In this document: piece by piece, positions 1 to 64,000 of the stretch
Numbering within the stretch: the stretch's first letter is position 1
How the letters are laid out: each line of letters begins with the position of its first letter
Sequence record: MW650886.1
Reading direction: 5' to 3' (one strand)
Source: Escherichia phage vB_EcoM-ZQ1
Length of the DNA stretch: 64,000 nt
The notes under the pieces: generated by a model
The model's database searches: none
What the model was told of the DNA's origin: nothing
The model's input: the letters and a program-made list of their open reading frames with translations, nothing else
Made by a program: the position numbers and the translations under genes

Positions 1-20
1 ATACCGCGCCGTTCAATGAA

Positions 21-1388
21 TTGTCATCGCCGTTCTCTATGGAGATCTTCTATGACTGGGGTGAGTCCAGTAATTTGACCATTTCAGAAATCCAGAAGTG
101 GATTGATCGCGGCCAGCATGTTACTGTGGTGATCGAAGATAGTGTTCGTGCTCGTAACCTGAAGATCAAGCAGCTGAAAGATACAGGGACGATAGTCATC
201 GTGGCCAAGCCGAACACATCCTATGTCACCAAGCGCAACCAATCTAAGGACAACCCTGCGTTCAAGAATTCTCAGGCTCTCTATGATTTCTTTGAAACTT
301 GGATTGGTAAAGAAGAAACGACGGTTGATTATCTGTGCTTCGCTGACAAGTTCGTCGATTGGCTGAGTGCGGTGCTGGAGCCTGCCGAAGTCAAGTTCAT
401 GAACGAACTGACGTATGTCACACCCCCGGTCACCAAAGACCCTGGCCTATTTCCGTTCACGCGCAGCAACTTCGACATATACCAGTCTGAAGAACTGACG
501 GGCGACCAGATCTCAGATATCATCAACAAGGGCGAGCGCATCGTCTATATTGAGGTGTCTGGTTATGAGTGTATCCATCAGGTGATGGGCAGAACGTTGA
601 CCGCAGCTGCGGCGCGAGGCATCCGCGAGTCTCTCTACAAACATGCCGTTCACGCGGATGAAGATGGCAAGCCGGTGTATATCAGCGATATGTTGAACGT
701 TCACAACCGAATCTTCTTGGCTCGCCGTAAATCCGTGCCAATGATGAAGAAGTTCCCAGAGGTCTTCATACCGATTGATGAGATTCTGAAGATTATGTTG
801 GAGAATGCCAGGCCGATGCTGGAACGCCACAACGCGATACGGTTGCTGAAATCTCATCAGAGGCTTCACCTTGGTTCTAATCGCCTGAAATACGGGTGTC
901 ATCTGGTAAAACAGGCGTTCGGTGAAGGGGAAGACGGGCGTTATAATCAGCTGGTTAATCGGTATAACCAAATGCTGGATTATGTTGACGATATCTTGGA
1001 CGAACAAACTATCCGCCATTATCAGGCGATGTCGAAGCGTAATGTTTCTCTTCATGAGGTTCGCCGCTTCAAACATTTCCAGGATACGATCAGCACTCTG
1101 AATCTGAATCTGTATACCAATGAGCGGGATGAAAGGGTGTTCCGCGCAGAACAACGCATGTTGCAAATCTTCAGTCACGCATCGGAAGTTCTGAGGATTC
1201 ATGGATTCGTGCCGTTTGATTTACTGAAGACGCCAACACGGAACGCGAAAAAGGCGAACCGCATGACCGTAGAACGTCATCGTGTTGTCCGGTTCTTGAA
1301 AGAGAATTACAAACCAAGCGCCCTGAACCCGATTGAAAATTCTTCGGATTACTTGGACGTTATTTCAAATTCCATCATCAGGGCATAA
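21..1388 (+). CDS. hypothetical protein; start uncertain (frame is open to the window edge, TTG at 21, first ATG at 39), possibly 5'-partial
   Basis: 455-codon ORF with no in-frame stop upstream within the window; no recognisable catalytic motif. Confidence 0.5.
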   Translation: MSSPFSMEIFYDWGESSNLTISEIQKWIDRGQHVTVVIEDSVRARNLKIKQLKDTGTIVIVAKPNTSYVTKRNQSKDNPAFKNSQALYDFFETWIGKEETTVDYLCFADKFVDWLSAVLEPAEVKFMNELTYVTPPVTKDPGLFPFTRSNFDIYQSEELTGDQISDIINKGERIVYIEVSGYECIHQVMGRTLTAAAARGIRESLYKHAVHADEDGKPVYISDMLNVHNRIFLARRKSVPMMKKFPEVFIPIDEILKIMLENARPMLERHNAIRLLKSHQRLHLGSNRLKYGCHLVKQAFGEGEDGRYNQLVNRYNQMLDYVDDILDEQTIRHYQAMSKRNVSLHEVRRFKHFQDTISTLNLNLYTNERDERVFRAEQRMLQIFSHASEVLRIHGFVPFDLLKTPTRNAKKANRMTVERHRVVRFLKENYKPSALNPIENSSDYLDVISNSIIRA

Positions 1389-1419
1389 TAGTCCTGTTAA
1401 CCAACGTGGGAACTACAAG

Positions 1420-2985
1420 ATGAACAAGATTGACGAAAAGATCCTGAAGCATTTGAAGGAAGGCAAAAGCCAGAGCGCAATTGCTACTCTGTTGGGCATA
1501 CCCCGCTCGACTGTACAACGTGTTTCCGACAAGGAAATCGGTGTTGACCCTACTTCGCTGAAATCTCTGACAACAGATCAGATCGCCAATATCCAAAGGG
1601 ATTCGGCGGCAGGTAATGTCAGCAATGCATTCTTGGCCAAGGTGTACGGTGTGTCCGCCAAGACCATTGCTCGCGCTCTGTTGGTCCGCATTACCGAGGA
1701 GGAAAACAAGGTAACTGTGATCTCTCCTATCAAGCCGGAAGAGCAGGAAGTATTCGAGGTCCAACCGGGCGGCACGGCCAAAGACAAAGATGGCACAGAA
1801 TGGTATGTTGGGGCATATCTGCCGAACCACAACAAGTATCTGTGTCTCACTAACGACGACAATTTCAAAGGGGCTTTCTTTGAAAAGTCTGAATTGACTC
1901 CTGTGGAAGGTGATAGTCGTGCTTTCGATGTTGAAGATATCGGCAAGATGGCAGAAATTTCTGTGGCGCTGTCAGAAGGTGCGGACAAAGTCCCGGGCAA
2001 CGTTGAAATCAGCGTTGTGGTTGACGGGGAAACCTATCCTATCCGTGGATCCTTGGATGCCCGTCGCCGTGTTGGTTACTTTGATGGCATCCTCGGTCGC
2101 ACCCTGCGCCTGGCTCTGTCTTCTGTAGAATTCGCCGTCGCTGTCAAAGACGTTGAAGAAGTGGCTGATGATAAGAAGACCAAGCAGGACTTCGGCGCGA
2201 AAGACCTGGACGTGTTCCTGAACGAACACCAGATCCTGATTCTTCCTGACAGCGTTGTTATCGCGATTGACGGCAAGCCGGAAACGATCACCACTTCACA
2301 CCCGGCCTATGACCGCATCGTACAGGCGATCAAAGACAAAGACGTGAAACTGGCATACTCGCTGATGCGCCCCCGTGAAGCCATCGCGAAGTACGCTGCT
2401 GGTCTAGTAGACGTGTCTGACAACCGTGTCCGCTGGTCCGGTCATGACATCACAGGCACATCCATCGCCAAGCGTGTACTGGCGCTGATGCTGAAGGGTG
2501 ACTTCCACAACCTGGACCGCATGGCGAAGTTTATGGACAAAATGTTCCAGAACCCGTCAGCTTCTCTGGTTCAGTCTGGGCGCATCTATGAGTTCATGGC
2601 GTACTCTGACATCGAAATTGACGACGACGGTGACATCATCCTCTACAAATCGGTGCGCGGCAACTACATGGACAAGCACAGCAACACGATCAGCAACGCC
2701 CCAGGCACTATCGTGCGGATGGCTCGCTCATTCGTGAACGACAACAACTCTGAACTGTGTTCATACGGTTTGCACGTTTGCTCCCTGGCCTATCTGAAAC
2801 AGTGCTTCGGTTCTGTTGGCCAGCGTGTCGTTCGCTGTAAGCTGAACCCGCGTGACATCGTGTCGGTCACCGATGATTTTGGTTCAAGCAAAATCCGCTG
2901 CTGTGAATACCTGGTGTTGGATGACTACACCGCTGAGTACAACCGCCAGCACAAGTCTATTGACGTGACAGGTCTGTACAAGTAA
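1420..2985 (+). CDS. hypothetical protein with N-terminal helix-turn-helix-like segment
   Basis: ATG at 1420 follows the stop of the upstream gene (1386-1388); N-terminus ...SQSAIATLLGIPRSTVQRV... resembles an HTH; rest unassigned. Confidence 0.5.
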   Translation: MNKIDEKILKHLKEGKSQSAIATLLGIPRSTVQRVSDKEIGVDPTSLKSLTTDQIANIQRDSAAGNVSNAFLAKVYGVSAKTIARALLVRITEEENKVTVISPIKPEEQEVFEVQPGGTAKDKDGTEWYVGAYLPNHNKYLCLTNDDNFKGAFFEKSELTPVEGDSRAFDVEDIGKMAEISVALSEGADKVPGNVEISVVVDGETYPIRGSLDARRRVGYFDGILGRTLRLALSSVEFAVAVKDVEEVADDKKTKQDFGAKDLDVFLNEHQILILPDSVVIAIDGKPETITTSHPAYDRIVQAIKDKDVKLAYSLMRPREAIAKYAAGLVDVSDNRVRWSGHDITGTSIAKRVLALMLKGDFHNLDRMAKFMDKMFQNPSASLVQSGRIYEFMAYSDIEIDDDGDIILYKSVRGNYMDKHSNTISNAPGTIVRMARSFVNDNNSELCSYGLHVCSLAYLKQCFGSVGQRVVRCKLNPRDIVSVTDDFGSSKIRCCEYLVLDDYTAEYNRQHKSIDVTGLYK

Positions 2986-3002
2986 CCAAACCCCATCCAC
3001 CA

Positions 3003-3027
3003 AGGAGGCTTCGGCCTCCTTTCAGTT
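3003..3027 (+). terminator. GC-stem hairpin with UUCG tetraloop (aggaggc-TTCG-gcctcct) followed by a short T-rich tract
   Basis: 7-bp perfect stem read directly, 18 nt after the stop at 2985; U-tract is weak. Confidence 0.5.
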
Positions 3028-3209
3028 CGAAGGCGAGACCAGGGAATACTCCCACAAGAACTTTCCTCCCCGTGATGTTCATGACCAACAGTTCGTGAAA
3101 TTGTTCTGTCGCTGTGGTGGTTGCGACTTCACAGACGAAGGATACGCGATGCACGTATACTGCTGCAATTGCTGTGGTAAATACGTAACAGTCTATAGGA
3201 GAACCAAAC

Positions 3210-3635
3210 ATGGCGAAGAAACCTGAAGTCAAGAAAGTTGAAATTAAAACCGAAGCCCCAGTCGATGACATCCAGGCGAAGGAGGAAGGTGTGTTGCCTA
3301 CCTACCTACAACGCGCCATCGATAACATCCCTCCAGGGGGAGACGGAGGCGTCGTCTACGCTGGCGGGTACGGTTGGGTGTGCGAATACCAAGACGGCAC
3401 GAAGGAACTCCTCCAGGAGCTTCCAGGGCTGGCTGCGACCCTCAAGCGTTATGGTCGCGACAAGTTCGGCAAGCCGTTTGAAACCGGGGCTGTGATTGAA
3501 ACCAACATCACAGTCGAGACTCTGAACCTGCTGGGTGAAGATGATCTCAAGTTGTTGGCTGCGCCGCTGGGTATCACAGAAGAAGATCGCATTCAGCTGA
3601 TTGCGAAGCTGATCGAAAAATTGCAGATTAAATAA
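3210..3635 (+). CDS. hypothetical protein
   Basis: 141-aa ORF; AGGAGA Shine-Dalgarno about 8 nt upstream of the ATG. Confidence 0.5.
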   Translation: MAKKPEVKKVEIKTEAPVDDIQAKEEGVLPTYLQRAIDNIPPGGDGGVVYAGGYGWVCEYQDGTKELLQELPGLAATLKRYGRDKFGKPFETGAVIETNITVETLNLLGEDDLKLLAAPLGITEEDRIQLIAKLIEKLQIK

Positions 3636-3665
3636 GCCGGTGTACAACAGCTGAACTTATTCAAT

Positions 3666-4058
3666 ATGCCTATCGTTGACGAAAGCAACTTGATGGATTA
3701 TGCACTGAGGCATTATATTGTAGATTCTGTCTCGTGGGATGAACTGCTGGTAGACATTCAGCGGATTTCGCTAATTAATCAATCATTGAAGAGATTTGTC
3801 CCTGGTAAGAGTCCTCGGTTGATTCTCAATCAATTGATTACTGTCTTCAATACGTTCGAAACAGAGGCTGCTTGTCGCATGCTCGTTTTGAAGGTGGATA
3901 AGCCCCAGTTGCCACGCCTCAAGGCTGCTTTGTTGACATTAGGCGTATGGCGCGATGATTTATGTTCCGGTTCATACGAACCAGATAATGAGCTGATGAT
4001 GGCTCTGAACAACGATTTGGATGAGTGGAGGAAACCATGCCAACGATCACTGTATTAG
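3666..4058 (+). CDS. hypothetical protein
   Basis: 130-aa ORF, co-directional and tightly packed with neighbours. Confidence 0.45.
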   Translation: MPIVDESNLMDYALRHYIVDSVSWDELLVDIQRISLINQSLKRFVPGKSPRLILNQLITVFNTFETEAACRMLVLKVDKPQLPRLKAALLTLGVWRDDLCSGSYEPDNELMMALNNDLDEWRKPCQRSLY

Positions 4059-4846
4059 TAGCACCGGAAGTTGTTCGCAACAAACCGGAAACTGAGCGTC
4101 TTCACACTGTAACAGGTACTGCTCGGGGTTGGGAAAAGACCAGTCTTAACCAAGACCCAGACGAGATCCTGACTGAGTGTAAAGGTCTGGATGCACTGCT
4201 GACCAAGAGCAATTTGCAGGCCGATGGCGTCACCAAAGTGGATCCAACCAAGCCCGTTGGCTTCCAGCTGTCTTATGAAATCCACGACCCAAGCGCTGTG
4301 CTGACCACTGGCCTGACCATCACCCCTGAAACTGCTAATGGTGAAGTCGGTCAGGTTGTTGAACTGAAGGCGGTCGTCGCTCCGGAGAACGCGACCTACC
4401 AGGGTGTCAACTGGTACTCTGGCGATCTGACCAAAGCTGTGCATATCGGTGGTGGTAAATTCAAGCTGCTGGCGCCGGGTTCAGTGACTGTTTACGGTGT
4501 AACCATCGAAGGTGACCACACTGACTCTACCGTCATCACAGTGGCTGGCGCTCTGTCTCTGTCTACCGATCTGGCTGCTTCTCAGGATGTAACAACAGGT
4601 GAATCCGCAACCTTCACCATCGCTGCTACAGGCGGCACTACCCCATACACACATACTTGGTACTTCTCTGATGTCCCTGGTGGTGAAGGTGAGGTGATCG
4701 ATGCTGGCACTAACCCCACTGCTGCAACTGCGAGCCTGGTTATCACCACAGTTGCTGCCGAAAACGAGGGTGAGTACTGGTGTGTTGTTGAAGACGCTGA
4801 CGGCCACTCTGTGACCTCTACTCGTTGCGAAATGGCTGCGGTCTAA
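4037..4846 (+). CDS. Ig-like domain protein (Hoc-like fold candidate)
   Basis: ATG at 4037 preceded by GGAGGA; C-terminal half has Ig-type pattern ...TFTIAATGG...YTHTWYF...EGEYWCVVEDADG... (G-x-Y-x-C motif). Confidence 0.5.
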   Translation: MPTITVLVAPEVVRNKPETERLHTVTGTARGWEKTSLNQDPDEILTECKGLDALLTKSNLQADGVTKVDPTKPVGFQLSYEIHDPSAVLTTGLTITPETANGEVGQVVELKAVVAPENATYQGVNWYSGDLTKAVHIGGGKFKLLAPGSVTVYGVTIEGDHTDSTVITVAGALSLSTDLAASQDVTTGESATFTIAATGGTTPYTHTWYFSDVPGGEGEVIDAGTNPTAATASLVITTVAAENEGEYWCVVEDADGHSVTSTRCEMAAV

Positions 4847-4848
4847 TC

Positions 4849-5082
4849 ATGAAAGGCTTCCAGGACTTCCTTGAAGACTCGGCAGCCCCCGGAACCACGA
4901 CCGCCGATGTGGGGAAACCCGAAGGCGGTATGGTGAAAGAGCCTGTCAAGAAGCCCAAGGATCTTGAGGAAGAACAAGAGCAGACCTCCTTCCAAAAGAT
5001 CTTTGGAAACATCTTCAAAGACCTCGACCTGAAGAATGCGCGAAAGTGGAACTTCAGGACAGGCAAATATGAAGAGGAATGA
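4849..5082 (+). CDS. hypothetical acidic/lysine-rich small protein
   Basis: ATG at 4849 directly after the stop of the upstream gene (4844-4846). Confidence 0.4.
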   Translation: MKGFQDFLEDSAAPGTTTADVGKPEGGMVKEPVKKPKDLEEEQEQTSFQKIFGNIFKDLDLKNARKWNFRTGKYEEE

Positions 5083-5110
5083 GCCATGAACGCGATGATC
5101 ATGGGTTAAC

Positions 5111-5133
5111 AAAAGAGGCTCCGGCCTCTTTTT
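5111..5133 (+). terminator. rho-independent terminator (agaggc-TCCG-gcctct then TTTT)
   Basis: perfect 6-bp GC stem, tetraloop and T-run about 30 nt after the stop at 5082; a TATAAT hexamer follows at 5152-5157. Confidence 0.6.
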
Positions 5134-5200
5134 CATTTCCAGCATTTAGTGTATAATGGACCCGTTCCCCATGAGCGGAACCTAACTGAGGATACACCAA

Positions 5201-5701
5201 ATGAAATCCATGGTCAAACGTAAAGTTGAAATCTCCCTGACTGCCCATATTGAAATGGTCCAACAACTTATCCTGGATGCGTATGAAATCCAGAAAGATC
5301 GCCAATCGAGGGGAGGTGTGACGGACCCCACCTGTCCTGGAAACATACTGTACTATCGCATGCTGCGCCAGACTGGGCACACCGCCGCGCTGAAGAAGAT
5401 TCTGTCCTATGATTTCCAGACAGAGAACAACCTCAACATCATGGGCGTCTTCCATAGCGTTAGTGAACGCGATTCTTTCTTCCGCTCCCGAGCAGGCGCG
5501 GATGTATCATTGCCCGATGTAGACAAGAAACAGCACACGACAACCATCTCCCATTACATGGGCACGGATATCGATAAAGCAAACATCATCGTGTTCTCTG
5601 ATACGTTGCATGACCCCAAGCGCCTTGCATCTGCGCATGAAATGCTGCGGGAAGGTCGCAGCACCCTCACTAATTTGACTTTAGTAGTGTTTCTGGGCTA
5701 G
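5201..5701 (+). CDS. hypothetical protein
   Basis: 166-aa ORF; GAGGA upstream of the ATG. Confidence 0.5.
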   Translation: MKSMVKRKVEISLTAHIEMVQQLILDAYEIQKDRQSRGGVTDPTCPGNILYYRMLRQTGHTAALKKILSYDFQTENNLNIMGVFHSVSERDSFFRSRAGADVSLPDVDKKQHTTTISHYMGTDIDKANIIVFSDTLHDPKRLASAHEMLREGRSTLTNLTLVVFLG

Positions 5702-5746
5702 ATAGTTACAGGGGAGGAAACTCCCCGCTTCAACCAGGAGGCGCAT

Positions 5747-5944
5747 ATGTTCAGGTTCAAGATCTACAAAGAACGAAACTCGTTCAAATTCGGTGTCGTC
5801 GCTGGGGTGTGTTTCTTCCTGACGATCGAAAACGTGATCGGGCTGCTCACAATACCACAAATGCAGATAACCCGATTTGTCCTTGCTATCGTATTCGCCG
5901 CTATCGGCTTGGCCTGTAGTTATATGGGCTGCATGAAGAAGTAA
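5747..5944 (+). CDS. small membrane protein (two predicted TM helices)
   Basis: 65-aa ORF with two hydrophobic stretches (VVAGVCFFLTI...; FVLAIVFAAIGLA). Confidence 0.4.
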   Translation: MFRFKIYKERNSFKFGVVAGVCFFLTIENVIGLLTIPQMQITRFVLAIVFAAIGLACSYMGCMKK

Positions 5945-5986
5945 TTTCACTACACACAGCAATACTTTGATTTGAGAAACTACATC

Positions 5987-6475
5987 ATGATGCTGTTAAT
6001 GAGCGTTCCACAGAACAAGATGACCCCTGCAACAGAGGGCAAGAATCACTTCAACATCTACAGCCGGAGCCAGACGGAACTCGGGCGCTTCCTCTCGCAT
6101 TTTACCCATCATCCAATGACTACCCATGAACATGGTGTGTTTAACTCCATGGAGGGGTACTGGTATTGGCTGAAGTATAGGGATGACAACCTGCGCCTGC
6201 TCGACGGTTATGAGGCCAAGCAATATGGACAGGGATTGGCGGCTTCCCGCGTCATTGTCCTGGACCCGTCTACCGAAGAATTCAAGCGCGATATCCTATT
6301 TGCAACTAGCATGAAACTCCAGACAATGCCTGAACGTCTGAAGATCAGATTGGCGTACAGTCGCCTACCCCTGATCCATGCATATGTTCAGAACGGGAAA
6401 TACAGTTTTCAAAACTCTATGGACTATATCATTGCCCACATTAATCGTCTCCGCATACAAGGAACTTTGAAATGA
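5987..6475 (+). CDS. hypothetical protein
   Basis: ORF track begins at TTG 5972; first ATG is at 5987. Confidence 0.45.
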   Translation: MMLLMSVPQNKMTPATEGKNHFNIYSRSQTELGRFLSHFTHHPMTTHEHGVFNSMEGYWYWLKYRDDNLRLLDGYEAKQYGQGLAASRVIVLDPSTEEFKRDILFATSMKLQTMPERLKIRLAYSRLPLIHAYVQNGKYSFQNSMDYIIAHINRLRIQGTLK

Positions 6476-7053
6476 AATTTCTACACACTATCGTCGACAC
6501 TTCTTATGACTGCACTGCTCATACCCCAGACCGTTCGCCTGTGTTTGTTCTGAACAAACTAGGTGAAGAGATCTGTGAACTGTCTGATGTGTTTCATGGC
6601 ATAGTATCTTCCGAGCCGTTGAATGGCGAAGTTGCTGATGTCATTATCTCTGCTATTGACCTTCTGTACGTCATGGATTATGACGACGTCCAATTGCGCG
6701 GCTCTCTGAACAAGGCCGAAATGATCGACTCTGTCATCAACCACATGGCGACAGTGAACGATATTTCTTCTAATCTGTTGGAAGAAGACTGGTTCCGTCT
6801 GATTGATCGTGATCCTCAAAAGCATCTGAATCTTATCCATCATTATCATGGCCGGATTATCCGATTGTGCAACCAGCCTTATCGCAGTCAAGACAGATTG
6901 GATCAACTCGTCAATGACCTAATCAAGCATGTTGCGCGCATGGGGTGTGGGGAAGGGGCGATACGTGGATCCTCTTTGATGGCCACTCGCATTAAAGTGG
7001 AGCACGCTATTGAACACAAGGTTGAAAAGTGGCGTACTGAATTTGGCTTATGA
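6472..7053 (+). CDS. MazG-like all-alpha nucleoside triphosphate pyrophosphohydrolase candidate
   Basis: ATGA overlap with the upstream gene; motifs LGEEICELSD (E-E-x-x-E) and GEVADVIISAIDLL (E-x-x-D) typical of MazG/HisE-type NTP-PPases. Confidence 0.4.
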   Translation: MKFLHTIVDTSYDCTAHTPDRSPVFVLNKLGEEICELSDVFHGIVSSEPLNGEVADVIISAIDLLYVMDYDDVQLRGSLNKAEMIDSVINHMATVNDISSNLLEEDWFRLIDRDPQKHLNLIHHYHGRIIRLCNQPYRSQDRLDQLVNDLIKHVARMGCGEGAIRGSSLMATRIKVEHAIEHKVEKWRTEFGL

Positions 7054-7319
7054 ATAACATACAACCTTGGGAACACCCGACTGTCGTAAAGACGGGTAAA
7101 TCCCGACAATGGCTCTTGGCTGGTGAATTCTTTGAATGGTGGTATAGTAACGGTGAAGACAAAGTGAAGAACCGTTATTGTTTAATGTTGAAAGAAACCG
7201 GGTTAAGCTCTGTGTGTTCTAAGGCCACAGCACAAACTTGTATATCTAAATTTCAGAAAGGTTGGATACCAAAAGAAGATTCCGCCTGGTTGAAATTTTA
7301 CGGAGATAATAATGGTTGA
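7050..7319 (+). CDS. hypothetical protein
   Basis: 89-aa ORF, ATGA-coupled to the upstream gene. Confidence 0.4.
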   Translation: MNNIQPWEHPTVVKTGKSRQWLLAGEFFEWWYSNGEDKVKNRYCLMLKETGLSSVCSKATAQTCISKFQKGWIPKEDSAWLKFYGDNNG

Positions 7320-9210
7320 TGTAAACAGAAAATACAAAAAGCTCTCACACATCGAGCATATACTCCTTCGCCCAGAGCGCCATCTAGGGAGTATCCGTTC
7401 TTCTGTCGGGATGGCTTGGGTATATGATCTCAGCAAAGACAAAGTTGTGTTTAAAGACAATTTTGAATATAACCCCGCTCTTATCAAACAGTTTGATGAA
7501 ATCATCACCAACTGTGTTGACCACAGCAAGACCCCTGAGGGCAAATCCCTGACGGAAATCACCGTCACAGTTTCCCCGATGAACGGTCAAATCATCGTTG
7601 CTGACAACGGGGGTATCCCTGTGGTCAAGCATGAATCTGGTATGTGGTTGCCAGAAATGTTATTTTCAGAATTGTTTGCTGGATCGAACTTCAACGACGA
7701 AGACGAAGAGTACAACAACCAGAAGTCCGGTGGTCAGAATGGCGAAGGGGCGTCCCTCGTCAACGTGTTCTCCAAATGGTTCCGCGTCACGACTAATGAC
7801 GGCAAGAAGTCTTATACTCAGACGTTTGAAGACAACATGAGCAAGAAATCTAACCCAGTCATCAGCAACGTGAACAGTCCTGGCACATCCATCGCCTGGA
7901 TCCCTGACTATGCTCGTCTGGGCGTCAAAGGACTTGACCAGAACAACCTGCTGATGATCTATCGCCGCGCGTTTGAAGTGGCTGCGTGTAACCCGCGCCT
8001 GAAGATTGTTCTCAACGGGAAGCAAATCCGGATTGACCGCTTTGGCCATTTCGTTGATTACTTCCATGCTGGCTCGGCTGTTGACGAAACCGGGGATTGG
8101 TCTGTTGCTGTAGCCCCTTCATCCGGTACGTTCATGCACGCATCATACGTGAACTCTATTGCCACCCACATCGGTGGTCCTCACGTTGATTATGTTGCCG
8201 ACCAGATCGTGGCAGCGATTCGTCCCCAGCTGGTGAAGAAGTTCAAGACCGAGCTGAAGCCAGCAATGATCAAGAACCACATGTCCTTGTTCATCGCTGC
8301 CGACATCAACAACCCGCGCTTTGACAGCCAGACCAAGGAGCGCATGACCACTCCTGTCAGCCAGTTCGGTACGTCGTACAAGCCCAGCGATAAACTGATC
8401 CGCAAGGCGCTTGAGTTCGTTACGGCTGGTCTGAGCAAAGAACTGGCTTCCCTACGCAATGAGCAGGATGATGCTGAGTTTGAAAAGGCCAAGAAGGATA
8501 TCAGCAAGCGGGATTATCGTGAGATTGAGAAGTATTACCCGGCGACCGCCCGTGGTGACCGCAGCGGATGCTCCTTGCTGCTGACCGAGGGTGATAGTGC
8601 ATCCAACCCTATCCTGAACGCCCGTGACACCAAGAAGATCGGGTTGTTCCCGCTTCGTGGTAAGTTCATCAACTGCCTGAACGCCCCGCGCTCAAAGGTG
8701 ATGAACAATGAAGAGTTCAAGAACCTGTGTACGATCCACGGCGGCGCAGTGCCAGGCCAGCCCCTTGATATCACCCGTTACCCACAGACTGTTGTGGCTA
8801 CCGATGCGGACGATGACGGCATCCACATCCGTGGGTTGTTGATCACCCTGTATTGCACCTACTGGCCGGAGTACGTCCGTCAGGGCAGGCTGAAGCTCCT
8901 GCGCACCCCTTACATGCGTGTGTGGTGTGGTAAGGTGATGCATGAGTTCATGAACAACGCCGAGTATGAGGAGTTCCTGAAGACTCCCGATGCCAAGAAG
9001 ATCACGAAGAAGAAATATCTGAAAGGTCTGGGTGGTAACAGCACTGAAGACTTCAAACGTATTCTAAACAACCTGGATGCGTATACTACGACAGTCACGC
9101 TGGACGATGGCTACCAACAGTCACTGAAGAATGGCTTCGGTGATGAGGCCGCCGATTACCGCAAAACCTGGTTTAGCGATGTTTGTCTATTTGAGACTGA
9201 GGATGAATAA
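7312..9210 (+). CDS. DNA topoisomerase II large subunit (T4 gp39-like, probably including the gp60-equivalent region)
   Basis: 632 aa; GyrB-type ATPase N-terminus (LSHIEHILLRPERHLGS), Toprim-like region (LLLTEGDSAS...DADDDG). Confidence 0.85.
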   Translation: MVDVNRKYKKLSHIEHILLRPERHLGSIRSSVGMAWVYDLSKDKVVFKDNFEYNPALIKQFDEIITNCVDHSKTPEGKSLTEITVTVSPMNGQIIVADNGGIPVVKHESGMWLPEMLFSELFAGSNFNDEDEEYNNQKSGGQNGEGASLVNVFSKWFRVTTNDGKKSYTQTFEDNMSKKSNPVISNVNSPGTSIAWIPDYARLGVKGLDQNNLLMIYRRAFEVAACNPRLKIVLNGKQIRIDRFGHFVDYFHAGSAVDETGDWSVAVAPSSGTFMHASYVNSIATHIGGPHVDYVADQIVAAIRPQLVKKFKTELKPAMIKNHMSLFIAADINNPRFDSQTKERMTTPVSQFGTSYKPSDKLIRKALEFVTAGLSKELASLRNEQDDAEFEKAKKDISKRDYREIEKYYPATARGDRSGCSLLLTEGDSASNPILNARDTKKIGLFPLRGKFINCLNAPRSKVMNNEEFKNLCTIHGGAVPGQPLDITRYPQTVVATDADDDGIHIRGLLITLYCTYWPEYVRQGRLKLLRTPYMRVWCGKVMHEFMNNAEYEEFLKTPDAKKITKKKYLKGLGGNSTEDFKRILNNLDAYTTTVTLDDGYQQSLKNGFGDEAADYRKTWFSDVCLFETEDE

Positions 9211-9211
9211 T

Positions 9212-10543
9212 ATGGTTGCCAAGAGCATTACTGTAACGGACTTTGTCAACACTGACCATAAACAGTTTTCTGTGGTCAACAGCATCCGTCAAATCCCTCA
9301 GCTGATTGACAGTCTCAAGCCAAGCCAGCGCAAGATCCTTTTCGCTGCTCTTGAGTACAACAAGGAGGAGATTGTTGACCGCCTTGGTATGTTCGCCGCC
9401 GCTCGGACCAACTACAAGTCTGGTGGGGAGAACATGAGCGGCACTATCGTGAACATGGCCCAGGGGTTCCCAGGTACGAACAACATCCCGTACTTTGACC
9501 GCGATGGCCAGTTTGGTTCTATCATGGGGCGTGATGCTTCATCTGCCCGATACATATCCGTCGCTGTATCTGACGTTATCCGCAAGATCTTCCGCAAGGA
9601 GGATGAGGGTATCTTGGAATACAACTACCTTGGTGAAGAAAGGCTGGAGCCGAAGTTCTTTCTACCCATCCTGCCCATGTTCCTGGTGAATGGGATCAAT
9701 GGTATCGGCACCGGATATTCCACCGACACCCCGTGTCATTGCGTTAAGTCCGTGCTGAATGCCCTGAGAGCGCTTCTCCGTGGCGAAGACCCGAAAGACT
9801 TAAAACCGTACTGGAACGGCTTCAAAGGAGAGACAGGCTATACTGAGGAAGGAAGAGCATACAGTCGCGGCATCTTCCGTCGCGTCAATGCCACCACCCT
9901 GCATATCACCGAAGTCCCAGTGGGCTGGTTTGCCAAAACCTATGAGACCAAGGTGTTGCTGCCTCTGTACAAGGCAGGTATCCTCACCGAGTACGCCAAC
10001 GACACGACGGAAGATGGCTGGGATATCACGGTTGTGTTTAAGCGCGGCGAACTCTCTAAGCTGAGTGACGAGCAGGTTGAGCAGATGTTCAAACTGTATT
10101 CAGCTACCAAGCCTGTGTGGACAGCATGGGATGAAGACGGTGTTATTCATCGTTATTCTGGTTGGCGGGACATGTTGCTACCGTTCTTCAATTATCGCCT
10201 ATCACGGTACGAAGACCGTCGCCAGTATCTGTTGAAGGACATGGCAGACAGGATCCGCAAGCTGGGTGACCGGGCGGTGTTCATTGAATGGGCGACGCGT
10301 GTTGATCTCCGCCAAAAGATTGACGTGCTGAAGTCTCTGTTCATGCAGGACTACCCGGACTTTGGTGGTGATCTTGACGAGTTGTTCAAGATGCCTCTGT
10401 CGTCTATTACTCTGGACGCCCGTGAGCGCCTACTCAAGCAGATTGAGAACCTTGAAGCACAACATAAGGAATTAAGTAAGAAAGAGGACATCGATCTTTA
10501 CACTGAAGACCTTGATGACCTTGAAAAGGCTCTTGGCCTATAA
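9212..10543 (+). CDS. DNA topoisomerase II medium subunit (T4 gp52-like, GyrA-type)
   Basis: ATG at 9212 just after the gp39-like stop; N-terminal LKPSQRKILFAA resembles the GyrA/ParC breakage-reunion motif. Confidence 0.8.
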   Translation: MVAKSITVTDFVNTDHKQFSVVNSIRQIPQLIDSLKPSQRKILFAALEYNKEEIVDRLGMFAAARTNYKSGGENMSGTIVNMAQGFPGTNNIPYFDRDGQFGSIMGRDASSARYISVAVSDVIRKIFRKEDEGILEYNYLGEERLEPKFFLPILPMFLVNGINGIGTGYSTDTPCHCVKSVLNALRALLRGEDPKDLKPYWNGFKGETGYTEEGRAYSRGIFRRVNATTLHITEVPVGWFAKTYETKVLLPLYKAGILTEYANDTTEDGWDITVVFKRGELSKLSDEQVEQMFKLYSATKPVWTAWDEDGVIHRYSGWRDMLLPFFNYRLSRYEDRRQYLLKDMADRIRKLGDRAVFIEWATRVDLRQKIDVLKSLFMQDYPDFGGDLDELFKMPLSSITLDARERLLKQIENLEAQHKELSKKEDIDLYTEDLDDLEKALGL

Positions 10544-10547
10544 CATC

Positions 10548-10565
10548 GGAGGGGTTCGCCCCTCC
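10548..10565 (+). promoter_or_regulatory. intercistronic UUCG-tetraloop hairpin (ggagggg-TTCG-cccctcc) with no U-tract, directly upstream of the next RBS
   Basis: 7-bp perfect stem read directly; followed by GGAGGG RBS and the ATG at 10585. Confidence 0.5.
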
Positions 10566-10584
10566 TCACCCGGAGGGTTGCGCT

Positions 10585-10872
10585 ATGTTCTATCTCCGTT
10601 CTGCAGCACCTGTGGTATTCATCATTTCCCTATTTGATTTCTTGGTTCCTCGCTTTATCAAAGAAGAGGTAGCGTTTGGTCTCTATGGTGAGACGGAAGA
10701 CCCAGAGGTCGATGAATATTACCCAATGTGCGCCCTGAAAGATATCGAGGAAGGGGAAGATGTTGCAATGGTCGGCACCATGCGTTCTTTCAATCTGTTT
10801 GGGCTTGCACTCTTTCCGAAACTGGTTGGTGAACTGCGCCCCTACGATCCTGAAGCCACTGTAGATGGTTAA
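10585..10872 (+). CDS. hypothetical protein
   Basis: 95-aa ORF with a strong GGAGGG RBS. Confidence 0.45.
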   Translation: MFYLRSAAPVVFIISLFDFLVPRFIKEEVAFGLYGETEDPEVDEYYPMCALKDIEEGEDVAMVGTMRSFNLFGLALFPKLVGELRPYDPEATVDG

Positions 10873-10919
10873 TCATAACATAGCTTCTGAGCCCTAAACT
10901 TCTGTCTACGGATGATTCC

Positions 10920-11129
10920 TTGTATTTTCATTGTCCTGGGTGTGGTATACTTCATCTATATCGCATTAAGGGCGAAACCCAAGGTCCGATGTGGATGTGG
11001 AACAACAATGTTATTGAGCCTACGTTCACACCGAGCCTGCTGGTGAATGCAACTGATCCAGCATTATTTTGCCATCTGTTCCTGACCGACGGCAAATACA
11101 ATTCCTCGGAGACTGTTTCCATGATCTGA
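10920..11129 (+). CDS. hypothetical small protein
   Basis: 69-aa ORF with CPGCG near the N-terminus; ORF only. Confidence 0.3.
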   Translation: MYFHCPGCGILHLYRIKGETQGPMWMWNNNVIEPTFTPSLLVNATDPALFCHLFLTDGKYNSSETVSMI

Positions 11130-11188
11130 AGAACCAGACAGTGGATATGGTCGACATCTCTGAACCTGAAATTTGGATTGAATAGATT

Positions 11189-11599
11189 ATGAAATTACTG
11201 GGATATTTTCGTGAACTCCCAACGGGAACTGAAGGCAAGTTGTTCTCACAGGTGAAGGGGGATGACATTGGTGATACGATGATTCCCCTGTACACTCGTG
11301 AACTTCCTGTCGAAGGTGCCTGGGAGCGCCGTGTGGTCGCTGCCGCCAACAAATATGGTGATGTAATCGTCGTTGCTGACCGTCACCACAGCCGATTCAT
11401 GAACAGCCAGCTCAAGATCCTGAAAGAAGCAGGCGTCATTAAATCCACCCATACCCGCGAACAGGGCTTCATCGACAACCAGGGCAACTTCCTCACTCGT
11501 GAAGAGGCGTGCATCGTAGCCCGTGAAGCTGGACAGATCAATCAGGTGCGCCTGAAGACAACCCCTTTCCGCGAACTCTTTTCCGAAGACCTCTATTGA
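11189..11599 (+). CDS. hypothetical protein
   Basis: 136-aa ORF. Confidence 0.45.
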   Translation: MKLLGYFRELPTGTEGKLFSQVKGDDIGDTMIPLYTRELPVEGAWERRVVAAANKYGDVIVVADRHHSRFMNSQLKILKEAGVIKSTHTREQGFIDNQGNFLTREEACIVAREAGQINQVRLKTTPFRELFSEDLY

Positions 11600-11605
11600 A
11601 GAAAA

Positions 11606-11625
11606 AGGCGGTATTATTACCGCCT
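11606..11625 (+). promoter_or_regulatory. stem-loop (aggcggta-TTAT-taccgcct) after the stop at 11599; possible terminator or RNA-stability element
   Basis: 8-bp stem read directly; downstream tract only partly T-rich. Confidence 0.4.
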
Positions 11626-11649
11626 CGACCCCTTGTTTGGTAACATCAA

Positions 11650-11892
11650 ATGAGCCCAGAATTTGAAAATCTGTTCGAGCGATGCTTCGAACCAGGTTCT
11701 GTGTCCGGTTACATGGACCGCCTTTGCACTGCCATTGTAATACGCCTTGCTGCCAAGGGTATCGTTGTCAACACCATTATCAACAATGGGAACAACTTTA
11801 TCATGCAGATGACTGATTATCACCACCGCACAGGCATCATCCAGGTGTCATGTGTTGACAACAGCATTATTGAATGGAGACAGTACGCATGA
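11650..11892 (+). CDS. hypothetical protein
   Basis: 80-aa ORF. Confidence 0.35.
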   Translation: MSPEFENLFERCFEPGSVSGYMDRLCTAIVIRLAAKGIVVNTIINNGNNFIMQMTDYHHRTGIIQVSCVDNSIIEWRQYA

Positions 11893-12488
11893 CAACTTAT
11901 GTAATCAATGGTGGTGATCTACTGAAAGCCGCCTGTAGCTTCAATCTGATCGACATCTTTGCCCACGGTGCCAACTGTTGGTCTACCATGGGCGCGGGCA
12001 TTGCTCTGCACATCGGTAACAACTTCCCAGCCCTGCGTGAAGTCGATGCGAACGACCCTCGTGGTCCAGAGCAACGCCTGGGTGGCATGTCCTATGCATT
12101 TGACCACAGCACTGGTGTCTGGGGCGCGAACCTCTACACTCAGTTTTATCCAGGTCCGAACGCTCGCATGCCGTCTGTCATCAGTTCTGTTCAGATGTTG
12201 TTTGAGCAGGTTCACGAAATTGTGGAAGCAACTAAAGACGAAACCGTCTATGTCGGCCTGCCTGCTATCGGTTGTGGTATTGGTGGTCTGAACCTCTACA
12301 GTGTAGTGCGCCATATCAATCGAATCTCTGAAAGCGTGTATGAAGAGACCCGCCGTCGTGTCGTCCCAGTCTTCTATATCAGGGAAGGAGACGGATTCGA
12401 TGATGATCTGATGGAACTTTCTCATCTGGACACAGAAGGTATCATGATTGTCGAAGATGAGCAAGAAATCATCGACGAGGAGGCGTAA
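11889..12488 (+). CDS. macro-domain protein (ADP-ribose binding/hydrolase family)
   Basis: ATGA overlap at 11889; motifs DIFAHGANCWSTMGAGIALHI (N-A-A-N ... G-G-G-V-like) and GLPAIGCGIGGL match the macro-domain signature. Confidence 0.65.
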   Translation: MTTYVINGGDLLKAACSFNLIDIFAHGANCWSTMGAGIALHIGNNFPALREVDANDPRGPEQRLGGMSYAFDHSTGVWGANLYTQFYPGPNARMPSVISSVQMLFEQVHEIVEATKDETVYVGLPAIGCGIGGLNLYSVVRHINRISESVYEETRRRVVPVFYIREGDGFDDDLMELSHLDTEGIMIVEDEQEIIDEEA

Positions 12489-13121
12489 ATGTACAAGTCT
12501 AATTTCCTTGCAGTTGCCGACAGCGAAACCCTGGGGCGCTGGGATGATGCAGTCATGCTGTCTTGGGCACACACCATCGCCGACCTGACCAAGCGTTATA
12601 CTCTTCAGCAGCTGGTTGAGGAGCGCACGACGTTCATTAAGCTGAATGTCAAAGAGCAGATCGAACTCGGTCGCGTGAAGGACCAGGGGACGGTAGAATG
12701 GTGGTTGGGGACGGGTAAACGTAACCCGTGTGATGCGGCTCGCGCCGTCAGTCTGTACCCCAAGGAAGATGACATCTCTATCTTCCAGCTGGCCGATGAA
12801 ATCCGCAAGGGTTGTCATCGTCTTGGGGTAGACCCGCGCTCGGTTGACTGGTGTGATCGCAACCTGTTTGATCTGCGCAAGGCTCAGCACATCATTGAGG
12901 TGACATGTAAGCAGGACTCCAACGAGCCTTGGGATTACCACCACACCTTCGACATCGTGAGCTGGCTGAAGGGTGTTGGGCAGCAGGATCGGTATGCTGG
13001 CATCAAGGCATGGGAACTGGAAGGTATGGTCTATCATGACCCTCGTTATGACGCTGCGCTTGACTGGCTGCGTATTCAGAAGACCATGGAAGATCTGATG
13101 GGTCTGGAGGTTGTGGGATGA
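12489..13121 (+). CDS. DEDDh-type 3'-5' exonuclease (DnaQ-like; T4 DexA-like candidate)
   Basis: N-terminal AVADSET (D-x-E Exo I motif) and C-terminal YHDPRYDAALD (H-x4-D Exo III motif). Confidence 0.6.
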   Translation: MYKSNFLAVADSETLGRWDDAVMLSWAHTIADLTKRYTLQQLVEERTTFIKLNVKEQIELGRVKDQGTVEWWLGTGKRNPCDAARAVSLYPKEDDISIFQLADEIRKGCHRLGVDPRSVDWCDRNLFDLRKAQHIIEVTCKQDSNEPWDYHHTFDIVSWLKGVGQQDRYAGIKAWELEGMVYHDPRYDAALDWLRIQKTMEDLMGLEVVG

Positions 13122-13420
13122 TTGTATTCACTGTCATCGGTGTGATCGTAACAGCTGGGGTGTTCACAGCCATATTGGGCTACCTGTACTTCATGTTCCT
13201 TCATCCGTTATTTCAGGCGTTCAGTCTCACGAATTGGTACTTGGCCTGCCTAAAGGCCGACGGCGGCGTGAACATGGCCTCTCTTCCTTACTGGCGGCTG
13301 GTAGCGCATTACTACTCGGTCGGTGGCTGGCCTGGGGAAAGGACATGGAACTCTATCGGTGAGTGGTATGGAATAGGTCGATGGCGTATATTCCCTGATG
13401 AAGACGATCAAGCCCCGTGA
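13118..13420 (+). CDS. small membrane protein
   Basis: ATGA overlap; N-terminal hydrophobic helix IVFTVIGVIVTAGVFTAILGYLYF. Confidence 0.4.
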   Translation: MIVFTVIGVIVTAGVFTAILGYLYFMFLHPLFQAFSLTNWYLACLKADGGVNMASLPYWRLVAHYYSVGGWPGERTWNSIGEWYGIGRWRIFPDEDDQAP

Positions 13421-13430
13421 GGGGCTTTTC
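13411..13430 (+). terminator. rho-independent terminator (agcccc-GTGA-ggggct then TTTC), GNRA-type loop
   Basis: hairpin overlaps the stop codon at 13418-13420; argues against the 13398 start of the next ORF. Confidence 0.55.
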
Positions 13431-13484
13431 TATATCCTGGATAGAGTATCATTGGTTCACCAACGAATCCTCGGGAGAGGTGAT

Positions 13485-13826
13485 ATGAAACGTTCGGTTG
13501 TTGTAAATGACATCACGAGATTGATAAACCTTGTCAAAGATGTGTTTCCACAACAGGTGGATGTCGAGTACGTGGGGAAGAACGGGAAGTGCTATCAGGT
13601 TGCTCTACTTCTGAAGCACGTGTATCCCCAAGCAGAGATACATTACAGTCAGACCGAAGGTCATGTGTATACTCTGATTGATGGGCATTACTACGACATC
13701 GACGGCATCCACTTCAGTGTCCCACCGGATACGTGTTTGCTCGAACACAACAGAGGCCATAAACCCCATCGCTGGCATAAAGGGTTTGTGAACGTACCGA
13801 TTTTAGAATGGTTGAGGAGACCATAA
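13485..13826 (+). CDS. hypothetical protein
   Basis: ATG at 13485 preceded by GGAGAGG and downstream of the terminator; the ORF-track start at 13398 lies inside the terminator. Confidence 0.4.
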
Positions 13827-14386
13827 TGGCAGGAATTGTGAAGTATCTGGGAGACACCCACCTTGGGCACAAGAAGATCTTCAAGCCCCGTGGGTTCGAT
13901 ACCCAAGAGGCGCATGATGCTGCAGTTATCGACAGTATCTTTCAGGGGCTGAAGTCTCGAGACGTCCTTGAACTTGCAGGCGACATCTGCTTCATCGGGG
14001 CTGAGGGGTTCATTCGCCTGATGCGCGAGGGTGCCAAGCGGAATATTGATGAGTTCAAGCGCCGCCCGGTTCCCGATGACTGGCGACCGAACTTTATCAT
14101 CAGGGTGGCGCAAGGCAACCATGACAGATTCAAGATGTTGATGCAGCTGTATCAAGAGGGATGGATTAGCTCCTTTGGTGCGATGTATGAGCGTGATACC
14201 CCGGTTGGTTGTGTGCTGACCACTCACGTTCCTTATCAATTAGGCCGCTGGGCTTATAATATCCATGGTCATCTTCACAGTAAAATGCGTGAAGAACGTG
14301 AATACCTGAACTGCAGCTGGGAACAATTCAAGCGCCCTGTGACATTGGCCGAGCTGCTCTACACCAATCTGGGGATTGAAATATGA
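13826..14386 (+). CDS. calcineurin-like metallophosphoesterase
   Basis: TAATG overlap start at 13826; motifs YLGDTHLGH (GDxHG), AGDICFIG (GDxx), QGNHD (GNHD/E), HGHLH. Confidence 0.65.
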
Positions 14387-14700
14387 AAATTTATTTTCCT
14401 GGCCAAAAGGTGCCTTCTGAAGTGCAGAAGGTCACAATCACAGGCTACCGGAAAGGGGATCCATATCTGCGCTTCTCCTCTCCATGTATCGTGAAGCAAA
14501 CTAAAACGGGTTATTATATCAGGCCGATTGTGTTGATGGGCTGTGTAATGACATTCAGAGCTTCCTGTGAACACGTTCTTATACAAGGAAGTCCGAACAT
14601 CGAAGGTGGAGAAACCCACATGAACTGCAAGCCGATTATCCCGACATGGTTGATTATTGGTGTGCTTTCCGTTTTAGCTCTGAAAGGAGTATTGTCATGA
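14383..14700 (+). CDS. hypothetical protein with C-terminal TM helix
   Basis: ATGA overlap; C-terminal [17 protein letters not shown] is hydrophobic. Confidence 0.4.
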
Positions 14701-15035
14701 AAAAGCCGCGTATTACAGGACACCAACTCTTGGTTCTCTACGGGATGGAGAACTTTGAGAAAGGTCATTGCCGTTATGGTGAATGGTACTTGCATCCCAA
14801 ATCCTGGACCAATGACAAGGGCAACACCGTCTGGACGTTCCAGGTATGCCCGAACACTGGTGGTTTCACCTCCGTCAAAGGCGACCCATGGGACACCCGC
14901 ACAGGGGCTTCCCTGCTAGCCAAGGGGTTGATCGAACCAGCTGGCTCAATGGTTCATGACGGTTCTTACGTGAACTGGCCGAACACTGAGGTGACGTTCT
15001 ATCGCCTGACTGAACTCGGTAAATCTTATCTCTGA
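14697..15035 (+). CDS. hypothetical protein
   Basis: ATGA overlap at 14697 (MKKPRITG...). Confidence 0.4.
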   Translation: MKKPRITGHQLLVLYGMENFEKGHCRYGEWYLHPKSWTNDKGNTVWTFQVCPNTGGFTSVKGDPWDTRTGASLLAKGLIEPAGSMVHDGSYVNWPNTEVTFYRLTELGKSYL

Positions 15036-15060
15036 ATAAAGATTCAGCGGTTATTGAAGA

Positions 15061-15091
15061 AGGGGGAGTATATACTTCCCCTTAGTTTATT
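15061..15091 (+). terminator. rho-independent terminator (9-bp stem, ATAT loop, then TAGTTTATT)
   Basis: hairpin read directly about 25 nt after the stop at 15035. Confidence 0.55.
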
Positions 15092-15105
15092 AAGAGGAAC
15101 CGGAA

Positions 15106-15420
15106 ATGACCCCATTAAAAGAAATGTATGAGCGTCTGGCTGAACTACAGGCGAAGGAAAAGCGCTTCTCAGAAGAAGAGTCTGAAATCGCCGAGCTGAA
15201 CAACCTGATTGCCACTCGTGAGAAGTACCTGCATCGCTACATTAATCACCCGCCGCGCATGGTAGACCGCGTCAGCACTATCATGGACCTGGATGAAGTT
15301 ACTCCTGGCAAAGAAATCATTGTCAGGGAAGTCCACCAGATGGTCGCCATGGGTCAGATCTTTGGTCGTGCAGACCAAGACGACATGATCTTCCTCCTTG
15401 AAAAGAAACTGGTGATGTGA
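15106..15420 (+). CDS. hypothetical protein
   Basis: 104-aa ORF with AAGAGG RBS. Confidence 0.45.
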   Translation: MTPLKEMYERLAELQAKEKRFSEEESEIAELNNLIATREKYLHRYINHPPRMVDRVSTIMDLDEVTPGKEIIVREVHQMVAMGQIFGRADQDDMIFLLEKKLVM

Positions 15421-15926
15421 TGGCTATCAAACCCCGTATGTTATTTGCGCATATGCGCTCGGCTCATGCATACGCTCTGTCCAGCTATGCCCAGCGCCTG
15501 AAGGTCGGCTGTGTTATCGTTGACCCGCGTGTTGACCAGCCCCTGTCTATCGGTTGGAACGGGACTGCTCCTGGCGCTCCTAATGTCTGTGAGAAGGAAG
15601 TAGACGGTCAACTGGTATCGGTGGGTGTTATCCACGCCGAGGAGAATGCTCTGAGCAAACTCCCCCAGCACACTGAAGACTGTTGTGGCCTGGTGATGTT
15701 TGTCACTCATAGTCCATGCCCAGAGTGCACCCGTCGTATTATCGGCAGTGGCAAGATCGCTAAAGTATTCTATGACCGACCATATCGTATCATAGACGGC
15801 ATTATTGAAATGCTGGCTGCTGGGATTGAAGTGTATCGCATGGTCGATCAGATTGTTGTAGTCCAGCATTCTGTGAAGAACGGCGAACTGGTATCCACCC
15901 CTGTTTTAGTGAACCCTGACAAATAA
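15420..15926 (+). CDS. dCMP deaminase (cytidine/deoxycytidylate deaminase zinc-binding family)
   Basis: HAEENAL (H-A-E) and SPCPEC (P-C-x-x-C) zinc-binding motifs; start overlaps the upstream stop (GTG at 15417, ATG at 15420). Confidence 0.8.
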   Translation: MAIKPRMLFAHMRSAHAYALSSYAQRLKVGCVIVDPRVDQPLSIGWNGTAPGAPNVCEKEVDGQLVSVGVIHAEENALSKLPQHTEDCCGLVMFVTHSPCPECTRRIIGSGKIAKVFYDRPYRIIDGIIEMLAAGIEVYRMVDQIVVVQHSVKNGELVSTPVLVNPDK

Positions 15927-15936
15927 GGAATTTATC

Positions 15937-16344
15937 ATGCGTTATGTAGATCGTATGCTCGGCAAAGACGAGCACGTTATTGCCTTCACCCGCCCGACTT
16001 GGTGGAGCGGTTTTTGGATTTACGTTCTGGTTATTTTAACGTTTATCCCAACATTTGGATTCAGCTTGTTATTTCTGATACCAACAATTTTAAATGTATT
16101 GACAACTGAATTCGCTGTGACTAACAAGCGTGTCATCGTCAAACGTGGTTTCATCCGTCGTGATGCTGATGAGTTGCGCATCGGTAAGGTGGAGACAGTG
16201 AAGGTTGATCAGTCCATCACAGGCCGCATCTTGGGCTTCTCAACAATCAGCGTGATCGGTACGGGCGGCACCCGCCTGCTGGCCAAGGGTTGTGCTGGTG
16301 GTAATGCGTTCCGTCAGAAGATCTACGATCACCTAGAAGACTGA
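15937..16344 (+). CDS. membrane protein with bacterial PH-like domain (YdbT/DUF304-like architecture)
   Basis: two TM helices (WWSGFWIYVLVILTFIP...LLFLIPTILNVL) followed by a soluble domain; family assignment is from pattern recall only. Confidence 0.4.
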   Translation: MRYVDRMLGKDEHVIAFTRPTWWSGFWIYVLVILTFIPTFGFSLLFLIPTILNVLTTEFAVTNKRVIVKRGFIRRDADELRIGKVETVKVDQSITGRILGFSTISVIGTGGTRLLAKGCAGGNAFRQKIYDHLED

Positions 16345-16346
16345 TT

Positions 16347-16559
16347 ATGATCACTTCAGGTTACACCATCGATCTTTATTGTGAATGCTCAGATTGCAAG
16401 GCATGCAGTTGGGCTTGGGAAGAGCATCACACCAAGCGCGGGTTCAAACAATACACTGGTGAGACTTGGGGTGATTGTGTCAGGCAGGCTCGGGCTGATG
16501 GTTGGCAAATCGGGCGCGACAGACATACCTGTTACGCCCCTGGTCACAAGAGAAGTTAA
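16347..16559 (+). CDS. small cysteine-rich protein (possible zinc-binding)
   Basis: 70 aa with CECSDCKAC ... CY cysteines. Confidence 0.4.
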   Translation: MITSGYTIDLYCECSDCKACSWAWEEHHTKRGFKQYTGETWGDCVRQARADGWQIGRDRHTCYAPGHKRS

Positions 16560-17170
16560 GGTAAGAGCAGTCCATCATCCCGCTCCGTTGGGGCGGGTTT
16601 AATCTCCTTCCGCATCTGTTCCTTCAGCACCCTGACACGCTCAGCATGGCGACGGTCTTGCATCTCCATATCCCGTTTCTTTTTCGACTTCAGCTCAAAC
16701 TGTTTACGAACATCCGGATCTTCACCCGGAACAAGATGCTCTTCGGTCCATATAATGAACTTCCAGTTCTTCTTGGCACACAGTTCGCGGGTGGCCTCCC
16801 ACTTGGCAGAGTTGACCAACCAGGTTCGCATCGCATTGTTGAATGTCGACTCCTTCATGTTCGGAGTCTTCTTCGGCTGCTTGATCTGGTCTTTGGGCTT
16901 GATCTCAATGAGGGTGACCTGTAGTTCCTCTTGCCCTTCACGGCGCGTCCAGACCTTGAGGTCCATGAAGTAACGATGGGTGCGCCCGTCGACTGGGGAA
17001 ATGTAAGGGATTACGGTCTCCTCACTAGACCACTTTACTATCGCGGAGTTCATATCACAGAACTTGAAAGCCACCAACTCCAGCGAAGAGCGGAAGATGA
17101 TGTTATTCACATTCCCCTGATACTTCTTGGGATTAACTGGGGTGTACTTCCCCTGAAGATAGTTGCTCAT
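16556..17170 (-). CDS. PD-(D/E)xK nuclease-like protein; possibly a gp4-like head completion nuclease
   Basis: lone reverse-strand gene; motif YFMDLKVW ... LIEIKPK (D ... E-x-K); sits divergent to a structural gene block. Confidence 0.4.
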   Translation of the reverse strand: MSNYLQGKYTPVNPKKYQGNVNNIIFRSSLELVAFKFCDMNSAIVKWSSEETVIPYISPVDGRTHRYFMDLKVWTRREGQEELQVTLIEIKPKDQIKQPKKTPNMKESTFNNAMRTWLVNSAKWEATRELCAKKNWKFIIWTEEHLVPGEDPDVRKQFELKSKKKRDMEMQDRRHAERVRVLKEQMRKEIKPAPTERDDGLLLP

Positions 17171-17220
17171 AATCTAGTCCTAAATAGCTATAACACTCTA
17201 TCTATTTAAGGGCTGAGACC

Positions 17221-18189
17221 ATGGCCGACTTCAAGAAGACAATCGATAAGATCAAGGTTCTGAACACGAAGGGATTGTCCCAGGCTCAGAAGCAATTGTC
17301 TTATCCCCTAGACGTTACTGGGGGTAAGACCTTGGGACACTATGTCCTATTCAACATCAACCGTATCTCCGGTTCATCTTATGGCAACACGGCTACTCAG
17401 ACTATCGAGAACCCAATACAGAACCCTCTGGGGAATACTCCTGTGGTCTATGGGTCCAAGTCTGGTTCCATCACCAAATATGCATGGGCGCGTCACGTTC
17501 GTTCAAACGAGTCTATCGTACTTTGTATGCCTGAGTCCATTACAACCAACTATGGTGTTGGCTGGAACGGTAGCGAGCTGGGGCTGGCTGGTATGGGGGC
17601 ACAGTTCCTTTCCCGCGCCGCCCAAGACATGACTCAGTTTAAACTGGGTGATGCGCTCAACGTCGGGAAGGAGATGGGGCGATTCGCTGCCACCAAGGCT
17701 ATCCAATCTGCGTCGGAGGCTATTCCATTCCTGCCGAGCATTAACGCTCATGACACCCTTGAGTTGTTCACAGGCACCATGACCAACCCATATGTGGAGA
17801 TGATCTTCCAGGGTGTTCGCAACCGTGAGATTCCATTTACATTCAAATTCACGCCGCGATCTCAGAAGGAAGCCAAGATGGTCCGTGAGATCATCCGCAT
17901 GTTCAAGATGCACATGTACCCAGAGTACAAGTACAACAAGAATTCCAGCGCGTTTTACTTGCATCCTTCAACATTCGACATTACGTTCATGGTCAATGGG
18001 GAGCGTAACCAGTGGCTGCACCGCATCTCCACTTGTGTGCTTTCCAACATGTTCGTCAACGAGACGCCGGACAGTTCATACGCGGTTCACAAAGATGATG
18101 GTATCGTGTCCACGCAGGTTGACATGACCTTCATCGAACTGGAGCCTCTGCATAAAGGGCGCTTTGAAACCGAAGGCGATAGCTTCTAA
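17221..18189 (+). CDS. virion structural protein (baseplate/tail-tube-associated, gp48/gp54-like candidate)
   Basis: 322 aa; first gene of a co-directional block ending in a tape-measure-like protein; assignment by position and weak resemblance. Confidence 0.35.
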   Translation: MADFKKTIDKIKVLNTKGLSQAQKQLSYPLDVTGGKTLGHYVLFNINRISGSSYGNTATQTIENPIQNPLGNTPVVYGSKSGSITKYAWARHVRSNESIVLCMPESITTNYGVGWNGSELGLAGMGAQFLSRAAQDMTQFKLGDALNVGKEMGRFAATKAIQSASEAIPFLPSINAHDTLELFTGTMTNPYVEMIFQGVRNREIPFTFKFTPRSQKEAKMVREIIRMFKMHMYPEYKYNKNSSAFYLHPSTFDITFMVNGERNQWLHRISTCVLSNMFVNETPDSSYAVHKDDGIVSTQVDMTFIELEPLHKGRFETEGDSF

Positions 18190-18200
18190 GAGAGGATGCC

Positions 18201-18755
18201 ATGAAATATTTTGAGAAGTTTCCACTTGTTTGGCATCAATTGCAAGATGTCCAAGAGAATGATCAGGTGCTGTTACAGAACTTAACGCGCCGGGTGATGA
18301 TCTTACAGAAAATTAAGGACATCGAAGGGCTTCTCCTGCCGTATACGATCCAAGATGGGGAAACCCCAAGGTCTTTCGCAGAACGCGTTTACGGATCCTT
18401 CGAGTTGTTTTGGATACCTTGTCTGATAAACGGCATCATGGACATCAATAAGGACTGGCCGAAACCGGAACGCCGTATTGTTGAAGAACTGACTGCAGAT
18501 TATGGCATCGATGGTATGTGGGATACAGCCTATTATGTCGACCAGTTCAACAATGTGACCGACGCCCGTGCTATCAAATTTGCATATAACCTAGACCTGG
18601 ATGAGCCGTCCATAATTGCTAACTATGGTCTGACGGCAGTTTCATACCATGATGATGCAATCAGTAAGAATGAAGCCAAACGGAACATCCAAGTACTCGA
18701 CCCAGATTATGTGTCTTCGTTTGTCAATCAGCTGGAGCAGGAGTTGGCGAAATGA
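18201..18755 (+). CDS. hypothetical structural-module protein
   Basis: 184 aa, tightly coupled within the structural block. Confidence 0.35.
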   Translation: MKYFEKFPLVWHQLQDVQENDQVLLQNLTRRVMILQKIKDIEGLLLPYTIQDGETPRSFAERVYGSFELFWIPCLINGIMDINKDWPKPERRIVEELTADYGIDGMWDTAYYVDQFNNVTDARAIKFAYNLDLDEPSIIANYGLTAVSYHDDAISKNEAKRNIQVLDPDYVSSFVNQLEQELAK

Positions 18756-20140
18756 TCGAAAACAGAGAGACCCAAGACGGTATTGTAACACCGTCAACAA
18801 CATTTGACCTGAAGTATATGGCGATACTCCCTCATACACCCCAGGGCGGATCACCAACGCCATATGACCTGACGGCGTTGTTTGAGGAGTTCAACGTCTT
18901 CCAGGATCTGGGTCTTGAAGGGAAGTCATCTCCATCACTTACAGCCAATGTCTTGATAAAAGAGGGGTGGGACATTCTTGACACAATGCCTATCTTGGGT
19001 GGTGAAGAAGTTGTGGTGTCATTCAAGAGTCCGGCGGCCTCGGAATACACCACTCTCTCCCTGCGCGTAGCGCGTGTTGGGCGCGTAGCTGATGAGTCCA
19101 ACAGCTCGTCCAAGAAAGCATTCTGGTTGCACATGGTGACCACCGATGCCTATAAGGACAGCATGATCCGATGCTCCCTCGGTCTTGACGGTTCGTATTC
19201 TGACATGGCGAAGACAATCTTCAATCAGCTGGAGTCGCGCACCAAGTTCGAAGACATCGACCCGTCATATGGAATTCAAGAGCGGTTCGCCACCCCGCTC
19301 TGGCCTGTGCTGCGATCTATTGATTATATGGCGAGCCGTTCTTATGACGAATTGTTCATGCCATTCGTGTTCTATGAAGACTTCAATGGCTATCACTTCA
19401 AGAGCCTGACGACGTTGTTCAACCAGGGTAGCCAGTCATTGACAGCAGAAGAGAAGCAGGAACTAGCTCAGCAGAACAAGTTGTTCCGTGATCCTCAGGA
19501 CGCGCCGCTCATGCAGGATAACAACTTCAACTCTGAGCGCTTTATGCGCACGATCATCAAGGCAGAGAAGAAGCTGGCGCGTGACCAGTTCATGGCAAAC
19601 TACCGCGATGTCCTGGCAGTGAACGAGCGCGTCTACGACTTTGAGACCAAGACAGTCACCCCAACACAGCGCATCTATACTGAGTGGTTTGCAGAGACGG
19701 CTCACCTTGATCCGTTCCCGATGTTCTCAGATGAATTCAATCGTCAGAACGTCCGTTACATTGAAGCCCAGCCGGATGGAGCGGAGCAGATTGATTATGC
19801 TCGTCGTGTTATCAACTTCAGTCTTGCCAGCACTGTGATGCGCGTGTTGCTCGTTGGTGATAACCGCCTGAACGTCGGTCAGGTGTTCTACGTCGAAGAC
19901 CAGTCCAACCGTCCTAAGAAGAACGAAAACCTGGCAGAGTTAAGTAAGCTATCGACAGGCCACTATATCGTGACCAAAGTGCGTCACAAGATTTCCCGCC
20001 TGACCAAAGATTATCAGTGCATCGCTGAGATTGCCAAGGACAGTTTGCTGGAGCAGGTGCTTCCACCTCAGACCAATCAGACAACTGCTTCCACCACTAC
20101 TCCTCAGGCGATTGAGAAAGGCCAAGCACAGAAGGTTTAA
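18752..20140 (+). CDS. hypothetical structural protein (baseplate hub candidate)
   Basis: 462 aa, ATGA-coupled, immediately upstream of the tape-measure-like gene. Confidence 0.35.
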   Translation: MIENRETQDGIVTPSTTFDLKYMAILPHTPQGGSPTPYDLTALFEEFNVFQDLGLEGKSSPSLTANVLIKEGWDILDTMPILGGEEVVVSFKSPAASEYTTLSLRVARVGRVADESNSSSKKAFWLHMVTTDAYKDSMIRCSLGLDGSYSDMAKTIFNQLESRTKFEDIDPSYGIQERFATPLWPVLRSIDYMASRSYDELFMPFVFYEDFNGYHFKSLTTLFNQGSQSLTAEEKQELAQQNKLFRDPQDAPLMQDNNFNSERFMRTIIKAEKKLARDQFMANYRDVLAVNERVYDFETKTVTPTQRIYTEWFAETAHLDPFPMFSDEFNRQNVRYIEAQPDGAEQIDYARRVINFSLASTVMRVLLVGDNRLNVGQVFYVEDQSNRPKKNENLAELSKLSTGHYIVTKVRHKISRLTKDYQCIAEIAKDSLLEQVLPPQTNQTTASTTTPQAIEKGQAQKV

Positions 20141-20151
20141 CGAGGTGACCC

Positions 20152-22098
20152 ATGGCACAGGAAGCAACGAACAATGATGTTGTCAAAGTTCTAGACAAGA
20201 TCAAGGCGGAGATGATGCAGCGCAAACAACTCCGCGCTCAGAATGAAACCAACAAACAGCTTGACCGGATGAACAAGAATCTGGCCAAGCTGGAATCTGC
20301 CACTAAACAGGGCACCAAGGCCGAGTCCAAGCCATTTGAAATCCGTATCCCGACAGTCAATGAGATCGTCATGGGATTCGCTCGCATGTCTCCGATCTTC
20401 ACCCGCGACTTCAGCGTATGGATGAAGGATACTGTCGATGTGGGTAACGAAGGCAATCGGGAACTGGAGAATATTGCAGGCAAGATTGACCGCCTCGGTG
20501 AGATCACCCGCATGCCAACAGATGACACGTCCCTGGAGTATCTTAACCTGATCTCAGACCAGCTGAAGTCTGCCAATGATGACACCCTCAAGCGCATGGA
20601 CGAGCAGAGTGTGTCTCTGGTCCGCGTGGGATCATTCTTGAACATGATCGACGGAGTGATGATCGAGGTTCGTGACGATGTTGCTGAACTGAAAAAGAAC
20701 TCCGATGACACCCTTACTCGATTGTCTAGCATTGAAAACAAGATTGGGCGCACGGGCGGTCATATCGTTGGAGTGCTGACACGCATCTTTGATGAAGACC
20801 AGAAGTGGCGTGAGAAGGACGAGATGCGCCGTGGGGAAACCGACAAAGAAACGGGTGGTCATCCTCAGGCGGGTTCTGTTATACCCAAAGACGATGACCA
20901 GAAAGACGATTCCTCCGGTATCGGGGCTGCTGTGGCGGCCATGCTTGGCCTGAATGCACTGAAGGGCTTCTTGCTCAAGCCGTTCAAGATCATCGGTGGT
21001 GTTGTCGGGACTTTCCTCGGCATGTTCTCCAAGCTGGGAGAAGGTATCACCAAACTTCTGGGTCCATTTGGGAAGGTGTTTAAGTTCCTGAAAGTCGGCC
21101 CACTGGCTCTCCTGTCTATGATCTGGGACTTCGGTAAAGGCTTCATTGATGCGAAGGAGATCCTGGGTAAAGGTGCTGTCACGATAGTTGACCGAGTACG
21201 GGCGGGGATATCAGAACTGGTTGGTGGATTTGGTGATCTATTTGACTGGGTGTCCAAGATCTTTGGCTTCGATACCAAGGCGGGAGAAACCCTGCGCAAA
21301 TACACCCTCATGATCACTGAGGCTCCCGCTCGTTGGCTGAATGGTATTATCGACTGGATTAGCAACGACTTGTTTGCAGGGATCGGGAGAGACACGTCTC
21401 TTACGGATATCCCTGGCAAGTTAGCAGACAACCTACAGTCCGAGTTGATGAAGCTGGTAGACTGGATCACAGGGGGTATCAGTAGTGTGATCGACGAGGG
21501 CATGGGTGTGGCCAACAAGGTCATTGACGATATCAAGAAGGGATTTGCCGAAAATGTGAAGAAACCTTTCTTCAACATGCTGAACACAATCACCAATGCG
21601 ATGTTCGATATCGTTGACAAGTTCGTCAGCATCATCCCTGACGCTCTGGGTGGACAGGCTGCGAAGCAGAAGATGGATGAGGCTCGCCAGTCTATGCTGA
21701 TTGACACTGATGAGAATCCATCTCCTAATGTGACAGAGACCCAGCAGCCACAGACGCCAGCACAACCGAACATCGATCCACAAACGCTGACTCCAATACC
21801 TTCTGGTGCGTCTTCGGATGACAAGAATATGACTAATGACCGCACCTCTCAGCTGAAAGCTGCGTATGGTTCTATCGGGGGTGGTACTCTGGGCGGGGCC
21901 ATGCCATCACAAGGGAGGGCGCTGTCTAATATTGAGCAAGTACAAGGCGGCTATTCACCGCCTCCAGCCAGCGTCGTGATGCCAGTACAGCAGAATGTGG
22001 ATGCTTCTAAGAGGATCAACACGACCAATAACTTCAACAGCTCATATCTTGAGCCTGAGAACAAAACAGATAATTCCCGCATCCTGTGGGAATGGTAA
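20152..22098 (+). CDS. tail tape-measure / baseplate hub protein (T4 gp29-like candidate)
   Basis: 648 aa; coiled-coil-like N-terminus, Gly-rich hydrophobic central segment (GIGAAVAAMLGLNALKGFLLKPFKIIGGVVGTFLGMF), Ser/Thr/Pro-rich C-terminus. Confidence 0.45.
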   Translation: MAQEATNNDVVKVLDKIKAEMMQRKQLRAQNETNKQLDRMNKNLAKLESATKQGTKAESKPFEIRIPTVNEIVMGFARMSPIFTRDFSVWMKDTVDVGNEGNRELENIAGKIDRLGEITRMPTDDTSLEYLNLISDQLKSANDDTLKRMDEQSVSLVRVGSFLNMIDGVMIEVRDDVAELKKNSDDTLTRLSSIENKIGRTGGHIVGVLTRIFDEDQKWREKDEMRRGETDKETGGHPQAGSVIPKDDDQKDDSSGIGAAVAAMLGLNALKGFLLKPFKIIGGVVGTFLGMFSKLGEGITKLLGPFGKVFKFLKVGPLALLSMIWDFGKGFIDAKEILGKGAVTIVDRVRAGISELVGGFGDLFDWVSKIFGFDTKAGETLRKYTLMITEAPARWLNGIIDWISNDLFAGIGRDTSLTDIPGKLADNLQSELMKLVDWITGGISSVIDEGMGVANKVIDDIKKGFAENVKKPFFNMLNTITNAMFDIVDKFVSIIPDALGGQAAKQKMDEARQSMLIDTDENPSPNVTETQQPQTPAQPNIDPQTLTPIPSGASSDDKNMTNDRTSQLKAAYGSIGGGTLGGAMPSQGRALSNIEQVQGGYSPPPASVVMPVQQNVDASKRINTTNNFNSSYLEPENKTDNSRILWEW

Positions 22099-22758
22099 TC
22101 AGACTCCGTGGGCTTGTATTAGCTCACGGAGTCTCTGTTTTGAATATGTGGTATCCTCATCCGGAACCACAGCATTCGTCTTCCTGAGCAAGAACGCCTC
22201 TGAGTTCCAGTAGATGTCATCACGCAGAATCGTATCGTATAGATGAATGAAACCAACGATCTTGTTCAGACCGACAAGGAACCAAATCGGGAACTTCTTG
22301 ATGATGATGTCTGTCAGCAACGGTGGATGACCTGTACCCGTCCCCTTGATGTACTCAATGAAGGTGCAGTTGCGCTCCCTTATGGCAGGGATCATCTCCC
22401 GCTCGAACTCCTCAAGGAAGTTATATGTAAAGTTCTCGTACAGCTTACGGTATTCATCATAATTGGCCTGAGCCTGGCGTGTAAGCAATGTCGTCACCCA
22501 GGTCTTGGGTGATTTGATGAAGTTGGCAATGATGTAGTTCTCTACCACTTCACCCTGTGATGACTCGAACCGACGGGCAAGGCGAGCAAACTGTTTGCAC
22601 ACGGCCTCCTTCGCCAAGAACGTCTCGAACTTGTAATTCATCGGTCCATACAAGCTGTAATCGAAGTCCTTAGTGGTGAAGTGCAGCTTGATCGCCATGA
22701 AGACACAGTAAACGTTGAACGCCCGCTCGAACTCCATCTTCTGCCACTCTGTTAGCAT
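22099..22758 (-). CDS. gp59-like helicase loader candidate
   Basis: 219 aa; loose N-terminal resemblance to T4 gp59 from recall, and position in a replication-gene neighbourhood. Confidence 0.4.
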   Translation of the reverse strand: MLTEWQKMEFERAFNVYCVFMAIKLHFTTKDFDYSLYGPMNYKFETFLAKEAVCKQFARLARRFESSQGEVVENYIIANFIKSPKTWVTTLLTRQAQANYDEYRKLYENFTYNFLEEFEREMIPAIRERNCTFIEYIKGTGTGHPPLLTDIIIKKFPIWFLVGLNKIVGFIHLYDTILRDDIYWNSEAFLLRKTNAVVPDEDTTYSKQRLRELIQAHGV

Positions 22759-22994
22759 TTGCGTTCCTCTTCTTTAATAAATTGCAATAACTCTTCCATC
22801 AGCCCTTTCTTCTTGATGAACTGTAACACCAGGATGAAGCGACGGAAGGAGCGGGGGACAACACGATAACCCTTCGCCCAGTAGTTCACAACATTAGAAC
22901 AATCCAATAAACGAGCCAGCCCAGATTGTGACACCCCGAGGCTCAGCAGAACCTTGTACATGTACTTCTTGTCATTTACCGGAAGCTCTTTCAT
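22752..22994 (-). CDS. XRE/Cro-type helix-turn-helix protein
   Basis: LLSLGVSQSGLARLLDCSNVVNYWAKG matches the HTH_XRE pattern; start uncertain (ORF-track start 23006 overlaps the upstream gene). Confidence 0.4.
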   Translation of the reverse strand: MKELPVNDKKYMYKVLLSLGVSQSGLARLLDCSNVVNYWAKGYRVVPRSFRRFILVLQFIKKKGLMEELLQFIKEEERKC

Positions 22995-23229
22995 TCTTAA
23001 ACTCATGATATTTGTCCGCTAATGTCTTATAATATTTGTTAGGATTATACTCCTGTTTGGAATAGTGAAGAGTAAGGGAAGCACTCAGACCTAGGATAAT
23101 CACGACAACGAGCGCCTTGTGGTTATTGATCTCGGGAATAGCTATCCACACCAGCAACAACACAAGCGAGCTGATAATCAAGGACAGCAAGAACGTTAAT
23201 GCAATCACCAATGCGAATAGCTCGTCCAT
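22972..23229 (-). CDS. small membrane protein (two TM helices)
   Basis: FALVIALTFLLSLIISSLVLLLVWIAI and ALVVVIILGLSASLTL hydrophobic helices. Confidence 0.4.
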   Translation of the reverse strand: MDELFALVIALTFLLSLIISSLVLLLVWIAIPEINNHKALVVVIILGLSASLTLHYSKQEYNPNKYYKTLADKYHEFKNERASGK

Positions 23230-23233
23230 CAGA

Positions 23234-23455
23234 TCACACCTCTTTGTGATTCTTCATCTTGCGGACAGTGCCCACAAACCCAAGATCCTTCCCGCAATGG
23301 GTGCAGATAGCATGGCAAGCATGGTTCTCACGATAGGTGCTGTGTTTGCAGCGCCATTGCTTGAACGCCGAACGGGCAACTGGGATCAAGGCGATCAAGA
23401 AGACGATGCCGGACATCTGAAGTTCAACCAAGAACTTCGCCCACCAGAAACTCAT
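23234..23455 (-). CDS. small membrane protein with C-terminal CxxC...CxxC
   Basis: ATG at 23455 sits 4 nt after the ligase stop (23460-23462); TM helix then CKHS...CHAICTHCG. Confidence 0.35.
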   Translation of the reverse strand: MSFWWAKFLVELQMSGIVFLIALIPVARSAFKQWRCKHSTYRENHACHAICTHCGKDLGFVGTVRKMKNHKEV

Positions 23456-23459
23456 ATAC

Positions 23460-24890
23460 TCACCCATTACCCTTCTCCAACAGGAATGCGATGTTTTCAA
23501 TGTACGCTTTCTGTATCGCATAGACTTCATCCAGTGTGTTGGCCACTTTCTTGTCAATGCGGACTTCTACAAGGCGAGGTAGGAACAAAGACTTCATCGC
23601 ATCATCTGTCTTATCCTGTACGCCATTGGAGAGCACTGCGGCGATTTTGCCAATGTAGTCGCCCTGGTTCTCCCACATATGGCGTCTCAGCTCATCTGAG
23701 ATCCCTGATACGCCAACAACAAGCAGGCTGTCGGAAGTTTTACAAATCAGTGAGCCAAAAGTCTTGGCGTGTTTGCCTTTCTTGTCGGCCTCGTTGAATC
23801 CCACGATTTCAAGGTCACACTCAACCTCCATCTTCAGCTTCAGACCTTCAGAAGAAGTACCATCTTCCCACGGCATGTCTGCGGCCTTACATATCGTGCC
23901 TTCTTCTTTGCGAGCCAGCGCGTCTTTGAAGTGGTCGACGGCTTCGGCAAATGAGTGAACAACACGAGTTTCTTGAACCTGAACCAGACCGTCGTCTTCA
24001 TCAAACAGTTGCTGGATGATATCGAAGCGGCGCTCATACGGGGTATCCACGCGTTGGGCGTTGAACCATTGTTCATACGGCACAACATCCCACACCCGGT
24101 AGATCACCCGATAACGATCTTCTAGGGGTTCTCCTGTCTGAATCACGCTGTTGAGTTTACCGTTACCGACAGCACGAGGCAGGATGGTATTCGACTTGAG
24201 GTCAACAACGAGAAGTTCACCATGGAACACACTCTCACCAATCCCCGTATCGTAGATCAGGTCTTTGAACACCAGTGAAAGGTTATCAACAGAACCACCT
24301 GCGATAAGGGAACCGGAGCGAGAGCGAATCTCAGGCTCTTTATTGTACCGACATATGATGTTGGCGAACATACCGTCTGACTTCAGCTGGCTGTAGACGC
24401 CACGCTTGAAGTCCATCTTCTTCAGCAGGTCAATTGTCATGTTGTCATAACGATGATACGGAAGAATGTTGATCAGGCGTCCAGTGCCTCCGGCGGCGTT
24501 GAATGCAGCGTTGATACCCTTCTCAGCGATACCCGCCTTGATATCACGGTCTAGGATCATCTGAATGAGTTCGTGGTATTGGGGATCCATCTTCAGGGCG
24601 ACAGAGGCCAACAGGGCATCAGCCTTTTGGCCACTGACAAGGCGCTGTGCCATCTGGTCGAGGACGTCATAGACTTCGCTGATGTCATCAGTCTTCTCAC
24701 GGACGAGCATGCGAGGGTACGCGCTGAGCTTCAACTCAGTCCGATAGAACGACGTCATTGGGTCATAGACATACTGCAGGAAGTCTGCCAAGTCTGGGTT
24801 GTTCTTGAATGCTTCGGTCAGCACGGCTTTCTTCGCATTGCTGCCTTTGGTTTCGCGAAGTCGGTGGACTGTTTCAAGGATAGGGATCAT
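23460..24890 (-). CDS. ATP-dependent DNA ligase (T4 gp30-like)
   Basis: 476 aa; nucleotidyltransferase motif I LKSDGMF (K-x-D-G); size matches T4 DNA ligase. Confidence 0.8.
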   Translation of the reverse strand: MIPILETVHRLRETKGSNAKKAVLTEAFKNNPDLADFLQYVYDPMTSFYRTELKLSAYPRMLVREKTDDISEVYDVLDQMAQRLVSGQKADALLASVALKMDPQYHELIQMILDRDIKAGIAEKGINAAFNAAGGTGRLINILPYHRYDNMTIDLLKKMDFKRGVYSQLKSDGMFANIICRYNKEPEIRSRSGSLIAGGSVDNLSLVFKDLIYDTGIGESVFHGELLVVDLKSNTILPRAVGNGKLNSVIQTGEPLEDRYRVIYRVWDVVPYEQWFNAQRVDTPYERRFDIIQQLFDEDDGLVQVQETRVVHSFAEAVDHFKDALARKEEGTICKAADMPWEDGTSSEGLKLKMEVECDLEIVGFNEADKKGKHAKTFGSLICKTSDSLLVVGVSGISDELRRHMWENQGDYIGKIAAVLSNGVQDKTDDAMKSLFLPRLVEVRIDKKVANTLDEVYAIQKAYIENIAFLLEKGNG

Positions 24891-24902
24891 GTGGTGTCTC
24901 CA

Positions 24903-24935
24903 GGGTTATATGTGCTGCTATTATAACCCTGGGGA
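24903..24935. repeat. 33-bp near-perfect palindrome (ccagggttata-N11-tataaccctgg) upstream of the ligase start
   Basis: 11-bp inverted arms read directly; no adjacent U-tract on either strand. Confidence 0.6.
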
Positions 24936-25004
24936 CTTCAATAGATTATTGGTGGGTGTGGGATCTTGCTTAGCCGATAATGACCGCAAATGTTTCTGTA
25001 TCCA

Positions 25005-25565
25005 TCATGAACCCTCCGCCCAGACAAAGCCGTATTTGTTCAGTAGATCCACGGTTTCACCACGAGCGCGAGCCACGATAGATTCTACTGATTCTTCCAC
25101 CTCGAGTGGTGGGCAACCAGCCTTTTCGTACGTGTTAAGCAAGAGAGCAAGTTCTTTTACGAACTCTTCTTGTTCCTCTCCTCCAAAGAACCACATCCGC
25201 AGATCGTCGCGTTCCCCGTGCTTGTTCAGAGAAGCCATATTCACGTACACGTAATCGTTTTTCTGAACAACGTCATTTATCTCCGGCCAATGCAACCCAG
25301 TCATCGCATAATTGAAGAATTCCGAAGGGGTGACTTCATCCGACAAATAATACAAACGGAAGTCACCGCTGGGGCCATGTTTGCAAGTTCTATCCAGCAT
25401 TATTTTGTGGATGTCAACACGGTCTCGCTTCAAGACTTCCCGTTTCTTCAGTCGACCTCTCAGCCAGGCACTGCCAATACACAAAAGAACGAAAGCAGTA
25501 GCACCAGTGAGTATGTTGAAAGAATCAATAATGTTCATAAGATCCCCGAAGTGATAAAGGGGCAT
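25005..25565 (-). CDS. membrane-anchored protein (N-terminal TM helix, soluble C-terminal domain)
   Basis: GGAGGGG RBS upstream of the ATG at 25565; N-terminal NILTGATAFVLLCIGSAWL is hydrophobic. Confidence 0.45.
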   Translation of the reverse strand: MPLYHFGDLMNIIDSFNILTGATAFVLLCIGSAWLRGRLKKREVLKRDRVDIHKIMLDRTCKHGPSGDFRLYYLSDEVTPSEFFNYAMTGLHWPEINDVVQKNDYVYVNMASLNKHGERDDLRMWFFGGEEQEEFVKELALLLNTYEKAGCPPLEVEESVESIVARARGETVDLLNKYGFVWAEGS

Positions 25566-25579
25566 AAGCCCCTCCGATG

Positions 25580-26188
25580 TTATTTGCTCAGGCTGGCGAG
25601 GTAGTTGTCGGCTTCGATAGACGACGGGCTGTTGGCGGAGTAGCTCGAATCAGCGATTTCGGTTTCGCGCAGGATGGCATCGATATCGATGGTGGTCATA
25701 CCAGCGGCATAATCGATATCTTCAGGGAGCACCAGACCCAGGTCGTTCGTCTCTTTCTGAACACGAACCAGCTCGAGATTGGACTTGACTTCGTCCAGTT
25801 TGTCACCCAGCTGGATGATCGCACCGTTCAGTTTGTCGCTGCTTGCTTCGATGTCCTTCACCTGAGCCAACAGGGCTTCACCGATACGGCGGCGATGCAG
25901 AATAATCAGGGCGTCGGCGCGGGTTGGTGTGACACCACGAGCGATGGCGTCCTTCAGAACTTCTTCGCGCTTGGCGGCTTCACTCAGGTTCTGTTCTGCG
26001 GTCTTCTTCAGTTTGACGCCGTTGCGGACGTTGGTGACACGGGCTTCCTCCAGGCGACGGATTTCGTCAGACAGCTTGCGAGCAGCCAGGTTCAGGCGCT
26101 TTTCGGTGTCGGTCAGTTTATCCAGACCTGCGGTGACGTTGGCTTCAACAGTGGTGAAGATGCGTTTCAGTAAGTTTTTCAGTGACAT
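25580..26188 (-). CDS. PspA/IM30-family (phage-shock protein A / Vipp1-like) protein
   Basis: 202 aa; N-terminal amphipathic helix then long heptad-like coiled coil (LKNLLKRIFTTVEANVTAGLDKLTDTEKRL...) resembling PspA; GAGGA RBS. Confidence 0.55.
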   Translation of the reverse strand: MSLKNLLKRIFTTVEANVTAGLDKLTDTEKRLNLAARKLSDEIRRLEEARVTNVRNGVKLKKTAEQNLSEAAKREEVLKDAIARGVTPTRADALIILHRRRIGEALLAQVKDIEASSDKLNGAIIQLGDKLDEVKSNLELVRVQKETNDLGLVLPEDIDYAAGMTTIDIDAILRETEIADSSYSANSPSSIEADNYLASLSK

Positions 26189-26205
26189 CAGTGTGTAGTC
26201 CTCAG

Positions 26206-26547
26206 TTATTTCTTCGGGGGTTCAATTGAGGTGAAAGAATCCTTCCAACTCTTGAATTTTTCAACTAGGGCTTCTTCACCCAGCTCGTCATTTGACACGC
26301 TGTGAATATAGGCGAATGCTCCATAGCCGGATCCTGGCATAGCCTTGCAGATGCGCAGACTGACCAAAGAATCTCCTACGGAAACAAGATAGTGGTCACG
26401 ACGATTGTTCAGGGCATAGTGGTTGTCATGAAACTTGTCGATAACAACACAGTTCTGAGGTTCGACGTCAATCGGTAGCCCGTTGGCTTCGGATCCACCG
26501 CGCCCAAGCACGCAGCCTGGGAATAATGTTTCTACGAGTGTGGTCAT
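26206..26547 (-). CDS. hypothetical protein
   Basis: 113-aa ORF, co-oriented with the PspA-like gene. Confidence 0.45.
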   Translation of the reverse strand: MTTLVETLFPGCVLGRGGSEANGLPIDVEPQNCVVIDKFHDNHYALNNRRDHYLVSVGDSLVSLRICKAMPGSGYGAFAYIHSVSNDELGEEALVEKFKSWKDSFTSIEPPKK

Positions 26548-26776
26548 GGTCTGTTCCTTCTGTAAGTTCCCATGTATTATATGGGTGAATCGTTTAATGA
26601 ATTATTTGTTATGGAAACCCAGAGCCTTGTAGACTTCTTCACGATTTTAATTTCGGCCTGAGCCTCTGTGTGATTAATCCGGCGCTTGTGTTGTCGGGCG
26701 TCAATGGCATCGATTAGACAACGGATCTCAGCGCATCAGGGGCTTACCCAACAGCCAGTTGAAATACTCGCGCATG

Positions 26777-26989
26777 TCACTTCCTCATCAGTGAGAGCAG
26801 ATTGACCGTAGCCGGGCGCGCATCAGGGGCGTAGAAGACGTCCTGAGAGTGCCTCTTACAGCACGGGCAATCCTTCGTGGCGATTACACAGGGAGCCTTG
26901 CTTACGGCAAATCCGGCGGCTTCGGCTTCCTTCACAGTGGTGAATGGCATGTAAGCACTTGTGCCCTGCCCTCCGCATGAACATTCCAT
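26777..26989 (-). CDS. small cysteine-rich protein
   Basis: 70 aa with CSCGG ... C ... CPCC; start overlaps the upstream micro-ORF stop (TGATG). Confidence 0.4.
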   Translation of the reverse strand: MECSCGGQGTSAYMPFTTVKEAEAAGFAVSKAPCVIATKDCPCCKRHSQDVFYAPDARPATVNLLSLMRK

Positions 26990-27105
26990 CAGCGTTTCCT
27001 CTTAAAGGGGATGACCAGGGCTATGATGAGAAGCATAGCTGTAATCATCCCACATGCTATCAGACCAAAGGCGAACGACTTCAGAACAAACTCAATCAAA
27101 TTCAT
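26989..27105 (-). CDS. micro-ORF encoding a 38-aa hydrophobic peptide (absent from the ORF track)
   Basis: hand-translated MNLIEFVLKSFAFGLIACGMITAMLLIIALVIPFKRKR; ATGA-coupled to the upstream gene stop and TGATG-coupled to the downstream start. Confidence 0.3.
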   Translation of the reverse strand: MNLIEFVLKSFAFGLIACGMITAMLLIIALVIPFKRKR

Positions 27106-28328
27106 AACTTCCTCAATTTGGCTCTGGTGACCTGAGTTTGTTTAACGCCGTTGTACTCAGTCAGTTCTTTGACACGACCACGGATGATCATATCGCCCTG
27201 CAAGAACTCTGTATCCATATAAGAGGTCTTCCAGGTAATTGTATTGCCTTCTGCTGTTTTGAAAGTAAACAGGTAGCTATCACCATATTCATTGGAGAAG
27301 AGGAAGGTGCGCTTGTCGAACCTGACTTGCACTTCCAGCATTTCACCGACTTCTCCCACCCATTTGTTCTCCGCCTTGCGGTCAGTACGAGGACGATGGA
27401 TGTAATCGTAATACTTCTTGGCACCCCAGCGGACTGTGTTGTTATCCTTGATGAGGTGATAGCCGGGTTCACACATGCGTTTCAGGCGAACATTGAACTC
27501 ATTAGATTCGGACAGCGCACTGATGAAGAGCTTCATATGGTACATTTCCGACTCGGCGTCTTCACGGTATTCGTGTGCCTTGTTTACGAAATACTCTTCA
27601 TCGGAACCTGCTTTTGGTTTCTGGTGAGACCGGACATAGCCCAGTACTTTGTCAAACAGTTCAGACTTGATATCCACGCCTGCCAGCATCACCTGGAAGC
27701 ATGCGCGCAGGTAACTGTGGGTGTCGGTGAAGCGCTCATTTTGGACGCGATATATACCCTCTGGGTCGTCCTCGTCTGGCATGAAGAACTCTTGGATTTC
27801 CAGATAGTAAGACATAATCGCGTCAAGGGACTTCTGATGAGGCACATAATGATGCATACAGGTGCTACCAATCAGCATCTGGGTATGCGTTTCCTCATTT
27901 TCAATCACATACGTGTTCTTGCGACGGATGGCTAGATTGCAATGCTGACACCAAGAGACGTTCTCTGTCTCGAAGCGACGGATGAAGTCAGGATTGATGT
28001 TGTCGGACAGGCGGTTAAGAATAACCTTTGGATATTCGTGATTGAACTGACCGATGATCTTCCAGCCACCATAAGAGATGGGGCGGTCAATGCCTTCGCC
28101 TTCGAGAGTGACAGGTTTCCACCAGTGAGTAAGGATCTCACCAGTGAAGTCGCGGGTGTGGGTTTTGAAGGGTTCACCATAAGTCACAGTCGGAAACGGA
28201 ACACCCAACCTTTCGGCAGTGCGCTCGAGCTTCTTCAGTCGCTCAACTACCAACCCTTCATTGTCGATCGGAATATTGAATGTTTTGACGTTCATTTCCA
28301 GCCTCATGATGTAGTTGTAACTCTTCAA
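27102..28328 (-). CDS. hypothetical protein (408 aa) with Cys/His cluster
   Basis: long ORF; WCQHCNLAIRR...STCMHHYV cluster; no enzyme family recognised. Confidence 0.55.
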   Translation of the reverse strand: MKSYNYIMRLEMNVKTFNIPIDNEGLVVERLKKLERTAERLGVPFPTVTYGEPFKTHTRDFTGEILTHWWKPVTLEGEGIDRPISYGGWKIIGQFNHEYPKVILNRLSDNINPDFIRRFETENVSWCQHCNLAIRRKNTYVIENEETHTQMLIGSTCMHHYVPHQKSLDAIMSYYLEIQEFFMPDEDDPEGIYRVQNERFTDTHSYLRACFQVMLAGVDIKSELFDKVLGYVRSHQKPKAGSDEEYFVNKAHEYREDAESEMYHMKLFISALSESNEFNVRLKRMCEPGYHLIKDNNTVRWGAKKYYDYIHRPRTDRKAENKWVGEVGEMLEVQVRFDKRTFLFSNEYGDSYLFTFKTAEGNTITWKTSYMDTEFLQGDMIIRGRVKELTEYNGVKQTQVTRAKLRKL

Positions 28329-28375
28329 TACAGATTAAATATTAGGCGATTATTTCTTGAAAGTAAAGTTATTGA

Positions 28376-28403
28376 AGTAAAAAGCCCAGTACTTGACTGG
28401 GCT
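28376..28403 (-). terminator. rho-independent terminator on the minus strand (8-bp stem then TTTTTACTT)
   Basis: agcccagt / actgggct stem read directly, downstream of the stop at 28422. Confidence 0.55.
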
Positions 28404-28421
28404 TCTTGGTGTTCGATTGGC

Positions 28422-28736
28422 TTATTCGCCACTGACATTCGGATCTCGATCGGGCTTGGCGTTCGGGAACAGGGACTCGTAGAGATCCTGATACTTCTCG
28501 CTCGTTTCGATCGTCTTATGGTAAGTTCCATTGGCGCGGTCGGATACAACCTTGCGCAAGTCGCTGGCCTTGATACCCGTATCTTTCGCCAGCTCGGCCA
28601 GAGTCTCAGTAATGAAAGTCTGTTCCGACTTGATGCGGACCTGGGCGGCACGACAGTTTTCAATCGCACCTATCAGCTTGCGACGGGATTCAGGATCAGA
28701 TGGTAGTACATAAAAGCCGATTTGTTCTACAGACAT
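28422..28736 (-). CDS. hypothetical protein
   Basis: 104-aa ORF. Confidence 0.45.
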   Translation of the reverse strand: MSVEQIGFYVLPSDPESRRKLIGAIENCRAAQVRIKSEQTFITETLAELAKDTGIKASDLRKVVSDRANGTYHKTIETSEKYQDLYESLFPNAKPDRDPNVSGE

Positions 28737-28751
28737 TTGGTGTTCCTCTTG

Positions 28752-29087
28752 TTAAGATCTCATACCTTGTGGGATCAGATTAGTCCCGCAACGGCGTAAA
28801 AAGAAGTTTACGATTGAGTGATACTGGAACTTCGGGATGATCTCTACACCATCTTCCGTCGTATACCATTCCACTGTGTTGGTGCGCACTGGAAGGGGGA
28901 ATGACGGCAGATCCAGCTGTACGAGTTCACCCTCTTGGCATATCATACCAATTCCATATTCCTCCCAGATTTTACGATTGCTGAAGAACTCCAGAGTCTG
29001 CTCCGGACTCAGCTCAATCGCTTGTTTGGTGTGGCACACCTGTTTGGCGGCCTGCACCAGGCCAGCCATAAAATCATTGTGTGACAT
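28752..29087 (-). CDS. hypothetical protein
   Basis: 111-aa ORF. Confidence 0.45.
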   Translation of the reverse strand: MSHNDFMAGLVQAAKQVCHTKQAIELSPEQTLEFFSNRKIWEEYGIGMICQEGELVQLDLPSFPLPVRTNTVEWYTTEDGVEIIPKFQYHSIVNFFLRRCGTNLIPQGMRS

Positions 29088-29151
29088 GATGTGCTCCTGG
29101 TTTATATTCAGATCATAAAATTATACCCTATGACCCGCTTTATTGAATTAC

Positions 29152-30576
29152 CTAGAATTTCCAATTATTGACTGTTTGGGCTTTCTGCTCATCGCTGGCA
29201 GCAGCTCCGGACTTGTTGAGGTCATGTTTGATGTGTACGTTTTCGACATATTTGGCCTCAGCCTCAGTCAGGTCCTTCTTAACTTCATTCCAGTCCAGGT
29301 CAAACAGGATCTGTTTGTCTTGGTCCATACCAAACAGGAATGATTTCAGCTTCTGCTTGTTGGCATAACGGTTCTTGAGTATTGAGGCTCGGGCTTTCTT
29401 GACCGCCGCCAGTTCGTCGGGAGCATAGAATGCCATGATGAAGTCGGCCACCTTCGGAATACCGATAGCATCTGCCAAATCACTGATTCCACCATCAGTG
29501 CTATTCTGATTCTCACGATTGAACTGCATACCAGTCCATACAGGGACATCAAACTCAAATCCCAGCGCACGAAACTCACGAGCCACAGACGTGTAATAGA
29601 CGTTCGTGTTCTGCATCAGGTGGGCAGGCAGGCGCGAGGAAGCAGCTTCGCCAAGATAGTCAATAACGATAACATCAGGAGCACGACCAGTTGCCTGGAT
29701 GTACTCAAGGATATCGCGGCGGAATAAACCCGTGTGTCCAGCACCGGAAGGATATTCCTTGATGACGATATCACCCTTGGGCGCACCATCTTGGCGACTG
29801 CGGAGCTTCTCTATCGTTGCAATATACTCGTGCCTTGTGAGTTTCTCTAAAGACTCAAAGTCGCGACGCATGATACGGGCATCAAGACGGTGTCGCCAGA
29901 CGTTCTCGGCCACTTCAAGGGTGAAGACAAAGACGTTCAGCCCCTGCTCCGAGTACCCTGCGGTCAGGTCAATCAGCGTTGTGGTCTTACCTGCGTTGAT
30001 CGCGCCTGTTACGATGTTCAGTGTCTTCTTACCAACGCCACCACGTGTCGCCTTATTGAATATCTCAACTGCGAACGGGATCTTGGCCTCGTTGGAGTTC
30101 ATGTGGTCATACTGCTCTGCCGCCATCTCCCAATAGATGTGACCGAGGTATGAATCAAACCGGATCGCCAGGGCTTCCTGCAACATGGTCGGGATGTTGT
30201 TCATCTCGTCCTTGCGCTTCTCGTCACCGTAGATGTTGACGGCAGTCTTGATTGCGTTGTGTACGGCCTTTTGCCGCGCCCAAGCCTCGGTTTCCTTCGC
30301 CAGCCACTCTTCATTGAAGGTGTTGTCGTTGATGTTCTCCAGGGCAGATACCGCCTGGTCAAACACATATTCGTTCAGCTTTGTCCGTTCAAGAATTATA
30401 GATAGTGCTTCGACAGACGGGCGGGCATTGTACTCTGAGGTATAACTGTCAATCAGACCAAAGATGACCTTTTCGCCTTCGTTGTCAAAATAATCGGCTT
30501 TCAGGTACGGCAGGATCTTTCTTTGGTAATCTTCATTGTAAATCAACTGTGAAAGCACGACAGATTCGAGTAACAT
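29152..30576 (-). CDS. replicative DNA helicase (T4 gp41-like, DnaB family)
   Basis: 474 aa; Walker A GAINAGKTT; size and downstream-of-uvsX position match T4 gene 41. Confidence 0.85.
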   Translation of the reverse strand: MLLESVVLSQLIYNEDYQRKILPYLKADYFDNEGEKVIFGLIDSYTSEYNARPSVEALSIILERTKLNEYVFDQAVSALENINDNTFNEEWLAKETEAWARQKAVHNAIKTAVNIYGDEKRKDEMNNIPTMLQEALAIRFDSYLGHIYWEMAAEQYDHMNSNEAKIPFAVEIFNKATRGGVGKKTLNIVTGAINAGKTTTLIDLTAGYSEQGLNVFVFTLEVAENVWRHRLDARIMRRDFESLEKLTRHEYIATIEKLRSRQDGAPKGDIVIKEYPSGAGHTGLFRRDILEYIQATGRAPDVIVIDYLGEAASSRLPAHLMQNTNVYYTSVAREFRALGFEFDVPVWTGMQFNRENQNSTDGGISDLADAIGIPKVADFIMAFYAPDELAAVKKARASILKNRYANKQKLKSFLFGMDQDKQILFDLDWNEVKKDLTEAEAKYVENVHIKHDLNKSGAAASDEQKAQTVNNWKF

Positions 30577-30582
30577 TGGCCA

Positions 30583-30912
30583 CTACCCCACCAAAAATTT
30601 ATTATATTCCTGAGCATTACGCTGCATGAGGTCTACAAGGATATCCCCTGACACCTCAGTGAACAAGTCATTTTCTTTCAAATTCACAAACATCAGACGC
30701 AATGGTTTCTTCAATATATCAGTCACGAAAGACAGGCGGGGTTCGCCGTCCACTTCGTTGATGGCCACCTTGCCGAACCTGAATTGAACACCACGGAATT
30801 TGCCAGAAGTGATCTTGATGATCGCCAGCTGATCAGCACCAGGGTCGATGATTGTGTAGTTATTGGGGGAGTCTCCTCCCCCTCCACTGTTATTCGCTTG
30901 TGTTAATAACAT
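30583..30912 (-). CDS. hypothetical protein in the position of T4 gene 40
   Basis: small ORF between uvsX and gp41; ORF-track start 30963 overlaps uvsX, a later ATG is more likely. Confidence 0.4.
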   Translation of the reverse strand: MLLTQANNSGGGGDSPNNYTIIDPGADQLAIIKITSGKFRGVQFRFGKVAINEVDGEPRLSFVTDILKKPLRLMFVNLKENDLFTEVSGDILVDLMQRNAQEYNKFLVG

Positions 30913-31975
30913 GGTCCATTTGCTCCAGCATGTTAGCAGGCATAACAGTACCGTTAGAAACACCGAACATTTTCTTCACGTCATCGGCGAAGTTGACATT
31001 CTCCAGCAGCGGATACCAGAAATCATCATCCATCTGACGCTTCTGATATTTCTTTTCCTTCTCAGGATCGAAACCACCCTTGGTTGTACGCACATACCAA
31101 CCGGAAGACGGCATATCAACATAACCCAGAGCACGAGCGATCTCAAGCAGGCCGCTCCAGCGATCAATACCGCCGTTGTACAGTACCGTCACAGGGAGCT
31201 TGGCTTTCTCTTTGACATGGCGACCTTTCATGATGCTTATGTTGAAGTTCCAGCCCAGCAGATCTTTGTCTTCCTTCACCTGAGAACGGGTGATAAACCA
31301 GATCAAGTTGGAGGATAAGAAGCCCTGCTTGCCGCCTTTGATGTTAGGCTCGGCATATTGGTTGCCGATCTCATCGTAATAGGAGTTGATCCAAACACAC
31401 ACGAGATTTTTGCTATTGATTTCAGGAGTCATGACACGCCAGAAGCTGTTGAGGGCACGGGCGCGGGTCATGTCTTGAGTGTCGTTCCCTTTGATCGCAT
31501 CTTCAACTTCCTTGGTGGAGGGAAGTTGGCTGATAGAGTCGATGAAGATTATAACATGGTCGCCTTTCTTGACTTCCTGTAGGATCTGCAGCAAGCGGAT
31601 CTTGGTCTGTTCAACGTTGTCGATCGGTACGTACAGGACGCGGTCCATGTCAATGCCCATAGAGGTCCAGTAATCAGCGTTGGCACCCTTTTCCGAGTCA
31701 GCAAATACACAGATAGCATCAGGGAACTTGTCCATATAAGCCTTGACATCGACCAGGCCGAACATCGTTTTGAAGGTACGGGAATCACCCACCATCATCT
31801 TGATACCGGAGATCAGGCCGCCGTCAATACGCCCAGACCATGCGATATCGATCAGGGGAATACCAGTAGAACAGATGATAGACGGTTCCAGAGCGTCGGA
31901 TTTGGACAGCACTGAAGCCTGGTCATCGTGTTTCTTAGCAACCTTCAGCATGCGATCCATTAATGAACTGGCCAT
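30890..31975 (-). CDS. uvsX: UvsX recombinase (RecA/Rad51 family)
   Basis: 361 aa; extended collinear similarity to T4 UvsX from recall (GIPLIDIAWSGRIDGGL..., ICVFADSEKG..., VIIFIDSISQL..., MTRARALNSFWR...). Confidence 0.9.
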   Translation of the reverse strand: MASSLMDRMLKVAKKHDDQASVLSKSDALEPSIICSTGIPLIDIAWSGRIDGGLISGIKMMVGDSRTFKTMFGLVDVKAYMDKFPDAICVFADSEKGANADYWTSMGIDMDRVLYVPIDNVEQTKIRLLQILQEVKKGDHVIIFIDSISQLPSTKEVEDAIKGNDTQDMTRARALNSFWRVMTPEINSKNLVCVWINSYYDEIGNQYAEPNIKGGKQGFLSSNLIWFITRSQVKEDKDLLGWNFNISIMKGRHVKEKAKLPVTVLYNGGIDRWSGLLEIARALGYVDMPSSGWYVRTTKGGFDPEKEKKYQKRQMDDDFWYPLLENVNFADDVKKMFGVSNGTVMPANMLEQMDHVINTSE

Positions 31976-32502
31976 TTCACTTCCTCTTTGTTGTTAATCG
32001 TCGTTAGTAAGTCTACACCCATAACCTTCTGGGACAAAATGTTAACCGCCTCTTGGATGCTCTTCAGGGACATTGTCTCAACAAGTGACGATGCGTCATT
32101 ATGCCGGTCGGTTAGGTACATATTGCGCAGATTGTTGTAGTTCGTGCGGTTGATGCACGCAGTGTTCAGTGCTATATTCAGGATATACATCATCTGTTCA
32201 ATGGTTATATCCTTTGGTATAGCGTGGATGTAATAGATCGAGCCTTCAAAATAGACGTCTACCAGTTCATCTGGTATCTTGGCCCCACCACCGGCATAAT
32301 CTTCGATCATCCTGAACAGAGACTCTGGTTGCTCGCTGGCGATCTTATGCGTAACAGTCGCCGAAAGACCGTCGCCCGGTTTAACAGGCCTGGTGTATTC
32401 GGTAAGGAATACATTATGTCCGCCGCCGATGATGTGCTCGGCGAATTTGGAGGATGCCTGAGCAGCGTTCTCCGCATGGTATGAAACGACGACTGTAAAC
32501 AT
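31960..32502 (-). CDS. hypothetical protein (in the position of T4 beta-glucosyltransferase, no recognisable similarity)
   Basis: 180-aa ORF coupled between the NTP-PPase-like gene and uvsX. Confidence 0.45.
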   Translation of the reverse strand: MFTVVVSYHAENAAQASSKFAEHIIGGGHNVFLTEYTRPVKPGDGLSATVTHKIASEQPESLFRMIEDYAGGGAKIPDELVDVYFEGSIYYIHAIPKDITIEQMMYILNIALNTACINRTNYNNLRNMYLTDRHNDASSLVETMSLKSIQEAVNILSQKVMGVDLLTTINNKEEVKWPVH

Positions 32503-33056
32503 TAGAACTCCAGGGTCAGAGGGGTTTCTGCGGACTTGTCGTAATCCGCACCACCAGAAGCACGCAGACGATTGCGATCGTTCTTGCGTTTGTGTGCCAG
32601 TATGTAAGTCTCAATGTCGATCTCCATATAAGAACACGCAGACGACAGGAAGAACATGAGAGTCTCAACGCAAGGATCGTTCATGAATTGCCCAAGGCGG
32701 TACGTAACATTGCGATGCCCTACAACACCCAAAGCAGATGGGGTGAATTCGCGATTACTAAGGACTTCAAATTCTTCTTCGATCTCACCTTTGGTGCGGT
32801 CCACAAGGATGAAGCACAACATGAAGTGTACCACGTCCACCAGCTCATAAACTGCGTTCGTATGGTCAAACCCGATGTCGTTGCCATAGACCTTCCAGTC
32901 ACGGGTGGTTTCATCAAGGAACTCTGCCCACTCACGATAGATAGAGTTGATGACTGCGTTCTGACTCCATACATTCTTCCACTCTTCCCCAAAGTAGGCC
33001 ACGTTAGTGGCCTTTTGGAGTTCGAGCAGGCTTTTGATATGTCCTGCTGTGATCAT
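32502..33056 (-). CDS. all-alpha NTP pyrophosphatase candidate (dimeric dUTPase/dCTPase-like)
   Basis: acidic helix motifs (FGEEWKNVW ... YREWAEFLDE); ATGA-coupled to dNMP kinase; family assignment tentative. Confidence 0.4.
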   Translation of the reverse strand: MITAGHIKSLLELQKATNVAYFGEEWKNVWSQNAVINSIYREWAEFLDETTRDWKVYGNDIGFDHTNAVYELVDVVHFMLCFILVDRTKGEIEEEFEVLSNREFTPSALGVVGHRNVTYRLGQFMNDPCVETLMFFLSSACSYMEIDIETYILAHKRKNDRNRLRASGGADYDKSAETPLTLEF

Positions 33057-33622
33057 TTACGTTCTCCGTAGAATTTAACGAACGGTTCCCAACCATCAAA
33101 TGGATTGAGGAATTCGTAGTCCACTTTCATTTGGTCAATGAAAGCCTCTATATCGTCCTCTATGATACCAGCACGGTCGGCCTTTGAAATACGGGTGATA
33201 GGGCATTTCGTACTCAGCGCCCATTCATATTCCTGAGGGGTACGCAGATCACTCACGATATAATGGACGTGGGGGTTCTGCTCTACCAGAGGAAGCTGGA
33301 AGCGCTTGAAGAATGCCAGGAACAGATCGGGTTGTACGTAACGCAAGCCCGTATCGCTGCCTAGATGAAGCCAGATCTGCCGTGGAGTTAAGCCCTTGGG
33401 ATTATCAGGGTGCACGTAAGGAACGTCCTTCACGGCATCCTCTACCTCCGCTGGGAGCCATGGGTAGATGTAGTTGGCTACACGGCGCAGTTCATCAGAG
33501 AAAGAAAGGCGCTGTATGTCCATATCACCCTGTAAGTGGTGGTAACTGATCAGGGACTCCAAACAGAAGTCCTTACCGGAGCGCTTGCGCCCCGTAAAGA
33601 ATTCAAGATTTGGGTACATCAT
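33053..33622 (-). CDS. deoxynucleoside monophosphate kinase (T4 gp1-like)
   Basis: N-terminal P-loop FFTGRKRSGKD resembles the T4 gp1 signature. Confidence 0.7.
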   Translation of the reverse strand: MMYPNLEFFTGRKRSGKDFCLESLISYHHLQGDMDIQRLSFSDELRRVANYIYPWLPAEVEDAVKDVPYVHPDNPKGLTPRQIWLHLGSDTGLRYVQPDLFLAFFKRFQLPLVEQNPHVHYIVSDLRTPQEYEWALSTKCPITRISKADRAGIIEDDIEAFIDQMKVDYEFLNPFDGWEPFVKFYGERK

Positions 33623-34665
33623 ACTACACCTTCCAGGAACTTAGGATCAATGATCTTGCGGTCAACCGGGGAATGGGTGAGCGCGGTGTTCAAGCCATGA
33701 TCCTGAATCAGGTCCAGGTTAATGAGCTTTTCGTTCAGTTTACAGTGCAGACAGTACGCCATCTGTACAATCAGGCCGCGATCCGCATCGTATTCCTTCA
33801 GGTGAGCAACCACAGTTTCCCACGGGCTACCGATATCACAGTGATGAAGCACACCAGTGAACAGATTGCGGATATGGTTCTGGTTGGTCACGTTCGTGAA
33901 GTGAATCATGGAGTTGATGAACCCAGCTTCTACTTTGGTGTCCTTCGTGATCTTTCCCAGCTGCTTCTGGCTGACTTCATTGTTGTAGTAATGAAGATTG
34001 TTAGAGAATAGCTTGTACTGACCGACATCAACATCCAGCACCCGAGCAATCACTTCCTGAAGAATAGAGAACTCAATGAAGTTAATTGAACTCATCCCCC
34101 ACAGAACATCCTGTGAGCGGTTGATGACCGTCAGGTTCAGACGACCTTCAACGATGGCGAACAACAGAGCCAGGTTACACACCATGTCCTTAGTCTTTGC
34201 TTCGCCGCTCTCGCTGAACTTCGCCAGACCAGCATCCGAATCTAGAGCCGGGTCATAGATGGTGAGGTACGCCTGGCGAGTGTTTGGGTTCTTGCGCAGG
34301 CGGTTGATAACGCTATCCAGCTGGCCATGGGCGTACAGACGCGGACCATAAGCAGCTCGCCATGTTACCCCATCATCCGAAAAGTTAGCAGCGCGAGGCA
34401 ATACGCGTGACAGGAACTTTATGTCGTTGCGACCTGACAACACCCAGAAGGTCTCGCCGATGGCAGCGATAGCCGATGAGTTGCGACCTTCAACGGAGAG
34501 CCAGCGGTCACGAATATCGGAAACAGTGATCGTCACACCATCAAGGAAGCGGGTGCTATCAGTATTGATTTCAGCATTACCAGGATCAGATTCGATCCCG
34601 AATTCACGGATAGCCAAGACAGCCTGCTTCAGCATGTCATTGTTGTTAATTGCTTTGATTTCCAT
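33619..34665 (-). CDS. thymidylate synthase / pyrimidine hydroxymethylase family enzyme with about 100-aa C-terminal extension
   Basis: ThyA-fold motifs: ETFWVLSGRND, RKNPNTRQAYLTIYDP, catalytic-Cys region DMVCNLALLF (VCN instead of PCH), NRSQDVLWGMSSINF (R-S-x-D ... N); occupies the T4 gene 42 position. Confidence 0.75.
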   Translation of the reverse strand: MEIKAINNNDMLKQAVLAIREFGIESDPGNAEINTDSTRFLDGVTITVSDIRDRWLSVEGRNSSAIAAIGETFWVLSGRNDIKFLSRVLPRAANFSDDGVTWRAAYGPRLYAHGQLDSVINRLRKNPNTRQAYLTIYDPALDSDAGLAKFSESGEAKTKDMVCNLALLFAIVEGRLNLTVINRSQDVLWGMSSINFIEFSILQEVIARVLDVDVGQYKLFSNNLHYYNNEVSQKQLGKITKDTKVEAGFINSMIHFTNVTNQNHIRNLFTGVLHHCDIGSPWETVVAHLKEYDADRGLIVQMAYCLHCKLNEKLINLDLIQDHGLNTALTHSPVDRKIIDPKFLEGVV

Positions 34666-35336
34666 CAGATACTCCCAAAATCACGACAGAGGAATGCCAT
34701 CACAGCCTGGTCTACTGTTAGGCCGTGAGACTTCATCATACCCGCAGCCACCGTAGGGAACAAGTCTTTATGTCGTTGACGATGGTCATGAACTCTCTCC
34801 CACTTCTCGACCACCAGACTTTCATTGAAGTCCACACCGCCGTTACGTGATTTAACACGAGCGATACACGTTTCAAGAGGAGTGTCCATAAAGAGCACAA
34901 CCAATTCACGTGGTGGGCGTGTCAGACGGGGGATCCAAGAACTCAATAATGTGGATGGAATGATACCTTCGAAAATCACATCATATTTCAAGTATTCTGG
35001 TTGGTCAGCAATAGACAACGCGAACAACATCTGCTCAGTGTCCTTCAGGGAATCAACCCCCTTGGACTTCGACTTGTCATATTTACCGATACAGACCACG
35101 TTGAACGAAGGACAGACAGTCAGCATGACCTTGCCGTTATGGGTCACGACATACGCCTGAGGATCCCTCTCCGCCAGCTGAGACGGCACAGTGGATTTAC
35201 CGCTACCATTGGAGCCTTTGACGTAGTAGATTTGCCCTCGTGCTGGGTAGATCCCCTTTACGACGGGTGGTTTAAAGAATGTGTGGACGGGGCGCTTCAT
35301 CAGCCCCTTCAGGGAGTAGGACATAAACTGCTCCAA
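34665..35336 (-). CDS. P-loop kinase of unassigned specificity
   Basis: Walker A YYVKGSNGSGKST; coupled by 1-nt overlap to the ThyA-family gene. Confidence 0.55.
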   Translation of the reverse strand: MEQFMSYSLKGLMKRPVHTFFKPPVVKGIYPARGQIYYVKGSNGSGKSTVPSQLAERDPQAYVVTHNGKVMLTVCPSFNVVCIGKYDKSKSKGVDSLKDTEQMLFALSIADQPEYLKYDVIFEGIIPSTLLSSWIPRLTRPPRELVVLFMDTPLETCIARVKSRNGGVDFNESLVVEKWERVHDHRQRHKDLFPTVAAGMMKSHGLTVDQAVMAFLCRDFGSI

Positions 35337-35340
35337 TAAA

Positions 35341-35365
35341 CAAAAGGAGCTGCTATTATAGCAGC
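35341..35365 (-). terminator. rho-independent terminator on the minus strand (gctgcta-TAA-tagcagc then TCCTTTT)
   Basis: hairpin read directly, downstream of the stop at 35400. Confidence 0.5.
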
Positions 35366-35399
35366 CCCTTCATCTATTGAACAGTTTCTGAACTTAAAT

Positions 35400-36236
35400 T
35401 TACACAGCTTTCGCTTCAGCCAGAGCCTGTGGAAGCCATTCATTGATCGCCTTAACCAGAGACTCAGCATCAGACTCTTTGATCTTCTGACGTTTGGTGA
35501 AGGACTTGCCGTTCACATACAGACTGAAGCCCCAGCCACCGGAAACGATAGGCGCAACGTCGACATACGTATTGGTGCGGGCGTGAAGGTTTTCAGGGTT
35601 AGCCAGTTCGGTGACCGGGAACTGGAACCAACGCATGTCTGGGTTCACGTAGCTCAGGAACACGCTGGGAACAACACCAGCTTCAATCGCCGCCAAGACC
35701 GGACCGTGATCAGAAGCGCGAGCCACGTCAACCATTTCCTCACGTTTGGTGTGACGGCGTTTACGCTCTACCAGCGCCGCCTGCGGGGTCAGGGTCTTAC
35801 CCTTCGATGCTTCTTTCAACATAGAAGACGCCAAGGAACCGATTTTCGCGTCGGACGGCTGATTGCCTTCTTCCAGCGCCGCGTTGACTGCATCTTCAAC
35901 CGCGTCTACCGGGGCGTCGGACACTGAGGCTTCACATGCATCGGCAGAGATCGGTGCTTCAGCATCAATAGTTTCAGCGACTTTCAGGGATACTTCAGCT
36001 TGGGCTTGCTCTTGGGCTTGCGCCAGAGCCTGCTGAGTTTCTTCCTTCTCTTCGGCGCTCAGACCTTCAATCAGTTCGAAGCCGTTGGCAGCCTGAAGAA
36101 CACCTTCAACCATACGGCGCAGGGTAACGTTTCCGATGATCAGACCTGCTTCTTTGATTTCAGCCTGAATAGCAGCAACGTCTTTGCCTTCAATTTCAAT
36201 TTTGGTTCCAGAATCCACATGAAGAATATATGACAT
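35400..36236 (-). CDS. hypothetical protein with acidic Ala/Glu-rich linker
   Basis: 278-aa ORF; no assignable domain. Confidence 0.5.
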   Translation of the reverse strand: MSYILHVDSGTKIEIEGKDVAAIQAEIKEAGLIIGNVTLRRMVEGVLQAANGFELIEGLSAEEKEETQQALAQAQEQAQAEVSLKVAETIDAEAPISADACEASVSDAPVDAVEDAVNAALEEGNQPSDAKIGSLASSMLKEASKGKTLTPQAALVERKRRHTKREEMVDVARASDHGPVLAAIEAGVVPSVFLSYVNPDMRWFQFPVTELANPENLHARTNTYVDVAPIVSGGWGFSLYVNGKSFTKRQKIKESDAESLVKAINEWLPQALAEAKAV

Positions 36237-36307
36237 AATAAAAAACCCTTTCGTTATTAAGACCGTATCCGCGGCATATTGTTGTTCTGACTGTGTAGTG
36301 AGAACAT

Positions 36308-36335
36308 AATATACTGCATTTTCATAGATGTAAAC
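36308..36335 (-). promoter_or_regulatory. T4 early-type promoter candidate (GTTTAC -35, 16-nt spacer, TATATT -10) on the minus strand
   Basis: hexamers read on the reverse complement, about 70 nt upstream of the start at 36236 in an AT-rich region. Confidence 0.4.
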
Positions 36336-36426
36336 TACTTTTTATTGAAAAGAAAGTTAACACCTTAGTGTTATAAGGTGCGCGACCAAGCGGAGCGCGA
36401 ACTTGCGTGAATATTAACTTTCTACG

Positions 36427-44405: not shown

Positions 44406-46016
44406 ATGTTAGACAATATGAGATGGTTTTACGGCACCGTTGAAGATGTCAACGATCCAGACCAAAACGGGCGAGTTGCTGTTCGCATATATGGCGTACA
44501 CACCGACGATCCCGTCCTCCTGCCTACGGACAAACTCCCATGGGCGAAGGTACTGATGCCTGCTTCAAACGCCTCCTCTGCTGGTTTAGGTTGGTCTCCA
44601 ACGGGTATCATTCCTGGTACTGAGGTTATGGGGTTCGCCCTTGACGAAGCATACCAGAATTTACGCATCACCTGGACTTGGACTGGTTCAAGTCCTACTG
44701 ATGGTGCCGACACAAACCCACTGGCTCTCGGGCAGGTCGTTCAATCTGTGGAACGTCAGGCGTACAACGCCGTCACTGACGTTCCTGTGAAACAAGAAGA
44801 CGAACCACAACCAGATCCACAACCACCTGTTGGCGGGTATGATCCAGAGAAGTGGATGACAATCGCTCGTGGCGAATTGGGTATCAAGGAGTACGCTGGA
44901 AAGTTCAACAACAACCCGCGCATTATAGAATATCACAAGACAACCTCCCTTGGTGCTTCTGAAGATGAAGTGTCGTGGTGTGCGGCGTTCGTGGGTTGGG
45001 TTATGATACAGGCTGGATACACGTCTACACGCTCCGCTCTTGCCCGATCTTACCTTACATGGGGCACTCCACTGTCAGCACCACAATATGGCGCTATCGT
45101 AGTCTTCCGGCGTGGTAACAACCCTACATTTGGACACGTAGCGTTTGTGCAGAAGTTCGATGCAAACTATGTCTGGTGTATTGGTGGCAACCAATCCGAT
45201 TCAGTGAAGGTTAGTCGTTTCAGACGTTCTTCGGTCTTGGGATATCGTTGGCCTGGTCCTGCTAACACAGCCACAGCCGTGCCTGCGCAGCAGAATGGTA
45301 AATGGTCAGAACCTATCCCAGATCGTACTCCAAAGGAACAACCGACTCCGGCTCCTACTGGGCGAGTACAGGATATTGACAACACTGGAGAAACCATGGT
45401 TCCGGCTGCGGGTGGCTCCAAATACCCGTACAATAACGTCATGGTGTCCCGAGCTGGGCATATTATGGAAGTGGATGACACCCCTGGTGGTGAACGTCTT
45501 CATTGGATGCATAAGTCTGGGTCTTACAAGCAAATGTTGCCGGATGGTGATGTGGTCAACAAGTCCGTCAAAGACCACTATGACCTGACGATGTTCAACA
45601 AGCGTTATTATGTCGGCGGGGACCACAACCTGACGGTCAAAGGAACTGAAGTTCAGCGCAAGACAGGTGAGGTCTATCATTTGCATTCCAACAACTACTC
45701 AAATGTGGTTGCGGGCACAGCGCTGATGAAATTCAGTGACCTAGCGGAAATGCAAGCGCAGAATATTCTGCGCATTATCTGCGAGACTCTGGAGGTCGGC
45801 GGGACATTGAAGGTTCCTAAGATTCTAACGACTGAGATCATCGCTGACAAACTGACTGTCGCTCAGACGATCAATGGTAACATCATATATGCCGAAGGTG
45901 CTGGTCGCGCTTCTTCTCTGTCAGGTGCAACCCCTGCATCCCCTACGGGTCCGGGTGAGATTGACATCAAGGCAGAATTAAAAGACAATGGTGGTAATTT
46001 CGGCACCAAAGAGTAA
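44406..46016 (+). CDS. baseplate central hub / cell-puncturing protein (gp5-like) with CHAP/NlpC-P60-type peptidase domain
   Basis: N-terminal gp5-type OB segment (WFYGTVEDVNDPDQNGRVAVRIYGVHTDD...LPWAKV); central Cys/His peptidase-like region (SWCAAFVGWVM ... GHVAFV); C-terminal repeat-rich region. Confidence 0.65.
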   Translation: MLDNMRWFYGTVEDVNDPDQNGRVAVRIYGVHTDDPVLLPTDKLPWAKVLMPASNASSAGLGWSPTGIIPGTEVMGFALDEAYQNLRITWTWTGSSPTDGADTNPLALGQVVQSVERQAYNAVTDVPVKQEDEPQPDPQPPVGGYDPEKWMTIARGELGIKEYAGKFNNNPRIIEYHKTTSLGASEDEVSWCAAFVGWVMIQAGYTSTRSALARSYLTWGTPLSAPQYGAIVVFRRGNNPTFGHVAFVQKFDANYVWCIGGNQSDSVKVSRFRRSSVLGYRWPGPANTATAVPAQQNGKWSEPIPDRTPKEQPTPAPTGRVQDIDNTGETMVPAAGGSKYPYNNVMVSRAGHIMEVDDTPGGERLHWMHKSGSYKQMLPDGDVVNKSVKDHYDLTMFNKRYYVGGDHNLTVKGTEVQRKTGEVYHLHSNNYSNVVAGTALMKFSDLAEMQAQNILRIICETLEVGGTLKVPKILTTEIIADKLTVAQTINGNIIYAEGAGRASSLSGATPASPTGPGEIDIKAELKDNGGNFGTKE

Positions 46017-46089
46017 GTTGGTATAAGTTTGGTGGTAGAGGGGCAGCACGTCTCTCTGCTCCTTATAGGCATCCTGAGAGGATCGCGAA

Positions 46090-46470
46090 ATGAAAGAGTA
46101 TAAAGATGTCGATCTGAAGTTCGGCATGCATCCAGTGACCAAAGATGTCACCATGAAATCAGGTGTGTATGCTGTCTTACAATCCGTGCGGAATATCGTC
46201 ATGTCTTCAGTCGGGGACTGGCCCACTTATCCTGGGATCGGCGCGGGGCTTTATGGGCTGCTGGGTGAAAACACGACACCGACTATCCAGGTAGATGTGA
46301 AGAACAAAGTAGAGGACGCCATCGCCCTGTATGAACCCAGAGCAGAGGTAGAAGAAGTCACGGTGAGTCTGTCAGAGGATTACCACTCTCTGGGCGTGAC
46401 CATCACATTCTATGTGGTCAACAATCCAGATCCAATAACAGACACCGTGTGGTTGAAAAGGACGAATTAG
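46090..46470 (+). CDS. gp25-like baseplate wedge protein (GPW/gp25 family) candidate
   Basis: 126 aa, size and position next to the hub protein; weak pattern match. Confidence 0.5.
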   Translation: MKEYKDVDLKFGMHPVTKDVTMKSGVYAVLQSVRNIVMSSVGDWPTYPGIGAGLYGLLGENTTPTIQVDVKNKVEDAIALYEPRAEVEEVTVSLSEDYHSLGVTITFYVVNNPDPITDTVWLKRTN

Positions 46471-46557
46471 AATTTCTTCCTGAATGCCGGAGCCACGACT
46501 AACATGAAGTGGGGACTGCCAGCTGCATGCCCAGCTCTTTGTAATCTTGCATGAGGA

Positions 46558-47019
46558 CTACTCCGCCAGGGTGATCACAACCATATTTAAGACTGTGTCG
46601 ATAGCTCGGCCTGTTTCCTCTTCATGGAGGGTTTCGGCGCGGAGGTGCACGTCGGTGATGAAATTGTCGATGTGCATTGAAGTCAGGTACGGGCGGTGCT
46701 GGGATAATGGACGGTTGGCCATCACATAATTGCGCAGTGTGTTGAAGTCCTGATGAGAGCATTCTGTGGTATCGATACGGAGGAAGCGTTCGTTGTGTCT
46801 TGTCTTCAACTCAGTTGCTTTCCCGAGGTAGACCAGAGGTCCATTGCGACCGATACGGAACATGACATCAACAACAGACTTGAAGATTTCGCGTTCAATC
46901 AGTGCGGTGGGTGACCAGCAGATCTCTTCTTTGTCGTCGGCGTACAGGGTGTCGATCACCAGAGGAAGCTGAATGTAACCGAAGTTGTGCAGTGGGTTGG
47001 TAAGTACCTTGTTTGTCAT
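46558..47019 (-). CDS. GIY-YIG endonuclease candidate (T4 DenA / endonuclease II-like)
   Basis: LVYLGKATELKTRHNERF resembles the GIY-YIG core of T4 DenA; sits downstream of nrdA-nrdB as in T4. Confidence 0.45.
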   Translation of the reverse strand: MTNKVLTNPLHNFGYIQLPLVIDTLYADDKEEICWSPTALIEREIFKSVVDVMFRIGRNGPLVYLGKATELKTRHNERFLRIDTTECSHQDFNTLRNYVMANRPLSQHRPYLTSMHIDNFITDVHLRAETLHEEETGRAIDTVLNMVVITLAE

Positions 47020-47087
47020 GATATAGTTCCCGCTTTCAATTTGTGGCGAATGCCAATGAATTACTGGGAAGTATAAGCGCAGGGATT

Positions 47088-47118
47088 ATAGAAGTAAAGC
47101 CCCTCAATGAGGGGCTTT
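47088..47118 (-). terminator. stem-loop after the glutaredoxin gene on the minus strand
   Basis: long stem aaagcccctc...gaggggcttt followed on the minus strand by TTTACTTC. Confidence 0.45.
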
Positions 47119-47124
47119 GGCTTG

Positions 47125-47349
47125 TCAGCGTTTAAGGCTGGCGGCGAGTCCATTAACGTCGGTCACGGTCTGGTCAGCGAGAACGATTACAGGCATCGAC
47201 ACGCGCGGCTTACCTGTCAACTGCTGAAGTTCTTCCAGCCGGTAATCTTTGTCCAGCTTGAGGATCTTGTGTTCCAGCCCTTTCATTTTGCACAGATTTT
47301 CGGCTGTTACACACTGAGCGCAACCTTGTTTGGAATAGATCGTAATCAT
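47125..47349 (-). CDS. glutaredoxin-like protein (NrdH / T4 NrdC-like redoxin)
   Basis: 74 aa; N-terminal IYSKQGCAQCV (C-x-x-C); immediately downstream of nrdB. Confidence 0.7.
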   Translation of the reverse strand: MITIYSKQGCAQCVTAENLCKMKGLEHKILKLDKDYRLEELQQLTGKPRVSMPVIVLADQTVTDVNGLAASLKR

Positions 47350-47358
47350 TTCTCACCT

Positions 47359-48462
47359 TTAAGCGAATTTGAGGCCATCGGATACCGAACCAGTCAGTAC
47401 ACCCATCAGATAATCAGGAGCTTCCGCTTCCTGCAACGCGTACTGCATTGCCTTATTATCTAGCCAGTCATTAATCCATGGGACTGGGTTCTCCTTGCGA
47501 GGTTCACCGGGATATGGATGCCCGATAGCGCCCATCCGGTGGGTTGCCAGCCAGTCTACCATCTGATGAAGGATCTTGGCGTTCAGCCCCAGGATGGAAC
47601 CGTCTTTGAATAGGTAGTTCGCCCACTCCTTCTCCTGATGGACCACGTCCAGGAACATCTGGGTCATCTCACCACGCAGTTCCTCACGGATGATTGCAAA
47701 GTCGGGGTCCATACCAGGCAGGCGGTTTAGAAGCGTCTGGGTCAGGATCAGGTGATCCTGCTCATCACGGGCGATCTGTCGAATGATTTTGGCATTGCCT
47801 TCCATCTTCTTCTGGAACTGTGTGAATGCCCAAGAGCATGCAAAGGACACGTAGAAGCGGATGCCTTCCAGTGTGTTGGCAGCAAACAGAGCACGCCAGA
47901 ATGCGCGTTTGGCATTCATCAGATCTTCTCGGGTGAAGATGCGTCCGGCCATACGCATGCCACTGTACTGTACCATGTCATCGTAGTACACACTGATCTG
48001 GTGAGCACAGTCCACGATCTCCACAACATCCAGTACGTGGTCAAACACGATACCTGGATCGTTCACAGTATTGCGCAAAATGTGGGTGTACGATAAAGAG
48101 TGAATGGCTTCCTGGCGCGTCCATTCAAGGACAGCAAACTGCATTTCAGGGGTAGACGCCCATGGACCAAACGCCTCGAACGGAGCCGCACCCTGGATAG
48201 AGTCCAGCATGGTCTGGCGCTTCAGGTTGCTGAAGTAGACATGTTTCTCTGCTTCGTTCAGAGTAGCGAAGTCTGCCTTGTCCTTGGTGATGTCCACCTC
48301 TTCAGGACGCCAGAACTGGCTGAGACCTTTCTCATACCACTTCTGTACGAATGGCCAGGCCACGACATCGTAACGCTGGATGCTCACTGGGTCACCGAAG
48401 AACGGTAGACCAGTGTTGTCCGAGCTTGGGTCGAATACGGAGAATTGTTTCTGTTCGCTCAT
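47359..48462 (-). CDS. nrdB: ribonucleotide reductase beta subunit (class Ia)
   Basis: 367 aa; ferritin-like diiron pattern (EAIHS ... EGIRF ... DEQDHL) and adjacency to nrdA. Confidence 0.85.
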   Translation of the reverse strand: MSEQKQFSVFDPSSDNTGLPFFGDPVSIQRYDVVAWPFVQKWYEKGLSQFWRPEEVDITKDKADFATLNEAEKHVYFSNLKRQTMLDSIQGAAPFEAFGPWASTPEMQFAVLEWTRQEAIHSLSYTHILRNTVNDPGIVFDHVLDVVEIVDCAHQISVYYDDMVQYSGMRMAGRIFTREDLMNAKRAFWRALFAANTLEGIRFYVSFACSWAFTQFQKKMEGNAKIIRQIARDEQDHLILTQTLLNRLPGMDPDFAIIREELRGEMTQMFLDVVHQEKEWANYLFKDGSILGLNAKILHQMVDWLATHRMGAIGHPYPGEPRKENPVPWINDWLDNKAMQYALQEAEAPDYLMGVLTGSVSDGLKFA

Positions 48463-48481
48463 GTTTCTTTCCTGATTAATA

Positions 48482-48501
48482 AGGGGTGATCTCTCACCCC
48501 T
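48482..48501 (-). promoter_or_regulatory. intercistronic hairpin between nrdA and nrdB (aggggtga-TCTC-tcacccct)
   Basis: 8-bp perfect stem read directly, just upstream of the nrdB RBS. Confidence 0.45.
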
Positions 48502-48532
48502 GATGATATAACGGTAGTAGGTTTAGACCAAT

Positions 48533-50815
48533 TTATACAATACAACTATCACAACCAGGTTCCTCAGCCTGCTTCAGCTCTTCGTCTTCCTTGGCGTCCT
48601 TGTTTGTGTTATAATACAGAGTCTTGCCACCCCACATATAGAACGACAAGATATCCTGCATCATCTTGGCGCGAGGGATCTTGCTGTCAGGATACTTCTC
48701 TGGGTCATACCACGTGTTGGTACTGATGGACTGGTCAACCCAGCGCTGGATGACAGCAGCGGTCTTCAGGTACTCAATACAGTCCAGGTCCCACTTGAGG
48801 TCATACATCGGCCCAAGGGTCTCAACGTCCGGGACGACCTGCTTATAAGTGCCGTCCTTGCTACCCTTGATGCTCACCAAGCCCTTCGGTGGCTCAATGC
48901 CGTTCGTTGCGTTGAGGACCTGTGAGGAGCTTTCGGTAGGGGCTACTGCCAGCAGGGTGGCGTTGCGGATACCATAGGTCTTCAGATTGTCCTTCAACTC
49001 ATCCCAATCCAGCCCATATGCCATCCCTTCTGGCTTCTTGCCATTTGGTAGGATATCAAGTGGAAGCGGCTGAAGGTCGGCGGTGACCTGCCCATTATTG
49101 TGGATGGTTCTGCGTTTACACGCCCCGAACTTCATAGCCAGACGGTTGGACGCCTTGACCAGATAGAAGTGCAGGTGTGCCATCCACGCATCTAGCATTT
49201 CAAGACCAGCTGGTGAGCCATAGCCCGTGAAGTTCTTGGCCAAGAAGTGAGCCACGTTCACGATACCAACACCCAGAGGACGATAGTCTTCAACAGCCTT
49301 GCGAGCCTGAATCGCTGGATAGTCCTGATATTCCAACAGCATGTCCAGCGCAGATACCAACACGAACGCCACGTCTTCCATTTCCGTAGGATCTTCGAAC
49401 GCCGTCAGGTTGAAGGAAGCCAGGGTGCACAGAGCCACGCGCCCGTTTTCATCGTTGTACTGCTCAAACTCACGGGTCGGCAGGGCGATTTCTAAACAAA
49501 GATTTGAAGAATAAATCGTGTCTAGGTTGAATGGACTGTATTCATTCATGTGATCGACAAACGCGATGTAGATGCGGCCTGTGTCTGAACGCTGGTCTAA
49601 CAGCATCTGGAACACCTCTTCTGCCTGCAACTTTTTAGCACGAACCAAACCAGCATCAGCGGCCTTGATCATGTTCTCATACAGAGTACGGAACTTGTCA
49701 ACGTCAGCGAAGTATGCTTCATACATTTCGCGGTTGTCTTTCGGGTCGAACAGATACAGAGGCTGCTTGGCAACAAGGCGCTCAAACATCACGCGGTTGA
49801 TCTGAATGCCATAGTCGATACGGCGTTCGCGGTTTTCTTCAGTACCACGGTTGTTCTTCAGAACAACGACGTCATCGAACTGGTAATGCCACAGAGGGAT
49901 GTACGCTGTTGCTGCACCACCACGAATGCCGCCCTGAGAGCACGATTTGAGTGCCCCAGTGAGATACTTGATGAACGGGATCAGGCCTGTGTGAACCATC
50001 TCTCCGCCGCGAATAGGACTACCAATCCCACGGATTGCCCCGACATCGAAGCCGATACCCGCACGTTTGGACACATAGTCAACGATGGTCTTGGCTGTTG
50101 CGTTGATAGAGTTCAGGGTGTCATCAGTCTTGATTAACACACAGGAACTGAACTGACGGGTAGGAGTACGAACACCTGCCATAATCGGGGTGGGAAGACT
50201 GAACTTGCCTGTGCTGGCATATTCATAGAACTTTTTCACCATCTCCAGGCGGCTGTCTTTGTCCCAGTTAGAGAACAACGCCATGGCGATGCCCATGTAC
50301 ATGACCTGAGGGGTTTCGTAGAAGATCTTGCTGTCTTTCTTGGAACGGTCGCGCAACAGGTACTTCTCAGTCAGCTGACCCATGGCCGCCCACGTGAAGT
50401 TCTTATCGCGTTTGTGATTGATAACATCGTTCAGCTCGTTGAACTCTTCGATCGTGTAGAGATCAAGGAACTCACGATCATACACGCGCTGTTTGATGTT
50501 CTTGATGAAGATGTCCAGCAGGTGAGGCGGCTTGTACTGGCCGTAGACAGCCTTGCGCAGATCATACGACTTCAGACGAGCAGCCACATATTGGTAATTG
50601 GGTTTGTCTACAGAGATCAGTGAAGCCGCAGCCTGGATGAGGATATCCTGAATGCGATCTGTTCTCATGTTGTCGGTGAACTGAATCTTCGATGCAGCGA
50701 TCACCTCTGACATTGACACACCAGACAGGCCATCACATGCGCGGTCTACGACCGTGTGTGGTTTCTCAATATCAAATGGGACAGAAGATCCGTCACGTTT
50801 TATAACGTTAATCAT
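48533..50815 (-). CDS. nrdA: ribonucleotide reductase alpha subunit (class Ia)
   Basis: 760 aa; ATP-cone-like N-terminus (VIKRDGSSVPFDIEK), glycyl-radical-fold catalytic region, C-terminal redox cysteines (EEPGCDSCIV). Confidence 0.9.
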   Translation of the reverse strand: MINVIKRDGSSVPFDIEKPHTVVDRACDGLSGVSMSEVIAASKIQFTDNMRTDRIQDILIQAAASLISVDKPNYQYVAARLKSYDLRKAVYGQYKPPHLLDIFIKNIKQRVYDREFLDLYTIEEFNELNDVINHKRDKNFTWAAMGQLTEKYLLRDRSKKDSKIFYETPQVMYMGIAMALFSNWDKDSRLEMVKKFYEYASTGKFSLPTPIMAGVRTPTRQFSSCVLIKTDDTLNSINATAKTIVDYVSKRAGIGFDVGAIRGIGSPIRGGEMVHTGLIPFIKYLTGALKSCSQGGIRGGAATAYIPLWHYQFDDVVVLKNNRGTEENRERRIDYGIQINRVMFERLVAKQPLYLFDPKDNREMYEAYFADVDKFRTLYENMIKAADAGLVRAKKLQAEEVFQMLLDQRSDTGRIYIAFVDHMNEYSPFNLDTIYSSNLCLEIALPTREFEQYNDENGRVALCTLASFNLTAFEDPTEMEDVAFVLVSALDMLLEYQDYPAIQARKAVEDYRPLGVGIVNVAHFLAKNFTGYGSPAGLEMLDAWMAHLHFYLVKASNRLAMKFGACKRRTIHNNGQVTADLQPLPLDILPNGKKPEGMAYGLDWDELKDNLKTYGIRNATLLAVAPTESSSQVLNATNGIEPPKGLVSIKGSKDGTYKQVVPDVETLGPMYDLKWDLDCIEYLKTAAVIQRWVDQSISTNTWYDPEKYPDSKIPRAKMMQDILSFYMWGGKTLYYNTNKDAKEDEELKQAEEPGCDSCIV

Positions 50816-50851
50816 GGTGTTCCTCGGGTTTGTTTACGCAGGTTTTATTAT

Positions 50852-50878
50852 ACGCCGCCCTCGTAGATTGAAGGCGGC
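50852..50878 (-). promoter_or_regulatory. GC stem-loop followed by a TATAAT-containing A/U-rich tract between phoH and nrdA
   Basis: cgccgcc / ggcggcg 7-bp stem with a 13-nt loop; could be terminator, promoter or both. Confidence 0.35.
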
Positions 50879-50898
50879 GGGGAGGGTTGGTGAGTTAC

Positions 50899-51741
50899 TT
50901 AAATGTCGTACAGATCGTTGACTTCCAGCATCAGGCGGGTGAAGTCGCCGCGCCCGTTGCGGTCAGACTTGTCGAACTCGATGATACTGAAAGGCTGAAC
51001 CCATTCAGGGTACTCATCACCGACGCCAACACCATCGATCTTCAGGGTTCCGGCCTCCAGCTTGGCGTTGAAGTCGCGGAAGGAACTGACGTACTTTTCA
51101 AGGGCGCTGTCGCGCAGGCGCTTGTTGGACTGTTTGATGTCACCGTTGACAAAGATGTAAGTCGAGTCAGATGCGCGGGTCAGTAGGTTCTTCAGCTGCT
51201 CCATATCACATTCCTGCGCTTCTTCAATGATCAGGAAGGTGTCGTCGAAGGTCATCCCCTTGATGGTCTCCAGATCCTGGATCTCAATGATCCGCTTCTC
51301 CCACAGATAGTTGAAGAAACCGTCGCTACCTGTGTCAGTCTTCAGCACCTTCTTCAGCGTCTGAATCAGGGGCATCAGATATGGCATCAGTTTTTCGTAT
51401 GTGTCGCCAGGGCGGAAGCCTGCAGTCTGGCCTGTTGGCAGCGGAGAGCGCGTGATGACGATCTTACTGACCACTTTATCGATCAGGAGCTTGGCGGCGG
51501 CTGAGGCACCACAATACGATTTACCTGTGCCTGCCGGACCGATTGCGATGGTGAGGTTTTCTTCAAGAGCAGATTGATACGCGAGGTTCTGATTTTCTGA
51601 GAGGCCATTGAACGGAGCGATTCTGAAGTCACCTTTAGAGAACTTCATCCAGTCATCTTCTTTCTGGATTGTCTCTTTCTTGCGTGCTGACTTGGTCTTG
51701 CCCGCTGGCTTCTTACTTACAACTTTGGTGGCAGATTGCAT
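50899..51741 (-). CDS. phoH: PhoH-like ATPase
   Basis: Walker A GPAGTGKSY and overall PhoH-like layout. Confidence 0.8.
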   Translation of the reverse strand: MQSATKVVSKKPAGKTKSARKKETIQKEDDWMKFSKGDFRIAPFNGLSENQNLAYQSALEENLTIAIGPAGTGKSYCGASAAAKLLIDKVVSKIVITRSPLPTGQTAGFRPGDTYEKLMPYLMPLIQTLKKVLKTDTGSDGFFNYLWEKRIIEIQDLETIKGMTFDDTFLIIEEAQECDMEQLKNLLTRASDSTYIFVNGDIKQSNKRLRDSALEKYVSSFRDFNAKLEAGTLKIDGVGVGDEYPEWVQPFSIIEFDKSDRNGRGDFTRLMLEVNDLYDI

Positions 51742-51812
51742 GGGAACCTTCCTATATCTCAGGGTGTCATCACCTCTAATTAAGGTGACAACCCCAGCAT
51801 ACCTGAGGATTG

Positions 51813-51838
51813 GATAAAGAAAAGGCCGTTTCCGGCCT
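51813..51838 (-). terminator. rho-independent terminator on the minus strand (aggccg-TTTC-cggcct then TTTCTTTAT)
   Basis: read directly, downstream of the endolysin stop. Confidence 0.6.
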
Positions 51839-51843
51839 TTGAG

Positions 51844-52638
51844 TTAACTGAAACTCTTGTATGCTGCTGCGAGCTTCTTGTCGTACTGGTTCTTGGCATA
51901 CGCCGGACCATTATAGCGCCGTGCAAATTCAGACCAGTTCTTGTCCTTCAGAGCCTTCCAGAGCTTGGCGTCAGCCTTGATGAACTTCACGAATGCCATC
52001 AAATGAGCACGTTCTCCTGTCAGGAAGTCGTTGAACATCTCCTTGGCGTTGGCATATCCACAGACCTGGCAGTTGAATCCCATGATCTGGAAGAGACCGT
52101 AAGAGGCGCTCTCGTACGCACAATCCTCATCGATGTTGATGGCCGCATGAAGTCGATCCAACTCCGCGTCGCCTCCCGTGTACCCGCCTGCGGAAGGACT
52201 GACCAACGTCGGGTACATATGTCCCATGGCATTCGCCCGAGCCTGTCCGAACTTCGCCATCAGCTTCTTATACATGATGTGACGCTCAAATAATGTCTTG
52301 ATCTTACCTGACTTGGTGAAGCCCGTGCCGCGCGACTCAACCTGATTCACCGCCTTGACAGAGGCAAGGTCAACACCCAGATCATTAGCAGCATCAATCA
52401 GGTCTGACTCAGTTAAATGATCCTGATGGGCGTCTCCGGCGTTGCGAATAGCATAGGAGGTCTTTGGACCCACGATACCATCAATGACAAGCCCCGCACC
52501 CGCCTGAACAGTCTTGACGGCGTTCTCTGTTGCCTTACCAAAGATGCCGTCAGCGACGAGGGTGAAGCCGATTTTGTTGAGGCTATCCTGAAGTGCCTTC
52601 ACTTCAGTACCACGGTTGCCAAATTTTAGAATGGCCAT
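51844..52638 (-). CDS. endolysin: N-terminal peptidoglycan-binding repeats plus C-terminal muramidase-like domain
   Basis: ATG at 52638 with GGAGG RBS; two PG_binding_1-like repeats (GTEVKALQDSLNKIGF ... FGKATENAVKTVQ); C-terminal catalytic-like domain (YGLFQIMGFN). Confidence 0.65.
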   Translation of the reverse strand: MAILKFGNRGTEVKALQDSLNKIGFTLVADGIFGKATENAVKTVQAGAGLVIDGIVGPKTSYAIRNAGDAHQDHLTESDLIDAANDLGVDLASVKAVNQVESRGTGFTKSGKIKTLFERHIMYKKLMAKFGQARANAMGHMYPTLVSPSAGGYTGGDAELDRLHAAINIDEDCAYESASYGLFQIMGFNCQVCGYANAKEMFNDFLTGERAHLMAFVKFIKADAKLWKALKDKNWSEFARRYNGPAYAKNQYDKKLAAAYKSFS

Positions 52639-52700
52639 AAGAAAATACCTCCACAATGAATGTAGAGGTATTTAAAGTGAAAGTGAACTGACTTTGAGGA

Positions 52701-53000
52701 TTACATGGTTTCCAGCATAGAATTCAGCTTAACGATCTGCATTTCAATATTTTTCTTTAGACTCAGATACGCTTCAACTGGGGAAGCGGTTGGGCCAGTC
52801 TGATATTTTCCTGCTTGAGCTGACCAACACCGAGTGGCTTTCCAATAAAAGAGGAATACAGTGGATTCAACGCTTTCTATTTCGATAGCACCAACACCGA
52901 GTGGGCAATATTTGCGTATACCGTATCTCCACTGCTTACCAGTCTCTTTTTCCAGGGCTTGGCAAGCAACTGAACCAATTTGTTCTAGAGTAAGTTTCAT
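52701..53000 (-). CDS. hypothetical protein
   Basis: 99-aa ORF. Confidence 0.4.
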   Translation of the reverse strand: MKLTLEQIGSVACQALEKETGKQWRYGIRKYCPLGVGAIEIESVESTVFLFYWKATRCWSAQAGKYQTGPTASPVEAYLSLKKNIEMQIVKLNSMLETM

Positions 53001-53185
53001 CGCACTACCACCACTGGCATGATTTCTCTGAATGACTCGCGCACCTCAGTGTCGTACCCGTATTTCTCAAGGATTGCCATCATCGCCTGCTCAAGTTCCT
53101 CTTGGAACTGAGGAAAGACTTTGTTCGGGATGCGTTCAACAACCCAGAGAGCGCCCGCAGACGCCTGAATGACTGCTCGTGCCAT
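52997..53185 (-). CDS. hypothetical protein
   Basis: 62-aa ORF, ATGA-coupled. Confidence 0.35.
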   Translation of the reverse strand: MARAVIQASAGALWVVERIPNKVFPQFQEELEQAMMAILEKYGYDTEVRESFREIMPVVVVR

Positions 53186-53199
53186 GAGGATGGCCTCCT

Positions 53200-53236
53200 A
53201 CCAAAAACCTGAAAGGAGGGGAGTTGCCTCCCCCTT
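53200..53236 (-). terminator. rho-independent terminator on the minus strand (GC stem then TTTCAGGTTTTTGG)
   Basis: hairpin read directly, just downstream of the stop at 53245. Confidence 0.55.
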
Positions 53237-53244
53237 GCTACCGC

Positions 53245-53733
53245 TTATGCCAGTTTGCTCACCAGAGCTTCAACTGCGTCGGCGCTCAGTTTACCCATTT
53301 TGACGTACTGAGCTTTTGCTTCGCCACCAACAGCTTTCACGATGTCGGTGTTGTCGTACCCCTTCTTAGGGAAGACCATCACAGAGAAGGAACCGTTGTT
53401 CAGCGGGTTCAGCTGGATGCGACCTTTACCGACTACGATGGTGCCGTAAGTTTCGGTGCTTGCTTCGACAATGTGGATGTCGTGACCCAGGTTTTTCAGC
53501 ATACCAACTTTGTCGGCAGTCTTAGCAACCACAGCTTTATCAACCACAACCTGCTCTACCAGGGTGAAGCCGTTAGTCACTTTCACTTTACCGTTCAGCA
53601 GGTTCATGAAGGAAGTTTTACCACCAGTGAAGCCAGCTGCCTGAGCGATGCGGAACATTTCAACTTTAGCAACTTCGGTGTTCAGTTCGAAAGAGATGGT
53701 GCCGTTGGTGATCAGAGTTTTGGTAGTAGCCAT
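53245..53733 (-). CDS. hypothetical protein, monocistronic with its own promoter and terminator (likely highly expressed)
   Basis: ATG at 53733 (MATTKTLI...) with GAGGA RBS; promoter-like hexamers upstream, terminator downstream. Confidence 0.45.
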   Translation of the reverse strand: MATTKTLITNGTISFELNTEVAKVEMFRIAQAAGFTGGKTSFMNLLNGKVKVTNGFTLVEQVVVDKAVVAKTADKVGMLKNLGHDIHIVEASTETYGTIVVGKGRIQLNPLNNGSFSVMVFPKKGYDNTDIVKAVGGEAKAQYVKMGKLSADAVEALVSKLA

Positions 53734-53806
53734 GATGTAATTCCTCATAATGTAGTTGGTGCGTTTCACTTTTCATTCGGCGGTGTGTTGCCGCCCTATG
53801 TGAACT

Positions 53807-53835
53807 ATAATAGTGCATCATTATTGAAGAGTAAA
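53807..53835 (-). promoter_or_regulatory. promoter candidate (TTTACT -35, 17-nt spacer, TATTAT -10) preceded by a strongly AT-rich tract
   Basis: hexamers and spacing read on the reverse complement. Confidence 0.4.
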
Positions 53836-53867
53836 GTCTTTTTCAATAATTTTTAAAAATTATTTTT

Positions 53868-53902
53868 GAAGTATTTTAAAAGGCCTCGTCGAATGAGGCC
53901 TG
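53868..53902 (-). terminator. rho-independent terminator on the minus strand (aggcctc-N7-gaggcct then TTTTAAAA)
   Basis: 7-bp stem read directly, downstream of the stop at 53930. Confidence 0.5.
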
Positions 53903-53929
53903 GAGGGAAGTAATGTGAAGTAAAAAGTT

Positions 53930-54136
53930 TTAGTTCGGGCGAAATCTTACAAACTCGCGAGCCAATTCGGCTTGCTCATCACTGATGGGAACCCCATGGA
54001 AGTCCGCCTGACCATTCTTCCAGCCGTGGATGAAACTCGGAGATTCTTCCCCAGATAAGACATACCCCTCACGAGATTTCAAGTACCCCCGCACGATCTC
54101 TCCGTCGTCCAGTTTGTTCAGTTCTTCTAACGTCAT
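53930..54136 (-). CDS. hypothetical protein
   Basis: 68-aa ORF, ATGA-coupled to primase. Confidence 0.35.
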   Translation of the reverse strand: MTLEELNKLDDGEIVRGYLKSREGYVLSGEESPSFIHGWKNGQADFHGVPISDEQAELAREFVRFRPN

Positions 54137-55191
54137 CGCACTTTCCTCAGTTCAGCGAATTGTAATGATGCGGCCATACCTTGGTAAACGTTCTTGGCGA
54201 TCAGCTTCAGGAGGTCTTGTATGGACATGTTGCCCTTTGATGGCATGACCATGTCGTTGATATCCTTCCAAGGAACGTCTGGTGGGAACAGTACAACCTT
54301 GACACCTTTATCTATCATCTTCTGAATACCGTCACACACCTGCGGGTTCCGGTACTGATTATCAGGGATATAAATGTCACCCTTCACGCTCAGTAGATCA
54401 GCGTCGGCCGATGCAAGACAGTTGGGTAGGAACAGGCTGTCAATCGGACCTTCCACAACCAGCTTGGTCTTGTGAATGTTCACCCGGTCTTCACCATACA
54501 CCTTAGTGTCTTCATCCTTGGGCTTGACTGTTGCGTAGCGTAGTGCCGCATTCTTGTCGAATGCACGCCCCTGAACGATCTTCATGCGACCATCCTGAGT
54601 CCAGAACGGAATCACCAGCCGCTCGTCATCGGGGATCTTCAGCTGCTTCTCAGGGTTCGTTTCGAACTGGAGTAGATCCTGGCGGAAGTGTTGTGTGTAA
54701 TACAGGAGGGACAAAGTGCTCTCCGGCAGTCCACGCCACTGTACGTACTGTCGAGCCTTATGGTCAGGCGGTAGCAGATCAAGCCGTAGCATATTGCCGA
54801 GGAGGCTCTCGTCGCGTTTCGCCGCCACTGAGCCAATACGGGCGGTCTGTGTCAGCTTTGGCAGCGGCTTCAGGGAAGGAAGTGGTCTGCCCGACGTATC
54901 ACCCAGCAGACGGAACTTCTCCATGTTGTACTCTGTTGAGAGGCGTTCGTCGAACTTCTTCAGCCAGAACTCAAATGACCAGCCATTCATGTTATGGCAA
55001 TTGTGACATTTAAACCGGAAGCAGTCATTATCTCGATCGAAGAAAAAATAACCTCGTCGCTTATTAGCACTTTTGAGAGAATCTCCACACAGGGGACAAC
55101 GGAAGTTTGCGACAGCACCAACGCGCTCCCACTTGAATTTATCGAGTCTGGGAGCAACGTAATTTATGAATTGTTCATCAAGAAATTTCAT
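54133..55191 (-). CDS. DNA primase (T4 gp61-like)
   Basis: N-terminal zinc ribbon FRCPLCGDS ... FKCHNCHN matching the T4 gp61 pattern, then a Toprim-like region. Confidence 0.8.
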   Translation of the reverse strand: MKFLDEQFINYVAPRLDKFKWERVGAVANFRCPLCGDSLKSANKRRGYFFFDRDNDCFRFKCHNCHNMNGWSFEFWLKKFDERLSTEYNMEKFRLLGDTSGRPLPSLKPLPKLTQTARIGSVAAKRDESLLGNMLRLDLLPPDHKARQYVQWRGLPESTLSLLYYTQHFRQDLLQFETNPEKQLKIPDDERLVIPFWTQDGRMKIVQGRAFDKNAALRYATVKPKDEDTKVYGEDRVNIHKTKLVVEGPIDSLFLPNCLASADADLLSVKGDIYIPDNQYRNPQVCDGIQKMIDKGVKVVLFPPDVPWKDINDMVMPSKGNMSIQDLLKLIAKNVYQGMAASLQFAELRKVR

Positions 55192-55367
55192 TAGATCTTC
55201 TGCCTCTGGAACACTTCGGTCACAGTATAGTCTACATCACGACTTTGAGCTATACACAGTGCTCGACAAGCCCTCTATACAAAATATTTGTTTACCAGCC
55301 GTGTTGTGTTCGAAGTGGGCGAAGCTGTCCAAGAGATTCATGTAGCTGCGCATGTGACGGGGTAAAG

Positions 55368-55411
55368 ATTTTGCTCATTGTCCTTTCCTTTCGGTGGATA
55401 ATGAGCAAAAT
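55368..55411. repeat. perfect 12-bp inverted repeat (attttgctcatt / aatgagcaaaat) with 20-nt spacer
   Basis: read directly in the 244-bp intergenic region upstream of the primase gene. Confidence 0.6.
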
Positions 55412-55435
55412 TATATGCCTTTATTTTGTATTGAC

Positions 55436-55787
55436 TTACGACAGCTGCTTCAGTTTGTAGATCGTCTGATAGCACAGCGTCTTGATTTCATCAAGTGTGT
55501 TCTGAAGGTGGGAGTCACACTGCTTGTAGATGCCATCTACGTCTATCACCACACTGTTAATATAGGAGATAGGGTCTGGGTTGTACAATTTGATATTCTC
55601 GAATGATGGAACATACTGGCCACCCGCACCGATGTATGCTTCGGTAAACGTGTCCAGCAAGTCCTCTAGATCCCCGTAGAACTCCCCGAGTGCCTTGTGC
55701 TTGGCATAGGACGTTGTAACGAAGTGTAAGGCATGAGAGTGGGCTATAGCAAGCAGTCCACGGTTGATGAAAATACTCGCATTGACC
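55436..55787 (-). CDS. hypothetical protein (possible four-helix ferritin/Dps-like fold; weak)
   Basis: ATG at 55787 with GAGGA RBS; ORF-track start at 55843 lies inside a terminator hairpin. Confidence 0.4.
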
Positions 55788-55799
55788 ATGATGTTGTCC

Positions 55800-55832
55800 T
55801 CAGAAAAAGAAATCCCCCTGTATTTAAGGGGG
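55800..55832 (-). terminator. rho-independent terminator on the minus strand (atccccc-loop-gggggat then TTCTTTTTCT)
   Basis: read directly, downstream of the stop at 55875. Confidence 0.55.
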
Positions 55833-55874
55833 ATTGTAATCACTGCTTGACAAGAACCATCTTGATGGTTTCAC

Positions 55875-56180
55875 TTAGTCTTTGTCGGCAGACTTGCCAA
55901 AGAAGAATTCGAAACCGTCATGGACAGCAACGACTTCCTGACCTTGGGAGATACCGTGAGTCTGGTCTGGGGTCAGCTTCACCTTGATGGTGTTGCCATC
56001 GGTTAACTCCAGGTTGTAGACATCCGCCTGATTGTCAGGAGTGATCTGGGTCACGGTAGCGCCGGAACACCACTGAGTGCCATCAGCTTGTTTGGTGATG
56101 GATACGGTCTTACCCTGGACACCAGCATGGGTCTGAGGTTTAGCGGCTTGTTCTTTAAAATATTCGATAAACGGTTTCAT
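55875..56180 (-). CDS. late-promoter-driven small protein (virion component candidate)
   Basis: 101 aa; exact TATAAATA about 24 nt upstream, GGAG RBS, own terminator downstream. Confidence 0.45.
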   Translation of the reverse strand: MKPFIEYFKEQAAKPQTHAGVQGKTVSITKQADGTQWCSGATVTQITPDNQADVYNLELTDGNTIKVKLTPDQTHGISQGQEVVAVHDGFEFFFGKSADKD

Positions 56181-56204
56181 CTTAATCTCCTCGGGGATTT
56201 AAGT

Positions 56205-56212
56205 TATTTATA
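56205..56212 (-). promoter_or_regulatory. T4 late-promoter box TATAAATA (minus strand)
   Basis: exact match on the reverse complement, immediately after the upstream terminator hairpin. Confidence 0.5.
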
Positions 56213-56229
56213 AGCCCCCGAAGGGGCTT
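56212..56229 (-). terminator. hairpin terminator after the 1096-aa gene (agcccc-TTCG-ggggct on the minus transcript)
   Basis: stem and UUCG loop read directly 8 nt after the stop at 56237; weak U-tract. Confidence 0.45.
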
Positions 56230-56236
56230 TTGATGA

Positions 56237-59200
56237 TCAGATCTTAATCTGCATGTTGCCACCCAGGGACTGCTCGTACTCGCTGTATGCGCCTTCCCCG
56301 TAGTCTCGTGCCCACTGGTCAGACTGCTGGGCGCTATCCAGAGTCATCAGGTTTGGTTCAGTCGGGTTGTAACCCTTGGACTTCGCATCCCGGTACAGAG
56401 TCTGCAGGTACTGGTTGGCGCGGTCAATCTGAGCTTTGAACTCGCGATATGCCCCTTCAGTTGTGTTGCGGCGGAAGGTGATATCCCAGTCCACGTTCAG
56501 AGTCTGACCATCACGGCTTGCATAGATCTGCCAATCCAGGTCGCGGCCTTTTGGTGCGTTGTCGCGGATGGAGTCGGCGTATGCCGCAAGGTCGTCCTTC
56601 GGATTGTGCGACGTGCTTTTCAGAAGTAGTGCATGACCCATACCACCGTTTGGCTCAAGAGACCATTTTCCTGTTTCTCTTCCCAGGCGTTCTATGTTGT
56701 TGAGTTGGTTTATCGACAATTCAGAAGAGTCAAATAATACCACATCACGTTTTTTGGGGGTTCTCACATAAGGGGTGAGATCAATGTCGATCATCCGGTT
56801 TATAAATTCTACCACTTCAGCTTGTTTCTTTGGCAATGTGGTATTGATATCCGGCTTGTTTGCCACTTTCTCTAGGCGTTTATTTTCTGCGCTTATCATG
56901 GACAGCATAATTTGTGTAACTTTGCCGTCAGACAAGTTGTAATCATTCCAAATCACTTCACCTTTATCCGTGATGGTTATATCGTTCAAGAACACCTGGT
57001 TTGGGTTGTATGACTGACTTTTCAACTGTTGGAGGTTTCTGGAAAGATATACCATTTTTGATGAAATCTCATCAATCACACTCTGGACCATATCTTTGTT
57101 TAAAGGAAGTTCATATGTCTTCGGATTGTTCAGGGTACGCCCTTTCTGAGAGACAATTGGGGTGAATGCAACTTTACCTTTGTCGTAGTAATAGGTCACG
57201 TTGGTTATCATAGAAGTACCGGCGTATTTTCCCGTTTCGGGGAAATTGACATCCCACCGAATGGACATGCCGTTGACAGTCTCACCAAACACCATGGCGT
57301 TGCTTGGTATCTTCAGGGTTCCAGAGTTGACCAGATCAGCGCCTTGGGCATTCAGGTCGATAGAACCATAGATAGCCCCGGTAATACGATCTTTCAACAT
57401 CAGGGTCTTGTCGCCCTTCTCTGGGATGATTTCCAGCGGGTGCTTGCCACGCGGAGGTTCTTTGATGAGTTCCAGTAGAGCAGTTTTCCCTGGTTTCACA
57501 CGATTCAGGACAGCGTCGGACACTGTCAGAGTCCAGTTTGCGGTTTCCACATAACCCCAGCCCCGAGAACGGCGAATGGCTTTGATAGGATATGGAGCGC
57601 TTGTTGGCACTGCGCTAATTTCCCATTTGCCAGTGTACTGGGTCTTGGCAACCTCAAAGATGGACGCAATTACTGCATTGGCGACGTCACGGGCGCTACC
57701 TTTGGCCACGTTCTCCTCTTCAGCAATTTCGCTGAAAACTGAGTATTGAACGAAACCAGCGAGGACGTTTGTGAAGTTGACAACGATAACCAACCCGCCT
57801 GCTGTCGTGTAACGACCAGCGCCCACACGACGGATGTTTTCACCAGGAAGAATAGAAGTGTCCAACCCAACGTTGGTATCAATGATACCCAGAACACGAG
57901 CGATGAAACCACTGTCACGTAATTGATCAACACTGGTTGCACCCTCGGTCGAATCCGATGCGGATTTAGACACTTTGTTCAACTTGATAGAGACAAGGGT
58001 TTCCCCGTTGACACCGATGATATCCCATTCAGTACCCTGCTCGTTCGAGGTGCGGGCAATCTTGCGCTTTGAATTGATGGCACCTTCGTAACGCCCGTTC
58101 TTGACCACAACAGAGGCAGTAGCAGCATCAGTCGCACTTGCTGCATTTGAAAAGTCTGGGTCAGAAATACTGATGTCGACGTCACCGTTTTGAGAACGCA
58201 TGCGAACACCGTTTTTGAATCGTTCAACGTTTACTTCTCGAGCACCAAGTCGTTTGGCATCAATAACAGCAGTTCCAGAACCGATAATGTTGGCTGGGTT
58301 ATTTCTGTCTGAACTGTTTTGAGAACCTTTCCAAAATTTTGTAGACGCCATGGTGAAATCATTCAGGATATTGATAGGGACTTGCGGTAATTTCAACTGA
58401 CGAGCAATGAAATCAGCACTTTGCCCACGCACAGGTTTCTCATTCATGTATGCGCCAACATACACGCCCGGCTCATTGTAGTGGGGAGCGATATTTGCCG
58501 TGTTCGTGCGGCCTCTCTCCTTACCAGCCCATAACAACATGGGCTGATCCCCGTTTGAAGTTAATTTCCATCCGTTGCCATTGCTGGTGTCATTGCTGGT
58601 GTCATTGCTGGTGTCAACGTCCACCACCAGAATTATCTGAGCACCTTTCTTGAAAGTGTACTGATCGTACATACCTTTCTTCTGTTTGGTCATGGACGCA
58701 CCGACCAAGTCTTGGTTGGTGAAGCCGCGCTTCATATTCCAAGATACCTCAGTCCCGTCTGGATATTTGTCAAAATCATAACCATAGAATGTGGCTACTT
58801 CTTTCGAACCGCTTATCAGACGGACGTAATTTCCACGAATCGGGTCTCGCCCGCTCTTCAACTCCAGACCAGTGTCCGAGCTGTTGTACCACTCGCGGTT
58901 GACTTCTATTTCAGAAGAACCAGCCCCAACTCCCACATCCGGAGTATTGTTCTGAACCGGAACGTCACCGACTTTGTCTGGATCATCCCAGGTGATACCC
59001 TGCATCTTCGGACCGTCGAATACCTGAGCCGGATCTTTACCCTTACGAACTAGCCACACATAACCACGGTCAGGAACAGGCGCGTAGGTCAGGTCCATGA
59101 CGTTCAGTTTCTGCTTCAGGCCGGACTGGCGGATGATCTTAGGAATCAGGGTCATACCGCGATCCAGCGCTTTCTTAGAGAAGTTGACAGCAAAGCCATC

Positions 59201-59527
59201 GATGGTCTTACCCAGAGGGGTCGCCATGAATTGTTTGGTCGCTTCGATCATGGAAGCGATAACGCGCATTGGGTTCTTGAAGCGAGCGATGGCGTCAGGA
59301 TAGACGGAGCCGCGCTTCTGGCCGATGAAAACCTGACGAACGCTCTTGCCCAGCCCCTGAGGAGTATAGAACTGAATGCGGTATTCCTTATCATCTTCGT
59401 CGACGAAGGTAAAGAACACATCGCCTGCGTTCTTCTTACCCATGGTCAGCTCATACGGAGCGGAGTTGAACGCTTCGTCTAACTGATCTCTTTCCTGCAT
59501 GAACTGGAGGAAACTTAGCTTTGACAT
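56237..59527 (-). CDS. large hypothetical protein (1096 aa), possibly virion-associated
   Basis: long uninterrupted ORF with AGGAGAT RBS; contains in-frame (TSND)n repeat; no catalytic motif recognised. Confidence 0.6.
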   Translation of the reverse strand: MSKLSFLQFMQERDQLDEAFNSAPYELTMGKKNAGDVFFTFVDEDDKEYRIQFYTPQGLGKSVRQVFIGQKRGSVYPDAIARFKNPMRVIASMIEATKQFMATPLGKTIDGFAVNFSKKALDRGMTLIPKIIRQSGLKQKLNVMDLTYAPVPDRGYVWLVRKGKDPAQVFDGPKMQGITWDDPDKVGDVPVQNNTPDVGVGAGSSEIEVNREWYNSSDTGLELKSGRDPIRGNYVRLISGSKEVATFYGYDFDKYPDGTEVSWNMKRGFTNQDLVGASMTKQKKGMYDQYTFKKGAQIILVVDVDTSNDTSNDTSNGNGWKLTSNGDQPMLLWAGKERGRTNTANIAPHYNEPGVYVGAYMNEKPVRGQSADFIARQLKLPQVPINILNDFTMASTKFWKGSQNSSDRNNPANIIGSGTAVIDAKRLGAREVNVERFKNGVRMRSQNGDVDISISDPDFSNAASATDAATASVVVKNGRYEGAINSKRKIARTSNEQGTEWDIIGVNGETLVSIKLNKVSKSASDSTEGATSVDQLRDSGFIARVLGIIDTNVGLDTSILPGENIRRVGAGRYTTAGGLVIVVNFTNVLAGFVQYSVFSEIAEEENVAKGSARDVANAVIASIFEVAKTQYTGKWEISAVPTSAPYPIKAIRRSRGWGYVETANWTLTVSDAVLNRVKPGKTALLELIKEPPRGKHPLEIIPEKGDKTLMLKDRITGAIYGSIDLNAQGADLVNSGTLKIPSNAMVFGETVNGMSIRWDVNFPETGKYAGTSMITNVTYYYDKGKVAFTPIVSQKGRTLNNPKTYELPLNKDMVQSVIDEISSKMVYLSRNLQQLKSQSYNPNQVFLNDITITDKGEVIWNDYNLSDGKVTQIMLSMISAENKRLEKVANKPDINTTLPKKQAEVVEFINRMIDIDLTPYVRTPKKRDVVLFDSSELSINQLNNIERLGRETGKWSLEPNGGMGHALLLKSTSHNPKDDLAAYADSIRDNAPKGRDLDWQIYASRDGQTLNVDWDITFRRNTTEGAYREFKAQIDRANQYLQTLYRDAKSKGYNPTEPNLMTLDSAQQSDQWARDYGEGAYSEYEQSLGGNMQIKI
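58579..58614. repeat. 12-bp tandem repeat, three perfect copies (cattgctggtgt), in frame inside the 1096-aa ORF, encoding (TSND)3
   Basis: copies at 58579-58590, 58591-58602, 58603-58614 with partial copies flanking. Confidence 0.8.
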
Positions 59528-59602
59528 TTTATATCTCCTGATTGAATTAATGGCGGTTTCTTCTAATTAGCGAAACCAAAAGGGAGCGTCAGCCCCCTTA
59601 TC

Positions 59603-59959
59603 TTATTTTTGAACTTGGGCTACAGACATCGCCCAGAGCGGGAGGGTGTGGGGGTCCAGGGCTTCCAGTAGATATTCGACGCGCTCTGACATGATACCTT
59701 CAGGGAAGTTTACTTCTTCTGGTTCGTTGTTGGCCGTCCAACCCAATGTCAGTCCTTCAGCGTGATGGATGATATAAACGAAGTCGTCTGGTTCGTAGTC
59801 CTTTTCCATCAGGGCGAAGAAATCTTCCATTTCTTCGTCGGAGAAGTAGTAGATGCGAGGTACAGAGCCGTCAGCAAAGTGCTCAGCACCCTGGAAGGCA
59901 AACATGTCATCGGCGGTGAAGTTCTTGAGTTGTGTCATGATATAGTTCCTGCTTTTCAA
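59603..59959 (-). CDS. hypothetical acidic protein
   Basis: 118-aa ORF; alternative start at 59938. Confidence 0.4.
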   Translation of the reverse strand: MKSRNYIMTQLKNFTADDMFAFQGAEHFADGSVPRIYYFSDEEMEDFFALMEKDYEPDDFVYIIHHAEGLTLGWTANNEPEEVNFPEGIMSERVEYLLEALDPHTLPLWAMSVAQVQK

Positions 59960-60014
59960 GTTGGTGTCGTACTGCTTATGGAATGAAGTATAGGAAAGGA
60001 TATTGAAGAAGTAA

Positions 60015-60033
60015 AGGGGCGAAAGCCCCTTTT
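60015..60033 (-). terminator. hairpin terminator (aggggc-GAAA-gcccct), GNRA-type loop, T-rich on the plus side
   Basis: read directly, just downstream of the stop at 60045. Confidence 0.5.
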
Positions 60034-60044
60034 ATTGAATTATT

Positions 60045-60683
60045 TTACGGCGTCGGATTCACAACCGGAATGTGGGATCGAATACCTGCGATGATGTCCT
60101 TCAGCCGAGGATTCCATCCACCCACCAAACGGGGGAGAGCGATAGCGCCAGGCTGGACCAAAATGATGTCGCTGCCTGTGATATTGTGCTGAGGGAACTG
60201 AGCAAGGTACTGCTCCATGGCGACACCCTCATCAATCAGAACAGGACCGACATCAGATGACGCGTAGGTTGCACCCAGACCGTCAACGCCCCATGCCAAG
60301 ATACCCCAGTCAGGGATGTTGGCTTCAGATGTGATGGTGAATCCAAACACGGTGTTCAGCGAAGTAAAGGAATAGACATCGTGGGTGATGTCATACACCA
60401 GATACCCCTTGGCCAGCATATCGGCAAAGATCGCGTCCGTATCGCCAACAGCCGGAGTCGGCACAGTAAACAACAGCTCGCCATCAGGAGGAGCAGGATA
60501 CGTGCCGAGGGCATAGAGGCACCATGCATCAATGCACTTCTTAATGAACGCCTCTGGCGCGACATAATCAGCAAGGCGAACCGTACCTGAGTACTCTGAT
60601 ACGATAATGCCTTCCTTCGCACCCTGTAGAGCAATGAAGACCAAGATATGTTCATATCCGGCCTGAGATGGAGTGATGTTCAT
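60045..60683 (-). CDS. hypothetical protein
   Basis: start set at ATG 60683 (MNITPSQ...), TGATG-coupled to the upstream gene stop; ORF-track start 60779 overlaps the upstream CDS. Confidence 0.4.
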   Translation of the reverse strand: MNITPSQAGYEHILVFIALQGAKEGIIVSEYSGTVRLADYVAPEAFIKKCIDAWCLYALGTYPAPPDGELLFTVPTPAVGDTDAIFADMLAKGYLVYDITHDVYSFTSLNTVFGFTITSEANIPDWGILAWGVDGLGATYASSDVGPVLIDEGVAMEQYLAQFPQHNITGSDIILVQPGAIALPRLVGGWNPRLKDIIAGIRSHIPVVNPTP

Positions 60684-61297
60684 TATCTTGTCCTCTTCAG
60701 TTTCTCTATTGTGTGCTTGTTCATGGCGATCACCTGAGGATCTACCTCGGAGATGGTCCGGCCTTCGAAAGACACACATTTCTGAAGATATTTAGCTTTC
60801 TTCACGACGTCGGCAGCATAAGCGTTCGATGCAGGATTACGGGCGAAGCCAGCATTGTAAGAGGAGAGGGATTTGCGGATATTCTGATTGTGATAGGTCA
60901 GCCAGAACTGCATCTCATCGAGGGCGGCTTGCGCGGCATATTCTTGGTCGGTCAGCAACTTTATGGCGACATTGGCATAGCACTTGCGATTCTTACAACC
61001 TTCGCGATCACCAACTGTCTTCACCTTGTTCTGAAAGGCTCCCATGTTGGCCGCCTTGAGACCGTATCGCATTGACACTACATCTTCACCAGCGCGGCTC
61101 TCTCGCCAAGATATGGCGGCCAGAGTGTAGCCAAGATCTTGTGTCTTGCCTACGTGATAGGCGGTTGCCATCGTATTAAGTTGTTGCTCGGAGAAATTAT
61201 AAACACATTGACTTGTATTTTGGGAAGCGTGCACATTCCCGCTGGCAATGGTAAAGGTCACGGACAAGGCCATGGCCTTCAACGTTGTCATCGTCAT
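60683..61297 (-). CDS. soluble lytic transglycosylase (SLT-domain) with N-terminal signal peptide
   Basis: N-terminal signal-like MTMTTLKAMALSVTFTIASGNVHAS; SLT motifs ISWRESRAGED (E-S) and SSYNAGFA (Y-N-x-G). Confidence 0.55.
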   Translation of the reverse strand: MTMTTLKAMALSVTFTIASGNVHASQNTSQCVYNFSEQQLNTMATAYHVGKTQDLGYTLAAISWRESRAGEDVVSMRYGLKAANMGAFQNKVKTVGDREGCKNRKCYANVAIKLLTDQEYAAQAALDEMQFWLTYHNQNIRKSLSSYNAGFARNPASNAYAADVVKKAKYLQKCVSFEGRTISEVDPQVIAMNKHTIEKLKRTR

Positions 61298-61349
61298 GAT
61301 GGCGTTCCTTATGTTTGTCGACTTGCAGCTCGATTGAGCCTCCTGACAG

Positions 61350-61386
61350 GGGTTAAAAGATAAAGGGCACGTGATATTTAGTGCCC
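61350..61386 (-). terminator. rho-independent terminator on the minus strand (gggcac stem then TTTATCTTTTAAC)
   Basis: read directly, downstream of the stop at 61394. Confidence 0.5.
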
Positions 61387-61393
61387 TTCAGCC

Positions 61394-61678
61394 TCATTCG
61401 TAGATGAGGTGGTAGGATTCCTCGATACACTCCAGCCAGCCATAGACGAACTGTAGAGGGTCATCCCATGCCGTCTTGGTCGCGACGGTAAAGTTGCCGT
61501 CCAGGATCTGCATATCTTGGTACTTGTTGAAAGCGAGTACAGCATCAACCACAATCAGGCCGCCCTGCTCAAGATAACGATTCGGAGTGACGGCCACTTG
61601 GTAACGAGGATTCCTGTGATTCCATATCTCCACAGCAATGTCACAGGAATCCTGAATTTCATCTTTGGTTTCTGACAT
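61394..61678 (-). CDS. hypothetical protein
   Basis: 94-aa ORF. Confidence 0.4.
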   Translation of the reverse strand: MSETKDEIQDSCDIAVEIWNHRNPRYQVAVTPNRYLEQGGLIVVDAVLAFNKYQDMQILDGNFTVATKTAWDDPLQFVYGWLECIEESYHLIYE

Positions 61679-61988
61679 ACGTTTGTCTCAGGTGTTCAGT
61701 AAAGGATTTACCCAGCTTGCGGAATAGTTTAATACGACCAATGACTTTGACGTAAACATCTCCGTGGCAGGGGCGTGGCTTACACCAGCACCCCAATACC
61801 TTCCCGTCAAGCTCAAGGAGTTCATCCTCGGTGATATCCCCTTCAATCAGGCGCACATACAGGTCTTCTTCAAACAGTTCGATACAGACGCCTCGTCCAT
61901 GGTCTTTGACCTCAAATGGGTTCCCCCATTTACCAGGCCGACCAATGTAGACGTCATATGGCTCCTTCTTGAAGTGGACGACTTTCAT
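61659..61988 (-). CDS. conserved hypothetical protein (GRPGKWGNPF motif)
   Basis: 109-aa ORF; ATGA-coupled to the upstream micro-ORF. Confidence 0.4.
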   Translation of the reverse strand: MKVVHFKKEPYDVYIGRPGKWGNPFEVKDHGRGVCIELFEEDLYVRLIEGDITEDELLELDGKVLGCWCKPRPCHGDVYVKVIGRIKLFRKLGKSFTEHLRQTYVRNQR

Positions 61989-62149
61989 TTCAGGATTTGA
62001 CCTGCAAGTAGATAACAGAACCAGACAGAGAACCCGAGATACCCCAGTGCTTTCAGGTAGTTTTTCCTTTCGACTTCACGAGAAAATGCAATGATGTCAA
62101 TGATGCATGCAAAGACCAGGATTGCGAGTTTAATTTGTTCGTAGTTCAT
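61985..62149 (-). CDS. micro-ORF encoding a 54-aa two-TM membrane peptide (absent from the ORF track)
   Basis: hand-translated MNYEQIKLAILVFACIIDIIAFSREVERKNYLKALGYLGFSVWFCYLLAGQILK; starts 2 nt after the gp46-like stop, ends in ATGA overlap. Confidence 0.3.
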   Translation of the reverse strand: MNYEQIKLAILVFACIIDIIAFSREVERKNYLKALGYLGFSVWFCYLLAGQILK

Positions 62150-62151
62150 GA

Positions 62152-64000
62152 TCAATCCTTCTTGATAACTTCAGTCAGGCCGTTTCGCAGGCCGTAGCGA
62201 ATGTTGTGTTGGAAGTATTCCTGGAACTCCTGTTCGCGCTGGCTAATAACAAACAGGTTGTTCCCGCCGAACTTATGCTTCAACATCTCAACCGATTCCT
62301 GCACCCCGCGCTCGCTCATGTTCTCAAGGATCTCGTCCAGCACGAACAGGTTACATTGTACAGACGCCTTGAGGTTAGCCACATCGCGCAGAGCTAATGT
62401 CACAGCCAGGTTCAGACGACTGCGCTGGCCAGTAGACAGGGAGAAGATACTCTGTCCTTTGCGGCCTGCTGCGCTCATGGTGATCTCAAAGGTATCGTCA
62501 ACAACGATGTCCAGGAACATGTTGAGGGCTTCAAGATACTCGTTGATCTTGCTATTGAGGAATGGCAGATACAGGGCGATGATACGCGCCTTGGTCTGGT
62601 CATCTTTCAAGAAGAACAGCAGGTGCTGTAAGTCCTGGAGTTCTTGGTCGGCATCCTCGCGGCGCTGGTATAGATCCTCCAGTTCACCTTCCAACGCAGC
62701 GATGGAGTTCTCCAGGTCGGTGGTAGGTGTTGGCTTTACAGCCAGTTTACGCTCCAGATCGGCAATAGACGCCACGAGAGGAGCACGACGGGCTTTCAGC
62801 TCGGCGATCTTATCATCGACGGCTTTAATCCCGCTAACGGCATTCTCTCGCGTCTGTTGCAGCGACGCAGTGATGTCTTCAAAACGAACGTTCATTGCCT
62901 TACGGATGTCAAGGATCTTCTGTTGGCATTCACGGTTCAGCGAATTACACTCAATCGTGGCGACATCATGAAAACCTTGAATATCACGGCGCAGCTGCTT
63001 GATGTTGTCAACGATTTCGTCGGCCTGCTTGCGCATTGCATCAAGTTCAGCATCCAACACAGCAATGTCAGCAACCAGCTTGTCGTCCTGGGCTTTGTGG
63101 TCATCGATCAACACAGTGACTTCGGCGGTGACTTTATCCAGCTGGTCCAGCTTCGCCTGTAGATCCTGAATCCGAGGATTGTACTCGCTTTCAATGCGCG
63201 CCTTGGTATCGTCGGACACCAGTTGGGTACATGTTGGGCAAGTCCCCATGTCGTGGAAGCGCTTGATGGCCGACTGATGCCCCTCCATTTCAGTCTGGAA
63301 CTTGATACGGAAGTTCTCACCCTGCTGGCGGCGCTGAATAGCAGCGTTCAGGGTGTCCAGGTTTGTGTTGCGCTTGGTGAGCAGGGTGTTCTTGCGTTCG
63401 GCCACTGTAAAGGCGCGGTCACGCAAGACCTGAAGTTCATGCTCCGCAGTAGACACTTCGATGCGCTCATAATCATCGGCCTTTTCCTGAGCGGCATCCT
63501 TCACCGCCTGGATCTTGGCATCAAAGTCTTTCTTGACAGCCTCGATCTCTACCATGGATTCATCATGCAGGCGGCTTTCCACCGTCTTCATTTCCTGGGT
63601 GGCTTCAAACTCCACAGCCGTGAGGCGGGTGCGCTCCTCATTCTGCGCGGCAATGTCAGCATCCAGGGAATTCAGGGCTTCCTGTTGCTGTACAAGGATA
63701 TCGGCCGACTGCTGTTGGATCAGGGCGTTGGATTGCTCGATCTGCTGAAGCTGCGTCTTCTTGTTGGTGTGGTCAACAACCTTCAGTGCGCATTCGTTAG
63801 ATATAGAGTCCAGAGTTGCATTTGTCCTTTTGATGGCGGCCTTGACATCTTCGTTCATCAGGCTGAAGAAGCCCAAGTCCCAGATAGTCTCCACCATGGC
63901 GCGGCGGTCGGCTGTGTACATCTCCGTGAACGGAATGAACTTCTCTTTACCCAACACCAGAGAGTTCTCAAACATCTTCTGGTCTACACCGATGAGGTTC
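62152..64000 (-). CDS. recombination/repair ATPase (T4 gp46-like, Rad50/SbcC family), 5'-partial (N-terminus beyond the window end)
   Basis: long coiled coil, ABC signature LSTGQRSRL and D-loop LFVLDE at the C-terminus; no Walker A within the window, so the N-terminus lies upstream. Confidence 0.75.
   Translation of the reverse strand, partial: NLIGVDQKMFENSLVLGKEKFIPFTEMYTADRRAMVETIWDLGFFSLMNEDVKAAIKRTNATLDSISNECALKVVDHTNKKTQLQQIEQSNALIQQQSADILVQQQEALNSLDADIAAQNEERTRLTAVEFEATQEMKTVESRLHDESMVEIEAVKKDFDAKIQAVKDAAQEKADDYERIEVSTAEHELQVLRDRAFTVAERKNTLLTKRNTNLDTLNAAIQRRQQGENFRIKFQTEMEGHQSAIKRFHDMGTCPTCTQLVSDDTKARIESEYNPRIQDLQAKLDQLDKVTAEVTVLIDDHKAQDDKLVADIAVLDAELDAMRKQADEIVDNIKQLRRDIQGFHDVATIECNSLNRECQQKILDIRKAMNVRFEDITASLQQTRENAVSGIKAVDDKIAELKARRAPLVASIADLERKLAVKPTPTTDLENSIAALEGELEDLYQRREDADQELQDLQHLLFFLKDDQTKARIIALYLPFLNSKINEYLEALNMFLDIVVDDTFEITMSAAGRKGQSIFSLSTGQRSRLNLAVTLALRDVANLKASVQCNLFVLDEILENMSERGVQESVEMLKHKFGGNNLFVISQREQEFQEYFQHNIRYGLRNGLTEVIKKD

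What the first reader, a model, noticed from the sequence alone, without database searches (positions are those of the whole stretch)
44406..46016. gp5-like hub protein carries a CHAP/NlpC-P60-type peptidase instead of a lysozyme domain
The N-terminus matches the gp5 OB-fold pattern, but the central domain has a Cys...His arrangement (SWCAAFVGWVM ... GHVAFV) typical of CHAP or NlpC/P60 cysteine peptidases, not the T4 lysozyme fold. This suggests the tail spike cuts peptide cross-links rather than glycan strands.
Basis: partly seen in the sequence, partly recalled or inferred. Interest (0 to 1): 0.5.

Follow-up and report, generated by a model that had tools for sequence, protein, structure and literature searches.

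The report
Phage tail spike carrying a cysteine peptidase

The parts
44406..46016 (+). gp5-type baseplate central spike gene (536 aa plus stop)
   Evidence: ORF listing. [quoted passage not shown] 100% identical to proteins of Escherichia phages PC3, PH4, A221 and YX22.
44406..44705 (+). N-terminal OB-fold domain (aa 1-100), the part that docks on the hub in T4
   Evidence: Pfam Gp5_OB, 48.1 bits. phmmer to T4 gp5 aa 6-101. Mostly high pLDDT (87-96), with a lower loop around aa 51-70.
44706..44840 (+). Linker 1 (aa 101-145), Pro/Gln/Asp-rich and predicted disordered
   Evidence: pLDDT 40-60 in the full-length model. Sequence printed. A short 6-nt tandem repeat lies at 44803-44826.
44841..45275 (+). 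TIGR02594 / CHAP papain-like cysteine peptidase domain (aa 146-290)
44979..44981 (+). Codon of the predicted catalytic nucleophile Cys192 (TGT)
   Evidence: Invariant in 50 homologues. Sits at the N-terminus of helix 192-202 in the model. Codon checked.
45135..45137 (+). Codon of the predicted catalytic His244 (CAC)
   Evidence: Invariant. Sits at the start of strand 243-252. Codon checked.
45189..45191 (+). Codon of Asn262 (AAC) in the GGNQ motif, the candidate third triad residue
   Evidence: Invariant and kept in spike-embedded copies. The role is inferred from the papain-like topology, not shown.
45276..45413 (+). Linker 2 (aa 291-336), Pro/Thr-rich; it corresponds in position to the T4 gp5 linker that is cleaved on maturation
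   Evidence: pLDDT below 50 for aa 311-335. Sequence. Cleavage was not tested.
45414..46013 (+). gp5 C-terminal spike module (aa 337-536): the start of the beta-helix plus a tip region shared with enzyme-less spikes
   Evidence: phmmer aligns aa 338-432 to T4 gp5 385-477 (i-Evalue 2.6e-13). aa 338-530 are 39% identical to P0128 133-322. The monomer model is poor here, as expected for an intertwined trimer.
44364..44371 (+). CATAAATA, a candidate T4-type late promoter 34 nt upstream of the ATG
   Evidence: Invariant across four genera. nATAAATA occurs only 3 times in 64 kb, and two of these lie 34 nt upstream of tail or baseplate gene starts. Function is inferred.
44113..44345 (+). Conserved non-coding leader: extended -10-like TGCTATAAT (44113-44121), an invariant core (44230-44251) and a hairpin at 44321-44335
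   Evidence: Whether it belongs functionally to the spike gene is unknown.
44041..44060 (+). Intrinsic terminator closing the upstream gp26/gp51-like operon
   Evidence: 8-bp GC-rich stem, TTCG loop and a T-run. The stem covaries between genera.
42973..43893 (+). Neighbouring baseplate hub gene (T4 gp26-like)
   Evidence: Pfam T4_baseplate, E 3.5e-46. Annotated as gp26-like in AV101, with a start further in than this mechanically listed ORF.
46090..46470 (+). Neighbouring baseplate wedge gene (T4 gp25-like)
   Evidence: Pfam GPW_gp25, 33.7 bits. PHROG 261.
51844..52656 (-). Separate endolysin candidate (PG_binding_1 + N-acetylmuramidase). It is unrelated to the spike enzyme.
   Evidence: Pfam Muramidase PF11860, E 4.6e-59, and PG_binding_1, E 1.5e-14. 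PHROG endolysin families.

Best explanation
The gene encodes the central cell-puncturing spike of the contractile tail and is a homologue of T4 gp5. Its N-terminal OB domain is expected to seat the spike on the hub. Its C-terminal module is expected to form the trimeric needle. Between them, on two flexible linkers, sits a TIGR02594-type papain-like cysteine peptidase (predicted triad Cys192-His244-Asn262), in the position where T4 has a lysozyme. When the sheath contracts and the spike crosses the outer membrane, three copies of this enzyme would reach the periplasm and locally open the peptidoglycan by cutting its peptide part, so that the tail tube can pass. The most likely bond is gamma-D-Glu-mDAP (DL-endopeptidase). 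Cell lysis at the end of infection is left to an unrelated muramidase endolysin. Shown here: the domain architecture, the fold class, the conservation of the catalytic residues, the cassette-like insertion and the genomic context. Inferred: the trimeric state, delivery into the periplasm, catalytic activity and bond specificity.
Against: No enzymatic activity has been measured for this protein or, in the literature I could search, for any TIGR02594 member. No TIGR02594 member has a solved structure that is detectable by sequence; the best PDB E-value is 0.15. Fold similarity cannot decide bond specificity: the matches include DL-endopeptidases (LytE, CwlO), a DD-endopeptidase/LD-carboxypeptidase (MepS) and amidases (Gsp, some CHAP lysins). 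The trimeric needle could not be modelled, because only a monomer could be run and its C-terminal pLDDT was below 55. No gp27-type hub partner or PAAR tip protein was identified in the window (one search gave no Pfam hit for the candidate tail proteins).
Confidence: 0.85

Rival explanations
1. The domain is an N-acetylmuramoyl-L-alanine amidase that strips whole stem peptides from the glycan, rather than an endopeptidase.
For: The Pfam hit is CHAP ('cysteine, histidine-dependent amidohydrolase/peptidase'), a family that includes amidases. The Gsp amidase and CHAP lysins appear among the fold matches. One distant phage homologue is annotated 'putative N-acetylmuramoyl-L-alanine amidase' (H109).
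Confidence: 0.2
2. The domain is a DD-endopeptidase that cuts the mDAP-D-Ala cross-link itself. This is the literal reading of the first reader's phrase 'peptide cross-links'.
Against: Most top fold hits with a named activity are DL-endopeptidases (LytE, CwlO, YkfC-like, RipB). Nothing here discriminates directly between the two.
Confidence: 0.2
3. The peptidase acts on a non-peptidoglycan substrate, for example the phage's own spike (maturation cleavage) or the Braun lipoprotein-peptidoglycan link.
For: In T4, gp5 is cleaved in the equivalent linker, and here a disordered linker follows the enzyme. Papain-like enzymes are versatile.
Against: Close free-standing relatives carry peptidoglycan-binding modules and look like endolysins. 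The same domain is predicted as an antibacterial T6SS cargo. Enzyme-less spikes of the same family exist, so the enzyme is not needed for spike maturation.
Confidence: 0.05
4. The domain is a catalytically dead structural or peptidoglycan-binding remnant.
For: One metagenomic OB-peptidase protein (P0200) has Ala in place of the Cys, so inactive versions can exist.
Against: Cys, His and Asn are invariant in all Ackermannviridae copies, and the domain is the most conserved segment of the protein.
Confidence: 0.03

Closest known systems
gp5 homologue of Escherichia phage CBA120 / Salmonella phage ViI (Kuttervirus, Ackermannviridae), as described by Kutter et al. 2011, Virol J 8:430
   Same: Same gene in the same family. 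CBA120's protein is 537 aa, with a CHAP/TIGR02594 region at aa 150-282 flanked by gp5-like regions 3-109 and 334-437. The peptidase domain is ~91.5% identical between the window and Kuttervirus copies. The PhiSH19 paper also lists 'Gp5 OB family & CHAP domain'.
   Different: Only genus-level sequence divergence: the window is Agtrevirus-like and its protein is 100% identical to those of phages PC3, PH4, A221 and YX22. The 2011 paper still calls it a 'lysozyme' in places and did no structural or conservation analysis.
Bacteriophage T4 gp5 (tail-associated lysozyme, PDB 1k28)
   Same: N-terminal OB domain and the start of the C-terminal beta-helix are homologous. Similar overall length, an enzyme held between two linkers, and a baseplate gene neighbourhood.
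   Different: T4's enzyme is a T4-lysozyme-type muramidase paralogous to its endolysin. Here it is a papain-like cysteine peptidase unrelated to the phage's muramidase endolysin. The Pfam Gp5_C and Gp5_trimer_C models do not hit the C-terminal part.
Hub- or spike-borne papain-like peptidases of Gram-positive systems: Staphylococcus phage 812/K hub lytic domain (9euf, 9eum), diffocin hub-hydrolase CD1368 (8v3w_H), phage Andhra gp10 tail-tip lysin (8ej5)
   Different: Different scaffold proteins and Gram-positive targets. No significant sequence similarity.
T6SS VgrG spikes with peptidoglycan amidase effectors (Tae1-4; TIGR02594-domain effectors next to VgrG4 in Stenotrophomonas)
   Same: VgrG is the gp27-gp5 homologue, and the same enzyme family (TIGR02594) is predicted as its cargo. 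Tae3, Tse1, Tae2 and Tae4 are fold matches.
   Different: In T6SS the effector is a separate protein with an immunity partner. Here it is fused inside the spike polypeptide. The T6SS TIGR02594 effectors are also only predicted.
Pseudomonas phage phi6 P5
   Same: A virion-associated endopeptidase of a phage with a Gram-negative host. According to a 2017 review it is the only such case demonstrated (PMC5380687).
   Different: A dsRNA cystovirus and a monomeric, membrane-associated enzyme, unrelated to tail spikes.

Membership tests
T4 gp5-type baseplate central spike | N-terminal gp5 OB-fold domain | tested here: met
   Pfam Gp5_OB, 48.1 bits (cut-off 25). phmmer aligns aa 3-93 to T4 gp5 aa 6-101, E 2.9e-30 for the whole protein. 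Confident beta-rich model.
T4 gp5-type baseplate central spike | Central T4-lysozyme-type (muramidase) domain | tested here: not met
   No lysozyme, SLT or glycoside-hydrolase hit in Pfam, NCBIfam or PHROGs beyond family names. T4 gp5 aa ~102-384 are left unaligned. The fold of the central domain is papain-like.
T4 gp5-type baseplate central spike | C-terminal gp5C region (triple-stranded beta-helix) | tested here: inconclusive
   aa 338-432 are homologous to T4 gp5 385-477 (i-Evalue 2.6e-13). However, Pfam Gp5_C and Gp5_trimer_C give no hit, and the monomer model is low-confidence here. aa 338-530 are shared with enzyme-less spikes.
T4 gp5-type baseplate central spike | Homotrimer seated on a gp27-type hub and capped by a PAAR protein | not testable with these tools
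   Only single-chain prediction is available. No gp27 or PAAR homologue was recognised in the window.
T4 gp5-type baseplate central spike | Encoded among baseplate hub and wedge genes | tested here: met
   Flanked by gp26-like (PF12322, E 3.5e-46), a gp51-like 49-aa ORF and gp25-like genes.
T4 gp5-type baseplate central spike | Component of the virion | not tested
   Literature only: the orthologue was detected in Sajous1 virions with 20 spectra (PMC10892097) and in the ViI proteome as cited.
TIGR02594 family (NCBIfam) | Score above the curated cut-off over the full model | tested here: met
   129.6 bits against a cut-off of 70.55; model positions 2-132 of 132.
CHAP domain (Pfam PF05257, MEROPS C51-like) | Score above the gathering threshold | tested here: met
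   43.1 bits against 26, at aa 187-262.
CHAP domain (Pfam PF05257, MEROPS C51-like) | Conserved catalytic Cys and His | tested here: met
   Cys192 and His244 are invariant in 50 homologues and in the embedded copies.
NlpC/P60 (Pfam PF00877, MEROPS C40) | Sequence match to the NLPC_P60 model | tested here: not met
   No PF00877 hit for this protein at E <= 0.1. Some homologues carry a precomputed PF00877 hit alongside CHAP.
NlpC/P60 (Pfam PF00877, MEROPS C40) | Papain-like alpha+beta fold, with Cys at a helix N-terminus and His on the following sheet | tested here: met
Peptidoglycan peptidase (any of the above) | Hydrolysis of a defined peptidoglycan bond | not testable with these tools
   This needs enzymology. 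No published assay was found.

The most novel reading that the evidence does not exclude
The TIGR02594 cassette may be a mobile 'wall-opening' module traded among endolysins, T6SS VgrG cargo and phage spikes. In Ackermannviridae, its replacement of a glycosidase could be adaptive, for example by making entry insensitive to periplasmic lysozyme inhibitors, to glycan O-acetylation or to Spackle-type superinfection exclusion. It may also have a bond specificity not yet described for a virion enzyme of a tailed phage with a Gram-negative host. The conserved structured leader upstream could be a dedicated regulator of spike expression.
Probability: 0.15. Interest if true: 0.5.

Novelty: already known. 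Interest (0 to 1): 0.2.

Why it matters
This is a tidy example of module swapping in a phage cell-puncturing device, in which a peptidase takes the slot that T4 fills with a lysozyme. Reviews of virion-associated lysins still describe endopeptidases as mainly a feature of Gram-positive phages, with only phi6 P5 demonstrated for a Gram-negative host. A biochemical demonstration in this large, therapeutically used phage family would therefore fill a real gap, though a modest one. [quoted passage not shown] It has also spread by annotation transfer to unrelated short CHAP proteins, such as those of ICP1, henriette and PP101. As a discovery the finding adds nothing, because the architecture was published in 2011.

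Tried and rejected
- **Hidden lysozyme or transglycosylase:** rejected. No hits appeared in Pfam, NCBIfam, the PDB sequence search or the fold searches.
[quoted passage not shown] ICP1 gp207 is PG_binding_1 + CHAP, and the henriette and PP101 proteins have no OB or gp5C region. Only phiM9 gp121 and RSP15 ORF208 really contain Gp5_OB.
- **Solved structure of a TIGR02594 member:** none found. A profile search of the PDB gave a best E-value of 0.15.
- **Partners of the spike:** the 462-aa and 648-aa tail proteins at 18752-22098 gave no Pfam hit, so no gp27-type hub was identified. I did not search for a PAAR tip protein.
- **Full-length model:** the single-chain prediction is uninformative for the C-terminal needle.
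- **Upstream leader:** no Rfam family beyond sub-threshold hits on the terminator, no tRNA or tmRNA, and a single-sequence folding z-score of only -1.36. The case for structure rests on a few compensatory changes among 3-4 lineages and is not established.
- **Literature:** searches for an activity assay of an Ackermannviridae gp5 or a TIGR02594 enzyme found nothing. One search call failed on a syntax rule.

Full report
**Observation.** The window holds an ATG-started ORF of 536 codons at exactly 44406-46016 on the + strand. SWCAAFVGWVM contains Cys192 (codon 44979-44981), and GHVAFV contains His244 (codon 45135-45137). Pfam reports Gp5_OB at aa 39-96 (48.1 bits, cut-off 25) and CHAP at aa 187-262 (43.1 bits, cut-off 26). 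The NCBIfam model TIGR02594 matches aa 150-282 over its whole length (129.6 bits, cut-off 70.55, E 8.7e-38). Against solved structures, T4 gp5 (1k28, 1pdl) and a related central spike (9f4a) align only to aa 1-93 and aa 337-432. The stretch that is lysozyme in T4 has no counterpart.

**What the window is.** The protein is 100% identical to proteins of Escherichia phages PC3, PH4, A221 and YX22, and 99.8% identical to that of AV101. The surrounding 10 kb is 98-99% identical to those genomes. They belong to Ackermannviridae, subfamily Aglimvirinae (Agtrevirus-like). About 278 phage records carry a full-length homologue. The gene lies between a gp26-like hub gene, a 49-aa gp51-like ORF and a gp25-like wedge gene.

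**The central domain.** I collected 1,265 homologues of aa 138-289. The closest are free-standing 135-230-aa 'TIGR02594 family' proteins, many fused to PG_binding_1, SH3_3 or LysM modules. Those are architectures typical of cell-wall hydrolases. In an alignment of 50 of them, W150, E162, D187, W191, C192, A213, S215, R236, G243, H244, V245, F247, G261, N262 and V267 are invariant.

- An AlphaFold2 model built from that alignment has mean pLDDT 94.4 and pTM 0.90.
- Foldseek against the PDB returns only papain-like cell-wall hydrolases at the top: the C. difficile autolysins Acd24020 and Acd33800, MepS, LytE, and the LysGH15, LysK and PlyC CHAP domains.
- No lysozyme or transglycosylase fold appears in either search.
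- In the models, Cys192 opens a helix and His244 opens the next long strand, which is the canonical papain-like arrangement.
- No TIGR02594 member has a solved structure detectable by sequence. The best E-values are 0.15 (Tae3), 0.19 (phi812 hub) and 0.36 (CwlO).

**The refutation criteria.** Neither is met.

**Is the enzyme an integral, maintained part of the spike?** An exhaustive search of 1.84 billion representatives found 12,001 relatives. I classified the retrieved proteins by segment:

| Arrangement | Proteins |
|---|---|
| Peptidase alone | 180 |
| OB + C-terminal module, no TIGR02594 peptidase | 64 |
| OB + peptidase | 9 |
| OB + C module + peptidase | 7 |
| OB + peptidase + C module (the window's arrangement) | 4 |

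The Cys-His-Asn triad is kept in every embedded copy except one truncated fragment and one Cys-to-Ala variant. An enzyme-less 324-aa spike (P0128) aligns to aa 8-118 (41% identity) and aa 338-530 (39%). The ~220 residues of linker-peptidase-linker correspond to only ~23 residues in P0128. The peptidase is therefore a cassette inserted into a minimal spike. Across Ackermannviridae genera the triad is intact. In the most distant genus the peptidase is the best-conserved segment: 89.7% identity, against 73% for OB and 83.6% for the C module. The full-length single-chain model shows confident OB (aa 1-100) and peptidase (aa 141-290) domains, joined by disordered linkers (aa ~105-140 and ~300-335). 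The C-terminal part is poorly modelled, as expected for an intertwined trimer run as a monomer.

**Mechanism.** By homology with T4 gp5, the protein should form the trimeric needle at the centre of the baseplate. On sheath contraction it would carry three peptidase domains through the outer membrane. There they would open the peptidoglycan locally by cutting its peptide part, allowing the tube to pass.

- Shown here: architecture, fold class, residue conservation, insertion logic and genomic context.
- Inferred: trimer formation, periplasmic delivery and catalysis.
- Virion presence rests on published proteomics of relatives.
- Bond specificity is open. Fold neighbours favour a gamma-D-Glu-mDAP endopeptidase, but a DD-endopeptidase (like MepS or Tae3) or an amidase cannot be excluded.
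- The phage has a separate endolysin candidate, PG_binding_1 + N-acetylmuramidase, at 51844-52656 (-). Entry and exit thus use unrelated enzymes that attack different parts of the wall, unlike T4, whose two lysozymes are paralogues.

**Comparison with what is known.** This is not new. Kutter et al. [quoted passage not shown] They describe a putative CHAP domain at aa 150-282 belonging to TIGR02594 of the NlpC/P60 superfamily, flanked by regions 3-109 and 334-437 that are shared with T4 gp5. The PhiSH19 genome paper lists 'Gp5 OB family & CHAP domain' for its orthologue. The phiM9 GenBank note mentions the NlpC/P60 similarity.

What remains missing is experiment. Literature searches found no activity assay for an Ackermannviridae gp5 or any TIGR02594 enzyme, and no Ackermannviridae baseplate structure. 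A 2024 family review does not discuss the protein. A 2017 review of virion-associated lysins still attributes endopeptidases mainly to Gram-positive phages, with phi6 P5 as the sole demonstrated Gram-negative case. Tail-tip papain-like peptidases are well documented elsewhere: the phi812/K hub, the diffocin hub-hydrolase and Andhra gp10. TIGR02594 domains are also predicted cargo of T6SS VgrG spikes.

**Verdict.** Novelty: already known. Interest is low (0.2).

**Seen in passing.**

1. *gp5 relatives mix enzyme modules.* I found OB-SLT-CHAP(-gp5C) (P0122, P0125), OB-lysozyme-gp5C-peptidase (P0168), OB-gp5C-CHAP (P0127) and OB-gp5C-Amidase_2 (P0126). Ralstonia phage RSP15 has a genetically split gp5. 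ORF208 is OB+CHAP, and the overlapping ORF207 carries a weak GH19-like region plus the gp5C module.
3. *A conserved upstream region.* The 345-nt gap upstream of the gene is not a plain spacer.
   - A strong terminator lies at 44041-44060.
   - An extended -10-like TGCTATAAT lies at 44113-44121.
   - There is a nearly invariant core at 44230-44251.
   - Several hairpins show compensatory changes between genera: 7 of 30 predicted pairs.
   - No Rfam family or tRNA matches. With only 3-4 independent lineages, the structure is suggestive but not proven.
4. *A possible late promoter.* An invariant CATAAATA lies 34 nt before the ATG. nATAAATA occurs only three times in the window, and a second copy lies 34 nt before the tail-tube-like gene at 38293. 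That fits a T4-type late promoter.

Noticed in passing
window 44113-44345 (between the terminator at 44041-44060 and the gp5 ATG at 44406): A ~230-nt non-coding stretch conserved at ~64-72% identity across Agtre-, Limestone-, Kutter- and Taipeivirus, and unannotated in most records. It has an extended -10-like TGCTATAAT, an invariant core TTATGCCTCC(A/C)TGGCATTGGAA, and hairpins with compensatory changes (7 of 30 RNAalifold pairs; GGAAGC/GCTTCC versus GGATGC/GCATCC). There is no Rfam or tRNA match. It could be an sRNA or a structured 5' leader.
   Followed up: partly
window 44364-44371 and 38251-38258 (+); 56205-56212 (-): nATAAATA, the T4 late-promoter consensus, occurs only three times in 64 kb. 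Two copies lie exactly 34 nt upstream of baseplate or tail gene starts (gp5 at 44406 and the gp54-like/tail-tube-like gene at 38293). The third lies 24 nt upstream of a 101-aa ORF. The copy before gp5 is invariant across four genera. In 2011 the late promoter of ViI-like phages was described as unidentified.
   Followed up: partly
L004 (Ralstonia phage RSP15) 2494-3432 and 3429-4922: A genetically split gp5. ORF208 (312 aa) is Gp5_OB + CHAP. ORF207 (497 aa, annotated 'endolysin') overlaps it by 4 nt and has a weak GH19-like region plus a gp5C module that is 37% identical to window aa 328-465. This spike would carry two different wall-degrading modules on two chains.
   Followed up: partly
Proteins P0122, P0125, P0168, P0127 and P0126 (metagenomic representatives): gp5-type spikes with other enzyme combinations: OB-SLT-CHAP(-Gp5_trimer_C), OB-Phage_lysozyme-Gp5_trimer_C-TIGR02594 peptidase, OB-Gp5_C-CHAP, and OB-C-Amidase_2-Peptidase_S74. 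The spike is a modular scaffold, and dual-enzyme versions exist.
   Followed up: partly
L002 2752-3468 (Vibrio phage ICP1 gp207), L005 2899-3468 (Vibrio phage henriette), L006 2989-3465 (Pectobacterium phage PP101): [quoted passage not shown] This looks like annotation transfer through the peptidase domain; they look like endolysins.
   Followed up: yes
window 51844-52656 (-): The endolysin candidate is PG_binding_1 + N-acetylmuramidase (PF11860, formerly DUF3380). It is unrelated to the spike enzyme, so entry and exit use different chemistries. The 2011 CBA120 paper said no lysis enzyme had been identified.
   Followed up: partly
window 43893-44042 (+): A 49-aa ORF directly after the gp26-like gene matches PHROG 9633 strongly and PHROG 634 weakly ('baseplate hub assembly catalyst', T4 gp51-like; E 4.4e-4). 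It is usually annotated as hypothetical.
   Followed up: no
window 18752-20140 and 20152-22098 (+): Two large tail-module proteins (462 and 648 aa; PHROG 350 'tail protein' and PHROG 3799, with a weak tape-measure hit) have no Pfam domain. phiM9 has a PHROG-350-like 'tail protein' just upstream of its OB-CHAP gene, so the 462-aa protein is a candidate gp27-type hub partner.
   Followed up: no

What the first reader, a model, noticed from the sequence alone, without database searches (positions are those of the whole stretch)
55368..55411. Perfect 12-bp inverted repeat in the primase upstream region
attttgctcatt and its exact reverse complement are separated by 20 nt in the 244-bp intergenic region preceding the gp61-like primase gene. 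The geometry suits a dimeric DNA-binding protein operator or a long RNA hairpin in the primase leader.
Basis: seen in the sequence. Interest (0 to 1): 0.4.

Follow-up and report, generated by a model that had tools for sequence, protein, structure and literature searches.

The report
Start-codon hairpin left beside a dead gene
The inverted repeat is real and conserved, but it is most likely an ordinary T4-style RNA hairpin that hides the start codon of a small nuclease-like gene, a gene this phage has since lost to a deletion, not a repressor binding site for the primase gene.

Summary
The repeat is confirmed: 12-nt perfect arms at 55368-55379 and 55400-55411, 20 nt apart, extending to 16-nt arms with one mismatch.

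The window is an Ackermannviridae (Aglimvirinae) phage, and all local genes are on the minus strand. The "244-bp intergenic region" is the remnant of a 203-aa PD-(D/E)XK-like gene that lost about 424 nt.

On the coding strand the repeat lies in the 57-nt gap between the DUF5856 gene's stop codon and that dead gene's ATG:
- **3' arm:** start codon plus the next eight bases (codons 2-4).
- **Loop:** the Shine-Dalgarno sequence.
- **5' arm:** overlaps a TATAAT box that has a GTCAAT box 14 nt upstream.

Relatives keep the pairing:
- Kuttervirus has a compensatory U-A to C-G change.
- Where another gene is inserted at this junction, an unrelated sequence forms the same kind of hairpin over that gene's ATG. 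It has its own compensatory change and a coding-strand G.U variant.

Best reading (0.6): read-through mRNA folds and blocks translation, while transcripts from the embedded promoter lack the 5' arm. This is the logic known for T4 genes e, soc, 49 and I-TevI. An operator or a terminator is unlikely. It is a new member of a known kind, vestigial in this phage, and of modest interest.

The parts
55400..55411 (-). 5' arm of the RNA hairpin (AUUUUGCUCAUU on the coding strand). It is non-coding, and its first two bases are the last two of the TATAAT box.
   Evidence: conserved in relatives
55368..55379 (-). 3' arm of the RNA hairpin (AAUGAGCAAAAU). It contains the start codon and the next eight bases (codons 2-4, Met-Ser-Lys-Ile) of the dead 203-aa gene.
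   Evidence: The Kuttervirus arm is AAUGGGCAAAAU, with a matching change in the 5' arm.
55380..55399 (-). 20-nt spacer/loop (AUCCACCGAAAGGAAAGGAC). A short inner helix (UCC/GGA, CC/GG) pairs the two GG motifs.
   Evidence: predicted structure
55386..55390 (-). Probable Shine-Dalgarno sequence AAGGA, 7 nt upstream of the ATG and inside the hairpin loop.
   Evidence: read from the sequence
55376..55378 (-). ATG of the remnant gene, paired within the main stem.
   Evidence: It aligns with the annotated start of Ag3 orf00103 and LIMEstone1 ORF077.
55410..55415 (-). -10-like box TATAAT. It is invariant across three clades while the flanking spacer diverges.
55430..55435 (-). -30-like box GTCAAT, 14 nt upstream of TATAAT and directly after the DUF5856 stop codon. 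It belongs to a motif enriched in the window.
   Evidence: 15 hits against 1.8 expected; TC.ATA is invariant in alignment A2
55192..55378 (-). Pseudogene remnant of the 203-aa PD-(D/E)XK-like gene. A 28-codon ORF (55295-55378, stop at 55292-55294) is followed by frameshifted 3' fragments that end at the primase ATG.
   Evidence: protein family
55352..55361 (.). Junction of the 424-425-nt deletion, lying between imperfect direct repeats (TTAYCCCGNCACAT / TTACCCGGCATAT in intact relatives).
   Evidence: the same junction is present in PC3, A221 and LHE287
55436..55789 (-). Upstream gene (DUF5856; MobD.6 / rI.-1-like; called 'starvation-inducible regulator' in some annotations). No terminator is predicted between it and the hairpin.
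   Evidence: its LIMEstone1 homologue ORF078 is a confirmed virion protein with a putative late promoter
54133..55191 (-). gp61-like DNA primase gene. In intact relatives its ATG overlaps the stop codon of the 203-aa gene (TAATG).

Best explanation
The inverted repeat encodes an RNA stem-loop on the minus (coding) strand. The stem-loop occludes the translation-initiation region of the first gene downstream of the DUF5856 gene.

**Proposed mechanism**
- On transcripts that read through from upstream, the 5' arm pairs with the start codon and the next eight bases. Short inner helices pair the GG motifs of the ribosome-binding site. The structure is predicted at about -20 kcal/mol, so initiation would be blocked.
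- A promoter-like pair of boxes (GTCAAT-N14-TATAAT) sits directly after the upstream stop codon, and its -10 box overlaps the start of the 5' arm.
- Transcripts initiated there (predicted +1 near 55402/55403) lack most of the 5' arm and leave the start site open.
- This is the arrangement established for T4 genes e, soc, 49, I-TevI and segB, and for mobE of phage Aeh1.

**Status in this phage**
- The regulated gene is a 203-aa PD-(D/E)XK-like protein. It has been destroyed by a 424-nt deletion plus later frameshifts.
- The hairpin is therefore a well-preserved relic. It now lies at the head of a roughly 210-nt leader in front of primase.

**Shown:** the repeat; its position over the ATG; its conservation with compensatory changes; the deletion; and the enrichment of the promoter-like motif.

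**Inferred:** that the RNA folds in vivo; that it blocks translation; that the boxes are an active promoter; and which temporal class of transcript is open or closed.
For: **Anatomy**
- The arms, the ATG at 55376-55378 within the 3' arm, and the AAGGA in the loop are read directly from the sequence.
- The read-through RNA folds at -20.4 kcal/mol, z = -3.4 to -3.9, with 0 of 200 shuffles as stable.
- RNA starting at 55403 folds at only -6.8 kcal/mol, z = +0.1.

**Conservation**
- In 13 distinct sequences from Aglimvirinae, Kuttervirus and Taipeivirus, 96% of cells are paired, against 39-47% when the partner columns are slid.
- There is one compensatory pair, U-A to C-G, and its 3' side is a Ser-to-Gly codon change.
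- RNAalifold recovers the same helix independently.

**A second, unrelated hairpin at the same junction**
- Taipeivirus and Agtrevirus EspM4VN carry an extra gene inserted after DUF5856.
- There, CAUAGCGUGAGU / ACUCACGCUAUG pairs over that gene's ATG. EspM4VN has a compensatory A-U to G-C change, and FKP14 has a G-C to G.U change on the coding strand.
- In those genomes the nuclease-like gene has no hairpin and overlaps the upstream stop codon.
- The hairpin therefore tracks the junction, not the particular gene.

**Promoter**
- TTCAAT-N12-16-TATAAT (at most one mismatch) occurs 15 times against 1.8 +/- 1.3 in shuffles. Twelve of the hits are on the coding strand, with the -10 box usually 28-37 nt before an ATG; this site is at 31 nt.
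- Both boxes are the only conserved islands upstream of the stem.
- One hit coincides with a 'putative middle promoter' annotated in LIMEstone1.

**Same layout elsewhere in the window**
- RuvC-like gene hairpin at 41993-42037, with TAAATA in the 5' arm. This is annotated as a putative late promoter in LIMEstone1, shows a compensatory G/C indel, and is conserved in Klebsiella phage May.
- DNA-ligase gene hairpin at 24900-24932, with TATAAT at the 5' arm and the 3' arm over GGAG.

**Precedent**
- T4 reviews PMC2988022 and PMC3014915.
Against: - No transcript ends, RNA structure or translation data exist for any Ackermannviridae phage in the library searched.
- Only one compensatory event supports each hairpin family. 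The sequences form a few tight clades, so the covariation is thin.
- The 3' arm is coding and the 5' arm overlaps the putative promoter, so each arm has its own reason to be conserved.
- The Shine-Dalgarno sequence lies in the loop and the stem is A/U-rich, so ribosomes might still load.
- In this window the coding-strand stem has an A.C mismatch that is a G.U pair on the opposite strand, and the + strand fold is more stable (-32 kcal/mol).
- The -30 box here has one mismatch, and the spacer of the motif class (12-16 nt) is unusual for sigma-70.
- The gene it would regulate is dead here, so no current function is required.
Confidence: 0.6

Rival explanations
1. The hairpin is an RNA processing or stability element. 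It would mark or protect the 3' end of the DUF5856 message, or serve as an RNase III/E site separating the late structural message from the replication-gene message. It would not control translation.
For: - It lies directly downstream of the DUF5856 stop codon in every lineage, whatever gene follows.
- The stem plus inner helices approach 17 bp.
- It is retained intact in four phages in which the downstream gene is dead.
Against: - The 3' arm always covers the next gene's ATG, in two unrelated sequence families. A purely 3'-end element has no need for that.
- The stem is shorter than typical RNase III substrates.
- No cleavage data exist.
Confidence: 0.12
2. The repeat is a DNA operator. A dimeric phage or host protein would bind the two 12-bp half-sites, one of which overlaps the -10/+1 region of the promoter, and repress transcription of the nuclease-primase unit.
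For: - The symmetry is perfect over 12 bp.
- The left half-site overlaps the TATAAT box and the predicted start site. That is a classic operator position, and it is how I-TevI autorepresses (PMC2988022).
Against: - It is a single site; there are no further copies in 64 kb beyond chance.
- Centre-to-centre spacing changes from 32 bp (Aglimvirinae) to 36 bp (Kuttervirus), about 38 bp (Taipeivirus) and about 49-50 bp (family B). This is incompatible with a fixed dimer geometry.
- The arms are swapped for an unrelated sequence while complementarity is kept.
- G.U-type variants break the DNA symmetry.
Confidence: 0.1
3. The repeat is an intrinsic transcription terminator or attenuator between the DUF5856 gene and the replication genes.
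For: - It is a hairpin in a short gap between genes of probably different temporal class.
- Other hairpins in this genome combine a terminator with a -10 box in the loop, for example at 35360.
Against: - The stem is A/U-rich and is followed by CUUUACCCC rather than a U-tract.
- It was not called by the terminator scan, nor by the LIMEstone1 authors, who annotated 31 terminators.
- The sequence after the stem is coding.
Confidence: 0.05
4. The repeat is a chance palindrome or a by-product of the deletion, with no function in any lineage.
For: - 13% of shuffled windows contain at least one repeat this good.
- The region is a decaying pseudogene.
Against: - Both arms lie on the same side of the deletion junction, and the repeat is present in intact relatives.
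- Pairing is kept through a compensatory change across subfamilies.
- An independent analogue exists at the same junction.
Confidence: 0.03

Closest known systems
T4 translational hairpins with an embedded promoter: genes e (lysozyme), soc, 49 (endonuclease VII), I-TevI/II/III and segB, plus mobE of phage Aeh1 (reviews PMC3014915 and PMC2988022)
   Same: - A stable stem-loop on long read-through transcripts occludes the ribosome-binding region.
[quoted passage not shown]
- Targets are often nucleases. Here the target is a PD-(D/E)XK-like protein, and the same layout precedes a RuvC-like resolvase, the functional analogue of T4 gene 49.
   Different: - Here the start codon, not the Shine-Dalgarno sequence, is in the main stem.
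- The embedded box is TATAAT with a -30 box, not the T4 late TATAAATA. The open transcript class may therefore be early or middle rather than late.
- Nothing has been tested experimentally.
- The regulated gene is deleted in this phage.
T4 middle promoters (MotA box at -30 plus a TAnnnT -10)
   Same: Bipartite layout with an upstream box nearer than a sigma-70 -35. The core TTCA resembles the 3' half of the MotA box TGCTT(t/c)A. The LIMEstone1 authors annotated one such site as a putative middle promoter.
   Different: ViI-like phages have no recognisable MotA or AsiA (PMC3184105). Spacing is 12-16 nt from TTCAAT to TATAAT. Activity is unproven.
Intrinsic (rho-independent) terminators
   Same: A stem-loop in a short gap between co-oriented genes.
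   Different: The stem is not G+C-rich, there is no U-tract, and the 3' arm is the start of a coding sequence.

Membership tests
T4-type TIR-occluding hairpin with embedded promoter | A stable RNA stem-loop that base-pairs the Shine-Dalgarno sequence and/or the start codon | tested here: met
   The AUG and the next eight bases lie in a 12-bp stem, and the GG motifs lie in inner helices. The fold is -20.4 kcal/mol, z = -3.4 to -3.9. This is a prediction only.
T4-type TIR-occluding hairpin with embedded promoter | Pairing maintained in evolution (compensatory changes) | tested here: met
   U-A to C-G between Aglimvirinae and Kuttervirus/Taipeivirus, with 96% of cells paired against 39-47% in slid controls. 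Family B has A-U to G-C and one G.U variant. There are few independent events.
T4-type TIR-occluding hairpin with embedded promoter | A promoter inside or next to the DNA encoding the 5' arm, so that its transcripts lack that arm | tested here: inconclusive
   GTCAAT-N14-TATAAT overlaps the start of the 5' arm. The motif class is enriched, 15 hits against 1.8 expected, and conserved. No transcription start site is mapped.
T4-type TIR-occluding hairpin with embedded promoter | Read-through transcription from an upstream unit reaches the hairpin | tested here: inconclusive
   No terminator-like site is predicted between the DUF5856 gene and the hairpin. No RNA data exist.
T4-type TIR-occluding hairpin with embedded promoter | Translation is reduced on the long transcript and restored on the short one | not testable with these tools
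   Needs reporter fusions or toeprinting.
Dimeric-repressor operator | Half-sites at a fixed spacing, recognised by sequence | tested here: not met
   Spacing varies from 32 to about 50 bp centre-to-centre. The arms are replaced by an unrelated sequence with complementarity kept. The site is unique in the window.
Dimeric-repressor operator | Specific protein binding | not testable with these tools
   Needs EMSA or footprinting.
Intrinsic terminator | G+C-rich stem followed by a U-tract | tested here: not met
   Not reported by the scan. The tail is CUUUACCCC.
Any Rfam family | Match to a curated covariance model | tested here: not met
   No hit at E <= 1 in 54000-57000.

The most novel reading that the evidence does not exclude
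The hairpin may be one instance of a genome-wide design in ViI-like (Ackermannviridae) phages. In this reading, a previously unrecognised promoter class (TTCAAT-N~14-TATAAT, used without MotA or AsiA) is systematically nested in hairpins. Each promoter's own transcripts would escape a structure that terminates, or translationally silences, read-through from the preceding unit. That would supply the early/middle promoter signals that Kutter et al. (2011) could not find for this family.
Probability: 0.3. Interest if true: 0.55.

Novelty: new member of a known kind. Interest (0 to 1): 0.3.

Why it matters
- **For this window:** it corrects the annotation. The primase "upstream region" is a dead nuclease-like gene that still carries its initiation signals.
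- **For the phage family:** it suggests that Ackermannviridae use the T4 trick of placing a promoter inside a start-site hairpin. This appears in front of at least three DNA-metabolism genes: the PD-(D/E)XK-like gene, the RuvC-like resolvase gene and the DNA ligase gene.
- **For promoter discovery:** it points to a candidate promoter motif in a family whose early and middle promoters were reported as unidentified. These phages are widely used for biocontrol, so knowing their transcription units has practical value.
- **Limits:** none of this is surprising in principle, and all of it rests on sequence inference.

Tried and rejected
- **Rfam:** a scan of 54-57 kb at E <= 1 found nothing.
- **Terminator scan:** the hairpin was not called.
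- **Other copies of the arm:** a search with up to 2 mismatches gave only chance-level matches.
- **IMG/VR pattern scan** (TATAAT..GCNCAT..ATGNGCAA), looking for uncompensated variants: it returned mostly unrelated chance matches. Every Ackermannviridae hit was already known, so it added nothing.
- **Sliding-window folding energies:** a poor discriminator, because the stem is A/U-rich.
- **Hairpin embedding of TATAAT boxes, intergenic against coding:** only marginal (p = 0.05, small sample, one misclassified site).
- **Replication-origin idea:** no composition or skew signal near 55.4 kb.
- **Literature:** no Ackermannviridae transcriptome, TSS map or description of the TTCAAT-TATAAT motif was found.
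- **The 203-aa protein:** no Pfam hit and no PDB sequence hit. The nuclease-like assignment rests on the invariant PD...ExK motif and a structure-model match to 3dnx.

Full report
**1. The observation.** ATTTTGCTCATT lies at 55368-55379 and its exact reverse complement at 55400-55411, 20 nt apart. The repeat finder extends the arms to 16 nt with one mismatch and a 12-nt gap. Dinucleotide shuffles of the window contain on average 0.14 perfect inverted repeats of at least 12 nt with a 3-40 nt loop, and 13% of shuffles have at least one. The real window has three. The repeat is therefore real, but on statistics alone it is only moderately improbable. The case for function comes from comparison with relatives.

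**2. Where it sits.** The window is 97% identical to Escherichia phages PC3, PH4 and A221 (Ackermannviridae, Aglimvirinae). All genes around it are on the minus strand:
- a DUF5856 gene (55436-55789; also called MobD.6 or rI.-1-like);
- the 244-bp gap;
- the gp61-like primase gene (54133-55191).

The gap is not intergenic. As a query it matches, in two pieces spread over about 668 bp, the two ends of a 612-nt gene present in Ag3 (orf00103), LIMEstone1 (ORF077) and many other relatives. This phage, together with PC3, PH4, A221 and LHE287, carries the same 424-425-nt internal deletion between imperfect direct repeats, with the junction at about 55352-55361. Further small indels follow, so the remnant reads in three different frames.

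The intact protein has no Pfam hit and no PDB sequence match. It does have an invariant PD43...E57-x-K59 motif. A confident model (pLDDT 85) matches PDB 3dnx best (E = 3.5e-4), followed by weak, non-significant matches (E >= 0.1) to NucS, BamHI and Can2-type nuclease domains. It is therefore probably a PD-(D/E)XK-fold protein, though nuclease activity is untested.

**3. Anatomy on the coding strand.** Reading 5' to 3' on the minus strand:
- DUF5856 stop codon TAA (55438-55436);
- GTCAAT (55435-55430);
- a 14-nt spacer;
- TATAAT (55415-55410);
- the 5' arm AUUUUGCUCAUU (55411-55400);
- a 20-nt spacer holding AAGGAAAGGA;
- the 3' arm AAUGAGCAAAAU (55379-55368), which holds the ATG (55378-55376) and the next eight bases (codons 2-4) of the dead gene.

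The true intergenic gap is thus 57 nt, and the hairpin spans the whole translation-initiation region. The read-through RNA is predicted to fold at -20.4 kcal/mol (z = -3.4 to -3.9; 0 of 200 shuffles as stable), with inner helices pairing both GG motifs.

**4. Comparative evidence.**
- *Homologous hairpin (family A).* In Aglimvirinae the 12-nt arms are invariant apart from a T-run length change. Kuttervirus and one Taipeivirus type have GCCCAU / AUGGGC where Aglimvirinae have GCUCAU / AUGAGC. This is a compensatory U-A to C-G change whose 3' side alters codon 2 from Ser to Gly. Over 13 distinct sequences, 96% of cells are paired, against 39-47% when partner columns are slid. RNAalifold finds the same helix on its own.
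- *Analogous hairpin (family B).* Other Taipeivirus genomes and the Agtrevirus EspM4VN carry an extra gene (phrog_30076) inserted directly after DUF5856. There an unrelated sequence, CAUAGCGUGAGU / ACUCACGCUAUG, forms a 12-bp stem ending in that gene's ATG. EspM4VN shows a compensatory A-U to G-C change, and FKP14 a G-C to G.U change on the coding strand.
- *What the hairpin follows.* In those genomes the nuclease-like gene has no hairpin and simply overlaps the preceding stop codon. The hairpin therefore tracks the junction after DUF5856, meaning the first gene of the next unit, rather than any particular gene.
- *Limits.* This is good evidence for selection on base-pairing. It rests on few independent events, and the sequences fall into a few tight clades.

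**5. The embedded promoter.** The only conserved islands between the stop codon and the stem are TC.ATA and TATAAT. Across the window, TTCAAT-N12-16-TATAAT (at most one mismatch in total) occurs 15 times, against 1.8 +/- 1.3 (maximum 5) in shuffles. Twelve hits are on the coding strand, usually with the -10 box 28-37 nt before an SD+ATG; the site beside the repeat has 31 nt. One hit is the site that the LIMEstone1 authors annotated as a putative middle promoter.

Family B has GTCTAT/TTCTAT-N15-TATCAT, with the 5' arm inside the spacer and the -10 box in the loop. A transcript starting about 7 nt after TATAAT (55403) keeps only four bases of the 5' arm. It folds at -6.8 kcal/mol, no better than shuffles.

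No transcription start site has been mapped in this phage family. Kutter et al. report that ViI-like phages have gp55, gp33 and gp45 but no MotA or AsiA, and that their early and middle promoters could not be identified (PMC3184105).

**6. Most likely mechanism.** Read-through transcripts from the DUF5856 unit fold and hide the start site. The LIMEstone1 homologue of DUF5856 is a virion protein preceded by a putative late promoter. Transcripts from the embedded promoter cannot fold and are translated. This is the mechanism documented for T4 e, soc, 49, I-TevI/II/III and segB, and for Aeh1 mobE (PMC3014915, PMC2988022).

Two further hairpins in this window have the same layout:
- Before the RuvC-like resolvase gene (41993-42037). 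TAAATA in its 5' arm is annotated as a putative late promoter in LIMEstone1. There is a compensatory G/C indel between the window and LIMEstone1, and the hairpin is conserved in Klebsiella phage May.
- Before the DNA ligase gene (24900-24932). TATAAT lies at the 5'-arm/loop boundary, and the 3' arm lies over GGAG.

Which temporal class is open and which is closed cannot be decided from sequence. In this phage the regulated gene is dead. The element is therefore best seen as a relic that still heads the likely primase transcript. The deletion also removed the stop/start overlap (TAATG) that links the 203-aa gene to primase in intact relatives.

**7. Rival explanations.**
- *Operator.* This is disfavoured. 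The site is unique, the arm spacing varies from 32 to about 50 bp, the arms are replaced by an unrelated sequence with complementarity retained, and some variants are G.U pairs. Because the left arm overlaps the putative -10/+1 region, it cannot be excluded without binding assays.
- *Terminator.* This is disfavoured by the A/U-rich stem, the absence of a U-tract, and the negative scan.
- *RNA processing or stability.* This remains possible, but it does not explain why the 3' arm always covers the ATG.
- *Chance.* This is contradicted by the comparative data.
- *Strand.* In this window the + strand fold is stronger (-32 kcal/mol) because the coding-strand A.C mismatch becomes a G.U pair. Against that, relatives and family B show the wobble pairs on the coding strand, and there is no + strand gene here.

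**8. Verdict.** This is a new, untested member of a well-known kind of phage translational control. Its interest is modest, and lies mainly in the by-products: a candidate promoter motif, and a recurrent promoter-in-hairpin design in Ackermannviridae.

Noticed in passing
window 55192-55378 (junction about 55352-55361): A 203-aa PD-(D/E)XK-like gene (Ag3 orf00103 / LIMEstone1 ORF077; phrog_631) is reduced to a frameshifted remnant by a 424-425-nt deletion between imperfect direct repeats. PC3, PH4, A221 and LHE287 share the deletion. LHE287 has a further 2-nt deletion.
   Followed up: yes
window 41993-42037 (minus strand): A 14-bp perfect hairpin sits directly in front of the ATG of a RuvC-like resolvase gene (41402-41992). 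TAAATA in its 5' arm is annotated as a putative late promoter in LIMEstone1. The window and LIMEstone1 differ by a compensatory G/C indel. The hairpin is conserved in Klebsiella phage May. The layout matches T4 gene 49.
   Followed up: partly
window 24900-24932 (minus strand): An 11-bp perfect hairpin lies in front of the ATP-dependent DNA ligase gene (23460-24890). TATAAT sits at the 5'-arm/loop boundary, and the 3' arm overlaps the GGAG ribosome-binding site.
   Followed up: partly
window; -30 boxes on the minus strand at 55435, 53828, 50872, 41545, 40373, 35381, 29147, 28376, 26601, 23069, 15830 and 7014; on the plus strand at 5132, 14235 and 41869: The bipartite promoter-like motif TTCAAT-N12-16-TATAAT is strongly enriched: 15 hits against 1.8 expected. 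Most hits lie on the coding strand about 30 nt before gene starts. The -10 box often sits in a hairpin loop or arm, for example in the terminator at 35326-35385. This is a possible early/middle promoter class for ViI-like phages, which lack MotA and AsiA.
   Followed up: partly
window 61607-61653: A 13-bp perfect inverted repeat (AGGATTCCTGTGA, 21-nt loop) lies inside coding sequence, about 25 nt downstream of the ATG of a 94-aa ORF (61394-61678). That ORF overlaps the end of the preceding gene. The purpose of the repeat is unknown.
   Followed up: no
window 55811-55835 (minus strand): A terminator-like hairpin, AATCCCCCTTAAATACAGGGGGATT followed by TCTTTTT, lies between the 101-aa ORF and the DUF5856 gene. 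The TAAATA in its loop is annotated as a putative late promoter in LIMEstone1. This is another promoter nested in a hairpin.
   Followed up: no
L002 (LIMEstone1) 2590-3246; L007 (FKP14) 1809-2585; L034 344-1000; L006/L007 707-1201; L033 2111-2620: The DUF5856-to-primase interval is an indel hotspot. Several relatives have HNH-type homing endonuclease genes inserted between the 203-aa gene and primase. Taipeivirus and EspM4VN have an extra 165-169-aa gene (phrog_30076) inserted after DUF5856.
   Followed up: partly
L001 (PC3) 1534-2595; L038 (A221): The GenBank annotations of PC3 and A221 shorten the primase gene to 858 nt. In PC3 they also call a 201-nt ORF on the opposite strand across the true primase start. 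These are probably annotation artefacts around the pseudogene.
   Followed up: no

What the first reader, a model, noticed from the sequence alone, without database searches (positions are those of the whole stretch)
56205..56212. Exact T4-type late promoter boxes mark isolated late genes
Exact TATAAATA occurs about 24 nt upstream of the 55875-56180 start (minus strand) and 35 nt upstream of the plus-strand gene 38293-39237, which is embedded in a minus-strand early block and followed by a bidirectional terminator. This implies T4-style gp55-dependent late transcription and marks these two unassigned genes as late, probably virion, proteins.
Basis: partly seen in the sequence, partly recalled or inferred. 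Interest (0 to 1): 0.4.

Follow-up and report, generated by a model that had tools for sequence, protein, structure and literature searches.

The report
Known late promoters of an Ackermannviridae phage
The two TATAAATA boxes are real, conserved late-promoter-type signals in an Ag3-like (Agtrevirus) phage, placed before a baseplate gene and a small virion-protein gene, but the same boxes and virion proteins were already described in its close relatives, so the finding is correct and ordinary.

Summary
The window is an Agtrevirus (Ackermannviridae, Ag3-like) genome segment. Exact TATAAATA occurs only twice, at the stated coordinates, 24 nt and 34 nt upstream of the two start codons. The 8-mer count alone is not significant (16 of 100 shuffles give at least 2).

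The real signal is the hexamer core TAAATA. Eleven of its 17 occurrences lie 24-38 nt upstream of same-strand gene starts, making it the top hexamer of all 4096 (binomial 7e-14). The genes served are baseplate, head-completion, gp2, endolysin, resolvase and virion-protein genes. The family consensus is cTAAATAcccc, so the leading "TA" is incidental.

Both boxes are conserved across genera. The phage family encodes gp55, gp33 (in the window) and gp45 homologues.

Gene 38293-39237 is not unassigned. It is the T4 gp54 homologue, and its LIMEstone1 orthologue is mass-spectrometry-confirmed in virions. The 101-aa ORF is a deletion-truncated allele of a 189-aa protein found in LIMEstone1 and Sajous1 virions.

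Neither gene is isolated: gp2 has its own divergent box, and the 101-aa ORF sits in a cluster of virion genes.

The LIMEstone1 record already annotates the orthologous boxes as putative late promoters, and the Ag3 paper lists the gp54 box. No transcript mapping was found for this family. Interest is low.

The parts
56205..56212 (-). TATAAATA box (core TAAATA 56205-56210), 24 nt upstream of the ATG at 56180. The transcription start inferred from T4 geometry is near A56199.
   Evidence: The box is conserved as TATAAATA in Aglimvirinae and as CTAAATAC in Kuttervirus. The orthologous hexamer is annotated 'putative late promoter' in LIMEstone1.
56214..56227 (-). GC hairpin GCCCC-TTCG-GGGGC, 1 nt upstream of the box and just after the stop codon of the 1096-aa gene.
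   Evidence: Sequence. AGCCCCTTCGGGGGCT is invariant in 8 of 9 phages from five genera (one has G in the loop). It does not pass the terminator scan because the tail is TTATAAAT.
55875..56180 (-). 101-aa ORF: the N-terminal domain of a conserved 189-aa virion protein family (phrog_4048), truncated by a deletion of about 500 bp.
   Evidence: It is 94% identical to residues 1-100 of LIMEstone1 ORF080, a 'confirmed structural protein'. It is 83% identical to Sajous1 gp215, which gave 32 spectra.
38251..38258 (+). TATAAATA box 34 nt upstream of the GTG of the gp54 homologue. The inferred transcription start is near A38264.
   Evidence: The box is invariant in 5 of 6 genera; LIMEstone1 has TATAAGTA. 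The sequence is identical to 'Porf072' in Ag3 Table S2.
38272..38277 (-). Divergent TAAATA box (cTTAAATA) 32 nt upstream of the gp2 start at 38239.
   Evidence: TATTTAA is invariant in 6 of 6 genera. It is annotated 'putative late promoter' in LIMEstone1.
38293..39237 (+). T4 gp54-like baseplate tail-tube initiator (314 aa, GTG start, SD GGAG at 38281-38284).
   Evidence: phrog_3629, E 7.6e-177. The best PDB sequence hit is T4 gp54 (5iv5_W), E 0.012. LIMEstone1 ORF50 gave 7 peptides in virions.
37535..38239 (-). gp2-like DNA end protector, a second late-type gene sharing the 53-bp divergent intergenic region.
   Evidence: phrog_429, E 1.6e-67. Annotations of relatives agree.
39239..39258 (.). 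Hairpin between the convergent gp54 and gp32 genes. It is a terminator by scan criteria on the minus strand only.
   Evidence: Listed as Torf073/Torf074 in Ag3.
40621..40866 (-). gp33 homologue (late-transcription coactivator).
   Evidence: Pfam PF16805, E 1.2e-17. phrog_254. Weak direct match to T4 gp33 (3tbi), E 0.05.
55821..55826 (-). TAAATA box in the loop of terminator hairpin 55811-55835, 31 nt upstream of the DUF5856 (ferritin-like, MobD.6-like) gene 55436-55789.
   Evidence: Annotated as a late promoter upstream of LIMEstone1 ORF078, a confirmed structural protein.
56237..59527 (-). 1096-aa virion protein gene (phrog_3867), preceded by a conserved CTAATTA box at 59564-59569 and terminator 59580-59599.
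   Evidence: It is the homologue of Sajous1 gp214, which gave 196 spectra.
17181..17208 (.). Second divergent pair of TAAATA boxes: 17181-17186 (+) before gp48, and 17203-17208 (-) before the head-completion gene.
44366..44371 (+). TAAATA box 34 nt upstream of the gp5 hub/lysozyme gene (44406-46016).
   Evidence: This is Ag3 'Porf084'.
52669..52674 (-). TAAATA box 30 nt upstream of the endolysin gene. It forms the left arm of a hairpin whose right arm holds the SD.
   Evidence: Annotated as a late promoter in LIMEstone1.
42031..42036 (-). TAAATA box 38 nt upstream of the RuvC-like resolvase gene, inside a strong leader hairpin.
   Evidence: Fold energy -21.2 kcal/mol, z -6.9.
3178..3634 (+). 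Two TAAATA boxes (3178-3183 and 3629-3634) upstream of ORFs 3210-3635 and 3666-4058. These ORFs lead into the Hoc-like or 'tail protein' gene 4037-4846.
   Evidence: For the structural gene context.

Best explanation
The two TATAAATA boxes are ordinary members of the late-promoter class of an Ackermannviridae (Agtrevirus, Ag3-like) phage.

The class is defined by a -10-type hexamer core TAAATA. The family consensus is cTAAATAcccc, there is no -35 element, and the box lies 24-38 nt upstream of start codons.

By analogy with T4, host RNA polymerase core carrying the phage gp55-type late sigma would recognise the box. The gp33 coactivator and the gp45 sliding clamp would assist, and initiation would occur about 6 nt downstream, giving leaders of roughly 18-30 nt.

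One box drives the gp54 baseplate tail-tube initiator and is paired back-to-back with a box for gp2. The other drives a truncated copy of a small virion protein within a run of virion-protein genes. Each gene in that run is preceded by a hairpin plus a box.

Shown here: the motif's position, its enrichment, its conservation, the gene identities and the presence of the factor genes. Shown by others: virion location of the orthologues. Inferred: gp55 dependence, late timing and the transcription start points.
For: Motif placement:
- TAAATA is the top-ranked of 4096 hexamers for lying upstream of gene starts in the window: 11 of 17 occurrences, spacing 24-38 nt (p 7e-14).
- The same holds in the complete genome of relative vB_CECAV_050: 22 of 55 against a 5.1% background (p 9e-15).
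- The genes served are baseplate, head, neck, sheath, tailspike, endolysin and virion proteins.
- A position table of 28 sites shows no -35 element, C before the box and a C-rich stretch after it.

Conservation:
- The gp54 box is identical in 5 of 6 genera, and the opposing gp2 box in 6 of 6, while the spacer between them varies.
- The 56205 box is kept as TATAAATA in Aglimvirinae and as CTAAATA in Kuttervirus.

Factor genes:
- The gp33 homologue is in the window (PF16805, E 1e-17).
- A gp55 homologue lies next to gp46/gp47 in relatives (phrog_234, E 1e-52).
- A gp45-type clamp is present in relatives.
- All three were reported for Ag3 and CBA120.

Prior annotation and proteomics:
- The LIMEstone1 record annotates the orthologous hexamers as putative late promoters.
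- LIMEstone1 ORF50 (gp54), ORF078 and ORF080 are mass-spectrometry-confirmed virion proteins.
- Sajous1 gp214-217 were detected in CsCl-purified virions.

Compatibility with T4 relatives: variation at -13/-12 is documented for T4 itself (A at -13 in 9 of 50 sites) and for Aeh1 (a/gC).
Against: - No transcription start mapping or temporal RNA data for any Ackermannviridae phage was found. The CBA120 paper states that the late recognition sequence was unidentified.
- gp55 and gp45 are outside this window, so their presence in this genome rests on relatives that are 92-99% identical.
- The 8-mer count alone is within chance.
- The 56205 box is not universal. Taipeivirus has CTAATTA and Miltonvirus 3M has TTTATT at that position, while the adjacent hairpin is invariant. 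The AT-rich stretch could therefore partly be a terminator tail.
- The region after the box is C-rich in most family sites, unlike the AT-rich T4 pattern.
- A few TAAATA sites precede replication genes, namely DNA polymerase and a helicase.
- The gp55 homologue is too diverged for phmmer to find T4 gp55 in the PDB.
Confidence: 0.85

Rival explanations
1. The AT-rich stretch at 56205-56212 is mainly the tail of an intrinsic terminator, or of an RNA-stabilising 3' hairpin, for the upstream 1096-aa gene. On this view its match to TATAAATA is incidental, and the 101-aa ORF is expressed by read-through.
For: - The hairpin GCCCC-TTCG-GGGGC lies 1 nt from the box. It is invariant in all nine phages compared, whereas the box region diverges in Taipeivirus and Miltonvirus.
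- In Miltonvirus the tail is T-rich (CTTTATTC) and carries no TAAATA.
Against: - The tail TTATAAAT fails the terminator criterion.
- TAAATA is retained at the same place in Kuttervirus despite a 2-nt deletion and changed flanks.
- Hairpin-plus-box modules recur before neighbouring virion genes.
- The box has the class-typical spacing to the start codon.
- The two roles are not exclusive.
Confidence: 0.1
2. The gp54 box is part of a host sigma-70 promoter (TTGCCA, 16 nt, AATAAT at 38233-38260), so the gene is read early by unmodified host polymerase.
For: The sigma-70 scan gives a 10 of 12 match that overlaps the box.
Against: - The -10 hexamer AATAAT is not conserved. Other genera have AGTAAC, AATATC, AATACC, AATATG or AATATT, while TATAAATA is conserved.
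- The -35 match lies over the gp2 start codon and first codons, so its conservation is explained by coding.
- The scan found 4 such sites in this region against 3.1 expected.
- gp54 is a baseplate structural protein.
Confidence: 0.04
3. The two exact 8-mers are chance occurrences in AT-rich intergenic DNA and have no function.
For: Two matches against 0.66 expected; 16 of 100 shuffles reach 2.
Against: - Both are on the coding strand at class-typical spacing.
- Same-composition hexamers are far less concentrated upstream of genes (33 of 305 against 11 of 17).
- The boxes are conserved across genera where the flanks vary.
Confidence: 0.01

Closest known systems
Phage T4 late promoters (TATAAATA at -13 to -6; gp55 sigma, gp33 coactivator, gp45 sliding clamp)
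   Same: - An AT-rich -10-type box with the same TAAATA core and no -35 element.
- Placement just upstream of structural, lysis and packaging genes on either strand.
- Homologues of all three factors are encoded by the family.
   Different: - Only the last six bases are fixed here. The positions equivalent to -13/-12 favour C or are free, with TA in about 4 of 28 sites.
- The segment after the box is C-rich rather than AT-rich.
- The gp55 and gp33 homologues are highly diverged.
- No biochemical or in vivo test exists for this family.
Annotated 'putative late promoters' of Dickeya phage LIMEstone1 (NC_019925; Adriaenssens et al. 2012, PMC3296691)
   Same: Orthologous hexamers are annotated upstream of ORF049 (gp2), ORF070 (endolysin), ORF078 and ORF080. 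ORF50, ORF078 and ORF080 are confirmed virion proteins.
   Different: - LIMEstone1 has TATAAGTA on the gp54 side and annotates only the gp2-side box there.
- ORF080 is full length (189 aa), whereas the window has a 101-aa truncated allele.
Shigella phage Ag3 putative late promoters (Anany et al. 2011, PMC3121705, Table S2)
   Same: 'Porf072' (tctttgccatttgtcaactcctataaata) is identical to window 38230-38258. 'Porf084' corresponds to the gp5 box at 44366.
   Different: - The paper names the box for orf072 (gp2). As written, the box reads on the strand of orf073 (gp54), and gp2 has its own box on the other strand.
- The box before the 189-aa gene is present in Ag3 but is not in its list.
Family motif CTAAATAcCcc of ViI-like phages, cited for Agtrevirus EspM4VN (PMC7283392)
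   Same: The same core and the same C-rich extension emerge from the 28-site table here.
   Different: The two boxes in the finding are the less typical, T4-like members: TA before the core and an AT-rich stretch after it. I recall the original description as being in the 'Viunalikevirus' proposal (Arch Virol 2012), but I could not read that paper.
T4 gene e (lysozyme) and gene 49 control, where a late promoter sits inside an RBS-sequestering hairpin (from my knowledge of the T4 literature; not read here)
   Same: The endolysin and resolvase leaders in the window have the TAAATA box in the left arm of a strong hairpin. The right arm covers the SD or abuts the start codon.
   Different: - This applies to neighbouring late genes, not clearly to the two boxes of the finding.
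- The resolvase is RuvC-like, not an endonuclease VII homologue.
- The mechanism is untested.

Membership tests
T4-type late promoter | 8-bp TATAAATA box (single deviations tolerated) positioned as a -10 element | tested here: met
   Both boxes match exactly.
T4-type late promoter | No conserved -35 element | tested here: met
   Information content is 0.24 bit or less at every position from -30 to -1 across 28 family sites.
T4-type late promoter | AT-rich segment immediately downstream of the box | tested here: inconclusive
   The two boxes of the finding are followed by AT-rich sequence (ATAACAG; ACTTAAAT). The family as a whole is C-rich at the four positions after the box, and the mean AT fraction is 0.55 over the next 10 nt.
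T4-type late promoter | Located upstream of late (structural, lysis, packaging) genes, on either strand | tested here: met
   11 of 17 TAAATA sites lie 24-38 nt upstream of such genes on both strands. The genome-wide list for a relative agrees.
T4-type late promoter | Genome encodes gp55 late sigma, gp33 coactivator and gp45 clamp | tested here: met
   gp33 is in the window. gp55 (phrog_234, E 1e-52) and a clamp are in close relatives just outside the window's range. This is a caveat, because those two are not seen in this window itself.
T4-type late promoter | Transcription starts about 6 nt downstream, is gp55-dependent, and appears late and coupled to replication | not testable with these tools
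   No RNA data are available, and no such study was found for Ackermannviridae.
Ackermannviridae late motif CTAAATAcCcc | C before TAAATA and a C-rich extension after it | tested here: not met
   Both boxes have A before the core and AT-rich sequence after it. They share only the hexamer core, so they are atypical members of the class.
T4 gp54 baseplate tail-tube initiator (gene 38293-39237) | Sequence homology to gp54 and presence in virions | tested here: met
   phrog_3629, E 7.6e-177, and phrog_45, E 2e-24. The top PDB sequence hit is T4 gp54, E 0.012, with a similar length. LIMEstone1 ORF50 gave 7 peptides.
phrog_4048 virion protein (LIMEstone1 ORF080 / Sajous1 gp215) | Full-length protein of about 189 aa detected in purified virions | tested here: inconclusive
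   The N-terminal 100 aa are 94% and 83% identical to the confirmed proteins. The window copy lacks the C-terminal 89 aa. Whether the truncated product still enters virions is unknown.

The most novel reading that the evidence does not exclude
Late promoters in this family may be systematically built into hairpins that act as temporal gates.

The box sits in one of three places: in the loop of a terminator (55811-55835; 61360-61385), directly after a hairpin (56214-56227; 59580-59599), or in the left arm of an SD-sequestering leader hairpin (endolysin, resolvase).

Early read-through RNA would then terminate or stay untranslated. Late RNA that starts inside the hairpin would escape. This would extend to many genes the mechanism known for a few T4 genes (e, 49, soc).

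It would also involve a gp55 homologue that reads only a hexamer plus a C-rich discriminator.
Probability: 0.35. Interest if true: 0.35.

Novelty: already known. Interest (0 to 1): 0.15.

Why it matters
The result matters little beyond annotation quality. It confirms that this phage uses the T4-type late transcription signal, with a relaxed hexamer core. The family still lacks any experimental promoter map, so the box list given here is a ready set of predictions for a 5'-end mapping or time-course RNA-seq experiment.

Tried and rejected
- **Exact 8-mer statistics.** Not significant on count alone, so I moved to the hexamer core and its placement.
- **Pfam for the gp55 homologue.** No family matched. 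phmmer against the PDB did not find T4 gp55. PHROGs did identify it.
- **Function of the 101-aa product.**
  - Pfam gave only a sub-threshold TOBE hit (E 0.0012, below the cutoff).
  - The large protein database returned only 3 homologues.
  - An AlphaFold model from that shallow alignment (pLDDT 77) is a small beta-barrel with no significant PDB fold match (best E 0.085).
  - No function is claimed.
- **Published 'ferrojan horse' reading of the Sajous1 gp214-217 cluster.** It rests on low-confidence Phyre2 hits, and I did not adopt it.
- **Alternative RNA pairing that would occlude the SD of the 101-aa ORF.** The pairing joins GGGGG of the hairpin with CCCC at 56193-56196. I rejected it because the CCCC is not conserved in Kuttervirus.
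- **Sigma-70 promoter overlapping the gp54 box.** Rejected on lack of conservation.
- **Literature.**
  - The searches for a temporal transcriptome of the family found nothing.
  - One motif search was uninformative.
  - The 'Viunalikevirus' paper could not be read.

Full report
**What the window is.** Megablast of both regions of the finding hits Ackermannviridae phages. The best matches, at 98-99% identity, are Escherichia phages YX22, LHE287, A221 and RPN242, followed by Salmonella phage vB_CECAV_050 and Shigella phage Ag3 (genus Agtrevirus, subfamily Aglimvirinae). Using the annotation of vB_CECAV_050 as a guide, the window runs from rIIA to the gp46-like recombination nuclease. It contains replication and nucleotide-metabolism genes interspersed with small islands of T4-like structural genes: gp48/gp53, gp54, gp2, gp26-like, gp5 and gp25.

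**The observation.**
- Exact TATAAATA occurs only twice on both strands, at 38251-38258 (+) and 56205-56212 (-).
- Reading the sequence, 24 nt separate the minus-strand box from the ATG at 56180. 34 nt separate the plus-strand box from the GTG at 38293.
- The count alone is not remarkable: shuffles average 0.66 and 16 of 100 reach two.
- What is not random is where the boxes sit.

**The real signal is the hexamer TAAATA.**
- It occurs 17 times in the window.
- I built a strand-aware gene list that reproduces the annotation of relatives. With it, 11 of the 17 occurrences lie 24-38 nt upstream of a same-strand start codon. The 12-50 nt zone searched is 2.7% of the sequence.
- TAAATA ranks first among all 4096 hexamers on this measure. 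Fourteen same-composition hexamers give 33 of 305. The binomial p is 7e-14 and Fisher p is 6e-7.
- The genes served are two ORFs leading into the Hoc-like gene, gp48, the head-completion gene, gp54, gp2, gp5, the endolysin, the RuvC-like resolvase, the DUF5856 (ferritin-like) gene and the 101-aa ORF.
- I repeated the test on the complete genome of vB_CECAV_050 with an annotation-free test. TAAATA is again the top hexamer, with 22 of 55 against a 5.1% background (p 9e-15).
- In that genome it precedes the scaffold, sheath, neck, tailspike, gp6 and other virion genes.
- A position table of 28 such sites shows no -35 element, a weak preference for C just before the core, and a C-rich stretch after it. 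This gives cTAAATAcccc.
- CTAAATA is in promoter position in 13 of 18 cases. TA precedes the core in only about four sites per genome, all upstream of genes.
- The exact match to the T4 octamer is therefore incidental. The two boxes are simply the most T4-like members of the class.

**Conservation.**
- In the 53-bp divergent region between gp2 and gp54, the plus-strand TATAAATA is identical in Agtrevirus, Kuttervirus, a Klebsiella phage (its record gives no genus), Nezavisimistyvirus and Miltonvirus. LIMEstone1 has TATAAGTA.
- The opposing TTAAATA for gp2 is identical in all six, while the spacer between the boxes varies.
- Upstream of the 101-aa ORF, the box is TATAAATA throughout Aglimvirinae and CTAAATAC in Kuttervirus. 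It is CTAATTA in Taipeivirus and absent in Miltonvirus 3M.
- The GC hairpin 1 nt upstream is identical in 8 of 9 phages; the Taipeivirus copy differs only at one loop base.

**The machinery.**
- The window encodes a gp33 homologue at 40621-40866 (Pfam PF16805, E 1.2e-17).
- Close relatives carry a gp55-type late sigma immediately beyond gp46/gp47, just past the window's end (phrog_234, E 1e-52). They also carry a sliding clamp.
- The Ag3 and CBA120 papers reported all three homologues.
- The T4 review documents that the first box positions vary. A replaces T at -13 in 9 of 50 T4 sites, and Aeh1 has a/gC at -13/-12. A hexamer-only core is therefore within the known range of T4-related phages.

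**The genes.**
- Gene 38293-39237 is the gp54 baseplate tail-tube initiator. It matches phrog_3629 at E 7.6e-177. Its best PDB sequence hit is T4 gp54 at E 0.012.
- The LIMEstone1 orthologue ORF50 was found in virions with 7 peptides.
- The 101-aa ORF matches only the first 100 positions of the 189-aa family phrog_4048.
- Alignment with Ag3 and vB_CECAV_050 shows a deletion of about 500 bp. It joins codon 100 to the last bases of the next small gene and creates a stop.
- The retained domain is 94% identical to LIMEstone1 ORF080, annotated 'confirmed structural protein'. It is 83% identical to Sajous1 gp215, which gave 32 spectra from CsCl-purified virions.
- The upstream 1096-aa gene corresponds to Sajous1 gp214 (196 spectra). 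The downstream DUF5856 gene corresponds to gp217 and to LIMEstone1 ORF078.
- The 101-aa ORF therefore sits in a cluster of virion-protein genes and is not isolated. Likewise, gp54 is paired with the late-type gene gp2.

**Prior knowledge.**
- The LIMEstone1 RefSeq record already carries 'putative late promoter' features at the orthologous hexamers. These lie upstream of ORF080, ORF078, the endolysin and gp2.
- Ag3 Table S2 lists a sequence identical to window 38230-38258 as 'Porf072'. It is named for gp2, although as written it reads toward gp54.
- The motif CTAAATAcCcc is cited as a family regulatory motif in the EspM4VN paper.
- I found no transcript mapping or temporal expression study for the family. 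The CBA120 paper said the late recognition sequence was unidentified. The functional claim therefore remains a well-supported prediction.

**Rivals.**
- A sigma-70 match overlapping the gp54 box is not conserved.
- The 56205 box could double as a terminator tail for the invariant hairpin. However, it fails the terminator criteria, and the TAAATA core persists in Kuttervirus.
- Pure chance is excluded by placement and conservation.

**Side observations.**
- Several boxes are built into hairpins. Two lie in terminator loops, before the DUF5856 gene and at about 61375.
- Two lie in the left arm of strong leader hairpins whose right arm carries the SD or abuts the AUG. These are the endolysin leader (-17.1 kcal/mol, z -4.6) and the resolvase leader (-21.2 kcal/mol, z -6.9).
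- The endolysin leader is conserved in at least three genera, with one compensatory A-U to G-C change.
- This resembles the T4 gene e and gene 49 arrangement, which I cite from memory.
- A conserved CTAATTA variant precedes the 1096-aa gene. TAATTA also precedes the hub and PhoH genes.

**Verdict.** It is wrong in calling the genes unassigned and isolated, and in stressing the exact octamer. The feature is already described in close relatives. Interest is low.

Noticed in passing
window 52630-52690 (-): In the endolysin leader, the TAAATA box plus the next bases form the left arm of a 13-bp hairpin (-17.1 kcal/mol, z -4.6). The right arm contains the SD GGAGG and is followed by UAUUUUCUU and the AUG. 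A transcript starting about 6 nt after the box would lack the left arm. This looks like the T4 lysozyme (gene e) translational gate. The leader is near-identical in at least three genera, with one compensatory A-U to G-C pair. The LIMEstone1 and Matapan records annotate it as a terminator overlapping the RBS.
   Followed up: partly
window 41985-42045 (-): The RuvC-like resolvase leader has arms GUAAAUAGCCCAUA and UAUGGGCUAUUUAC, forming a -21.2 kcal/mol hairpin (z -6.9) that ends at the AUG. The TAAATA box lies in the left arm. This is reminiscent of T4 gene 49 regulation, although the enzyme is unrelated.
   Followed up: partly
window 55811-55835 (-) and 61360-61385 (-): TAAATA sits in the loop of terminator-like hairpins: CCCCCt-TAAATA-caGGGGG followed by a T-run, and GGGCAC-TAAATAtcac-GTGCCC followed by TTTATCTTTT. 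This suggests overlapping terminator and late-promoter modules.
   Followed up: partly
window 59564-59569, 43053-43058, 51777-51782: The palindromic variant TAATTA lies 36, 28 and 35 nt upstream of the 1096-aa virion protein, the gp26-like hub and PhoH genes. TCGCTAATTA before the 1096-aa gene is invariant from Agtrevirus to Kuttervirus. Taipeivirus has CTAATTA where this phage has TATAAATA. It may be a functional variant of the late box.
   Followed up: partly
window 55790-55880 (-): The 101-aa ORF results from a deletion of about 500 bp relative to Ag3. The deletion removes the C-terminal 89 codons of the 189-aa gene and most of the following 79-aa gene. Five phage records match the 101-aa ORF at 99% or more; A221 matches over all 101 residues, but CECAV_050 keeps the full-length gene, so how many share the deletion was not checked. 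In metagenomic relatives the same N-domain stands alone (103 aa) or is fused directly to the 79-aa-type domain (172 aa).
   Followed up: partly
window 56237-59527 (-): The 1096-aa virion protein has conserved N- and C-terminal parts and a variable middle. The homologue is 795 aa in Sajous1, 1024 aa in vB_CECAV_050 and split into several ORFs in Ag3 and LIMEstone1. Residues 900-954 match an 'internal head protein' PHROG. It is one of the five most abundant proteins in Sajous1 virions, where it is called a tail completion protein. Its function is unresolved.
   Followed up: partly
Ag3 paper Table S2 versus window 38230-38258: The published Ag3 late promoter 'Porf072' is named for gp2. As written, its TATAAATA reads on the gp54 strand, and the sequence includes the reverse complement of the gp2 start codon. 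gp2's own box is the TTAAATA on the other strand.
   Followed up: yes
window, whole: TATAAT is also enriched upstream of early-strand genes (7 of 32 in the upstream zone). Examples occur before the genes that start at 24890, 26547, 29087, 30576, 35324 and 50815, often just after a hairpin. These are likely early sigma-70-type promoters, consistent with the family motif TTCAAT[N14]TATAAT.
   Followed up: no

Follow-up and report, generated by a model that had tools for sequence, protein, structure and literature searches.

A copy-number-variable in-frame 12-bp repeat as the probable spacer beside one cassette of a modular Ackermannviridae virion protein

A perfect 12-bp tandem repeat lies inside a long open reading frame of Escherichia phage vB_EcoM-ZQ1 (sequence record MW650886.1), in the stretch of 64,000 nucleotides analysed here and referred to as the window, and this raises the question of whether the repeat varies in length between phages and what it contributes to the protein that carries it. 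Positions 58579-58614 of the plus strand consist of three copies of cattgctggtgt with zero mismatches. Tandem Repeats Finder (TRF) delimits the array as 58579-58616, with a period of 12, 3.2 copies, 100% matches and a score of 76, the highest of all 13 TRF rows for the window (the runner-up scores 46). The expectation for a 26-base self-match at offset 12 is about 1e-10 per window by our own estimate (roughly 0.25^26 x 64,000), and the repeat is therefore not a product of chance. It sits in a minus-strand ORF of 1096 amino acids (56237-59527, stop codon at 56237-56239), where the codon register of the units is GAC ACC AGC AAT, so that the in-frame part of the array (58580-58615) reads (DTSN)x3. 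The three units correspond to residues 305-316, within the peptide ...ILVVDV-(DTSN)x3-GNGWKL..., and are composed of Asp, Thr, Ser and Asn only. The perfect in-frame repeat put forward in the original prediction is thus confirmed by the sequence, by TRF and by translation. The peptide had been written as (TSND)3, which is right in content and off by one residue in register, the last unit running into G and not D. The partial flanking copies that had also been described are weak, as they amount to two extra matching bases and a degenerate GGCAAC. A plus-strand ORF across the repeat (58450-58653, 67 aa) was taken as a by-product of the gene on the opposite strand.

The array was compared between the DNA loci of relatives and 120 clusters of homologous proteins, in which its size ranges over 1, 2 or 3 units, including 15-bp variants of the unit (DTSSN) whose additional codon is a duplication of AGC. 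Before the module starting with NGWKL, three units followed by GGCAAC are found in the window and in Escherichia phage YX22, while two metagenome contigs (L014 and L015) have two units followed by GGCAAC, with flanks as in the window. Three units followed by GACAAC are present in an IMG/VR contig (L020), and two units followed by GACAAC in K5lambda5, P0001, P0006 and P0053. The other alleles found before this module are DTSN-DTSSN (P0063), DTSN-DTSSN-DTSN (P0055 to P0058), DTSN-DTSSN-DTSSN, that is 12+15+15 bp (K751, T751 and T765), and a single unit followed by the unrelated linker SSSVDDSN (CECAV_050 and P0007 to P0009). The Klebsiella phages (Taipeivirus) carry about three units in front of a different module (DELTKSKW...), and these are degenerate through point changes, as in DTSN-DTGN-DTSD, DTSN-DTSN-DTSD and DTSN-DTGN-DTGD. 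A scan with a 25-mer made of the flank and the first unit retrieved 2 loci from IMG/VR and zero from the metagenome contigs.

Three near-isogenic pairs (97-99% identity) differ by exactly one unit, which is their only indel. Across gene nucleotides 1-1208 the window and L014 share 97.35% identity, with a sole gap of 12 nt; the L020 ORF and P0053 are 99.1% identical across 811 aa, with a sole gap of 4 aa; and P0055 and P0063 are 99.0% identical across 903 aa, again with a sole gap of 4 aa. The comparison of P0055 with P0065 (98.3% identity) gives two single-residue gaps, one of which is an extra Ser (an AGC triplet) inside the array. The 2-unit and the 3-unit alleles are each found in two downstream contexts (G/KLTSNG and D/KLAKAD), which indicates that the change in unit number happened repeatedly. 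Alleles with more than three units were absent from the 120 clusters and the relatives' loci compared, and the locus is therefore not hypermutable. Copy-number variation across isolates had been predicted from the window, with slipped-strand replication altering the length of a linker. Rather than being invariant among relatives, the copy number varies from 1 to 3 units, and this variation, together with the three pairs that differ only by one unit, supports the slippage and linker-length idea.

The gene in which the repeat is embedded matches 180 phage records, all of them Ackermannviridae (Kuttervirus, Agtrevirus, Taipeivirus and Limestonevirus). The best match is to YX22, with 98.7% identity over 88% of the gene, and most others match it piecewise. 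The ORF has 265 homologues, and the segments of the query were placed onto the 120 clusters mentioned above in order to map their architecture. The gene starts with an N domain, continues with zero to four cassettes of 100-130 aa in variable combination and order, and ends with a core followed by a C-terminal domain. The N domain (residues 1-195, 58943-59527, minus strand as for all the segments that follow) is universal in the family. Cassette A (residues 205-304, 58616-58915) is optional and beta-rich, occurs in about 27 clusters of the family and always has a DTSN-type linker after it. Cassette B (residues 318-400, 58328-58576), which starts with NGWKL, is also optional and stands before or after A depending on the phage, and the optional cassette C (residues 414-505, 58013-58288) shows a weak kinship to further cassettes designated X101, X132 and X103, which are weakly interrelated, with A and B unrelated to them. 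The optional cassettes found in addition to A, B and C have 100-132 aa each. The D-E core (residues 506-925, 56753-58012) is kept in most family members, and is followed by a variable F region (residues 926-969) and the C-terminal G domain (residues 970-1096, with the motifs TFRRNT and SAYSEYEQSLGG), which together occupy 56240-56752. At least 40 cassette architectures were counted among the 120 homologues, with N-B-C-D-E-G in 28 clusters, N-B-D-E-G in 23, N-A-B-D-E-G in 9 and N-D-E-G in 4, along with others of the type N-X-B-A-C-... and N-X-A-B-C-.... On this map the repeat forms the linker that trails cassette A and lies on a cassette boundary.

That position suggests another explanation, according to which the repeat is mainly a recombination site where cassettes are cut and rejoined, the array being a by-product or a promoter of shuffling and not the outcome of slippage. 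When a segment of 441 bp centred on the repeat (query positions 205-242) was searched with blastn, relatives matched either up to positions 227-242 or from 244 onward, which means that homology breaks exactly at the array. Cassette A retains its DTSN-type linker whether it precedes B, the DELTKSKW module or the E region. The order of the cassettes varies as well, being A-B in the window and B-A in cp18, Magnus and LHE287, and the other cassette junctions also fall in short linkers rich in G, S, D and N. Against this, the linkers themselves share little DNA similarity, as is seen for GACACCAGCAAT and TCATCTTCTGTTGATGATTCC, both of which stand before AACGGATGG, so that the repeat marks a junction and is not an evident substrate of homologous exchange. 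Gains and losses of a single unit in genes that are 97-99% identical also require no exchange of cassettes. We consider it rather unlikely that the repeat is first of all a recombination site. A role as a recombination junction is compatible with that of a spacer, and what speaks for it is descriptive and not mechanistic.

A role as a spacer agrees with the predicted structure of the region. The AlphaFold2 (AF2) model of the full-length protein, for which 46 family members were aligned, has a mean pLDDT of 70.9; its residues 306-316 have a pLDDT below 50 and lie between strands at 296-304 and 319-322. Comparable gaps of low confidence are found at 171-233, 401-413, 490-496, 518-522, 889-894 and 971-974; cassette A itself is modelled poorly from this shallow alignment (pLDDT 40-64). 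The array is therefore predicted to be an unstructured spacer between two beta-rich modules, A and B, in line with the linker function proposed for it at the outset. A regulatory or RNA-structural role of the repeat was rejected: neither a promoter nor a terminator was found at the repeat on either strand, and the RNA fold there is not unusual on either strand (z-score of -0.64).

The DTSN units could also be conserved for what they do, as selected motifs such as Asp/Asn loops binding cations, N-x-T sequons or protease sites. A phmmer search places residues 244-338 opposite 5k39_B, a chain containing dockerin and Ig domains, with a weak E-value of 0.022, but this match is not significant and is probably compositional, and the protein has no match among Pfam or NCBIfam families. 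Inspection of the sequence shows N-D-T tripeptides that fit the generic N-x-S/T pattern, and a degenerate form of the array is retained in distant contexts; on the other hand, the region is predicted to be disordered and the units vary freely (DTSN, DTSSN, DTGN, NTSD and DTDN) or are swapped for the unrelated SSSVDDSN. Because of this free substitution and replacement, selection for a functional motif is very improbable. An origin of the repeat by chance or through faulty assembly, devoid of biological variation, is scarcely credible and was excluded, given the chance expectation of about 1e-10, the identical 3-unit arrays in the independently sequenced YX22 and in an IMG/VR contig, and the whole-unit differences between alleles.

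The reading that best accounts for the data, and which we hold with considerable though not full confidence, is that the copy-number-variable in-frame repeat is a passive unstructured spacer beside cassette A of a modular virion protein. According to this interpretation, identical 12-bp units would be gained or lost by replication slippage or unequal recombination, the internal AGC triplet would likewise be gained or lost occasionally, and each step would alter the tether between A and B by 4-5 residues. Slippage would be rare with so few copies, and recombination between alleles would explain the variation just as well. The effect of copy number is probably near-neutral, with the length under weak constraint, since every change preserves the reading frame, the alleles span a narrow range of 1-3 units and point mutations have simply eroded the older arrays.

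Variable-number tandem repeats (VNTRs) include in-frame coding arrays that specify linkers rich in Ser, Thr, Asn and Asp between the domains of modular proteins of bacteria and phages. The present array resembles them in its head-to-tail units, perfect in the window and of high identity, in a unit length that is a multiple of three, in the hydrophilic linker that it encodes, and in the whole-unit differences in copy number between close relatives with near-identical alleles. It differs from them in being very short (at most 3 units) and narrow in range. The array also shares with phase-variable contingency loci the presence, within a gene, of a tandem repeat prone to gain and loss of units, but its alleles differ by 12, 15 or 3 bp, its copy number is tiny and a promoter is absent from the site. 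As units of 12 or 15 bp never break the reading frame, on/off switching is impossible. The repeat is thus a fresh example of the familiar polymorphic linker VNTR and not a phase-variation locus.

The identity of the protein that carries this linker is less readily read from sequence databases. Searches of Pfam, NCBIfam and PDB sequences with the 1096-aa protein returned nothing significant, and its PHROGs assignment is family 3867, of unknown function. A match to PHROG 7673 (E = 4.4e-10) is limited to residues 900-954 (positions 21-75 of the 90 in the profile), and the name of that family, 'internal head protein', is an annotation. In database records the gene is labelled 'hypothetical protein', occasionally 'endolysin' or 'tail completion protein', the latter two being unsupported. 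The D-E core is modelled as a confident fold (pLDDT 80-93 in AF2), for which a search for PDB or structural relatives gave no convincing match.

The virion association that had been considered probable from the window is true of its relatives, according to mass spectrometry of two phages. The record of the Dickeya phage LIMEstone1 divides the gene between two ORFs, ORF82 and ORF81, both annotated as 'confirmed structural protein'; ORF81 was detected with 23 unique peptides and 55% coverage, and ORF82 with 4 unique peptides (PMC3296691, Table 2). They belong to an unexplained cluster of structural proteins, ORF78-85, and each of the 12 structural proteins of LIMEstone1 whose function is unknown has a structural counterpart in phage ViI (PMC3296691). 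The second relative is gp214 of the Salmonella phage Sajous1, which is syntenic, its flanks being recombination endonuclease genes and a primase, and which shares 86% identity with the protein of the window in the N domain, 62% in B, 35% in D-E and 75% in G. This protein was represented by 196 spectra in CsCl-purified virions, and is among the five most represented proteins (PMC10892097). Most likely, the protein studied here is incorporated in the head and carried in the particle.

The N domain points to a possible route into the head. Its AF2 model (from an alignment of 40 sequences; pLDDT 89, pTM 0.80) was compared with BFVD using Foldseek, which retrieved, besides members of the family itself, Alt RNA polymerase ADP-ribosylases of T4-like phages with TMq values of 0.54-0.61. 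The matches are the Alt proteins of phiAS5 (E = 1.5e-6), CF1 (7e-6), HY03 (1e-5), SP18 (1.1e-5), 50AhydR13PP (1.6e-5), Henu6 (3.4e-5) and Melville (1.8e-4); the last of these (A0A2D1GM69) is 64% identical to the N-terminus of T4 Alt, and PF26846, the Alt N-terminal family, is the only family that it matches. The N domain is thus predicted to fold like the N-terminal domain of T4 Alt. When it was aligned with T4 Alt by hhalign, residues 15-178 were placed opposite Alt 2-178 in a colinear alignment of 156 columns, which by itself is not significant (probability 12.6%, E = 0.0023). An HMM of the N domain scored 4-5 bits directly against T4 Alt, in register, and a phmmer comparison of T4 Alt with distant N-domain relatives gave a firm match on ADP-ribosyltransferase (ART) domains only. 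With sequence matches this weak, the link to Alt rests on structure.

T4 Alt, of which the head contains about 40 copies, is an internal protein ejected with the DNA, and its short N-terminal propeptide is removed by the prohead protease gp21, which cuts after Glu (PMC9026906). The hhalign alignment pairs L-D-E18|A-F of the N domain with I-T-E6|L-F of T4 Alt, and almost all members of the N-domain family have this Glu, so that residues 1-18 (59474-59527, minus strand), ending in L-D-E18, are a candidate propeptide. By analogy with Alt, we infer that the N domain may serve to incorporate the protein in the head and that trimming may take place after Glu18. The resemblance to T4 Alt, then, extends to the fold of the N domain and its colinearity with Alt, to homologues in the virion and to an L-x-E motif at the site of I-T-E. 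It ends with the catalytic part: PF03496, the ADP-ribosyltransferase domain of T4 Alt, has no match in the 1096-aa protein, which is therefore not an Alt orthologue and whose cargo is instead an array of cassettes and an uncharacterised core. An exhaustive search of 1.84 billion representatives with the N and G domains showed that the N domain forms the N-terminus of about 76 clusters of proteins with 300-1439 aa that are otherwise unrelated in sequence, while the G domain forms the C-terminus of about 60 other clusters. Of 60 distant proteins with an N domain, 5 carry PF03496. That the N domain heads so many diverse clusters, some of them with ART domains, suggests that it could be a general packaging handle for proteins delivered together with the DNA.

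The protein can also be compared with T4 Hoc and other strings of surface domains, to which it is similar in having beta-rich modules of about 100 aa whose number varies between related phages and in being an abundant component of the virion. Unlike Hoc, it has no Ig-like or other domain in a Pfam search of its 1096 aa, and its top structural hits are without Hoc or Ig domains; LIMEstone1 has a separate Hoc homologue, ORF6. Moreover, the resemblance of the N domain to Alt suggests a position inside the particle and not on its surface. The open-access literature yielded nothing relevant on a cryo-EM structure of an Ackermannviridae capsid or on a packaging domain of the Alt type, and neither the present family with its shuffled cassettes nor a general role of the N domain as a handle for cargo was found described in it. 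It is possible, and we propose this tentatively, that these proteins represent an undescribed class of polymorphic proteins that are packaged in the capsid and injected into the host. In such a class an Alt-type N domain with an L-x-E site would carry interchangeable cargo, including in Ackermannviridae the cassettes shuffled at linkers, the DTSN array would be the linker with the most recent activity, and conflict with host defences would drive the diversification.

Taken alone, the repeat is a small length polymorphism, of use chiefly for typing strains and as a warning when the gene that contains it is assembled and annotated. The boundary that it marks lies in a gene that is among the most mosaic of the Ackermannviridae and encodes an abundant virion protein. 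More notable than the repeat is this context, a virion protein that is abundant, highly mosaic and Alt-like in its N-terminal domain. If the N domain is indeed a packaging handle, it would allow injected phage effectors to be recognised in genomes, and the protein would provide a natural scaffold, tolerant at its linker positions, on which cargo could be engineered into therapeutic Ackermannviridae phages.

Directly downstream of the 1096-aa gene, on the same minus strand, lies a 101-aa ORF (55875-56180) that matches the start of a 189-aa virion protein, with 94% identity to LIMEstone1 ORF080 and 83% to Sajous1 gp215. The match to the PHROG 4048 profile spans positions 1-100 of 189, so the ORF corresponds to just the first 100 residues of its relatives and is thus truncated in vB_EcoM-ZQ1. 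The N-terminus of its product is MKPFIEYFKEQAA, which we take to resemble the capsid-targeting sequence of the T4 internal proteins. The DUF5856 / PHROG 858 family gene at 55436-55843 (minus strand), whose product is annotated as a Dps/ferritin-like "starvation-inducible transcriptional regulator", has homologues that were found in virions (LIMEstone1 ORF78 and Sajous1 gp217). It is part of a virion-protein cluster that adjoins the primase gene and is located outside the main structural module.

Upstream of the 1096-aa gene, the minus strand encodes a protein of 204 aa (60683-61297) that begins with a signal-peptide-like stretch and gives a weak, below-cutoff match to the SLT transglycosylase family (PF01464, E 4e-4). 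The homologue in Sajous1, gp211, is labelled an RNA endonuclease, a name that looks doubtful because 31 spectra were assigned to this protein in virions. The gene for the 204-aa protein is overlapped by a mechanically called minus-strand ORF of 244 aa (60045-60779), in which the DUF7270 match begins at residue 33 (MNITPSQ...); the true start is therefore probably internal, giving a product of 212 aa as in relatives.

Among the tandem repeats of the window, the runner-up to the array within the 1096-aa gene is CTTGGGCTTGCT at 35998-36021, with 1.9 perfect copies and a score of 46.

The homologue of the 1096-aa gene is broken into two to three ORFs in the records of LIMEstone1 (locus L017, 4001-5597) and Shigella phage Ag3 (locus L012). 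In LIMEstone1, where the D-E core is wholly absent, the coding frame switches near residue 104, owing perhaps to an error in the sequencing or else to a real frameshift, and peptides from both ORFs of the split gene were recovered by mass spectrometry. The C-terminal G domain (residues 970-1096; 56240-56620, minus strand) carries the motifs TFRRNT and SAYSEYEQSLGG and recurs widely as a module, forming the C-terminal end of about 60 other protein clusters, small proteins of 110-300 aa among them. In certain distant homologues (P0125 and P0132), a sub-domain of the E region (residues 735-885, approximately 56870-57325 in the window) is present as a tandem duplicate, which means that, in some members of the family, the "conserved core" too acts as a cassette.
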